NCBI GenBank assembly: GCA_013239625.1
Contig: MU053588.1
Location: forward strand, 2,304,508-2,368,507
Direction of reading: 5' to 3'
From: Lama guanicoe
Taxonomy: Eukaryota
DNA: 64,000 nt
Both the position numbers and the translations under genes were made by a program. The notes under the pieces were generated by a model, which was given only the letters and a program-made list of their open reading frames with translations, was not told where the DNA came from and did not search any database. Position 1 is the first letter of the stretch; each line of letters starts with the position of its first letter. Below, in pieces: positions 1 to 64,000 of the stretch.

Positions 1-12547: not shown

Positions 12548-12928
12548 CAAACCTCTCATTTTGGAAATGGGAAAAGAGAGGCCCAAAGAGGAGGGATGGC
12601 CTCTCAAAGTCACACAGTGGCCATCAGTAGAGACAGGACTGAATCCAGTTGTCCTCATTCTGCACCACACTGGGGATGTGCCAAAGTTCCAGTCAGGCCT
12701 CTGCAGTGGCCACAATCTGCTATGGGCATTGGTTGTGGGAAGGCAGAATCACCAAATACCCAATTCAGCATCTTTTCTGTCATCGATTCCTCATGTGTGA
12801 TCAATGATCATCCTATCCAAACAGCACAAACCCCACATTTAAACAAACGAGATATGCCATTTGGATTTACTGCTTGTTTCTGTATATTCACTTTCAAATT
12901 AAAGGCAAACGTTCAAGATCCAACTTTG

Positions 12929-13096
12929 CGGGGACGGGTATAACTCAAGTGGTAGAGCACATGCTTAGTATGAACAAGGTCCTGGGTTCAATCCCTGGTA
13001 CCTCCTCTCAAAATAAAGAAATAAATAAGCCTAATTACCTCCCCCCTTGAGAAAAAACCTAAACAAATAAATGTCACTCTTCCAAAAAAAAAAAAA
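12929..13096 (+). mobile_element. tRNA-derived SINE (vic-1-like)
   Basis: Same family; TSD AAGATCCAACTT at 12915-12926 and 13095-13106. Confidence 0.88.
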
Positions 13097-13140
13097 GATC
13101 CAACTTGAAGCACAAAGAAATATAAAAAATAAAAAAAGTT

Positions 13141-13300
13141 GGGGGGAGGGTATAGCTCAAGTGGAGTGCATGTTTAGCATACGGGAGGTCCAGGTCCTGG
13201 GTTCATTCCCCAGTACTTCCTCCAAAAATAAATAAATAAGTAAACCTAATTACCTTCCCCCACCAAAACAAACAAACAAACACACACACACCCCCAAAAA
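13141..13300 (+). mobile_element. tRNA-derived SINE (vic-1-like)
   Basis: ggggggagggtatagctcaagtgg...ggtcctgggttcattccccagtac followed by the tail. Confidence 0.85.
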
Positions 13301-13859
13301 GAAATACAGGTCACTTCACTGCAAGTTTCCTAGTTATGTGTATTCTCTACTGCCGGAATCAAATGTAATATTTGGAAATGTTATAAAAAGTGAACTTTAG
13401 GAAGAAAAGTTATTGTGAGGTTTCAGATGGTTAAAATTGGGAATAAACTGGTAATACAAATCATAATTTCTGCACTCATAGGGAACTTAAAAGTATGACT
13501 GCTAAATATTTAGTTATAAAATATGGACTGCTGGATCATTTAGTTATGAAACGTGAACAATATCTGTACAGGCTAAGCTGCTGTAACAAAGAGACCCAAC
13601 AGTGGCTTAAAGGACTAGAAGCTTGTTTCTTCCTCCTGGATGGTCCCAACATGAGCAGCCTCATTGGCAAAGAGGCTCTGCTCTGAGCAGTGAGTGTGGA
13701 TTCCAGGTTCCTTCTCCCATCCTGTGCTCTGTGGACCTTGGTTTTCAAGCTGTGGAAGTTGGGGGAAGAGGGAGGAAGGCCAGACAACAGTTTCCTTTTT
13801 TAGTAAACCTTTAAATTATGAAATAATTATAGATTCACAGAAAGATACTAAGATAGTGC

Positions 13860-14780
13860 AGATGATAACAAGACAAATAACCTAGTTTAAAAAATGGGCA
13901 AAGGATTTGCATAGATATTTCAGCAAAGAAGTAATACGTATGGCCAATAAGCATGTGAAAGATGCTCAAATTGTTAATCATCGGGGAAATGCAAATCAAA
14001 ACCACATTGAGATGGCACTTCATACCCGCTGGGATGACCATAATAAAGTTTAAAAAAAAAAAAAGAAAGGAAAATGACAAGTGGTGGTGAGGTTGTGGGG
14101 AAATTGGAACCCTTGTACATTGCTGGTGGGAATGTAAAATGGTTCAGCCACTTTGGAAAACAGTCTGGAAGTTCCTCAAAAGATTAAACATAGAGTTACC
14201 AGTTGACCCAGCCATTTTACTCCCAGGTTTATACTCAAGATAACTGAAAACATGTGTCCACACAAAAACTTATACCTAATTGTTCATAGCAGCATTGCTC
14301 ATAATCACCAGAAAGTTTTCTAGAAATAACCCAAATGTCCATCAGCTGATGGTTAGATAAGTAAAATGTAGTATATCTACCCAATGAGATGCTATTTGGC
14401 TGTAAAAAGGAATAAAATACTGATACATGGCACAACATGAATGAACCTTGAAAATATTATGCTGAGAGAAGGAAGTCAAGACATAAAAGGCCATATACTG
14501 CATGATTTCATTTATGTAAAGTGTCCAGAATAGGTGAATCCGTGGAGACAGAAAATAGATGAATGATCGCTGAGGGTTAGGTGAAGGGGGAGTGGGGAGT
14601 GGCTGCTAAGTGGGTACAGGGTTTCTTCTTGGCGTGGTAAAAATCTTCTGATATTCGATAGTGGTGATGGTTGCACAACTCTGTGACTATGCTAAAAACC
14701 ACTGAATTTACACTTTAGAAGGCTGAATTTTATAGTGTGTGAATTACTGCTTATAGTAAAACTTATATATTAAAAAAAAA
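13860..14780 (+). mobile_element. Old LINE-1 (ORF2 end and 3'UTR) remnant
   Basis: aaaaatgggcaaaggattt, gaaatgcaaatcaaaaccaca and cattgctggtgggaatgtaaaatgg motifs, then an A-tail. Confidence 0.85.
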
Positions 14781-15637
14781 GACAGTAAGACAGATCCCAA
14801 ACAACTTCTTTGTAAGCAAGCGAGGCAGAAGTCTCGCACATCCTCCCACTACCCTCCTGTTGGTAGTCCCAAGCTTACTCCTTGCTCCAGGGATGTTGGA
14901 AACCTGGCTGTCTGGCTACTAGAGAAGGGAGACATGGTTCCTGCCCTCAAGGAATGTTCATTCTGGCATATTCATTCCTTTTCATTCCCCACAGACATTC
15001 AGTGGCCAGCTCTTAATAACTCTACAGTATGCCCCCTTCTCCCATTCCCTCGGCTTCTGCCCTCGTCCAACTTCATTCTCTGTCTCTCTGGGGTCCTTTC
15101 CCTCATCTCCTCCCTGGGCTCCGGGCTGCCATTCTTGCCCTCTCTGAGGTACCCTTCCCACAGCAGCCAGAGATGTCCCTGAAACCCAACTCTTATCCTG
15201 TCCTTCTTCCTCTTAACCCTCTATGGCTCCCTAGTGTATGTCCCCACTAAACTGAGCTCTGCCACAGAAGGGCTCTGTCTGTATTCAGAGCCTAGAACAG
15301 CGTGGGGCACATAGCGGGTGCTCAAATATTGAAGGAATGAACAGAGCCGATTCGGGTAAGAAACAGATAAGCCTTCCTGGGGAAGTAATATCCCAGGAAA
15401 ACTTTAAGGGACCAGGAGGCCATCTCCAGGTGGGCAGTGGAGGGGAGGGCAGGAGGCGGGGGAGGAGGGGCGGAGAGGTTTTCCCAGGTAGAAAGAGCCG
15501 CCTGAACAAAGACCTGATAGTTGCTGAGAGCTGGGCCTGAGCAGGATTTGGCTGGGGGTTGACAGGGGAGGGCTGGAGTGAAGCTGGAAGGGAGAGGTCC
15601 TGGAGGAGACTGGGCCTCATTAGGGTCTGTCCTTCAG

Positions 15638-15789
15638 ATGAGCGGGAGGCTGTGCAGAAGAAAACCTTCACCAAGTGGGTGAACTCGCACCTCGCCCGCG
15701 TTGGCTGCCATATTGGGGACCTCTATGCCGACCTCAGGGATGGCTTCGTGCTCACGCGGCTCTTGGAAGTGCTGTCTGGGGAGCAGCTG
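15638..15789 (+). CDS. SPTBN4: BetaIV-spectrin exon 3 (CH1)
   Basis: [19 protein letters not shown]...[10 protein letters not shown], the actinin-type actin-binding signature; ag/gt boundaries. Confidence 0.97.
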
Positions 15790-16884
15790 GTGAGAGGGCC
15801 AGGAGGGCTGGGGGAAGGGGGCGGCCCTGGAGTCCCGGGCGGGGCTACTACAGGGCCTGGCTAAAGGATGGGTGGAACGTCCTAGAAAGGCTAGGTGGGT
15901 AAAAGGCCCCTTATTAGGGTGGGCGGGGCTATGGCACAGGGGCAGGGCTTGGTTGTGAGGAGCCGCGGATTGTGGCTTGGAACCGAGGCGAGATTCCCTC
16001 AAAGGAGAGGGTTGTCGTTCAGTGCGGGACTCCGGGCTTGGGGTGGGGGGGGCTCCGCTGGAAGGGATGGGCTTATTGGAGAAGGGAGGAGCTTTATCAG
16101 AAGGAACTGCCCTGCGTAGTGCGGTAGCAAGAGGCATGGCTATAAAACGGGCGGAACTCAGTTGCAGTGGGTCTACGAAGGATGAGAGTACGGTTGTCAT
16201 CAGAAGGATGAGGCTGCGGGACCAGACGGAACTCTTGTATGGGTGTGGCTGGTTGTATGGGTTGCAGTTGTATTTCTGAGCTTGGATGGGGCTTCATCGC
16301 AAAGGGTTGGTTTCTGTTGGAGCTAGATATCGATTAAAGAAGCAGAGTCTGGAGCTCAGGAAATCGTGAGGGGCATGGCTATACAATAGTAAACGCCGTT
16401 GAGAGGAACAGAGCTATAAACAAGGGGAGAGCCCTGGAGTGGGGCGGGGCTTGATAGAAATGGGCGTGGTCCTTGGCTGGGACCTAAAAAGAGGAAGTGA
16501 GGGATATGGCCATGGAACTAGTGGCAAAACATTAGTCGCCTGGAGCAGAGATCCAATGGAAGAGGCGAGAGTATGGCTACAGACAGGGGGCGGAGCTGCA
16601 TGGTAAAAGGCGTGGTTATCAGGTTGGAGGTGGGGCTTAAATTGAAAGGGCGGGTCCAGGAACTTGAATACGCCCTGTAAGGGTCTGGCTACGAATGGGG
16701 TAGGGCTTCTTTAGAAGGATTGAGTCCTTGGTATTTGATGAGGCGACTGAAGGGCATTGCCTGGGCTTGGACTTGGAATTTGGGGGTGCGTAGTTATGTG
16801 GGCGGCCTTCTTTGGAAGAGATAGGGTAGAGGGCACGGTGCTCTTGGCCAGGTTCTGGATCTCCTAATGCCCCTGCCGCCCTAG

Positions 16885-17058
16885 CCAAGGCCCACTCGTG
16901 GTCGCATGAGGATCCACTCCCTGGAAAATGTGGACAAGGCACTTCAGTTCCTGAAGGAGCAGCGCGTGCACTTGGAGAACGTGGGCTCGCATGACATTGT
17001 GGACGGAAACCACCGACTGACCCTGGGGCTGGTCTGGACCATCATCCTGCGCTTCCAG
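16885..17058 (+). CDS. SPTBN4: BetaIV-spectrin exon 4 (CH1)
   Basis: [23 protein letters not shown]...[12 protein letters not shown]; tag|CCA to CAG|gtgatc. Confidence 0.97.
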
Positions 17059-17559
17059 GTGATCCTCAAGTGACCCCAGCCCAGCCCCGCTCCCACAATG
17101 GAGCCGTAGGAAGGTGTCCCTCACCCATTCATTCACTCCAAAAATATTCCTAATATGCTCTGGGAACCCTGTTCCAGGTGGTGGGGGTGAAAATGATTTT
17201 TAAAAAAATGTAATGCCCCTCCTCTTGATAAAACTCGCTAACTCATCATAGTGATGGTGGTGATAATATATGATCATTTATTTTTTCATCTGTTCTAAGC
17301 ACTTGGTGTTTAATATGCACAAACCCCTCATAAATTAGGTACTATTTATTATCCCACTTTACCAATGAGAAAACTGAAGCCCAGAGAGGTGAAGTAATAT
17401 GCTTAAGGTCACACAGCTGTGTACTGGGGCTGGAATTCAACTGCAGGCAATCTTGCTTCAGTTCAGAAACAAAATAGACACATTTTCTGTATTTTTGGAA
17501 CAAGACGTGGTGGAGAGGGTAGACAGATAATAAACACATCAATGTGCAAACAGGAAAGG

Positions 17560-17990
17560 TATGGGAAAAGGACAATTCGAGGCAGAGAAGTGGAAATAAC
17601 TTTACAAAAGAGAATAGATTATGATAAAGCAGTAAAAGGGATGTAAAATATCCCATTGATGGTGTTGAGATTTTAGCCTTAGTGACCAGAGAAGCTGATG
17701 GCTGAATGACGTGAAGATGAAAGGAGAAAGCATTCCAGGCAGGGGGCACAGCAAATGCAAAGGCCCTGAGGTAGGAGTGAGCTTGGCATGTTACAGGTAC
17801 AGAAAGACCAGTAAGGCTAGAGAACAGGAGGCAAAGGGGAGAGAGAGAGGAGATGAGGTCAGAAGGGTTGGCAGGACTGAGGTGATCTGTGATTAGCAGT
17901 TGGATTTTATTCTGTCTGAGATAGGGAGAAATTAGAGAGTTTTATCAAGAGGAAGGGCATAATCAGACATAGAAATATCCTTCTGGATTT
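17560..17990. mobile_element. LINE-2 remnant
   Basis: agcattccaggcagggggcacagcaaatgcaaaggccctgagg motif; similar remnants near 22500-22860, 30550-31160, 32400-32700, 38130-38480 and 62330-62960. Confidence 0.65.
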
Positions 17991-18265
17991 GAGGTGGTCA
18001 CCAAAATTAGGGGCCAGGAGCTTGAGGAAGAGACTGGAGCTGGACCAGGGTAGGGCCATAGGGAGGTGAAGAGGGAGCTGGGTAGGGAAGACTCTCAGGA
18101 GTGGGAAAGGACATGCTGTAGGGGAAGGGGAGGGGGACAAAGTGGTGCCTCCACCCCCCAGGCCTAAAGCTGCATCTCTCATCTCTGCCATCCCTCGGTT
18201 GGGGTGGGCTATTGCGCAGCCTCAAGCCCTCCAGGTCCCAGTAGCCATGTTTTGTATCCTCACAG

Positions 18266-18357
18266 ATTCAAGTCATCAAAATTGAGACTGAGGACAACAG
18301 AGAGACTCGCTCAGCCAAGGACGCACTGCTCTTGTGGTGTCAGATGAAGACAGCTGG
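18266..18357 (+). CDS. SPTBN4: BetaIV-spectrin exon 5
   Basis: [31 protein letters not shown]; ag/gt boundaries, phase 2. Confidence 0.96.
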
Positions 18358-19401
18358 GTGAGCCCCCCAAACCCCCTAGTCCCTAGGAAGGCCAGGCCCT
18401 GACCTCTGGGCTTCCTTCTGGGACAGGAGTACAAGGGGCAGCCCAAGTCCTTAGTGTCAAAATTACATCTGAAGTTAATAAACTGGTAACAAACTCCTCC
18501 AACCTTGATGACTAAACCTCTAGAAGGTCAGGTTCAAATTTAGAACTTGGACTTCTCAGAAAGCAATGCCTAAGGTGATGAGCTCCCTTCCCTCCCCCAT
18601 CTCATCCTGCACCACAGAGGCCTCATGTGCACCTGTGTGGAACCCCCCAGCCCTATTCTGAGCTCTTTCCTGACCCCTCAGCCTAGGGGGACACACACCA
18701 GGGCTCTGGCAGCTCGGGTGGGAAGTTCAGGTCTTGGTACCTTCAGTGGAGTCGAGAAATGGGGTGCACAGACCCCACTAGGTATGTCCCCTCGTCCTGC
18801 AACTCTCTGTCCTGCGGGGAGGGGCCTGGCATGAGACACAAGTGCCCTCTGGAGACTCAAAGCCCTTGGAAGAAGGAGGGAGGGGCAAGTGTGGATGGAG
18901 ACTGGGCTTCTGAGGACTCTCGTCCTCCTGGGGCTGTCTTGAGATGCTCTTAGTTCTTTCATGTGTCTGTCTTTACCTCTGTGTCTGCTCTTCCTTGTTC
19001 CTCTCTCTCCCTCCTCCTTCTCTTTCCCTCCTATCTCTCCCCACTCCTTTCTTTCCCCATCTCTATCTGCATCTTGCTCTCTCTCTGTCCTTTCCTTCCT
19101 TCTTCTTTTTGTCTTCCCTCTGTTTCTCTCTCTTGTTTGCTCCTCTCCTGTCTATCTCTCTCAATCTCTCTCAATCTCTCTCTCTGTTCATTTCCCTGGT
19201 CCACTCAATCTATCTACCTATCTATCTACCTAGCTATCTTTCTTTCTTTCTCCCTCTCTCTCTCTCTCATCATCCATCTATATATCATGTATATCCATCC
19301 ATCCATCGATCCATCTCTGTCTGTCTGTCTCTCTCTCCCTCCCTCCCTCTTTCCTCCTGACTCTCCATCTCTGCCTCTGTCTCTCCCTTCCACACTGCCA
19401 G

Positions 19402-19482
19402 GTACCCTGAGGTAAACATCCAGAATTTTACCACCAGCTGGCGGGACGGTTTGGCCTTCAATGCCCTCATTCACCGGCACAG
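19402..19482 (+). CDS. SPTBN4: BetaIV-spectrin exon 6 (CH2)
   Basis: [27 protein letters not shown]; ag/gt boundaries. Confidence 0.96.
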
Positions 19483-20099
19483 GTACCACCTGGTCTGGGG
19501 CAGCCCAGCCTGGCCCTACCCCCAACCCCACATCCCTTGGGCACACACTTGTACAGGGATGTATATAAACACGTGTAGACACAGGACCCCCCCCTTCACC
19601 TCTCTGCACACATACATGTTTCCGTTCACATTCATGCTCTTACACACAGGCACACACACACAGACCCCTGTCCAGGCTGCATACTGTGTGCACACATGGA
19701 AACATGCATATACTCATGCATATATACAGCTTGTACCTGGGCCTGATGCTTAGACGCCCCCACGGTGGGCAGCTCACTCCCCTTGGATCCGCTTCTGTGT
19801 GTGCACCAGAAACTCCTTCCTCACTGTGCGCCCCCAGACCCTCTCCTGGCTCCCTTCACACCCACATGCTCATACTTCAGGGCCTGGGACTGAGCTGGCT
19901 GAGGGGTGGGCACCCAGGCAAATTATCCCCACATCACCCTCGTCCATGTGACAGATTGGGGAAACTGAGGCCCAGAGACTGGGAGGGACTTGTTCTGCTG
20001 TGACAGAAGCCAGAACCCACACATACACGCTCATACGTGTACGGGGAGACCCAGCACCACCTACACACCCACAAACACACAAGCTGTAACCCGGGTTGT

Positions 20100-20325
20100 G
20101 CTAACAATGGGAACATTTACTAAGTGTACCGGCATTGTTCTAAGTGCTTTCCAGTCTTTTCATACTCAGTGCCCCTGTGAGGCAGAGGCTATTATTATCC
20201 CCCATTTTACAGATGAGGAAACTGAGGCACAAAGAGCTCACCCAGACTGACTGCCAGGAAGTGGCTGAGCTGGGGTTTGAGCCAGGAATCCTGTCTCCAG
20301 ACCTCATACTTCTAAGCACTACATA
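20100..20325. mobile_element. MIR SINE (one of many)
   Basis: Core attattatcccccattttacagatgaggaaactgaggcac; other copies near 700, 3720, 4680, 17350, 27900, 32820, 43750 and 57450. Confidence 0.8.
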
Positions 20326-20563
20326 ATACTGTACAGAAACACACCCGAGTAGATGTGTGTGTGTCGTGAAGTCACACGTACATGTGCCCTCACGCAGTGA
20401 AATGCTGCACAGACACGCACCAGCGCACACAGCTTTCTCCTTGGCTGGGTTGTGCTCCTCCCTCCCTCACCCTGGGTGGGACTCAGACAAGGATGTCTTT
20501 TCACCTGTTTGCTCACCGGCTTTGGAGCCTGCCTGCTGCCTGCCTGCTCTGTGCCCTGCCCAG

Positions 20564-20679
20564 GCCCGACCTCGTGGACTTCAACAAACTCACCAAGTCC
20601 AACGCCAACTACAACCTGCAGAGAGCCTTCCGCACGGCTGAGCAGCACCTGGGGCTGGCACGTCTGCTGGACCCTGAGG
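20564..20679 (+). CDS. SPTBN4: BetaIV-spectrin exon 7 (CH2)
   Basis: [22 protein letters not shown]...RLLDPE; ag/gt boundaries. Confidence 0.96.
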
Positions 20680-21478
20680 GTGAGCCCTGCCTGGCCCCAG
20701 CCCAGATTTCCTCTTGGAGGGGCTCGCACTCCCAGCGCCATCCCAGACTTGACCCATCCTCCTGCAACACCTTCCCAAATCCCAAGGTTTCAAATCCCAA
20801 CTCCTTCCCCTCTCCTTCTTCATCACCAATTCCACTCCCTTCCCATCCCCATGTGCCTTAGTTTCTCCATCTCTATCTCAAACTGGACCCCATCTCTATT
20901 CCTATGTTCATCTTAACCTCCTCTCCTCAACCCCATCCTTAGTCATCTCCCTCCACACCCAACCCCTTCTCTCTCCCTAACCCCAACCCCATCTCTAAAG
21001 CCAACACTATCCCCAACCTGATCTCCAACGCTGTCCAGTCCCCAACATTAGCCCCATCCCCACACCAATCCTGTTTCTAACCCCATTCCCACCCCCAGCC
21101 CATCCCTATGTCTGTCCCCATCCACAACTCGGTCCCCATTCCAGCCCCTTCCCCATTTTCAGTCTATCCCCACTCCCACCCCAACTTCAGCCTCATTCCC
21201 AATCCATGATCACACGGAATACCAACCCTCTCTTTCTGGAATAATGGCCATGATCTTGCCCCACCACTCCCCCATATCTGGAATAATGGTTGTTCCCTTT
21301 TTTCTGAGCATCTACTGTGTGCCAAGCACACGGCTGGGAATTATATGAACGTTGTTGCCTTTCATCCTCACACTGATCTGGTTGGATATAAGTCATCAAT
21401 TCTGCTTTAAAGTGATGGAAACAAAGGCTCAGAGATGTAAAATTACTTGCTCAGCATCACACTGAAAACCAGTAAACA

Positions 21479-22100
21479 TCCCTGATATTAGTGATGTTGA
21501 GCAACTTTTCATGTTCCTGTTGGCCATCTGCATTTCCTCTTTTGGAAAAAATGTCTGTTCAGTTCTTCTGCCCTTATTTGAATGGGTTGGCTGGCTGATT
21601 GTTTGTTTGCTTTTCAATTGAAGTACTGTTGATTTAAAATGTTGTATTAGTTTCTGGTGTACAGCATGGGTGGACTTGGAGGGCATTATGCTTAGTGAAA
21701 TAAGTCAGACAAAAAAAGACAAATACTGTAAGATATCACTTACATGTGGAGTCTAAAAAAATACAACAAACTAGTGAATATAACAGAAAAGAAACAGACT
21801 CACAGATGTAGAGAAGGAACTAGTGGTTACCAGGGGCAGAGGGAAGAAGGAGGGGCAAGATGGAGGTGGAGGATTAAGAGGTACAAACTATCAGGTATAA
21901 AATAAGCTTCAGAGATGTACTGTACAACATGGGGAATAGAGCCAATATTTTATAACAACTGTAAATGGAGTGTAACCTTTAAAAATTTGTGAATTACTAT
22001 ATTGTATACCTATAACATATAATATTGTAAATCAACTATACTTCAATTTAAAAAATGATACTGTAAAATAAGTAAGTAAGTAAATAGTTTTAAAAAAAAG
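21479..22100. mobile_element. Composite LINE-1 insertion: antisense segment followed by a sense 3' end
   Basis: 21479-21666 reads as antisense L1 and 21667-22100 as sense L1 3'UTR with an A-tail; AGTAAACA is repeated at both flanks; the insertion interrupts a MIR. Confidence 0.7.
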
Positions 22101-23095
22101 GAAAGAACACTAGTAAACAGGATTGTCTGATCCCAGAAATCACGGTCTTAATCATTCCTCTACCCTGCCTCTTATAGCTGTATTCTGTGCTCAGTGCCTG
22201 GCATGCGGTCGGTGTTTACTGGATGTCAGTTTCATGAGGCGGGGAAGAGGATGGTTGTTGTGCATTCAATGGGTAAATTAAAATGACAACAGGATTTACT
22301 GAGTTACTCCTCTGTGCCAGGCTTATGGTGTTCCTAGGTAGCAGACACTGATTATCCTTACTGTAACAATGGGGAACTGAGGCTGAGAGAAGTTGGGTCT
22401 GTTTTCTAAGGACATGCAGTGAGTAAGTGGCTGAGGTGGGATTCAAGCTCAGGCTGCCTCCGAAGCCTGTGTCCTTGACCTCAGACACCAGTCATACATT
22501 TCGTAAATATTTATTGAGCCCCTACTGTGTGCAGGGCATGGCAGGAACAGTGGTAAAAGATAGGCATAGCCCTTATCCTCATGTAGCTGAAACTCGAGGT
22601 AAGAACATAATCACATACATGAATAGTTAAGTATAAATTGTGATATGTTCTAGGAGGAAATGATAAGATGCTATAAGGAAGAATAACAAGAGGAGGTCAA
22701 CTCTAGACAGGATGAACAGGAAGGCTTGTTTGAGGAAACTTAAGTTTAGTGGAGCCCTGAAGGATGAGTGGGAGTTTGGCACACAGAAAAGGGAACAGTG
22801 TTCTAGACAGTGAGAACAGCATGTGCAAAGGCCCTGAGATGGAAGGTAGAATGATGGTTCAAGAAATAATTATAAATAAATTTCTCTGTTGTGGTTTATG
22901 TGTGTCAGGCACTGTTTAATCCCATGAGGTGGAGCCCCATTGGGAAGATACAAAAACTGAGGAACAGAGAGGTTAGTTATCTGGCCCAAGTTCACACAGC
23001 TATGAAGAGTGAGTTCTCCCAGCTCCATGTAATACCTTCAGTCTCTCTGTCAGAGTGCTTACCATCATGCTTCCTCACTTTCCTTTACCCTCTAG

Positions 23096-23208
23096 ATGTG
23101 AACATGGAGGCTCCAGATGAGAAGTCCATCATTACCTATGTGGTCTCTTTCTACCATTACTTCTCCAAGATGAAGGCTCTGGCTGTGGAGGGGAAGCGGA
23201 TCGGGAAG
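23096..23208 (+). CDS. SPTBN4: BetaIV-spectrin exon 8
   Basis: [38 protein letters not shown]; ag/gt boundaries. Confidence 0.96.
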
Positions 23209-23305
23209 GTAATGAGGAGCCAAGGAATGGGGCGGGTGGGAGCCTGGGAACTGTGTGGGGCCATATCTGGGATGAGGCTGATCCCACCTCCCTTTGCCTG
23301 GTCAG

Positions 23306-23493
23306 GTCCTGGACCAGGTGTTGGAGGTAGGGAAGATCATTGAACGCTATGAGGAGCTGGCGGCCGAGCTGCTAGCCTGGATCCACCGCACCGTGGGGCT
23401 TATCAGCAACCAGAAGTTCGCCAACTCACTGAGCGGGGTGCAGCAGCAGCTTCAGGCTTTCACGGCCTATTGCACACTGGAGAAGCCAGTCAA
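23306..23493 (+). CDS. SPTBN4: BetaIV-spectrin exon 9 (spectrin repeat 1)
   Basis: [26 protein letters not shown]...CTLEKPVK; ag/gt boundaries. Confidence 0.96.
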
Positions 23494-23567
23494 GTGAGGC
23501 CCAGCACAGGAGGGAGGGGAGCAGGTGGAGGCGTGGAGGAGGGGTCCCTGAGCTCAGGCCCCTTCAG

Positions 23568-23685
23568 GTTTCAGGAGAAGGGGAACCTGGAGGTGCTGCT
23601 CTTCAGCATCCAGAGCAAACTGCGTGCCTGCAACCGTCGCCTCTTCGTGCCCCGGGAGGGCTGTGGCATCTGGGATATCGACAAG
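23568..23685 (+). CDS. SPTBN4: BetaIV-spectrin exon 10
   Basis: FQEKGNLEVLLFSIQSKLRACNRR...WDIDK; ag/gt boundaries. Confidence 0.96.
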
Positions 23686-23947
23686 GTGAGGCTGAGGATG
23701 TAGGAGAGAGGAAGGGTTGCTCTGTAAAGTTGTGTAGGTTGTGCACTGCTCAAGGGAGCCATTTACATTGCAGACATCATGGACTGCATATTTATTCTGA
23801 TGGTTTCCTAGCAGTAAAGGGTCACGAGGAAGCAACATTTTTTCCCCAGTTTGTGCAAAAGGTGTCATAAGTGCTGGGAGTGACCTCAGACAGAGAATCC
23901 AGGGCCACTTAACTGTGGGGAGTTGTTGGAATCTCCTGCCTCCCTAG

Positions 23948-24106
23948 GCATGGGGCCAACTGGAGAAGGCAGAACACGAGCGAGAGGCTGCCCTACGGGC
24001 TGAACTGATCCGGCAGGAGAAGCTGGAACTGTTGGCCCAGAGGTTTGACCACAAGGTGGCTATGCGCGAGAGCTGGCTGAATGAGAACCAGCGCCTGGTC
24101 TCCCAG
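23948..24106 (+). CDS. SPTBN4: BetaIV-spectrin exon 11
   Basis: [27 protein letters not shown]...[11 protein letters not shown]; ag/gt boundaries. Confidence 0.96.
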
Positions 24107-24186
24107 GTACAGGGTGTAGGGCTTGGCTCCGGGGGAATGGGAGGGAGGGTGGGGCTGATGGCCCAGGGACCAGAGAGGGAGACTTG

Positions 24187-24746
24187 ATCTCCTAAGCAAC
24201 AGAGAAGTGTTGGATTAGTCTCCTAGGTGACAAACGAGGGTGGGAAGGGAGAAGCTGTCTACCAAGTGATTGGTAGGGGAGGTGGGTAGGCCTGCTCTCT
24301 AGGGTAGTAAGAGAGTGAGGCTGGTCTCCAAGGTAACTAGAGAGCACAAAATCAGTCTCTTCAGAAATCGGGAGAGTATTTAATTATCTCTTAAGTGACA
24401 AAGGAGGTTGTTATCTGGTGTCCAGGGTAACTCAGAATTGGTCTCCTAAGTAACAGTATAGGGTAGGCCTGGTCCCCAGTCTCTAAGGAAATGGAAGGAT
24501 GGGGACTGTTTCCTGGGTAACAAGTTTAGGGTTAGAGATACAATAGGGAAGGGTGGAGCTGGTCTCCAGAGTAACTGGGAAAGGTGGGGCTGGTCTCCAG
24601 GGTAACAGAGAAGAGAGGAGCTGGTCTCCAGGGTAACTGGGGATGGGGAGGCTGATCTCCAGGGTAACAGAGAAGGATGGGACTGGTCTCCAGGGAAACA
24701 GGAGCAGGTGGGGGAGTTTCAAAGGTCATACAGGGTCAAGGTAACA
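24187..24746. repeat. 31-bp degenerate minisatellite in SPTBN4 intron 11
   Basis: GTCTCCAGGGTAAC-type core at 24562, 24593, 24624, 24655 and 24686, with more diverged copies upstream. Confidence 0.85.
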
Positions 24747-24798
24747 GGTTGACTGCTGAGGCAACATGGGTGAGTGTCTGTGGCCTGCCCTGCCCCAG

Positions 24799-25101
24799 GA
24801 CAACTTTGGGTATGAACTGCCAGCAGTGGAGGCAGCCATGAAGAAGCATGAAGCGATTGAGGCGGACATTGCAGCCTATGAGGAGCGGGTGCAGGGCGTG
24901 GCAGAACTGGCCCAGGCATTGGCAACTGAAGGCTACTATGATGCCCGCCGAGTGGCAGCCCAGCGTGACAGTGTCCTGCGCCAGTGGGCCCTGCTGACTG
25001 GGCTGGTAGGTGCCCGGCGGACACGGCTCGAGCAGAACCTGGCCCTGCAGAAAGTCTTCCAGGAGATGGTGTACATGGTGGACTGGATGGAGGAGATGCA
25101 G
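24799..25101 (+). CDS. SPTBN4: BetaIV-spectrin exon 12
   Basis: DNFGYELPAVEAAMKKHEAIEADI...DWMEEMQ; ag/gt boundaries. Confidence 0.96.
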
Positions 25102-25169
25102 GTGGGAGCCAGACCGGGGACCAAGGATGGAGATGGCCTGCTGGGAGGGGAGGGAGGGAGGGATCTACA

Positions 25170-25810
25170 ATGTAGGAGTTGTCAAAGATGGAGAGGGAAG
25201 GAGAGCGAGACAGAAAGAGATAAAGAGAAAGGGAGACAAAAAGGAAGAGTGAAAGATACAAGGAGAGAGACAGAGATGCAGAAAAAGAAAGTGTGAGAAA
25301 GAGACAGAGAAATATCTAGAGAAATAGATAAAAAGACACAGTAAATGGAGACAGAGAGAGTAGGGACAGAGACAGAGAGATTAAGTCAGAGGAAGATCAT
25401 GACAATTTGAAAGAGAAGTCAGAGAAAGAGAGCTGGAGAAGCAGACACAAAGGTAGGAACAGAAATCTAAATGGCTACAGAGAAAAACACATCCAGAGGT
25501 GGAATCCATCTGAGAAAGTGAGAGACCTACTGGAGATAGACAGACAGATACAGAGCAAGATGGAGATGAGAAGGATGGAAGTGGAGAGAGAGAGACAGAC
25601 ACAAAGAGAGACATGGAGAGAAAGAGGGTTAGAGATGGAGACAGAAGTGTAAATGAGGCAGAGGTGAAGGCAGAGAGATGGAAGCATAGAGAGGGAGACA
25701 GGGTGATAAAGCCAGAGCCCAGAACTGCAGAGACAATGAGAGATGAAACATTCAGAGAGACAGAGATGGAGAGAAATGATGACAGAGACACAGAGACTGA
25801 GACAGAAGAG
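25170..25810. repeat. GA-rich low-complexity tract
   Basis: Degenerate (GAGACA)n; CT-rich counterparts at 18950-19400, 37880-38125, 38690-39335, 44415-44770 and 48780-49000. Confidence 0.85.
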
Positions 25811-25912
25811 TCTGATCGTGTAGAGGAGCAGAGGGCTGGTACGGGCAGTGGGAGGGAGGAGTGGCCTGAAGGCCGATGCTCAAAATACGCTCAGGGCTGC
25901 CCCTTCTTGTAG

Positions 25913-26063
25913 GCTCAGCTGCTGTCGCGGGAGTGTGGGCAGCACCTGGTGGAGGCAGAGGACCTGTTGCAGAAGCATGGGCTGCTGGAGGGGGACATCG
26001 CTGCCCAGAGTGAGCGGGTGGAGGCACTCAATGCTGCTGCCCTGCGTTTCTCCCAGTTGCAGG
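25913..26063 (+). CDS. SPTBN4: BetaIV-spectrin exon 13
   Basis: AQLLSRECGQHLVEAEDLLQKHGLLEGDI...FSQLQ; ag/gt boundaries. Confidence 0.96.
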
Positions 26064-28964
26064 GTGAGTCTGGGGTTGGGGTTGGGGTGGAGACTTTCAG
26101 GGCTGCCGCTAATAGAAGCAGAATGTCTCCTGAGAGACAGAGTGAAGGAGTGAGCTCCCCATCTCTAGAGGCATCCAAGCATGGACTAGGATCACACTCC
26201 ATCAGGGATACCATGGGGGGAATTAGTACCTTGAGTGGGAGGTTGCGCCACATGATTCTTCCTGCTTTCAGATTCTGCAGTAATAGTTCACGTCTGTTGA
26301 GCACTTGTCATGTGCTAAGCCTTTCACAGCCAGATCTCAGTGAAAAGACTGAATAAGGTAATTATTGTCAAGGCTTGTTCAGCTTCAAGTGATAGAAACT
26401 CAATTCAATTAACTTAAGGAGGTGGGGGAATGTATTGGCTGATGTAACTAAATGTGCAGGAAGGGATGATTTTTGTTTTAGGTATGGCTGGATCCAAGGA
26501 TAGTTCAATGATACTTTTAAGATTCCATCTTTCTCCAACTCTAGTCTTTACGCTTGTGTCACTGTTAGGCAGTCCCTCCCCTTGTGGTATAAATCTAGAT
26601 CAGTGGATCACTCAGCCCCATGTTTACATCCCAACAGCCAGTAAGAGATAGGCCCCTTTCTCAGTATTCTGGCAAAAGGTTCAAGGAAAGCTTTCATTAG
26701 CCCACTGTGGCTTCCGTCTCCATTGCTCAGCCAAGCATCATTGGCCATATCTATGTGACATATCCACCCAGGGCCAAGAGTGTGGTCAGCTCCCTCCAAA
26801 GACATGAACGGAAAAGGAGAAGGGTGGGGCACCACTAGCAGAAACAGGGGCTTGGATGCTGATAGACAAAACCCAGTCTGGCTCTAATGAGGTTCTCATT
26901 TCACTGAGGTCAATACCTTCCAACCAAAGACCACCAGGAGCCCCGCTGGAGTCAAACCAAGCTGAGTTTGTTGGCCCTTTGCACACACCACGGGGAACCC
27001 AGTAAGGGGTTCCCCATCAGCAAGAGGATGTTAAGAGGCGCTTATTATAGGATGTGGGCTTGTGTTAAGTGATTTGGGATGATTTAATGTGTTTTTTGCT
27101 GCAGCTTGAATGCCATCAGGAAGTGGAGGTAATTAGATGATTGCACATCTTAATCATTTTTATCCAGGTGGTGGGAGGGACAGGATTGGCAGAAGTGGTT
27201 CACCTTGGCCAGGCGAGGGGGAGTCAGTGGCTGTTTTTGCAGTTTGCGCAGTGACCTTGTTTTGTGTGCGCTCAGACGTGACTGCGGAGTGGTCTCGTCT
27301 CTGTCTCACACCATCACGATTGCAGAGTCATCTTGTCTGATGTTGTGTCCTGTGAAGCTGTGTATGAGCGCTGACAGCATCAGGGTGGCTTTTTTCTTTT
27401 TCCCTGATGAGGAGACTGAGGCCTAGAGCTGCAGAGCTGATATGAAGGTTTTGAGGCTATTCTATCTCGCTCCTTTACCTGAAGCCACGGCCCTTGGGAA
27501 TCCTGGAGCATTGTTGGAAAAGGAAGAGGCTGTCTTGCTTGCAGGATGGCCAGGAAGTTTCTCACCTTCATGGGCTGGATCATGTCCTAAGAGCAAACGC
27601 TGAGGTCTCCTTCCACGCCTGGGTGCAGACATCCCCATCCTAGCTCAGCCCTCAAGACATTGTTGGAACCCTCTCCTTCATCCTTCATTCTTATGGATGT
27701 TCATCTGGGAGCTTCCCTCTATCTTTTCCTTGTGAGATCTCGGTGCCTAATGACAATGTGCCAGCAGCACCGTGGAAACAGCAAAGAGGCTAATGTGGGT
27801 TGTGTGTTGTCATGGTGATGGGAGGCAGTGCTACCCGATGAATGGTTCAGAGTGTGACCTGATCTGCTACTGATCCTGGGCAAGCAGCTTCCCTTCCTGA
27901 GCGTGTGTTTCTTCATCTGTAAGATGGGGTTAGTAAGGATACTGGCCTTATAGGATGGCTGTGAGAATTCAATGACATTGTGTCAGAGTAAGGGCTAGAT
28001 ACATGGATGCCATTGATGTTTATTATGCATTGGTATTTGGGTCAGTTTCAGTGAATGTCCAAAAATACAGAAATTCTGCGTGCCATCTAGGGCAGTGTCT
28101 TTCATACTGTTTTAACCCAGTAAGAAGTACATTTACCTCATGACCCAGAGTTCACAGGCACACGTGTACACACACACACAGAGATATGCACAGACACGAA
28201 GGCTTTATAAAACAATGCTTCCTCTTACCTCGAGTGTTGCATTCTGATATTTTCTATTCATTCGATTCTATTTCATTAAAGAAATGTTGGCTGCCACCTA
28301 GTAAAATTAATCCCACAAACTAAAGGTCTAGGAGGAAGGTGAAACATTTTAACACAAAAAGGCGTTTAGATCGTCACTGAGTTAATAGATAAGGCAACCG
28401 AGGATGAGGGAGGGAACCCAGAAGCATGGCTTAAGAGTTGTTTCACTTGGTCCCGTTCTAAAGGAAACACACTGTATGTTTACACTAAAATAATACAGAT
28501 TCTAGGAATCGCTGAATCTGTTTCCATCCATCATTCAATCAATAAGTCACCATTTTCACTAGGCTTCTGCTCTGGGCTCCACCCTATGCTGGGCAGTGGT
28601 GAGAACACTGTGTGTTGGAGACTGTCCCAGGCCCTGTCCTTACAGGGTTCCCAGTCCAGTGGGGGAGACAGACTGGCAGTGACAACGTAGAGGGGTCAGA
28701 GTTGGAATGACAAAGTTACAGGCAGAGTAGTCCCGGCTGCGGTGGGAAAAGCAGAGAAGCCTGGAAGAACCAGAGAAGGCGCCTGCTCCAGACTGGGATG
28801 TCAGGGAAAGCTGCCTGGAGGAGGTGGCTGCCTGGAGGAGGCGACGTGTAACCTGCCATTTGATGAAGTCAGGCCAAGGTCTAGGCAGGTAGCCTGCTCC
28901 ACCCTCTCTTGGGCGCCCCCCTGGCATGTGCCCAACCAGGGATCCTCCCTTTCTCCTGGCCCAG

Positions 28965-29904
28965 GTTACCAGCCCTGCGATCCGCAGGTCATCTGCAACC
29001 GCGTAAACCACGTGCACGGCTGTCTGGCGGAGCTGCAAGAGCAGGCGGCGAGGCGGCGAGCGGATCTGGAGGCCTCACGGAGCCTGTGGGCGCTGCTGCA
29101 GGAGCTGGAAGAGGCCGAGAGCTGGGCCCGCGACAAGGAGCGCCTCCTAGAGGCGGCGGGCGGCGGCGGCGCGGCGGGCGCGGCGAGTCCCGCGGGAGGC
29201 GCACATGACCTGTCCAGCACCGCGCGCCTCTTGGCGCAGCACAAGATCCTGCAGGGAGAGCTGGGCGGGCGGCGGGCACTGCTACAGCAGGCGCTGCGGC
29301 GCGGCGAGGAGCTGGCCGCCGCCGGTGGCGCCGTGGGCCCGGGAGCCGAGACAGTGCACCTGGCGGGCCTGGCGGAGCGCGCGGCGAGCGCGCGGCGACG
29401 CTGGCAGCGGCTGGAAGAGGCGGCGGCGCGGCGCGAGCGGCGGCTGCAGGAGGCGCGAGCGCTGCATCAGTTCGGCGCTGACCTCGACGGGCTCCTGGAC
29501 TGGCTCCGCGACGCCTACCGCCTAGCAGCCGCGGGCGACTTCGGCCACGACGAAGCATCCAGCCGCCGCCTGGCCCGCCAGCACCGCGCGCTCACTGGGG
29601 AGGTGGAGGCGCATCGCGGGCCAGTGGGCGGCCTGCGGCGTCAGCTGGCCACACTTGGGGGCGCTAGTGGCGCTGGGCCATTGGTGGTGGCATTGCAGGT
29701 GCGCGTTGTGGAGGCCGAGCAGCTGTTCGCCGAGGTGACCGAGGTGGCTGCGCTGCGGCGCCAGTGGCTGCGGGATGCCCTCGCCGTCTACCGCATGTTC
29801 GGGGAGGTGCACGCTTGCGAGCTGTGGATCGGTGAGAAGGAGCAATGGCTGCTCGCCATGCGTGTGCCTGATTCACTCGACGACGTCGAGGTGGTGCAGC
29901 ACCG
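28965..29904 (+). CDS. SPTBN4: BetaIV-spectrin exon 14 (940 nt, CpG-island exon)
   Basis: GYQPCDPQVICNRV...DSLDDVEVVQHR; cag|GT to CG|gtgagc. Confidence 0.96.
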
Positions 29905-31220
29905 GTGAGCGCCCGCTTGTGGGACTTCTCGGCCCCCTTTCTCATGCGCACAGTCTCACCTTCCTTGGTTAAACAGTTTCCGTGTTCACTCACCTGGAAC
30001 CAGGGGTTCTAGTAAAATGGGAACGATATTAGTCCCAACCTCACAAACTCCTGGAGAACAGTAAGTGAGTTAATACGTGCAAAATACTTAGCAAATGTCT
30101 GGGTTCAGGGAGCACCCCAGGAGCGTTTGCTATTATTACTATGAGGCTTATAGTCACCTGGCATGAACTTAACCTAAGCTTCTCCAGGGATGCCCCAGCC
30201 TGATCCCTCCCCTGGGACTCTCATTGCCCTTGCATAGATGTCACCTCCCTAGCTAACAAAATTGCTCTGACCTTTGTCACTTTCTATTCCCTCACCCACT
30301 TTATGTTTCTTCATAGCATTTACCACCCTGTGACACAGTAGATACTGGTTTGTCTGTTGGCAGGTTAAGTGATGAGTTTTTAAATTAGTGGATGAACCCT
30401 CTGTGCCTTTCTCTCTGAGCATGTGCATCCATCCACTTATTTCAGTGGGTACTTACTGAGTTCCTACTCTGTTCCAGGCCTTGCTGGAAACACAGGCCTG
30501 GTCCCCTCTGTGACTGTCCACGGTTACCCAAGCCACAGCCTTGGGCATTGTTTTAAATAAGGGAGGGCCATGGCCAGCTTAAAACAGATCTCCCTGGCTG
30601 CCAGGTGGAGGGTGGGTTGGAGTGGGTAAGAACGGTGGCTGGCAGCCCAGAGAGGGAACTGGGGTGGGGACCTAGGTAGGAGGGGACAAGACTGGACCAA
30701 GGCAGGAGTCCAAGTGGACAGGCCATGGGGAAGGCAGGCTTGAGGGGAGTGATGTCCAAAACAGAGCCCAGGGCTCTGGCCTAGGATATAGTAGGGTGGT
30801 TCCTGAGATGGGGACCCAGAGGAAGAACAAATCAGGGGAGATACTGAAGCCAGTTTGAGTCACAGTAGGGAGCCCTGAGGAGGTACATAGCAGGGTTTAA
30901 GGCTGGAGACAGATTCAGAAGGAACAAGGTTGAAGTTAGAGTCAGATGTGGGAGTGATGAGTTCAGGGGTGAGGACTGAAGCTGTGGGGATGGGTGAGAT
31001 GGTCAGGCAGGATGTGGGGGAGAGCTCAGTGGGCCCAGGACAGAGCCCTGAGAAATGTAACATTTAAGTGACAGGTAGAAGAAGAGGAACTGACAAAGGA
31101 GCCTGAGGAGGTAAGGTTGGAGAATTAGGAGGAGAACCAGGAAGAGGCAGCTTTGCAAGAACCAGTGGGCAGGTCCCCAGGGTCCAGGCCTCTCTGAGTA
31201 TGTCCATCCTTCTTCCACAG

Positions 31221-31358
31221 CTTTGAGAGCCTGGACCAGGAGATGAACAGTCTGATGAGCCGAGTCCTGGATGTAAACCACACGGTCCAGGAGCTGGTGG
31301 AAGGAGGCCACCCCAGCTCAGATGAGGTGTGCTCCTGCCAGGACCACCTCAACAGCAG
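31221..31358 (+). CDS. SPTBN4: BetaIV-spectrin exon 15
   Basis: FESLDQEMNSLMSRVLDVNHTVQELVEGGHPSSDEVCSCQDHLNSR; ag/gt boundaries. Confidence 0.96.
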
Positions 31359-33019
31359 GTAGGTGGGGCCTGGGGCTGGAAGTCCTTCTGGGCATCCCAC
31401 ACCAGTTCTTCCCATCATTCCTTTCCTCATCCACTCTGCTGTAGAAATCAAGAATGTGCAATTTCAAATCACTGAGATGTTAAGGGCTACCTAGTAAATT
31501 AGCAAAATCTTGAAAAAATTGGTGATAACCAGTGCTAGTGATGATGTGGTAAAATGAGGATACAGTACATTTCAATGGAGTATTATTTCATTTGTTCTGA
31601 AATGATTTATTGAGTATCTACTATATGCCAGGAATTTTTCCAAATACTTAATATACCTTGTTTTATCTCCCCATATCTCAGTGTCTATAGAAAGTTTCCA
31701 GAATTTGAAACTCTTTAAGAATAGCAACAAATTAAATCTTTCCCCCAGAATACTACCAGCAGTTCTCCCAGTGTGGGTAGGCTTCATATATAAAGACACA
31801 GGTCTGGAGAGGTGAAATCCTTATCCGAGATTACTCACTCTAGTAAGTAGAAGTCAAACCTAGCTCTGCTTGAATCCAGAGCTGGGGCTCTGATCATATA
31901 TATTCTCCCACAGAGTTCTTCCCAGCAACTCTGTAGGGGTATAAATTACCCATGTTAGAGAGGAGGAAACTGGGGCTCAGAGAGGGGAAAGTGGCCCAAG
32001 GTCACATGGCAAGTTGGGGGTAGGGTCAATCCTGGATTTGAAGTTGGGTTTGTCTGACTCCGAAGTCTGTGCCCATAACTGCTGTGCTGTAAGATCCCAG
32101 TATCCTGTGATTTCCAAGCCCCTGTAGCCTCAGCAATCCCAGGGTGCCAGGGCCTAAAAAGGTGATGATAGCAATAGTGAGTTAGAGTATTTAGTGAGAT
32201 TAGGTGCCAAGTGCTTTAGCTACATGATATCATTAAACAACCAATAAAGTAGACATAATTATCCCCATTTTCCCAATGAGGAAGCAGTATCAGTGACAGA
32301 AATGATTTGCCCAAGTTCACATGGTGAATCTGGCCAGAATAGAACTTGAACTTGAGTCCTTCTGATTTCAGAGTCTTAATCTCTTTCCTTGTGGGTGTCC
32401 ATTCTAGAGGGGACAAAAGGCATTAACAAATAAACAAATAAATGAGTGAGATATTTAGAGAATTGTAAGGATAAGGATGCAGGAAATAGAGTGACCTGGT
32501 AGGGCATAACGGGCTTGGTGGTGATTTTAGATCTTGTGGTCAGCCATGGCATTTTGAGCTGAGCCCTCAAAGGGGATGAGAAGGATCCAGCCACAGGAAG
32601 AGGACATATGTGAAAGAGGAAAGAGGGGACAGGGCATTCCAGGCAGGGAGCACAGCTGAAGCGAAGGCTATGAGGTAGAAAAGGGCTTGATCTGTTTCCA
32701 AAGAGTGTCCCCACTCAAATACAGAAGCAAACAGGTACTGTCTGAAGCAGTTCATAAATCATAACTCATTTGGATCTCACAGCACCCTTATGAGGTAGGT
32801 GCTATGATTGTTACCATTTTACTGGTGGGGAAACTGAGGCACAGAGAGGGTTACTAGCCAAAGGATGCACAACTTAGATTTGACTCTGAGCCTGACATAG
32901 CCAGGCAGTCCGACTCAGATTCTGTGCTTGTAACCTGGACCATACACTGCCCATGATGGGAACTGAGGCCCAGAGAAGTATTATCACTTGCCTGAGGACA
33001 CAGAGCAATGCATAATTTT

Positions 33020-33485
33020 TCCCATTGATGTTCTGACACTCTGATTTCAGAACCCTTTGCTTTCTTAAAAACTATTAAGGTCCCCAAAGAATTCGTTATG
33101 TCCATCAGGTTATGTCTATCAATATTTACTATATTAGAAATTAACACTGGGTGTTTTTAAAATATTGTCATTAAAAATAACAATCATAAACATATGATAT
33201 TACATAACTAATATTTTAAATGAAAAATAACTATTGTTCAAAACAAAAGAAATATAGTGAGAAGAGTGGCATTGTTTTGCGTTTTTGCGAATCTCTTTCA
33301 TGTCTGGCTTAAGAGAAGGCAGCTGAGTTCTTAGGTCTGCTTCTGCAATCAGTCTTTGTCCTGCAGCCTCTGGAAAACTCCACTGTACACTCGGGAGAGA
33401 ATGAGAGTGAAAAGGCAAATAGCATCTTAGCATTTTGATGAAGATAGTTTTGCCCTCGCTCAGATTACATTTTGAGAACTGCTAC
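33020..33485. mobile_element. hAT-Charlie DNA transposon remnant
   Basis: Collinear with the 46172-46680 copy; ends tttgagaactgct. Confidence 0.6.
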
Positions 33486-33655
33486 TGTAAGCAAATGTGC
33501 GGGGTGGAGTCCATTTCACACAGGCAGAAAGTGTAGCTTGGTGAGATAAGGGGATATTCCAAGGTCATACAGTGGCTGGGTTCTACCCAGGGTCAGTGGG
33601 CCCTCCATACTTGAGGGCCCTGTCCTCCTTAAGCTGCCCTGCTTCCCCTGGGCAG

Positions 33656-34406
33656 GTGGAACCGCATCGTGGAGCTGGTGGAACAGCGCAAAGAGGAAAT
33701 GAGCGCGGTGCTGCTGGTGGAGAACCACGTTTTGGAGGTGGCGGAGGTGCGCGCCCAGGTGCGCGAGAAGCGGAGAGCTGTGGAGAGCGCGCCCCGCGCC
33801 GGCGGCGCCCTGCAGTGGCGCCTTAGCGGCCTGGAGGCGGCTCTGCAAGCGCTAGAGCCGCGCCAGGCGGCCCTTCTGGAGGAGGCGGCCCTACTGGCTG
33901 TGCGCTTCCCGGCGCAGGCTGCGCGGCTGCATCAGGGTGCGGAGGAACTGGGCGCCGAGTGGGGCGCGCTAGCCAGCGCGGCTCAGGCCTGTGGCGAGGC
34001 GGTGGCGGCTGCCGGGCGCCTGCAGCGCTTCCTGCACGACCTGGATGCTTTCCTGGACTGGCTGGTGCGTGCCCAGGAGATGGCTGGCGGCTGCGAGGGG
34101 CCCCTGCCGGGCAGCCTGGAGGAGGCCGACGCGCTGCTGGCGCGCCACGCGGCGCTCAAGGAGGAAGTGGACCAGCGCGAGGAGGACTATGCGCGCATCG
34201 TGGCGGCCAGCGAGGCACTGCTGGCGGGCGACGGCGCCGAGCTGGGTCCAGGCCTGGCACTGGATGAGTGGCTGCCGCACCTCGAACTTGGCTGGCACAA
34301 GCTGCTCGGCTTGTGGGAGGCGCGCAGGGAGGCGCTGGTCCAGGCACATGTCTACCAGCTCTTTCTGCGCGACCTACGCCAGGCGCGAGCGGTGCTGCGC
34401 AACCAG
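33656..34406 (+). CDS. SPTBN4: BetaIV-spectrin exon 16 (751 nt, CpG-rich)
   Basis: WNRIVELVEQRKEEMSAVLL...FLRDLRQARAVLRNQ; ag/gt boundaries. Confidence 0.96.
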
Positions 34407-35892
34407 GTGCCCGTTTCGGGGTTGATGCGGGTGGGGGTCTGAGGCCAAGGGAGGTGTTGCAGGGACAGGAAAATGTATGCAGGAGTGTGTTTGTGGGGGC
34501 CACTGGGTTCGTGGCTTCTCTGATGTCACTGGGAGTAGGGGAGGGGGAAGTATCTGGTATGGACAGCTGGGTTCGTGGATCAACTGGTGTGAACATATGT
34601 GAGTGTGTGTGTAACAGAACTTGAGGATTATGATGGGTGGGTTGGTGTCATCCGAGGTGACTGTGGAATATTCTGAGTGAGTAATGCACTTGGATGTTCA
34701 TTGCACTGGCTTTCTGGGTTTGTGGCCTGTCTGGAAGGAAATAAGAGTATGAGGTTGATGAGTGATGGTTAATGAGGGTCAAAGAAGATCTTGGGGTGGA
34801 TAACAGAGAATGAAGTAAGTAGTAGGTAATTCAGGTTGAGAGATTATTGGGATCAGTTAGTGACTGTGGATTAGATAGTTGTGGGGGCCTAAATTAGCAG
34901 ATTCTCTTTTTGTTGGGGATGGCAATTTGCAGATTCTCTGGAGAGGGTAACTGCTTTTATGGCCTGAGGAATCGATCCGGGGTTATCTGGGAACAGCTGA
35001 TCCAGTCTAGAGATCTCCCTGGGTTGGGAACCAAATGTGAGGGTTTGGTCAAGATAGAACACCCAGTTTTCAGATTGTCCAAGAGTCGGTACTGATTTTT
35101 AGGGACCATTTTAGAAAGGGTGACTACCTGTGCTGATTATCTAGAGAAAGATGACCCAGTTAGAGGATTATCTGGAGGAACAGACAGGGACCCCCTGGAA
35201 TCATGAGGTTACTAAACATTGGAGCTGAGGTGATCTTGAGAGACCCTTTCTGACCCACTCATTTTACCAGTTAGAAAACTCACCCCAGAGAGGGAAAGAA
35301 CTTCCTTGAAGTCACACAGCACTCAGGTTGGTCTTCATAAATTAATCGGAAATTTACTGAGTGCCTCCTCTGTGCCAGGCACTATTCTGGGGCTGAACAC
35401 ACAAGAAACGAAACATGAAACCCCACCCTCATGTGGTTGGCATTCTGATGTGTGTGGGGGAGGAGATGATAAGCAAGAAAATGCATCTATAATATCATGC
35501 CAGGTATATGCTATGAAAAATAGTAAAGCATGGTAAAGGAATGTGGCTCAGGCAGAGAATGATTTTTGGCAGATGGTTAGAGACTCAAAGAAAGTGAAAG
35601 AGCCAGCTATGGGGATATCTGGAGGAAGAGACTACCAGGCAGAGGGACCAGGAGGGGCAAAGGCCCTGACATGGGACCATACCTGGCATGTTTGATGCAG
35701 AAACACAGTGAGCAAGGGAGGGAAGCCCTTCATCCCACTGACTTGGAAGCAGTAGGATGGATCCTTCTTTCCTAAAGCGTATTTACCAACAAAGACTTTG
35801 GAGACTAGGGTAAAACAAAATGGTCGGCAGCCTCTCCCAGGCCCTGGAATGGAGCAGGGCTGACCTGAGCATCACCCCTCTCCCGTTCCCAG

Positions 35893-36095
35893 GAGATGGC
35901 ACTGTCGGGTCTGGAGCTGCCCGGCACTGTGGAGTCGGTGGAGGAGGCATTGAAACGGCACCGGGATTTTCTCACCACGATGGAGCTGAACCAGCAGAAG
36001 ATGCAGGTGGCTGTGCAGGCTGCCGAGAGCTTGCTGAGGCAGGGCAACGCCTACGGGGAGCAGGCCCAGGAGGCCGTGGCTCGGCTGCTGGAGAA
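35893..36095 (+). CDS. SPTBN4: BetaIV-spectrin exon 17
   Basis: EMALSGLELPGTVESVEEALKRHRDF...ARLLEK; ag/gt boundaries, phase 2. Confidence 0.96.
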
Positions 36096-36390
36096 GTAGG
36101 TCCCTCAGATCCCAGGGGTGCAGGGAGTGGGATCTGGGCACAGGGGAGGGGTGAGGAGGCCGGAACTCCCTTTCTTGCCATCACATTTCTGCTTCTCTGC
36201 CCCTCTCTGATTTCTACCAAATTCCACATTATTTTAGATTAGATTTAAATTGATGTTCTGTGAAAAAGTAACTAGTGGTTGATAACCCAAAAGCTGCAGA
36301 AGAATACACAATGAAAAGTTTCCTCCCTAAAGCTTACCCTCAGCCTGAGATAGCTGGACTGGTTGTTAAAATGTTAACATCTTTTCCTAG

Positions 36391-36439
36391 ATGCCCCAGC
36401 ATCTGCCCTGCTGCTCTGGTCCCCAGATCTGGCAGCTAA
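36391..36439 (+). CDS. SPTBN4: Candidate alternative terminal coding exon (betaIV-sigma3-like)
   Basis: Acceptor cttttcctag|A; spliced to exon 17 it reads K-CPSICPAALVPRSGS-stop. It resembles my recollection of the human truncated isoform tail, which I could not verify. Confidence 0.45.
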
Positions 36440-39400
36440 AGGCCATACACAGCTTCTGTTCCAGCTTTCCAGATGGGACGGTGTCCCCAGCCATGCTGGT
36501 TGTCAGATGTGGGGAAAGAACTTCCCTGCGGGCCGCAACCACACAGCTCTCTAGGAAGCACCCAGAGTGTGTGTGTTTGTGTGTCTCTTTCATGCTTCTT
36601 TGGCACATTATCCTTCTCTGATTCCGTCACCATCTGTCTCTCACCTCTGCCCTGTCTCCTGTCTGTCCTTGCACTAATCAAGCAAAGGCATTTACTAAGT
36701 GTCCACTGTGTGCCAGGCATGATTCTAGGCCCTGTACAAAACAGCAACAGCCCCCACCCCTCAAAAAAAAATCCGGCCTCAAACAGAGTCCTTTATAGGG
36801 TTTTCTTTAGGCCTACTTCTTTCTGTCATTGTCACTGTTTCTACCTCTCCTGGTGACCTCAGCTTTCTCCTCTCTGGCATGAGTGAGGCAGGAAGAGAGC
36901 CCACTTCCCCTCCTTCTGTCTTCCATCTCCTGATGGAAATCAGTCCCTCCACCGCCAGCCAGAGCCCAGGGACCCCAGCTCTGCCTCTATTTGGGGCTCA
37001 GGTGTCCCTTTCCCCTAAATTTGTCTGGGACAAGGTTGGAGTTCACTCTAAACAAAGCCTTTATGGGGCTTCCCATCCTGAGGATGCAAATGCATGATCT
37101 AGTGCCCCCAGCTCCAGGCCTGGTCCCTTCCTTCCCTTATCCCACATTTCTTGAGTCTTTGCTCTATGCCGAGCTCTGCTGCATGAGGAGGAGGAGGGGC
37201 CTGGAGGGCTGTTCCCTCTGAGTCACACCTTCATTCCTTTGCGGTCATTAATTGCTCCTTTAATTCTATTGTTTATTCATTGATTTTTTAAATTGAAGTA
37301 GCATTGATTTACAGTGTTGCATTAGTTTTATACATTGATTCTTCGGCCAATTAAACACGTACTGAGTCCATGCTGTGTTCCAGCCTTGGTGGGGCGATGC
37401 TCAGAGAGCTCGCAGGCTCTCTAACAAGGGTGACTCAGAATGGTCAGGGCTGGGAGAAAGGAAGCACCAGCAGCTTGGGCAGGGCCTGGAGTGAGAGATG
37501 CAGGGGCCTGTGGGAGCCCTGGGGTCAGACAGGGTCAAGTCCTAGTCCCACCTCTGCCTCTCAACCTGTGAGATTCAGGGCAAGTGACTTCTCTCTCCAT
37601 GTGCCTCACCTCCCCTGGACCTTGGCCCAGCCCTGCCTGCAAGGGGCTCTCCTGGTCTGCATTTGGTACATGAGGCTCAGAGAAGGGAACAGACTTGCCG
37701 GAGGTCACAGCTGTTTTCTCACTCTCCCAGAGATGAGGGATCTTCCTCATCCCTAGGACTGATGCTTGACAAGTTGGCTGGTGAAGGCCTGGAGGGACTG
37801 AGTTCAGTTCAATTTCAGAGGCATTTCCTATTTCCTGGTTCCTGAGCAGAGTCTGGGCAGGAGGGAGTCCGTATCTTGCTTGTCTCTGGTCCTTCCTGTT
37901 CCTCCATTCAGCTCTGCTCTTGGTTCTCTCTGTGACTTGCTCCCTTTGCCTCCATCTCTCCGGACATCTGTATATGTCTATTTCCTTCTGCCTTTCTCTC
38001 TGCTTCTTCTACCTCCATCTGCATCCTCTGTCTTTTTTTCTACATCTCTCTCTCTCTCTTCGTCAGACATGTTACCTTAGTTTCTGCCCTCTTTCTCTCT
38101 GCCTCTCTATCTCTCTTGCTTTCTTTCATTCATCAGCTATGTATTGAGCACCTACTGTGTGCCAGCCCTTTATTCTAGGCATTGGAGATACAGCTGTGAA
38201 CAAAACCAACAAAAGTTCCTGTCCTCACAGAATGACATCCTAGTGGGGGAGACAGATGAGATAAATATGTAACATATACAGGTGTTAGACAGTTTTAAGT
38301 GCAAAGGAGAAAATTAAAGAAGGAAAGAAAGCCAGAAAGTGTTGGGGGGTGGTCAAGAGGGGGTCTCGCTAAGAAGGTGACATTTGAGTACACTTTGAGG
38401 GGAAGAGCATTCCAGGCAGAGGAAACAGCCCACACCAAGGCCCTGAGGTGAGAGTTGCTTGTTCAAGGCACAGCAAAGTGGGATGCCCCCCAGCCCTCTC
38501 CAACAGGCCTCTTGGGCACTTTGCCCTGCACTGTGGGCAGGAGGCCAGGCTGCCTGGGGCTGCAGTGCCGGCTGGCTCTGGGGTGGCAGGGCCTGAGTCC
38601 AGCCTGGCCAGTTCACTTAGGCCAAGGGCCTGCCCCTTCTTGCCTCCCGGTGGCTCCAGCCCCATCTAACCACACCCTCCTCTCATCCCTCTCTCCAGCT
38701 CTGTCACGGCCTTCTGTCTGTCTGGCAGTGTCTTTTACTGGTGGCATCTTGCCACTGCTCTGCCTGTCCCTTTCTAGGCTGTCCCTCCCCTGACTCTCTC
38801 TGTCACTTTCCCTTCCTCTGCTTCCTTCTCTCCTTGACTTCTGCTCTCTCTCTGGCACTACCCACGCTTCATTTCTTTCCTGTCTTCTCCTGTTCTCTCT
38901 ATCCCTGAGTCTCTCTCTCTTCATCTGTCTCTCCAAATCTCTCCCTCTGGAGGTCTCTGTTTCTCTGTCTCTGGCCTTGTGTCTGTGTGTTTCTGTTTCT
39001 CTCTCTAGGCCTTTGCATCTCTCTACCTCTCTGAATCTATCTGTCTCTCCTTCTTGACCTCTCTTACTCTCTAGGTGTTTCTGTTATCTCTGTCTCTAGG
39101 ATTGTATCCCTTTGTTACTCTGTGTCTAAGTGTATTTCTTTCTTTCCAGATATCTGTCTGTCTCTATTCCTCTCTCTCCCATTCTCTCTCCCTCTCTCTC
39201 CCTCCCTCTTCCTCTCCCTCTCTTTCCCTCTCCCCACCTCCCCCAGTCTCCCTCTCCCAGCTCTGTCCGTGGCTCTGCCCCTACTGATGTTTCTTTGCCT
39301 CTCCTCCCATCCCCACCTTGCTTTCCCCTCTTCCTCGCTGGTACATATGCCCCAGATTCCTAGTCCTGCCAAGCCCGATGCCCCCACAGCCCTACTGCCA

Positions 39401-39449
39401 GTGCCCCCATACCCAGGCTTCCCCCCAACTCCTATCTCCCCATCCCCAG

Positions 39450-39540
39450 GAGCCAAGAAAACCAGCTACGGGCCCAGCAATGGATGCAGAAGCTACACGA
39501 CCAACTTGGGCTGCAGCACTTCCTCCGGGACTGCCACGAG
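39450..39540 (+). CDS. SPTBN4: BetaIV-spectrin exon 18
   Basis: SQENQLRAQQWMQKLHDQLGLQHFLRDCHE; ag/gt boundaries. Confidence 0.95.
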
Positions 39541-39663
39541 GTAGGAATTCCAGCTGTGCTGAGCACAGGGACTTCTTTCCTAGGGAGGGAAGTGCTCCAA
39601 GACAGAGGCGCGGTGGGGGCGGGGACGCCCCGTCTAAGTGGGTCGCGGAGCGATGTTCACTTC

Positions 39664-39682
39664 GTGCCGCCAGGAGGCGCGC
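39664..39682 (+). promoter_or_regulatory. CTCF-like motif
   Basis: GTGCCGCCAGGAGGCGCGC fits the CCRCCAGGDGGCGC core and sits in a CpG-retaining patch. Confidence 0.55.
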
Positions 39683-40829
39683 GGATCCTGGCCTTAGTGC
39701 GCATGCCCCTCAAGTCTCTCTCCTCCGCCCACGCGGGCAGCGGGGAAGGAGGGAGGGACCTTGGTCGCCCCTGGCAACGGAGCCCGTCCACTCCTACGGG
39801 TCCCGCGGGGACGCGCGGTGATCTCACCTTTCCCTCAGGAGATTCGTGAGAAGCGCCCTGCTGTGGGGAAGGACCCGAGACACGAGAGCTGGGGGGAGGT
39901 GTGGGTGGTGGTACCAGCAGCCCAGAGCGCAGCTTCAGTCAGAGATGGTCCAGGACCAAGCCTTCGCCCTTTAAGTGTCTAGAAATCAAGCTCTGCCCTT
40001 TAAGAGATGATCTACACACCTATAAGGATCACCCCAAATCAGAAGTGATCCAGGTCCCCTTTTCCACTAGAGACGGTTCGGGAGACACATTGCTTCTCTC
40101 TCCTTCCCCTGCATTCCCTAGAAACTGTACTGGATCCTGACCACATAAGAGATGGCCCTATGAGAGATGACCCAGTAAATATTTTCCTAACCCAAACAGA
40201 GATGGTCCCGGCCTCATCTAGTTACCTGACCTAGGATCATTAGCACCCCCTCCACGATGATACAGTACTTAAGTTTACCCCAACCAAAGATGGTTCAGGA
40301 ACCAGGCCCCAATCCCCCCAATTAAAGATGATTTGATTCCCTCCATGTGAACACCCATGATAGATTGTGTTCCCCACACATGAAATGGACAAGGGCTTCC
40401 ATACCCCGCCCCACCCCCAATAACTCAAGCCCATTAGAGATGGGTCTGGGACTCTAGCCTACTAGAGGTGAGTTCAGGAATCCCCGTCCCCGTCCTTTCC
40501 ACTGGAGATTATTCTGGACTGAAGTCTTATAGGAGATGTTCCAGGCCCCCTCCAGTATTTCCTATATAGCTGAGGTAGCCAGAAATCTGAGCCCTTTCCC
40601 AATAGAGATGGTTCAGGTGCCTACCCCACCCAGCCCCCTCACGTAGCGGAGGCAGCCCAGGCCCCGGCCTCCCTCTACCCCTAGCCGTTCGATTTGGCCC
40701 AGGAACCCCTTCTGCCTCTCGTTAGATTGTTCTGGACCAAGCAGCAATCGTCTGAGATGGCCCACAACAACCCCCCACCCCCAACTCCGCCATGCTTTAG
40801 GGAGGGTAGTGATTCTTTCTCTACCCGCA

Positions 40830-41280
40830 TCGAGGGCCCGGCAGGGAGGCGGGCACGGAGGCAGGCAGGGGGCGGGCGCGGGCGGGCGCGCGGCCGGGGC
40901 GCGGGGGTGGGGGCGGGGGCGCGCGTCCGCCGGAGCCTCAGCCGTCACCACCGCTGCCGCCGCCGTCGCAGTGGAGGGGCAAGAGCCCTCCCGCCCGCCA
41001 CAGGGACGCCCTGCCAACGCCTCTGACACTTCAGGTCTCAGGGGCGCCTAGGGGAGGGGGCTGATGCGCGCCCCCGCCGAGGCAGGCGGGGGAGGGGGCT
41101 TGGGCGCGTGCTCGCCGACCCGCCGCGGGAGGGAGGGGCGCTGGCGGCGCGAGGGCGGGTGGACCAGGAGCAGGGACCCCAGCCCTGGGGAGGGGCCCAG
41201 ACTCCGGGAGCTGTCCGCGGTGCTGCTGCGGGCGGGACTGAGGGGCCAGGTCCCAAGGGACCGTGGCGAAAAAGGGGGCA
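40830..41280 (+). promoter_or_regulatory. SPTBN4: Internal CpG-island promoter and candidate alternative first exon for short betaIV isoforms (sigma5/sigma6 type)
   Basis: Non-coding CpG island with GC boxes in intron 18; candidate donor CAG|gtctca at 41034/41035; in-frame AAGATG at 43388 in the next exon. Confidence 0.7.
41207..41227 (-). promoter_or_regulatory. RE1/NRSE (REST-binding) element
   Basis: Plus strand GGAGCTGTCCGCGGTGCTGCT versus consensus GGCGCTGTCCGTGGTGCTGAA: 17/21 identical, with both core half-sites and canonical spacing intact. Confidence 0.7.
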
Positions 41281-41896
41281 CTTCTAAGGCTACTCCTGTG
41301 GTAGTGTGGATTTGCCCTGGAGGTTAAGGGGGTCTCAACCTCTCTAGGAGGCTCTCTCAGATCCCCCTCTGGGTAATGGGGGATCTGAGATTTGCCCTGG
41401 GGTTGGGGGACTCTCAACCTTTGGAGCCGTCCTTTCCTAATTCTTGTGGAATCTGTCAGCCTTAGATGGTGGGGGCGAATCACTTTTGCGGGGGTCTACC
41501 TTGGGCGATAAGGGTCTTGGATTTGGTCTGGGTTTGGGAGGCTCTGACTTTTGAAGGCTTTTTCCTGGGTTATTGGGAACTCTGGCTTTGCCCTCAGTGT
41601 TAGGGCTCAGTCACTTTTGGGGGGCTTTACCTTGATGACGGAGTACCTCTCCTACAGGGGCTTTGCTTTCCCTGTGAGCTGTGGCTGCCATTAGCGAACT
41701 CTTCCCGGCTTGTTGGGAACCTGTGAATTGCGTTGGGGGATTCAGCATTTGACTTGGCTCTAGTGGTGTGTGTGTGTGTATGAGGGAGTCTGAAGCTGTC
41801 CTGGCCCCCTGGGGAGCGCATGCTCAGGGGACACGGAGCGGGTTTGGCCAGCTGGGGATTTGTCCTTGGCTATGACTGCAAGCTAGAGTCCGTGTT

Positions 41897-42274
41897 NNNN
41901 NNNNNNNNNNNNNNNNNNNNNNNNNNNNNNNNNNNNNNNNNNNNNNNNNNNNNNNNNNNNNNNNNNNNNNNNNNNNNNNNNNNNNNNNNNNNNNNNNNNN
42001 NNNNNNNNNNNNNNNNNNNNNNNNNNNNNNNNNNNNNNNNNNNNNNNNNNNNNNNNNNNNNNNNNNNNNNNNNNNNNNNNNNNNNNNNNNNNNNNNNNNN
42101 NNNNNNNNNNNNNNNNNNNNNNNNNNNNNNNNNNNNNNNNNNNNNNNNNNNNNNNNNNNNNNNNNNNNNNNNNNNNNNNNNNNNNNNNNNNNNNNNNNNN
42201 NNNNNNNNNNNNNNNNNNNNNNNNNNNNNNNNNNNNNNNNNNNNNNNNNNNNNNNNNNNNNNNNNNNNNNNNNN
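41897..42274. other. Assembly gap (378 N)
   Basis: Run of N. Confidence 1.
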
Positions 42275-43363
42275 TGGGGTTGGGGGGGGGGAGAAGGGGA
42301 AGAAGCAAACTGTCCCAGGTGCCAGGTTTGGTCATGAGTGGGGAGGTTCCAGTTTAGGAGACAAGTCTTACTGGGAGGGGGATGGTGGCTCAGAAAGCAG
42401 CAGTGTGATTGGTCCTGCTGAAGGTAGTGAGAGGGGCCCACTATTGGTACTTACATTTTGAATGACTGGTTTTGTTGGTGAATGGGGGGACTAGAACTGA
42501 CTTTAGTTTGGGACAGGGGGCTGACTTGACGGGGATTCTATCTAGTCCGTGCTGGGGAGTCTGGTGCTAGATTTGAGGCTAGGTTCATTTGGGGAGCAAG
42601 AGGGTAGCCCTGATGCTTGCATTTGGAGGGCCGCCTTTGAGGGCTAGAACTGGTCATGGTTTAGGGGAACTGTGGTCTTGGGCTGGATCTTCAATGCTGG
42701 ATTTGGGGAGTCCTGTGGGCTCATTAGGGAGGCTGGACCTGGGTTGTGGGGGATAGGTCTACCGCAGATTGAAGAGATGGTTTGGAAGGAACTAGACTTG
42801 GCGTTAGTTAAGAGGTTTTTTTTAGAGGTTCATTTGGCCATATTGGGGGCCTGGGGTTAGATATGGGGGCTTCACTTGATACATTTGGGAATGGGTTAGG
42901 GATCTGGAATTGGTCTTTATTGGAAGTGGCTGAGACTGAATGAAAGGATCTAAGTGTTGCCATGGTGGGAGAGCATGGTTGAACTGGAAGACAGCTAAAT
43001 TCTAAATTGGAGGGCTTGTTTTGGAGGGTTGATTTGGCTGTGGGCAGGAGGGGGCTGACTGGCCCAGGAACCCTGCCTTGGGGCTTAAAGCTTATGAGGA
43101 GTTGAAAAGGGCTGTCCTGCGGATAGAGGGACTAAGGGATGAGGCATTCTAGTGGCTCATCCATCCATCCTCCACCCCTTAGGAAAGGGCTTGAGCATGC
43201 CCCCATAAGGCCTCACTTGAAAAGGTCTTTCCATCCTACCTTGCTCTCCTTCCGAAATCCCAGAAACCTAGGCCCTGAACCTGGGACATCACAGAGTGGG
43301 TGGGGATGGGGGTCTATGCCAGGTTGGGGGAATTGGCCAAGCCCCTCCCCTTGTCCTGAACAG

Positions 43364-43510
43364 CTGGATGGCTGGATCCATGAGAAGATGCTGATGGCGC
43401 GGGATAGCACGCGGGAAGATGGCCACAAGCTGCATAAGCGATGGCTCCGGCACCAGGCATTCATGGCCGAGCTAGCTCAGAATAAGGAGTGGCTGGAGAA
43501 GATCGAGAGG
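43364..43510 (+). CDS. SPTBN4: BetaIV-spectrin exon 19
   Basis: LDGWIHEKMLMARDSTREDGHKLHKRWLRHQAFMAELAQNKEWLEKIER; ag/gt boundaries. Confidence 0.96.
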
Positions 43511-44790
43511 GTGAGGATGCAGAAGACCCAGGCCCATGCTGACAGGTGTAGATACAATGAGAACCCAAGGTTGTAGGAACCCAAAGTTCCTACCTGCCAG
43601 GCCCATGCTAGGTGCCTCCAGGAAACCCACGTCTCACCTCCTTCACCCTCCACTGCCAACCTGCTATTCTCATACCTCTGAACTGCTTCAAATCATTTCC
43701 ACATCCGCTTTTAGCTATGTGGCCTTGAGCAATTCATGTAACCTCTTGGAGCCTCAGTTTGCCCATCTGTAAAATGGCCAACATGTCTTCTGGAGAGTTA
43801 AATATTTCACCCTTTCCTATAACCTCCTGCACCAGGTTTCCTTCCACATCATTTGGAGTATCTAAAAGGGAAAGTCAGGTAGACAGGCTGCAGCAGCCCT
43901 GGGAAGCTTGGGTTCAAGTGAACTTTGGATTCCTACAATCTTGGGTTCTCATTGTATCTATGCCTGTTGGCATCTCTGGGGCCTTGGGGGGATTGTATTA
44001 ACTTCTTTGAGCCTCAGTTTGCTCTACTTTAAAATTAAGAGAATAATAAATACAACTACTTCCCTGGGCTCTTGTGCACATAAAGTGCTTAACACAAGGC
44101 CAGGCACCTAGGAGCTAGAATTGCTATGGTATTGTTATTTTTAATGTGGCTCTAGCTTGACTTCAGTCTTGGAGGGACCTGAGCAGATATTTGCGCCAAG
44201 CATCAACCCCCCTACTGCCCCCAAGACCTGCAGCCCCAGAGCCCCCCCACCCCGACCCCACACTCTTCTGACTCAAACGGAGATACCCAGATGGGCCTTA
44301 AACCCTCAAATGCCACTGACAGCCCATAAATGGTGGCATAGTTATGGGGGCTTCATTTGACAGCTTTAGGGGCAAAGCCACTCTTCTCAACTTTGACTTT
44401 AATGAAGGTTTGTGCTCTCTGCCTTTCTCTCTGTCTCTTTCTTCCATCTCGATCTGTCTCTCCCCTTCTCTTTCTTATGGCCTTCTTCCCATGTTTCTGA
44501 CTCTGTTCCTGTCTCTGGGTCCCTCACTCTATGGCTGTCTGTCTCTCCCTGTCTCCTTGCCATGCCTCTGCTTATGTCTCTCTGCCTGTCTCTCCTCATC
44601 TCTCTCCCCATGCCTTGGTGTGTCCTCTGCATCCACACCTCATGTCTCTGTCTCTCTGTGTCTCCAACTCCTCACCTCTGTCTCTCTCTCCACATCCCTA
44701 CCCCTGTGTTCTGTTGCCCCCATATTTCTCTGTCCCTCCCCACCATTTACTCCCTCCCCCTCATTTCCTGCCTTCCATCGTCTGGGGCAG

Positions 44791-45054
44791 GAGGGCCAGC
44801 AACTGATGCAGGAGAAACCAGAGCTGGCGCCCTCAGTACGGAAGAAGCTGGGGGAGATCCGGCAGTGCTGGGCGGAGCTGGAGAGCACCACCCAGGCCAA
44901 GGCGAGGCAGCTCTTTGAGGCCAGCAAGGCCGACCAGTTGGTGCAAAGCTTCGCTGAACTGGACAAGAAGCTCCTTCACATGGAAAGCCAGCTGCAAGAC
45001 GTGGACCCTGGTGGGGACCTGGCCACTGTCAACAGCCAGCTCAAGAAGCTGCAG
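44791..45054 (+). CDS. SPTBN4: BetaIV-spectrin exon 20
   Basis: EGQQLMQEKPEL...LATVNSQLKKLQ; ag/gt boundaries. Confidence 0.96.
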
Positions 45055-46171
45055 GTATGGCCTGGCTGATGTGGATGGGGGCTTTTTAGCCACAGTGGGG
45101 CCTGAGTCATGGTCAGACTCCACTCAAGTTACTACAAACAGAGGGTATTAAAGATAGGGGTTTATTTCAAAGGTGTTAGATGGACTGGAAGCAGAAAGGG
45201 GATACTGAGGCAGTCCAGCTAGTAGTCACTGTTGGAAGCAGTCACTACCCCTAGGGCCTGAGAACAAAGTGGAGAGGAAGGCTTTAGAGCCAAGAAACAG
45301 TATGGAGATAACCAGCACACTGAGGATTTCCCGGGACCCTGACACCTGCTCCTGGATAGAGAAACCAAGGCCCAGAGTAGGGCAATGGCTTTGCACAGAA
45401 CAATCATAACATTCACAGAGCACTTCCTCTACCAGCCTCAGTGCCCAGCTCTCACCTACTCCTCCCAGCAACTCTAAGAGAGGGGTACTCCTACTATCAT
45501 CCCCCATTTGACCAGTGGGGAAACTGAGGCACAGAAGTTAGAAGGTAGAACACCTGGCCCAAGGGCTCACAGCCAGCCAGTTTCTCCCTTATGAAACAGC
45601 GGCTCATAGAGGACAGATCCAGGATCTGCTTTATCTCTGCTCCTGGCCTGGCAGCCAGTTGATGCTCAGTATCTGGCTGTTTGATGCACTGACTGGAGGT
45701 GCGAATCTAGGTGTTGCATCTCACCTCCAGGATGTGACAGCTCCCGCCTGGACGTCCCAGGAATAAGGCCTGAGGCTCTTGGAGGTGAACTTACCAGCCC
45801 AGGGTAGCAAGTGGCAGAGCCTGCATTTAAATCCAGGTCCCTCGTCTCTTCCCTGCTCCTTTTGATAACCTCCTGCATAGTTATGCTCCTAAAGTACTTG
45901 ATGTAGTGTCCGGGGGTCAGGGAGGGAAAGTCAAGGGATAAAAATGTATATGACATTCATTAGTATTTATTCATTTATCTAGACAGCAATTCTCTATTGA
46001 ACGCCTATGCCAATGTGCCAGGTGCTTTTTGGGAATACAGCAGTGGGCAAAACTGACAAAAAAAATCATGGCTCCCAGGAGGCTCACATTCTGGTGGGGG
46101 AGACGGGCAAAGAAGCAAAGAGAGAAACAGATCTGAATAGGATGCCAGGGACGTCACTGCTTTATATACCC

Positions 46172-46680
46172 CAGTGGTTCTCCACTGCCTTGGTCTCCAG
46201 GATCCCTTTACCTCTAACAAATTGTTGAGATCCCCAAAGGGCTTGTTTGTGTGGATTATATCTATTAAAACTGTATTAAAAATGAAAACCGAGACATATT
46301 TAAGTGATTGATTTGTTTTAAAACAATAATAAATCAATTGCATATTAACCCCGAAGCATTCTTTTATGAAGAATAATTATATTTTCCAACAAAAAGTGTA
46401 GACAGAAGATTGGCATCATTTTCAGTGTTGCAGCTCCCTTTCACGTCTGGCTTAAGAGAGCACTGGATTCTCACGTCCGCTTCTGTATTCAGTCTCTTGC
46501 AATAGCACGTTATGGGGTCCCTGCAAAATCCCACTATGCACTTGGGAGACAGTGAGAGTGATTAAGGCAAATAACCATTAACATTTTTTTTTTTAAAACG
46601 AGAGTTGAAACCTTGCAGACCTCTTGGAAAAAATCCTGGGAATTTCAAGGAGTCCCCAGATTGCACTTTGAGAACCGCTG
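46172..46680. mobile_element. hAT-Charlie DNA transposon (non-autonomous)
   Basis: Terminal inverted repeats CAGTGGTTCTC and GAGAACCGCTG. Confidence 0.7.
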
Positions 46681-47358
46681 ATATGTGCTCTGTGCTGGCC
46701 ACTGAACCCTATCTCTCCTTCCCAGCAGCCCTACAAGGGAAGTGCTATGGTTACCCTCACTGCATATATGAGGAGACCACAGTACAGAGAGGGTCCATGG
46801 CTCACCCAAAGTCACACAGCCACCAAGTGGCCATTCAGGACCACATTTAGTTCCCATCCCATCTCTTCCCTTGATACTCTCAGGCCACAGTGGGGAAGAT
46901 GACCCTCTCACTGGCCTCTGAAAAATCAATCACTATCTGAGGTCCAGACCTCATTGGCTGAGCAGGCAGTGGTCACATAGGGTGACTCGGCCCCAAGTCT
47001 GCTCTGAGGGATCGCCCAGAATGTCGGCAGAGACAAGTGGTGGTCTGGACAGTCAGACAGAGGAGGGAGCAAGCAGTACAAGCAGCTAGGGGCCAGTGAC
47101 AGAGACTTGGTTAGAGGAGGCAGACAGACTTGGGTTCAAATCACAGTCAGGGCACAAGTTCAGTCCCTCTCTGAGCCTCTGTCTGCCCGTCTTAAGTAGG
47201 GTGAAATCCTTGTGGGCCTCCCAGGTGAAGCTGTGCACTGAGATGTGGTGAATTCCCAACGAATGGGAATCTGTGACCGTCAGGGTCCCAGCCGGAAACA
47301 GAAGGCACTGTCCGCCGAGGATGATTTGAGGAGGGCGTTATCAAGAGTCTTCACAAGG

Positions 47359-47401
47359 CGGGGAGGGTATAGGTCAATGGTAGAGTGCGGGCTTAGCATG
47401 C
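47359..47401 (+). mobile_element. Truncated 5' part of the tRNA-derived SINE
   Basis: gggggagggtataggtcaatggtagagtgcgggcttagcatgc, with no B box or tail. Confidence 0.6.
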
Positions 47402-49960
47402 CACGTGCAAGGTGTGTGATGTTAGGCCCATGACTTTGCCTCTGGTCTAAGCCTCAGGTGCCTCCTCTGTGCGATGGGAAGGACCCTGATGCTAAGCCAC
47501 TCGGTGACAGCAGGACTGTGGGAGCCTCATCCACAGTCAAAGCCATGGATGCTGGAGCCTGGCTGCTTGGGGTCAAGCCCAGCTCTGTGACTTATACCAA
47601 CTGGGTGACTTAAAACGACTCCTCTTTTTTGGCTTCAGTTTCTTCTTCAGTAAAATGGGCAGAATAACAGTAGTGATTTCATCTGGACATTGTAAAGATT
47701 ACAAGACAGACTGCATTAAGTAGTTTCAGAATCGCTGACCCAACAAATCTAACTAAGAGATAATGCCTGTTTATAGGTTTAAAATTTTTAATTGTCTCCA
47801 GCCGCAGGGTACATCATCACTATACTGTGTTCAGAAGTTGGGTTATTATTTTCCCACCTCTGGCAGATTGTTATTGATGTGAAACAGTTTGTTTCATTTG
47901 TTTCTGTTTGTCTTCCATTTTGGTATTCCCTCCTATCCATATACTTTTAAAAAGTGGTTTAGGGGGTGATACATGAAACATTAACACAAATGCCAAAAGT
48001 TAGAACTGTCTGCAGTTCACCTGATGGTAACAGATTGATTGCCTGAGTCCTGATGCCACTGAATGCTCTGTCCCCAGCAGCAAATGACAGCTCTTGCTTC
48101 CACCTGTACTCACCACCACTTGGTATTGTCAGACTGTTTAGATTTTTCTGATGGAAAGGAAGCATATCTCACTGTGGTGTCTGCATTTGGATTTGGGTGG
48201 GTAACTGGTGACCCTGGGTGTCCTTGGCTCCTTTTTTGGCATTTAGATGTCAGAGGGAGGATCTGGGGCCTCCTGCCCAAGACAAGTACAGGGTCGGCTC
48301 TTCCCTTCATAGACTGGGTTTAGCCCCACCAAGCCCTGGAGACCAAGAGGTTTCCCCATTGTTTAAGGGAGAGACTGAGGCCCAGGGTGGACTAGAGCCT
48401 GGCTCGGGGTCACACAGCAATGGGCAGGCCCCAGCACAGGACTCCTGGGCTCTTTCCCCAGCAGAGGGAGCTCGTGACTCAGTGGGCCAAGGCCCCCGGA
48501 TGGAGCCCAGCTGGGGCCTCTCGAGCTGCCACTTGGGAGGGGGTCCTCCCCAGGTCCCACTGTCTTTTGTGGCCCGCCTGAGATCCCAGACACTGGGCGT
48601 AGGCAGGAGGGAGAGGTCAGTCCAGACGGGCGCGTTTCCTGGCTGCCCCATCTTTCAGGCCACAGGGGCCAGGCTGGGCTGCCGGAGGTGCGGGCCCTGG
48701 GTCGGAGGGAGTGTGGATGTGTGAGGGATTTGTCCCCCTCTGCGTCACCCTGGGCCCGTCTCCCAATCCTGCTCCCCCAGTTCCTCTGGGTCTCTGTTTC
48801 TCTTAGTTTTTTCTCTCCCATCTCTGTCTCTCTCTCTTTGCCCTTCTATCTCCATCTCTGGGCCTCTTTCTCTTCCTCTGACTCTCTCACTCTCTTCTCT
48901 TTGTCTCTTTCTGTTTCACTTCCCCATCCCTGCCTCTCTCCCTTGATCTCGCCTTATGCCTGTGTCCTCCTCTTGTCCTTCCCCTTGTCCCCTGCCCCTG
49001 CAGCAGCCTGCCTGGAACCCCACCTCCTGGGTCTAGGCCACGTGACCCAGAGTCCTCCCTCGGGTCTGCTGTCCAACTGTCCTTCCTGGCGGAGGGGCCA
49101 GATGGTGGAGTCCCAAGCTCCTGCTTTCCCAGTCCTCGGGGGCCTGACCAGCTGGTCTGGCTCAGCCACCAGCTCCTGCTCCAGGAGGAAAGTGGGAAGC
49201 TGGTCTCCTGCCATCCGAGGGGACCAGCTAGGGGAAAATGCACTGGAGGCTCTGCAGCTGCTGGGCTGAGTCCCTGGGGACGCCTTACTACCCACAACCT
49301 AAGTGAGGCTCTTTCTCTGGCCAAGGAAACACCCTCTCCCCCACTTCTCATTATTTGTCCCACATTTTCTTCATCTGGCTCAGCATGGCCCAGGGACAGG
49401 AGCTACACAGTCCAGGGTTAGAATGCCCCTTCTATTACCATGTGACTGAGGGCAGGTGACCCCATCTTTCTGAGCCTCATTACCCCTGATCACAGAGCAG
49501 CAGTGTGATTGAGGGCCACTAGGGTTTTGTGGTCACATGATCCTGGGTACAAATTCTGGTGCTGGCAGTTTTTACTTTAGACCAGAGACTGATCCTCTCG
49601 GAGCCTCAATTTCCACAACTGGAATATGGGAAGGCAGCAGGTGGACCCAAGTAGGAATCAGGTTGATGTGGGAGTCGGGGCTTGCCAGTCACCATGTGGC
49701 AAAATGCCTGAGGCTTTTTTGGAAGTAGGTGCCTCTGTTCTTTGTTTTGGTTTTCACCTTTAATACCTTTTTTTTAAAAAAAAATGAGACATAATTCTAT
49801 GCTTTAAAATGCATAATTTTAAAGTGAACAATTCAGTGGTTTTTAGTATATTTGCAAAGTTGAGCAACTCTCCTCACTATTTAATTCCAGAAAGAAACCC
49901 TGTACCCATCAGCTCCCTCTACTAATTTACTTCCTTTACTCTATGGATTTGCCTATTTTG

Positions 49961-50091
49961 TTTCTTTTAGGGGGAGGGGTGGGGAGGTAGTTAGGTTTAT
50001 TCATTTATTTATTTAATGGAGGTCCTGGGGATTGAACCCAGGACCTCATGCATGCTAAGCACGCACCCTACCACTGAGCTATACCCTCTCC
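49961..50091 (-). mobile_element. tRNA-derived SINE (vic-1-like)
   Basis: Reverse copy; TSD GATTTGCCTRTTTTG at 49946-49960 and 50094-50108. Confidence 0.88.
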
Positions 50092-52869
50092 TAGATTTGC
50101 CTGTTTTGGACATTTCATATAAATGGAATCATACCATATAGGGTCCTTTGTGTCTGGTTTCCTTCACTTAACAGTGCTTACAAGAGTCATCCATGTTTTA
50201 TGTAGGCTGTGTGAGTACTTCATGGTTCCTTTGGTTTTAATGTTTAAAGCCAGTTTACTTTTTTTAATGTTCATCTTTAATACTAAGAGAAGTAGAATAG
50301 CATGGTGACCAGTCCAGCAAACAAAGTGAACACACACTGACGGAGACTTACTCTGTGCCAGGCGTGGAGTCAGGTGCTGGCTCCACTTGCGAACAATACA
50401 AATGTCCCCGTCTTCCCTGACCTCATATGATGTTGTGAGGATTAAATCAATTCTTGTCAAGTGCTTAGAGCAAACAGCAGGATGTGTTACTCATCAGTGC
50501 TGTTATGGTCAGAAGTTCAAACAGAAGGGTATGATGTGAACAGTAAAGTCTTCCTTCCCCCTCCAAGTGGACAGTTCCACTCCCCAGGGGTGTAACTGCT
50601 CTCAACTGTGTATTCTCTACCCTTCTAGAAATATTCTGTGCATACCCACACACAGACACACGACATATAGACCAGACTGAAGCTTGACTTTTCACTTGAC
50701 AAAACACCCCAGGCATCCTTCCTAGTCACAAAGTCTAGGATATGTCCTGTCCTTTGAAACGGTTGCATGGTATTCCAGAGGGTGCTTTGACATTGTCTTT
50801 CACCAGTCTTCTGTTGAGAAACCTTTGGGCTGTTCCCAATCTGCTAGTATAAATAATACCACAGCAGACATCCCTGTCCATATGTGTTTATGCCCATGTG
50901 CAAATATTTCTGCAGAAAGTAATCCTCGAAGTAAAATATTGGGGCCAAAAGGTGTACGCATGAAACTTTTTTGACCGAGATTGCCAAGTATCCCCCTGAA
51001 AAGGCAGTGGACACACCTGCCACATGACAGCCAGCCATCCGCCCGCAAGGTCACCATTATTAGGCATTAGAAACCTTTTTCATCTCTGCTAATTTGCGAA
51101 GGGAGAGGTACTGTTTTGCAGTTCTTTTAATTTACATTTGCATTTTCTTGAACATTGAAGGAGGCTGAACATCTTTTGATGTGTTTAATCACCTTTGTAC
51201 TTCTGTATCCTTGGCATGTGTTTGCAGGAAAGGATACACATTAAATGAGTGTTCAAAGTACGTAGCATTTTTGTAGAAGTAGAAAAATGTCAGTCCCTGG
51301 AATTATTTCATCTCAGGTCACACGGCCACTTACTGAAGAGGTTTTCATTTCATGGGGAACTGGAACTTATAACTTTAACATTTCAGACTACAGACTATAT
51401 TGAAAGTTTCCTGAATTCTGGTGCATTTTTATTTTTCTATACATCACTACAATGATTTTCTTAGTGAAGAAGTTTTGGGGATGACTATTTCCTTTTTCTT
51501 TGATTTCTGCCACTTATAATTGTGCCTTTAAAATTTTTTCATCGTACATGGTTTTGACTTGTTACAAGGTTTGATTTTTACCCACGTTTATGACTCCTAC
51601 ACATTGTGAACTGTGTCAGCTGGGACTCTTTGGGGTGCAGTTCATAGGATTTAGTCTAAAAGGGGACATTGTTGGCTCATGGAGCTGAAAGATCCAGAGG
51701 ATAAGAGCTTTGGGCATGGCTGGATCAGTTACTCAGATTCTGCCCTCAGGAATCTCTGTCTTTGTTTCTGCACCCTGCTTTCGTCAGTGTTGGCCTCATT
51801 GTTGGGAAGCCTGTTCCCTCTTGGTGGCAAAATTGTCCTTAGCGTCCCAGGCCTATATTCTACCAGCTTTAGGAACCTGATGAGAAGAAGACCACCTCTT
51901 TTGAGCTCACACGCTTTTCCAGCAAAAGTGGGAAGAGTTTTCATTGGCTGATCTTAGGTCACATGCCATCTCGTACCCAATCCTTGTGGCCAGGGTGATT
52001 CAGTGTTCTCATTGGCCAGGCCTGAGTCACATGGCCATTCTTGCTCTCTTGGGTTTCACCAGCCCTCAGGAATCTGGAAGAGTTTTCATTGGCCCAGCTT
52101 AGGTAACATGACCATCCCTGATCCAATCCCTGTGGCAAGAGTTATTTCAGTGTTCTGATTGGCCAGATTTAGATCATGGGGCCACCTTTGGACCCCCCCC
52201 CCCAGGTTTTATTAGTCCCTCAAGAAGCTCAGGACCTGAGTGTGGGGTTTCAGGTGCTGGGAAGAAAGCTGCTGATGTTGGGCAGGCAAAACCAACAGCT
52301 CTGCGCTATAGAACCTTGCAACAGAAGTCTTGACTTGGTTCTTAAGTTTTGAGCTTTGGTTTGCAGTTTTTTGTGGTAATCTGTTACCATTTAATTTCAT
52401 TATTGTTATTTTGTTTTCTTTTCTAGCTTTCTTTGTTTATAATCACACAAGTAATACATAAATGTGTTCTTTTGGTAAAAGATGATACTAACCTAGAAAT
52501 CTTCAGTAAAACATAAAGGCTTCCTTCAACATGCCTTCGATTCCACACCCCAAAGGGAACCTCAATCATTATTTGGCGTGCATCCTTCTAGACCCCTATC
52601 TATGCAGTAACAGATGTACCTATATGGATTATCAATGGGTTTGTGTTCTTTGTTTTTCATGTTTACTTTAAATTTTTGAACAAATAAATATTACGGTTAG
52701 GACGTCAAAAACTATATAAAAATCCCATGTGAAAAATCTCTCCTTCATCCCTGTCCCCATTCACTAAATTCCCATTGCCCCAATAGGTACCATGTGTGAT
52801 TAATTTCTTGTTTATTCCAGAGAAGTTTTATGCATATGCAATCCACTACGTATATATTCATGAATATGT

Positions 52870-53047
52870 TCTTTTTTTGAGGTAATTAGGTTTACTTATC
52901 TATTTATTTATTGTTTCTTTTGTTTTATGAGGGGGAGGGAATTGGATTTATTTATTCATTTACATTTGGAGGAGGTACTGGGGATTGAACCCAGGACCTC
53001 GTGCATGCTAAGCATTTCCTCTGCTGCTTGAGCTATACCCTCCCCCC
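52870..53047 (-). mobile_element. tRNA-derived SINE (vic-1-like)
   Basis: ggaggtactggggattgaacccaggacc...cttgagctataccctcccccc. Confidence 0.85.
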
Positions 53048-54733
53048 ATAAGTACATTCTAAATTGGGTTTTTTCCCCTTCTTATCAGTAAGTCTTGAGT
53101 ATTATTCCATACTGACATGGATTTGTTTAACCATTTCACCCTGGATGGGCATCAAGGTTGTGTCCATTTTTTTCCCATTATAAAGTCTGCTACGAGATCC
53201 TTGGACAAACATCTTTGTGCACATGTGCCAGTGTTTCTTTAAATACATTCCTAGAAGTGGAAATGCAAATGCTGGGTCAAAGCATTTTGACACATTTTGC
53301 ATTTTGATAGGACCTGCCAAACTGTCTTCCAGAAAGGCTCTACTAATTTACACCACCACTGACAGTGGTTGAGTGTGCCCATCTCCCTGTGTCTTTGCCA
53401 ATACTAGATATTATCCATCTTTTACATTTTTGCCAATCTGATGAATAGAAAAGGATATTTTGTTTTGATCTGTATTATCCTGCTGATTAGTGAGACTGGG
53501 TATCTTTTCACGTGCTTATTTTTTCTTATGTTGCCTGTTCACATCAGAGGCCCATTTCTCTTTTGGGCAACCTCTCTTTGCTGATGTCATTCATCTGTGC
53601 ATTGAATGAATCGCAGTTGAAGGCCTGTTACATGCCAGACACTGTTCTAGGCACTCGGGAATACAGAGGTGGATTGACCTAGCCTCTGCCCTCATGAAGC
53701 TCCAATTCTAGGAGCAGGAGGTCAATCCAAAAAAAAAAAAAAAAAAGGCCACCTCACAAGTAAAGACAGAGTTATCCGATGGTGGTTAAGTCTCATAGAG
53801 ACAAAGGAAGCAGGATAAAAGGGAATTCTTTTACTGTTGAAGAAACTAGTTCCTTGCCCTAACACATATTAAATAGTTTTCCAGTTTGTCATTTGCCTTT
53901 AACTAAAGCTAGAAATTTTGGTTGATGCCGAAGTATTTTATGTGGCCAAATTTATAAATCTTTCCCTTTATGGTTTATATGCTTGGAAAGATTTTCTCCA
54001 TCCCAAGAGTATTAAATCATTTGCCCAGGTTTTCTTTGTATGCCTTATGGATTTACTTATTCCGCTCAAGTCTTTAATCCATCTGGAATTGTTTTCAGCA
54101 TAAAGAGCAAGGAAGGGATCCAGCTAAATTGGTCAGCCACTTGGCTGGTGACCATTCATTGAATAATCCATCTTTTCCTTGGAGATTGGAAATGGCATCT
54201 ATAACTATATGAATTCTCCTGTGTATTCAGGTCTGCTTTTGCGCTTTCTGTCTATCCCTATGGCACATCACCCATTTAAATCACTGTACTTTGTATTTAT
54301 TTTTGGTATTTGGGAAGGTTGACTCTCCAGACAAATTACCTAACTTTTCTGGGCCTCAGTTTCCTCCTCTGTAAAACAGAGATACCACCAACCTTGAAGG
54401 GTTTTTCTGAGATTAATGAACTAATGGACCGTTTTAGTCCAAGGGGGTCAGGTAAGCCCCTTTGAAAAGGTAATATTTGAGCTGAAATCTGATTGACAGG
54501 GAAGAGCATGCCTGTCAGAGGGAACAGCAATGGCAGAGTCCCTGAGGCAGGAACTAGCTCAGTGGGTTGTAGGAACAGAGAGGAGGGCAGCGCTTTTGGA
54601 GGGAACTGAACAAGGGGAGAGTGGAACAGTGGGCCTCGACCAGGGTTTTGGCTGTCACCATAAAGGTACTGGAGAGCCACAGCAGGATGGGGAGGGAGGG
54701 TGGGGCCTGCTAACCCGGCCCCTGTTCCCACAG

Positions 54734-54958
54734 TCTATGGAGTCGCAGGTGGAGGAGTGGTACCGCGAGGTGGGAGAGTTGCAGGCGCAGACAGCCGCTC
54801 TGCCGCTGGAGCCGGCGAGCAAGGAGCTGGTGGGCGAGCGGCAGAACGCGGTGGGCGAGCGCCTGGTGCGTCTGCTCGAGCCGCTGCAGGAGCGCCGCCG
54901 CCTGCTGCTAGCCTCCAAGGAGCTGCACCAGGTGGCGCACGACCTCGACGACGAGCTG
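54734..54958 (+). CDS. SPTBN4: BetaIV-spectrin exon 21
   Basis: SMESQVEEWYREVGELQ...HQVAHDLDDEL; ag/gt boundaries. Confidence 0.96.
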
Positions 54959-55932
54959 GTGAGGATCCGCGCGGGGGATTTGGGGCGGGGCCTGGGTAAG
55001 AGGAGAGGTGAGCGAGGAGGGGGCGGGGCGTGAGGCCAGAGGCGGGCCAGCGGGCAGAGGGGGTGGAGACTGGGATGGGGTCGGGGCCGTGGGACCTCGG
55101 TGGGTTCAAGTGTGGAAATGGCTGAGAAACCCACCCACTGATACACTGATAGACTCAGTTATTCAAGCCTTAATTTTTTCATGTAGTCATTCACTTATGC
55201 ATTCGTTCGCTCTTTTACGTTTAATTTACTTTCAATCACTCATTGCTTTATTCATGAAGTCATTGATTTATTCATCAATTCATCCTTTATTCCCTCCTTC
55301 ACTCATTTATTTATTATTCACTTACTCACTTGTCACTCATCCAGTCACTTCCTCAGTCACTCACCTCCTGGTTTGCTCATTCGTTCCTTCAAGAATTTGC
55401 TCATTCTGTGCGCCTCTCTGTGCTTACGTGATGCTAGGGTCACAGGGGTGACTAAGGCAGACCCCGTTCCTGCCTATAGAGGACTCAAAGTCCAAAGGGG
55501 AAAACAGACTTGTCCTCAGTCAGTGAGAAGAACCCAGGGTGATTAGGGCTGTGATGGGAGAAGCTGGGAGGCCATGGGAGCCCAGAGGAAGCAACTGGCC
55601 AAGATCTGAAGTCAGAGAGGGTTTCCTGGAGGAGGGGATGTCTGAGCTGAGACGTGGAGGAAGAGTACAAATGAGCCTGCTGAGGGAGTGGGAAGGGAAT
55701 TCAGGAAGCAAGACCTGCCCAGACAAAGGCCAGAGGTAAGCATGAGCCTGGTTCCAGTGCAGAGAGCAAGACAGAAAACGTCCAGAGAGGAGGCTGAAAA
55801 CATGAGCAGGCTCTTAGGTGAGGAGGGGCCTTTTATGCTGTAGAGGTGGCTTACAGTTTAGTTGGGGGATGCAGGGGTCTTGGCCCTGCTCCCTGTGTCC
55901 TTCCCTTGACCTGCTCCCTGATTCCTCTCCAG

Positions 55933-56022
55933 GCATGGGTCCAGGAGCGGCTGCCACTGGCCATGCAGACAGAACGAGGCAGTGGTTTGCAAGCTGTCCA
56001 GCAGCACATCAAAAAGAACCAG
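55933..56022 (+). CDS. SPTBN4: BetaIV-spectrin exon 22
   Basis: AWVQERLPLAMQTERGSGLQAVQQHIKKNQ; ag/gt boundaries. Confidence 0.96.
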
Positions 56023-58145
56023 GTGAGCAGAGCCAGGGCCGGAGAGTGGGTTAGGACACATCTGGATACAAATGATAGAAAAACAGCTCTATCATTGGTT
56101 AAAGCCAAAAAAGTGAATTTATTGGCTCTTGTGATTGAGAAGACTGGACAGCAGATACAGATCCATCCAGATGCTTCCAAGATGTCCTGAATTTCTCATT
56201 TCCAAATTTTTTTTCCTGTTACCTTTGTTCTCAGGCCAACTCCTCTCTCCTGCTGGTAAAAGAGCTCTGACAGGTTCAAGTTTACATCCCACTCATAAAA
56301 CTGAGGAGATTTTTTCTCTGTCAGTAATTTCAGCAGTAGTCCCAGGAGTAACTCTTTTAGGCTCAGTTTGAGTCACGTGTCCACCCTGAACTCATCCTGG
56401 TGGCCAGGGATTTAGACAGCTCTGAAGTGCCTGATCTGGGCTAAGGGCCCACCTTGGAACCAGCAGGTGGGGTCAGCCTTCACTTAATTATCTGGGCTGA
56501 GATGGAGGCAAGGGTGTTCCCCAAAAGAAAGTCAGGACCTCATGACTAGAAGTAAGGAGAATGTCTGTTGGCCATGAAAAAGAAAATGACAAAAACAAAA
56601 CAAAAACAAAAACAAAAAACCAAGCTCTCCAGACACCCGTGGGGAGAGAGGACAGAGACAGTGAGAGTGCTGACTCAGGCTGAGCACAGTGGGGAGCTTT
56701 TCAGCCCCTAATATCTCTGGACCTCTATCCACCTCTCTGAGCCTTAGTTGCCACATCTTAATGAGTAGATTCTTGATCTTGAGCAGTGATTCTCCAATCA
56801 CTCAGTGGAGGAAACTTGATCAAACCAACTCTTTCACCAAAGCCCAAAGTAACATATATAAAAGAGGAACAATAATAATATTAGTAATACATTGGTTAAA
56901 GACTTATTATGTGCCAAGTACTGTCCTAGGGGGGTTATGCCACTTATTTAATTTAATTTCCACAGTAACCCTACCAGATAGGTATTGTCATTCACCTCTC
57001 TTACCAAAAAAATATAAGTTGGAAGAATGGAGCACTGAAGGATGATGGGCAGGTGGACACACAAATTATTTTGAAAAGTTCGTGATCATGCTGCACTAGA
57101 TGGAGTTCTTTAAGAGGCGGGGCGTTTTCTTAAATTTTGTTTTTCTGTCTTGATGAAAATACTCCTGGCTGTCAGCCGTGTTGGGAAAAACAGGACTGGC
57201 CCATCAATTTCACGGTTGAGGAAATTGATCAAATTCACTTAATGCTTAAAATTGGGGCAGCTCAGCTGCATGTGTGAGAGAGTGTTCTGGATACACGGGG
57301 GCTGTTTAACGAATAATAGCTGCTAAGATTGACTGATGACCTAGTGCGTGCTGGGCACAGTTCTCAGCGCTCTACGGTGCAGCAACGCAGCAAGGTAGAT
57401 ATTAGCAGGCTGCCACTAGCCATGTGCCTTTGGCAAGTTCCTCAGCTGCTCTGTGCCTCAGTCTCCCCATCTGTAAAATGAGAATGATAATGATGTCTAG
57501 CTCCTGGGGTTGGAGTGAGGATCAGATGAGTGACTATATTTGGCAAAGCCCTTACTTAGCGAAGTGCCTGGCAGGCACTCAGTGTTGGCTATTGTATTAT
57601 CTCCATGTACCAGTTGGGGAAATGGAGGCATGGGAGAGGTTAACTCAGGTACTCAGCAAGTACAGAGCTCGTTGAGAGAACCTTCTGGGGTGATGGAACT
57701 TGTTCCGTATCTTGATCTAGGTACACGGATATATAACGTGTAAACATACGTGTCGAGCGGTACACCTAAGAACTGTGCACTTCACTGTATGTAAACTACA
57801 CCCCACTTGCTCCTAAGCTGCCTGATTCTCAGGCCCCGTGTTTCAACCATGAGCGGGTATCTTGTATTAGCAGGCATCTTGTTTGAGAGCAGTCTCTGGA
57901 TCCGGCCTCCTGTGTGCAAATCCTGTCACCCCTTATAGCTACTTGCTCTTGGGCAACGTACTTCACCTCTCCGTGCATGTTTTCCCAACGGCAACATAGG
58001 AGAATGACTGAGCGAGGAACTGCAAAATGCTTACGTGGTACCCGGCACGTGGTGGGCGATCTGCGACTGTTTGTATTCTCTCCTGGGCGGTACCAGTCGC
58101 GGGGGCGCGCGACGTCTGAACTCCCCTCTCGGCTCCCACCCCCAG

Positions 58146-58424
58146 GGCCTGCGGCGGGAGATCCAGGCGCACGGGCCGCGGCTGGAGGAGGTGCTGGAGC
58201 GTGCGGGCGCGCTGGCGTCGCTGCGCAGCCCCGAGGCGGAGGCCGTGCGCCGTGGCCAGGAGCAGCTGCAGAGCGCCTGGGCCGGGCTGCGGGAGGCGGC
58301 CGAGCGGCGGCAGCAGGTGCTGGACGCCGCCTTCCAGGTGGAGCAGTACTACTTCGACGTGGCCGAGGTGGAGGCGTGGCTGGGCGAGCAGGAGCTGCTC
58401 ATGATGAGTGAGGACAAGGGCAAG
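58146..58424 (+). CDS. SPTBN4: BetaIV-spectrin exon 23
   Basis: GLRREIQAHGPRLEEV...QYYFDVAEVEAWLGEQELLMMSEDKGK; ag/gt boundaries. Confidence 0.96.
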
Positions 58425-58515
58425 GTGCGCCCAGGCTGGGGGTGCGGGGGGCCTGGGGGCGCTGGAGCCCGGGGCCCGCCGCTGCCGCCTTATCGCGGGC
58501 GCCGTGTGCCCCCAG

Positions 58516-58646
58516 GACGAACAGAGCACCCTGCAGCTGCTCAAGAAGCACCTGCAGCTGGAGCAGGGCGTGGAGAACTATGAGGAAAGCATCGCGCAGC
58601 TGTCGCGCCAGTGCCGGGCGCTACTGGAGATGGGGCACCCGGACAG
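58516..58646 (+). CDS. SPTBN4: BetaIV-spectrin exon 24
   Basis: DEQSTLQLLKKHLQLEQGVENY...EMGHPDS; ag/gt boundaries. Confidence 0.96.
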
Positions 58647-59493
58647 GTGGGCGTGCGGGGGGATCCGGGCCAGGCAGGGGCGGGGCCCGTTCTTAGGGAA
58701 TGGTCCAGCAGAATCTGGAGTTTCCCTGTTGGAAATTGGGACAGAGCCGGAATTGGGCACTGGGGTGGGAGGGGCTCAGAATGGAGGAGCCCTGCACAGG
58801 GATGTTTGAGGGAGTCCGGCCAGGAGCACTGAGGTTTAAATGTAGGGGAGGGGGGCGATGTCTAAGACCGAGGTGAGAAGTAAGAGCTCAGGACAGAGAA
58901 GGGTCCTCTTCCTACTGGTATCTGGGAGGACAGAAAAGCCTGGAGCACTGTAATTGGGCATGGCCTCAGACCTCCTGGGTGACAGGTCATGTGACCTCCA
59001 TGAGATTAGGTGTAGGGGCCACATCTGAGATAGATTGGACCAGGGGTGAGGGCTGAGACAGAGGTACAGGGCTAGACCTCTGTCCGCCTGAGCCTGGAGA
59101 TCAGGCCTGGAAGTGAGGTTGGTTGTCTGGGGACCAAGTGGGGGATCTGGAGTGCCACCCAAGTTGCTGGTGGGTCAGATGTGGGACCTCAGACTGGAAG
59201 GCTGGGTAGGGGTAGGTGGTGGTGAGCTTATCAAGCTGAGGGAAACAGTTTTCCCTGAGTGCTGAGGTTGGGCATGGCCTGAGACCTCCTGGGTGACAGG
59301 TCATGTGACCTCCCTGCATCCCAAACTTGAGGAAAACAGTCCTGCATGCAGGAATCTGAGGGGACTCAACCCTGCCTGAAGGTTCAGAGGAGGCACAGCC
59401 CTGCCCTTGGGGGAAGGGGTGACAGGGGGGGTCAGAGCTCTGTTCTGGAAATCTCAGGGGGCTCCATCTCTGCTCCTCCCTGTCCCCTACTAG

Positions 59494-59698
59494 CGAGCAG
59501 ATCAGCCGGCGGCAGTCTCAGGTGGACCGCCTGTACGTGGCCCTCAAGGAGCTGGGCGAGGAACGCCGGGTGGGCCTGGAACAGCAGTACTGGCTGTACC
59601 AGCTCAGCCGCCAGGTGGACGAGCTGGAGCACTGGATTGCAGAGAAAGAGGTGGTAGCCGGCTCACCTGAGCTCGGCCAGGACTTTGAGCATGTCACG
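59494..59698 (+). CDS. SPTBN4: BetaIV-spectrin exon 25
   Basis: EQISRRQSQVDRLYVALKELGEERR...ELGQDFEHVT; ag/gt boundaries. Confidence 0.96.
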
Positions 59699-60116
59699 GT
59701 AAGTTGAGCATCACTAGGAATAAACAATGGTTCTAGTGGCCACCACGTATGCTACTAAGTTCTCTGGGCCTCAGTATCCCCATCCTTAATAAGAGGATTA
59801 TAATAGCACTACATCGTGGCTATGCTGTGAGACAAATGAATTAATATAATGTAATATAATGCACTTAGGACAGTATTCAGCATCCACAGGGCCTAACACA
59901 GTGTTAGCTAAGTATTATTTTCTTATTTTCATTATTGTTGTTACTATTATTGCTACAGAGTGAGTACTCGGTAAGTGTTGGGTGTTATTTTTTGTTATCA
60001 TTGTCATCACTGGTACTGTTACTACTCTTACCTGCCACAAGATGCTGGGTTGGAGGGGGCTCTCATGTACAGCACCTTTGCCCACGATGTCCCCATCCCC
60101 AACATACTGCTGGCAG

Positions 60117-60497
60117 GTGCTGCAGGAGAAATTCTCGGAATTTGCCAACGAGACTGGTACGGCAGGGCGGGAGCGGCTGGCGGCCGTGAACCAGATGGTG
60201 GACGAGCTGATTGAGTGCGGCCACACAGCGGCAGCCACCATGGCGGAGTGGAAGGACGGGCTGAATGAGGCCTGGGCCGAGCTGTTGGAGCTCATGGGCA
60301 CACGGGCCCAGCTGCTGGCCGCCTCTCGGGAGTTGCACAAGTTCTTCAGTGATGCCCGAGAGCTTCAAGGACAGATCGAGGAGAAGCGGAGGCGACTGCC
60401 CCGCCTGACTGCCCCGCCTGAGCCCAGACCCAGTGCCAGCTCTATGCAGCGGACCCTGCGCACCTTTGAACATGACCTGCAGCTCCTTGTGTCCCAG
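60117..60497 (+). CDS. SPTBN4: BetaIV-spectrin exon 26 (ankyrin-binding repeats 14-15 region)
   Basis: VLQEKFSEFANETG...ECGHTAAATMAEWKDGLNEAWAELLEL...FEHDLQLLVSQ; ag/gt boundaries. Confidence 0.96.
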
Positions 60498-61479
60498 GTG
60501 GGGAGCTGGCGGCCAAGAGAGGCAGGTGGGAGGGCCTGAGCAGCGTGACCAAAGGACAGAGCAGCAGAGCAAGCAAAAACCAGGCTGTGGACTACGTTGA
60601 AGTTAGATGATGGGACAGATAGAAAACAGACCATGGAACAGGGAGAGATTAGATGATGGGGCAGGTAGAATATGGATTGATCACGTGCACAGAATCAGAC
60701 AATGACAGAAAAAAGGTGGTATGAAATGTTTGATAGAAATCAGACAGTGTTTCCAATGGAGTTTGGGCAGGAGATTCTCCTAAATACTGTGAAGTGAATC
60801 TTGCCCCAATCCGGACTGGGAGTCTAAAAGGAATTGAGAGGGGGTTAAGAGAAATTTGGCTGTGGGACAGACAGAAATCATATGATTTTCCTCAAAGAAA
60901 CTTGATGGGGTTGAATTTAATGAATAGAAATCAGAGCTAATAGAAATCAGGCAGTGAATCTGATGACATTGGGAGGTGGATCTGAGAAACCAGATAGAAA
61001 TACAGCTGTGGACCTAACAGAACTCAAGCAGCAGACCTGAAGGAAATTGGGTTGCAGGTCTAAAGGAAGGTGAAAATTGGACAATTATTTTATATACATC
61101 ATACAGATGACTGTTAGAAATTAGGCAGAGGGACTGATAGCGATTTAGTGGTGGATCTGATATAAATATGGAGTTACTCCAAAAAAATCAGGTGGCTGAC
61201 CCTATAGAGGTGGTAGGTGTGAAAGTCAGAATGCAGGTAAGTTAAAGAAACATCAGACAGCAGACATGAGAGAAATATGGTAGTGGGTCTAAAAGAAGTC
61301 AGAAAGTGAGAAAGTAAAAAAGAAATCAGGCAGCAGATAGGAATGAAACCCAGTGTAGAATCTCAAGGGTGCAGGCTCCTTATGTTTTTAGGCTCTGCAC
61401 CCAGCCAGCAGATGGGGGAAGGAGTGGGTGGAGCCTGGAGCCCATGGAGGGCTGGTGCTCGACCTGGCATGCCCCTCAG

Positions 61480-61724
61480 GTAAGGCAGCTCCAGGAAGGG
61501 GCAGCCCAGCTACGGACGGTGTACGCGGGCGAGCACGCGGAGGCCATCGCCAGCCGGGAGCAGGAGGTGCTGCAGGGCTGGAAGGAGCTGCTGGCAGCCT
61601 GCGAGGACGCCCGCCTGCACGTGAGCTCCACGGCCGACGCCCTGCGATTCCACAGCCAGGCTCGCGACCTGCTCTCCTGGATGGATGGCATCGCCAGCCA
61701 GATCGGAGCAGCTGACAAGCCCAG
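61480..61724 (+). CDS. SPTBN4: BetaIV-spectrin exon 27 (last exon in the window; gene continues)
   Basis: VRQLQEGAAQLRTVYAGEHAE...IGAADKPR, including the conserved YAG tyrosine of repeat 15; donor AG|gtgccc. Confidence 0.95.
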
Positions 61725-63489
61725 GTGCCCCTCATCCCACCTTGGGCTTCCTACCTGCCTCTGGGCAGCCACCCCTGCCCATCAGCAGTTCCTTTCCCAT
61801 AGAAAACCCCAATAGCCAATACCTGTGCGGTACCTCTGCCTGCTACGCATTGTTTTAATGCCTCTTGTGTATTAAGACCCCTTGTCAGGCCAGACACTGG
61901 GGCTCAGAGCATGGGACATCCTCCTGCCTCTGTGGGGGTGTCACAGCATGGGGAGGGATCTGAAGCCAGGGTTGGGACAGGGAGGCGTATTTGTGGCTTA
62001 ATCTAGTAGGAACTGACATGTTGCTCACATAACGGCTTGATGTGAGTGTCCAGCAGAAGCCTGTCCCGCACTGATTGGGAGCCACTGTCCTTCCATCATC
62101 AACCCTGGGAGTCATTTGCTGGACCTTCTGCATCCAACTGCAGAGGAGAAGAGAGCAGGAGGATCACATGGGAGGTTTTAGGGACTAAACCTGCGCTCAC
62201 GTTCTATTGGCCCAGTGGCCCCAACCTGTCTGCCTGGGAGGCTGGGAAATGTAGCCTGGCATGTGTCCAAGAAGACAAGGACCTGGAGAGTGGTGGATGC
62301 GTAGCACTGTGTCTGTGACTGTGGGGCCTTGGGCCTGCATTCATTTACTCAGCAAATATGTATTGATGACTACTGTATGCCAGAAGGTGAGCCCCTGCCC
62401 TGATGCAGCTTACATTCTGAGAGAGGAGACAGGCAACAGTTAAGTAAATAAACAAACACTTAATATTATTTCGATAGTCGTAGTGCTCTGAAGAAAAATA
62501 AAGCAAGATAAGGGGACCTGAGTGAAGGATGGTGAGTTGGGTAAAGTTTTAGGGGGAAGAGTCTTCCAGGTGGAGGGATCAGCAAGTGCAAAGGCCCTGA
62601 GGTGGGTTGCAGTTAGACATGTTTGAGGAAAAGCTGGACAAGCATTGTAGCTGGATGGAGTGAGTGGTAGGGGAGAGTGGAGACTGGTAGGAAGTGAGGC
62701 TAGAAGAGAAATAGGGCATGGTGAGGAGTTTGCCTTTCCTTGGATTGAGATGGTAGTCATGGGATTGCGTAGAGCAAGGGAGCAATGTAATATAATGTAC
62801 ATTTGAGAACGATCACTCCAGGTGCCTAGTGGGTAACGGACTGTGGACAGCCAGGTGGAAGCAGGTAGACCAGTCAGGAGACTGCTAACATAATCCAGGT
62901 GAGAGGTGATATTGTCTTGGCCCAGGGTCGTGGTTGAAGAGATGGCAAGAAATGATTGGCTTTAGGAATTGAAAAAATCTTATTATGAAAATTTCAAAAA
63001 TATACAGAAGTAGCAACAACAGTATAATGAACCCACATGTGTAGAGTGAACACTGGGCTTGGACAACCATCAACATTTGGCCAATCCTGCTTCATCCATA
63101 CGCTCCCCTTCCCCATCCCATCCACCCTTTGCTGAGTTATTTTAAAACAAATCTATGATTTTATATCATTTCAGAGTATGTTTTGCAGTTATAAATGTCC
63201 AGTCTTGAGTGACTGATTAGCTTCAGGGGCTGAGGGGGAAAAAGAAGAGTCACGGATGAATGATGGGTGAATTTACTGAGTTGGAGAATTTTGGGGAGGG
63301 TACGTTTGGGAGATAGGGGAGAATCAGGGAGATTGTTCTAGGCATATGAAGTCTTAAGTAGGAATCATCACAATGTGGGACCATCAGAAATGCATTTGGA
63401 CATATTAAGTCTTATAAAGCTCTACTTGTTGACTGGTTGAACCCTCAGAAATTTGAGATTTGTTTTGCACAGATAATAGCTTAGAATGA

Positions 63490-63820
63490 TGCTGTCCAAT
63501 AGTTACACAATGCAAGCCACCAGTGTGAGCCATGTATATAATTGAAGATTTTTCTTGTAACCACATTAAAAAAAAGTAAAGAGAAGCAAATGAAAATTAA
63601 TTTTAGTAATTAATTGTATTTAACCCAGTGTACCCAAAATACTATTACTTCAACATATAGGCATATGAAAATTATTGAGATATCTTACCTTCGTTTTTAT
63701 ACTCAGTCTTCAAAATATGGTGTTTAGTTTACACTTGAACACATCTCAAGTCAGACTAGCCACATTTCAAGGGTTTGACTGCCATACATATCTAGTGGCT
63801 ACCATATGGGACAGCACAGA
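63490..63820. mobile_element. MER33-like hAT-Charlie element
   Basis: Terminal inverted pattern gctgtccaatag ... ctagtggctaccatatgggacagcac. Confidence 0.6.
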
Positions 63821-63876
63821 CTGAGAAGTTTAGAATCATTGGCTAGTGGAAACTTAAGAAGTATACCTTTGCCACA

Positions 63877-63966
63877 GGTGAGTACGGCTCAGTGGTAGAG
63901 CACATGCTTAGCATGCACGAGGTCCTGGGTTCAATTCCTAGCACCTCCATTAAAAAAGAAAGAAAG
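63877..63966 (+). mobile_element. tRNA-derived SINE (short vic-1-like)
   Basis: ctcagtggtagagcacatgcttagcatgcacgaggtcctgggttcaatt; TSD AAGAAGTATASCTTT at 63856-63870 and 63967-63981. Confidence 0.85.
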
Positions 63967-64000
63967 AAGAAGTATAGCTTTAAAAAATGAGAAAAATTGG

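What the first reader, a model, noticed from the sequence alone, without database searches (positions are those of the whole stretch)
40830..43390. Internal SPTBN4 promoter carries a near-canonical REST/RE1 silencer: candidate switch for the short neuronal isoforms
Seen: a non-coding CpG island in intron 18 with stacked GC boxes and G4-capable G runs (40846-40925), a candidate donor at 41034, a 17/21 RE1 match at 41207-41227 about 170 nt further on, and an in-frame ATG with A at -3 at 43388 (MLMARD...). I saw no comparable RE1 at the main promoter. Known: N-truncated betaIV-sigma6 starts internally and becomes the dominant axon-initial-segment and node isoform as neurons mature, and REST declines with neuronal maturation. 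Inference: REST gates this promoter specifically, which could explain the developmental isoform switch.
Basis: partly seen in the sequence, partly recalled or inferred. Interest (0 to 1): 0.7.

Follow-up and report, generated by a model that had tools for sequence, protein, structure and literature searches.

The report
REST silencer beside SPTBN4 internal promoter
A known repressor of neuronal genes (REST) has a conserved binding site right beside the internal start of the short form of betaIV-spectrin, which may explain why that form is kept low outside mature nerve cells, though whether it times the postnatal switch is untested.

Summary
The window is mammalian SPTBN4, and the CpG island lies in intron 18. 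The RE1 at 41207-41227 (minus strand) is the only strong one in 64 kb. It is the orthologue of a mouse site bound by REST in ES and neural stem cells: 17/21 identical, same orientation, 1666 versus 1649 bp from the upstream exon. A strong mouse-conserved REST peak is also listed in human SPTBN4; none was found for the main promoter. The mouse Sigma6-specific primer maps to 41005-41022, so a Sigma6 first exon probably lies here. The GC boxes and G4 runs are at chance level, and the 41034 donor is weak and unproven. REST occupancy and the internal start were each already published; I found no paper linking them. Most likely REST damps the short-isoform promoter in stem, progenitor and non-neural cells (about 0.6). 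That REST decline times the postnatal Sigma1-to-Sigma6 switch is less likely (about 0.25): dominant-negative REST did not change Spnb4 in ES or neural stem cells, and Sigma6 keeps rising into adulthood. A new, directly testable member of a known kind.

The parts
2640..3120 (+). Main (Sigma1) promoter CpG island with non-coding exon 1, donor at 2956
   Evidence: GC 0.76, o/e 0.86; donor; exon 1 is inferred from position, no transcript data
2916..2936 (+). Degenerate RE1-like match in exon 1 (14/21); not comparable to the intron-18 site
   Evidence: no BLVRB-labelled or main-promoter REST peak found in the human/mouse ESC table
29391..29411 (+). Orthologue of the weak mouse REST ChIP-PET site (5 PETs) in exon 14; used to fix orientation
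   Evidence: 19/21 to the printed mouse motif
39450..39540 (+). SPTBN4 exon 18 (last exon specific to the long isoform)
   Evidence: mouse Sigma1 primer maps at 39467, 18/21
39590..39900 (.).
   Evidence: GC 0.69, o/e 0.86; three first exons reported in mouse; the role is inference only
40830..41260 (+). Intron-18 CpG island: internal (Sigma6-type) promoter and first exon
   Evidence: primer mapping; promoter activity not measured
40868..40921 (+). G runs with three GC boxes, two G4-pattern matches and two of three EGR-type sites (third at 41069)
   Evidence: GC boxes and G4 at chance level; EGR-type 3 seen vs 0.31 expected, 7 of 3000 shuffles, post hoc among 12 tests
41005..41022 (+). Best window match to the mouse Sigma6-specific RT-qPCR forward primer: probable first-exon sequence
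   Evidence: 14/18, best on either strand; 133 of 5000 shuffled primers do as well somewhere in intron 18
41034..41085 (+). Unresolved first-exon donor: weak GT after 41034, or GC-type donors after 41081 or 41085
   Evidence: scores -2.7, 4.1 and 7.6 (GC sites scored on flanks only)
41207..41227 (-). Canonical-spacing RE1/NRSE, orthologue of the REST-bound mouse site
41897..42274 (.). Assembly gap (378 N) inside intron 18; could hide another first exon
43364..43510 (+). Exon 19: shared second exon of the short isoform, start ATG at 43388-43390
   Evidence: mouse common reverse primer maps at 43434, 19/21; mouse Sigma6 starts at Met1321

Best explanation
The island is the internal promoter and first exon of the N-truncated betaIV-spectrin isoform(s), which splice to exon 19 and start at the ATG at 43388. 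The RE1 about 185 nt downstream of the primer-matched exon sequence binds REST. In REST-rich cells (ES cells, neural progenitors, most non-neural cells) REST and its co-repressors damp this promoter more than the main promoter 38 kb upstream. REST loss is permissive; the steep postnatal rise of Sigma6 needs activators as well, with EGR-type factors one candidate. Shown: the motif, its orthology, REST occupancy in mouse ES and neural stem cells, and that mouse Sigma6 uses alternative first exons. Inferred: the TSS in this island, the donor used, repression of this promoter in particular, and the activators.
For: The mouse motif under the REST PET cluster is 17/21 identical to 41207-41227, its best window hit, antisense to the gene in both species, 1649 vs 1666 bp from the upstream exon in introns of 3645 vs 3823 bp. 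Human ESC peak score 1706, marked conserved, against 57 for the only other SPTBN4 peak; one conserved mouse peak. No main-promoter peak found. Sigma6 primer maps to 41005-41022. REST-responsive genes tend to have the site near the TSS. SPTBN4 rises at least 2-fold in 2 of 3 human lines on REST knockdown. Gene-trap expression is limited to neurons, islets and spermatids; neurons and islet cells are REST-low (recalled). Sigma6 mRNA rises while Sigma1 falls only slightly, as expected if a separate promoter turns on.
Against: Spnb4 is not among the genes changed by dominant-negative REST in ESC (441) or NSC (911); the only gene tied to this PET cluster in that list is Sertad3, 1.32-fold, 77.6 kb away. 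A Sigma6-type fusion cDNA was cloned from ES cells, and the trap was induced 17-fold by 6 h of retinoic acid, so repression is not absolute. The knockdown data are not isoform-resolved. The gene names were not found in two other REST supplements (10 files; 1 file); I did not see what those files hold. The primer match is modest (133 of 5000). The 41034 donor is weak, and with it no in-frame stop falls 72 nt upstream of the ATG as described in mouse.
Confidence: 0.6

Rival explanations
1. [quoted passage not shown]
For: The site is still occupied in neural stem cells. The switch is transcript-level and also occurs in unmyelinated cultures. Precedents: REST times Gabra6 onset in postmitotic granule neurons; RE1s flank the KCC2b first exon and a cited title reports control of its developmental switch.
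Against: Sigma6 keeps rising from P1 to 5 months, later than the main fall of REST at neuronal differentiation (recalled). REST is reported to rise again in some postmitotic neurons and to be moderately high at 5 weeks. No derepression by dominant-negative REST in NSC. For KCC2 a 1.4 kb promoter alone suffices for neuronal restriction. No neuronal occupancy time course was found.
Confidence: 0.25
2. The site is bound but redundant: the promoter is held off by other means (missing activators, Polycomb, methylation), and REST loss changes little.
For: Most REST-bound genes were not derepressed by dominant-negative REST, and Spnb4 is not listed. 1 of 3 human lines showed no 2-fold response. EGR-type sites are enriched in the island.
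Against: The site is conserved across mouse, this species and probably human, close to the first exon. 2 of 3 lines respond.
Confidence: 0.15
3. The RE1 acts on the whole locus at long range (main SPTBN4 promoter or a neighbouring gene); its place beside the internal exon is not isoform-specific.
For: The whole gene is largely neuron-restricted, yet no main-promoter REST peak was found, so this site could serve both promoters. Sertad3 was assigned to the cluster.
Against: Responsive genes are biased to TSS-proximal sites. Sigma1 is already the main form in early neurons while Sigma6 is low.
Confidence: 0.15

Closest known systems
Mouse Sptbn4 Sigma6 alternative first exons (Komada and Soriano 2002, PMC2199236; passages read)
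   Same: Same second exon and start Met; an 81-bp distinct 5' sequence; the Sigma6 primer maps into this island.
   Different: That paper names three first exons; the passages read give no promoter location and do not mention REST. A 2019 review calls the switch alternative splicing (PMC6906172, passages).
REST ChIP site in Spnb4/SPTBN4 (Johnson 2008, PMC2573930; Rockowitz and Zheng 2015, PMC4499139; supplement rows and passages read)
   Same: The same motif and position in mouse; a conserved human peak.
   Different: Filed only as intronic or under the long-isoform accessions; not linked to the internal promoter in the rows seen.
KCC2b (SLC12A5) promoter with RE1s upstream and in its first intron (review PMC9305173, passages; primary papers not read)
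   Same: Downstream alternative first exon, postnatally rising neuronal isoform, RE1 in the first intron, EGR-type sites.
   Different: KCC2b has two RE1s and functional tests; here there is one strong site and no functional test, and the product loses nine spectrin repeats and the actin-binding domain.
REST timing of Gabra6 in cerebellar granule neurons (PMC3057710; abstract and one results section)
   Same: REST as a permissive brake in early postmitotic neurons, with an activator acting after it leaves.
   Different: A whole-gene promoter, not an isoform choice.
REST-regulated internal promoter of MIR137 (PMC4393679; search listing only)
   Same: An internal promoter under REST control.
   Different: A microRNA host gene, not a truncated protein isoform.

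Membership tests
Canonical RE1/NRSE | Left and right half-sites with a 2-bp spacer, close to the 21-nt consensus | tested here: met
   Exact core, 17/21 (consensus recalled); the mouse orthologue is on the paper's Canonical RE1 sheets. It was not found in that paper's list of 1166 predicted sites.
Canonical RE1/NRSE | More than chance for the local composition | tested here: met
   6 of 20,000 island shuffles; 3 of 200 window shuffles
Canonical RE1/NRSE | Conserved in position and sequence across mammals | tested here: met
   Mouse 17/21, same orientation, 1649 vs 1666 bp. Human only through a peak marked conserved; the human motif was not seen.
Canonical RE1/NRSE | Occupied by REST in vivo | tested here: met
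   From published tables, for the orthologous mouse site in ESC and NSC and human ESC; not measured in this species or in neurons.
REST-repressed promoter | Derepression on REST loss | tested here: inconclusive
   Up in 2 of 3 human lines at gene level; not listed in mouse ESC or NSC
REST-repressed promoter | Loss of repression on RE1 mutation | not testable with these tools
   No such experiment found in the paper searches
Sigma6 internal promoter | Sigma6-specific 5' exon sequence lies in the island | tested here: inconclusive
   Primer best hit 14/18 at 41005; 133 of 5000 shuffles do as well in intron 18. Supportive, not decisive.
Sigma6 internal promoter | Capped TSS and first-exon junction to exon 19 | not tested
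   No read-level data obtained; 17 homologous proteins read showed no first-exon-derived N-terminus
Sigma6 internal promoter | In-frame start Met in exon 19 | tested here: met
   ATG 43388; matches the description of mouse Met1321
REST-timed developmental isoform switch (KCC2b type) | Occupancy falls as the isoform rises, and REST loss advances the rise | not testable with these tools
   No neuronal time course found; timing data cut both ways

The most novel reading that the evidence does not exclude
REST occupancy at this single conserved RE1 sets the ratio of short to long betaIV-spectrin. [quoted passage not shown]
Probability: 0.25. Interest if true: 0.75.

Novelty: new member of a known kind. 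Interest (0 to 1): 0.52.

Why it matters
The passages read on the Sigma1-to-Sigma6 switch offer no upstream regulator and treat it as splicing. A conserved, demonstrably REST-bound site about 0.2 kb from the probable Sigma6 first exon turns this into a one-site test: delete 21 bp, or recount two junctions in existing REST-loss RNA-seq. It would also mark intron 18 as a place to look for non-coding variants in SPTBN4 neurodevelopmental disease, and would link REST re-induction in disease to axon initial segment structure.

Tried and rejected
GC boxes and G4 runs as evidence of a promoter: rejected, chance level. Donor at 41034 as established: rejected, weak and unresolved. Finding the first junction through proteins with a first-exon-derived N-terminus: the search gave 36 hits; the 17 new ones were read and were genomic read-throughs or ordinary exon joins. 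Sequencing runs: 8 RNA or possibly-RNA runs held 0.10-0.20 of the island's words; no read alignment was obtained, so this is no evidence. Neuron versus non-neuron occupancy: gene names and coordinates were not found in 10 supplementary files of PMC4055426, nor gene names in the 1 file of PMC4371837; contents not inspected, uninformative. Human anchor for exons 18-19: only an exon-16 coordinate was found; the human peak lies 10.8-11.0 kb downstream of it against about 7.1 kb here (my estimate), compatible but not proof. Retinoic acid elements: no direct repeat with at most 1 mismatch in or near the island; the nearest DR5-like match is at 37801 in intron 17. PMC3784285 and PMC2172023 (passages) gave nothing on the internal promoter. 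Earlier scan findings: nothing.

Full report
Gene and place. The window is mammalian SPTBN4: the long frame at 28970-29908 is 97-98% identical to pig SPTBN4, and exon 19 is 100% identical to a Camelus ferus protein, so a camelid is likely. tblastn mapped the coding exons and the boundaries were read off. Intron 18 also holds a second CpG island at 39590-39900 and a 378-base gap at 41897-42274.

The RE1 is real. 41207-41227 on the minus strand matches a recalled 21-nt consensus at 17 positions; the next best in the window is 15. It is the only exact core among 11 hits with up to 2 mismatches. 6 of 20,000 dinucleotide shuffles of the island and 3 of 200 shuffles of the window reach 17/21. The main promoter has only a 14/21 match in exon 1.

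It is the orthologue of a REST-bound site. The supplements of Johnson 2008 (PMC2573930; rows and passages seen) list a Spnb4 intronic ChIP-PET cluster in ES cells (14 PETs) and neural stem cells (13 PETs). The two listed distances, read as distances to the flanking exons, give an intron of 3645 bp. The canonical motif printed for it has its best window match at exactly 41207-41227, 17/21. A second, weak mouse site maps to exon 14 at 29391-29411 (19/21) and fixes the orientation. The strong motif is then antisense to the gene in both species and lies 1649 bp (mouse) and 1666 bp (here) from the upstream exon. Rockowitz and Zheng 2015 (PMC4499139; rows and passages; 1 supplementary file could not be searched) list two human ESC peaks in SPTBN4, one scoring 1706 and marked conserved, one scoring 57, and a single conserved mouse peak. 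No row carries BLVRB, and none was found at the expected main-promoter coordinates (those coordinates are recalled). That the human peak is this site is inferred: I did not lift coordinates or see the human motif, and the one human anchor found is in exon 16 (passage of PMC8298470).

The island is probably a Sigma6 first exon. Komada and Soriano 2002 (PMC2199236; passages) report that mouse Sigma6 starts at Met1321, has a distinct 81-bp 5' sequence and uses three different first exons. The Sigma6-specific primer of Yoshimura 2017 (PMC5226651; parts 1-3 of 4 read) has its best window match at 41005-41022, 14/18, while the two control primers map to exons 18 and 19 at 18/21 and 19/21. 133 of 5000 shuffled primers do as well somewhere in intron 18, so this is support, not proof. 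The donor is unresolved. The GT after 41034 scores below all 26 annotated donors located (27 sought; matrix built from the same sites) and gives no in-frame stop 72 nt before the ATG as in mouse; GC-type donors after 41081 and 41085 are rivals. No TSS or junction was observed in this species. The GC boxes and G4 runs are at chance level; three EGR-type sites are not (7 of 3000 shuffles, post hoc among 12 tests; motif recalled).

Does REST act on it? For: SPTBN4 rose at least 2-fold in 2 of 3 human lines on REST knockdown, 3.0-fold in one column (PMC2883591, rows and passages). Responsive genes tend to have TSS-proximal sites. Gene-trap expression is confined to neurons, islets and spermatids. 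Sigma6 mRNA rises with age while Sigma1 falls only slightly. Against: Spnb4 is absent from the dominant-negative REST lists (441 ESC, 911 NSC genes), where this cluster is tied only to Sertad3 at 1.32-fold. A Sigma6-type cDNA came from ES cells, with 17-fold induction by retinoic acid in 6 h. None of the expression data are isoform-resolved. Two other REST supplements gave no hit, contents unseen.

Does REST time the switch? Precedent exists: Gabra6 (PMC3057710, abstract and one section) and KCC2b (review PMC9305173, passages), though a 1.4 kb KCC2 promoter alone suffices for neuronal restriction. But Sigma6 keeps rising from P1 to 5 months, and REST is reported to rise again in some postmitotic neurons and to be moderately high at 5 weeks (bioRxiv 10.1101/2020.07.07.192229, passages; its supplements, which may list the site in hippocampus, could not be seen). 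I therefore favour a permissive brake in stem, progenitor and non-neural cells plus later activators (0.6) over a REST timer (0.25), a redundant site (0.15) or locus-wide action (0.15); these readings partly overlap.

Novelty. Both halves are in print separately: the internal start of Sigma6, and REST occupancy filed as intronic. Six full-text searches aimed at the link (listings only for most papers) showed no paper making it, and a 2019 review treats the switch as splicing (PMC6906172, passages). The library lacks most subscription papers, including Uemoto 2007 on the Sigma6 knockout and Tse 2001 on Sigma5, which I did not read and which may describe this promoter. Verdict: a new member of a known kind (REST-controlled alternative neuronal promoter), interest 0.52; the bold reading has probability 0.25 and interest 0.75.

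Noticed in passing
window 39590-39900: A second CpG island in intron 18 directly after exon 18, with an NRF1-like and an EGR-type motif (recalled patterns); candidate for another Sigma6 first exon. No strong GT donor found.
   Followed up: partly
window 40901, 40913, 41069: Three EGR-type sites in the island and none at the main promoter; a lead for an activity-driven postnatal activator, as for KCC2b.
   Followed up: partly
window 41207-41227: The RE1 here has two CpGs in its core against one in mouse, so binding may be more methylation-sensitive in this species.
   Followed up: no
window 41064-41066: An upstream ATG: in frame with exon 19 (14-residue extension) if the 41081 donor is used, out of frame with 41085, intronic with 41034.
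   Followed up: partly
window 29391-29411: Orthologue of a weak REST ChIP-PET site inside coding exon 14; a weak human ESC peak lies at a compatible distance upstream of the main one.
   Followed up: partly
window 1230-1720 (minus strand, ATG at 1310-1312): A head-to-head gene with its own CpG island; read by eye as BLVRB (name recalled), separated from the SPTBN4 promoter by a TG-rich tract at about 1800-2660.
   Followed up: no
window 48478-49269: A 263-codon open frame in intron 20 with a pyrimidine tract and acceptor-like site near 49002; possibly an alternative exon, possibly chance.
   Followed up: no
window 37801: A DR5-like repeat (1 mismatch) in intron 17, of note only because the mouse gene trap was retinoic-acid inducible.
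   Followed up: no
window 41897-42274: Assembly gap of 378 N in intron 18, 670 bp downstream of the RE1.
   Followed up: no
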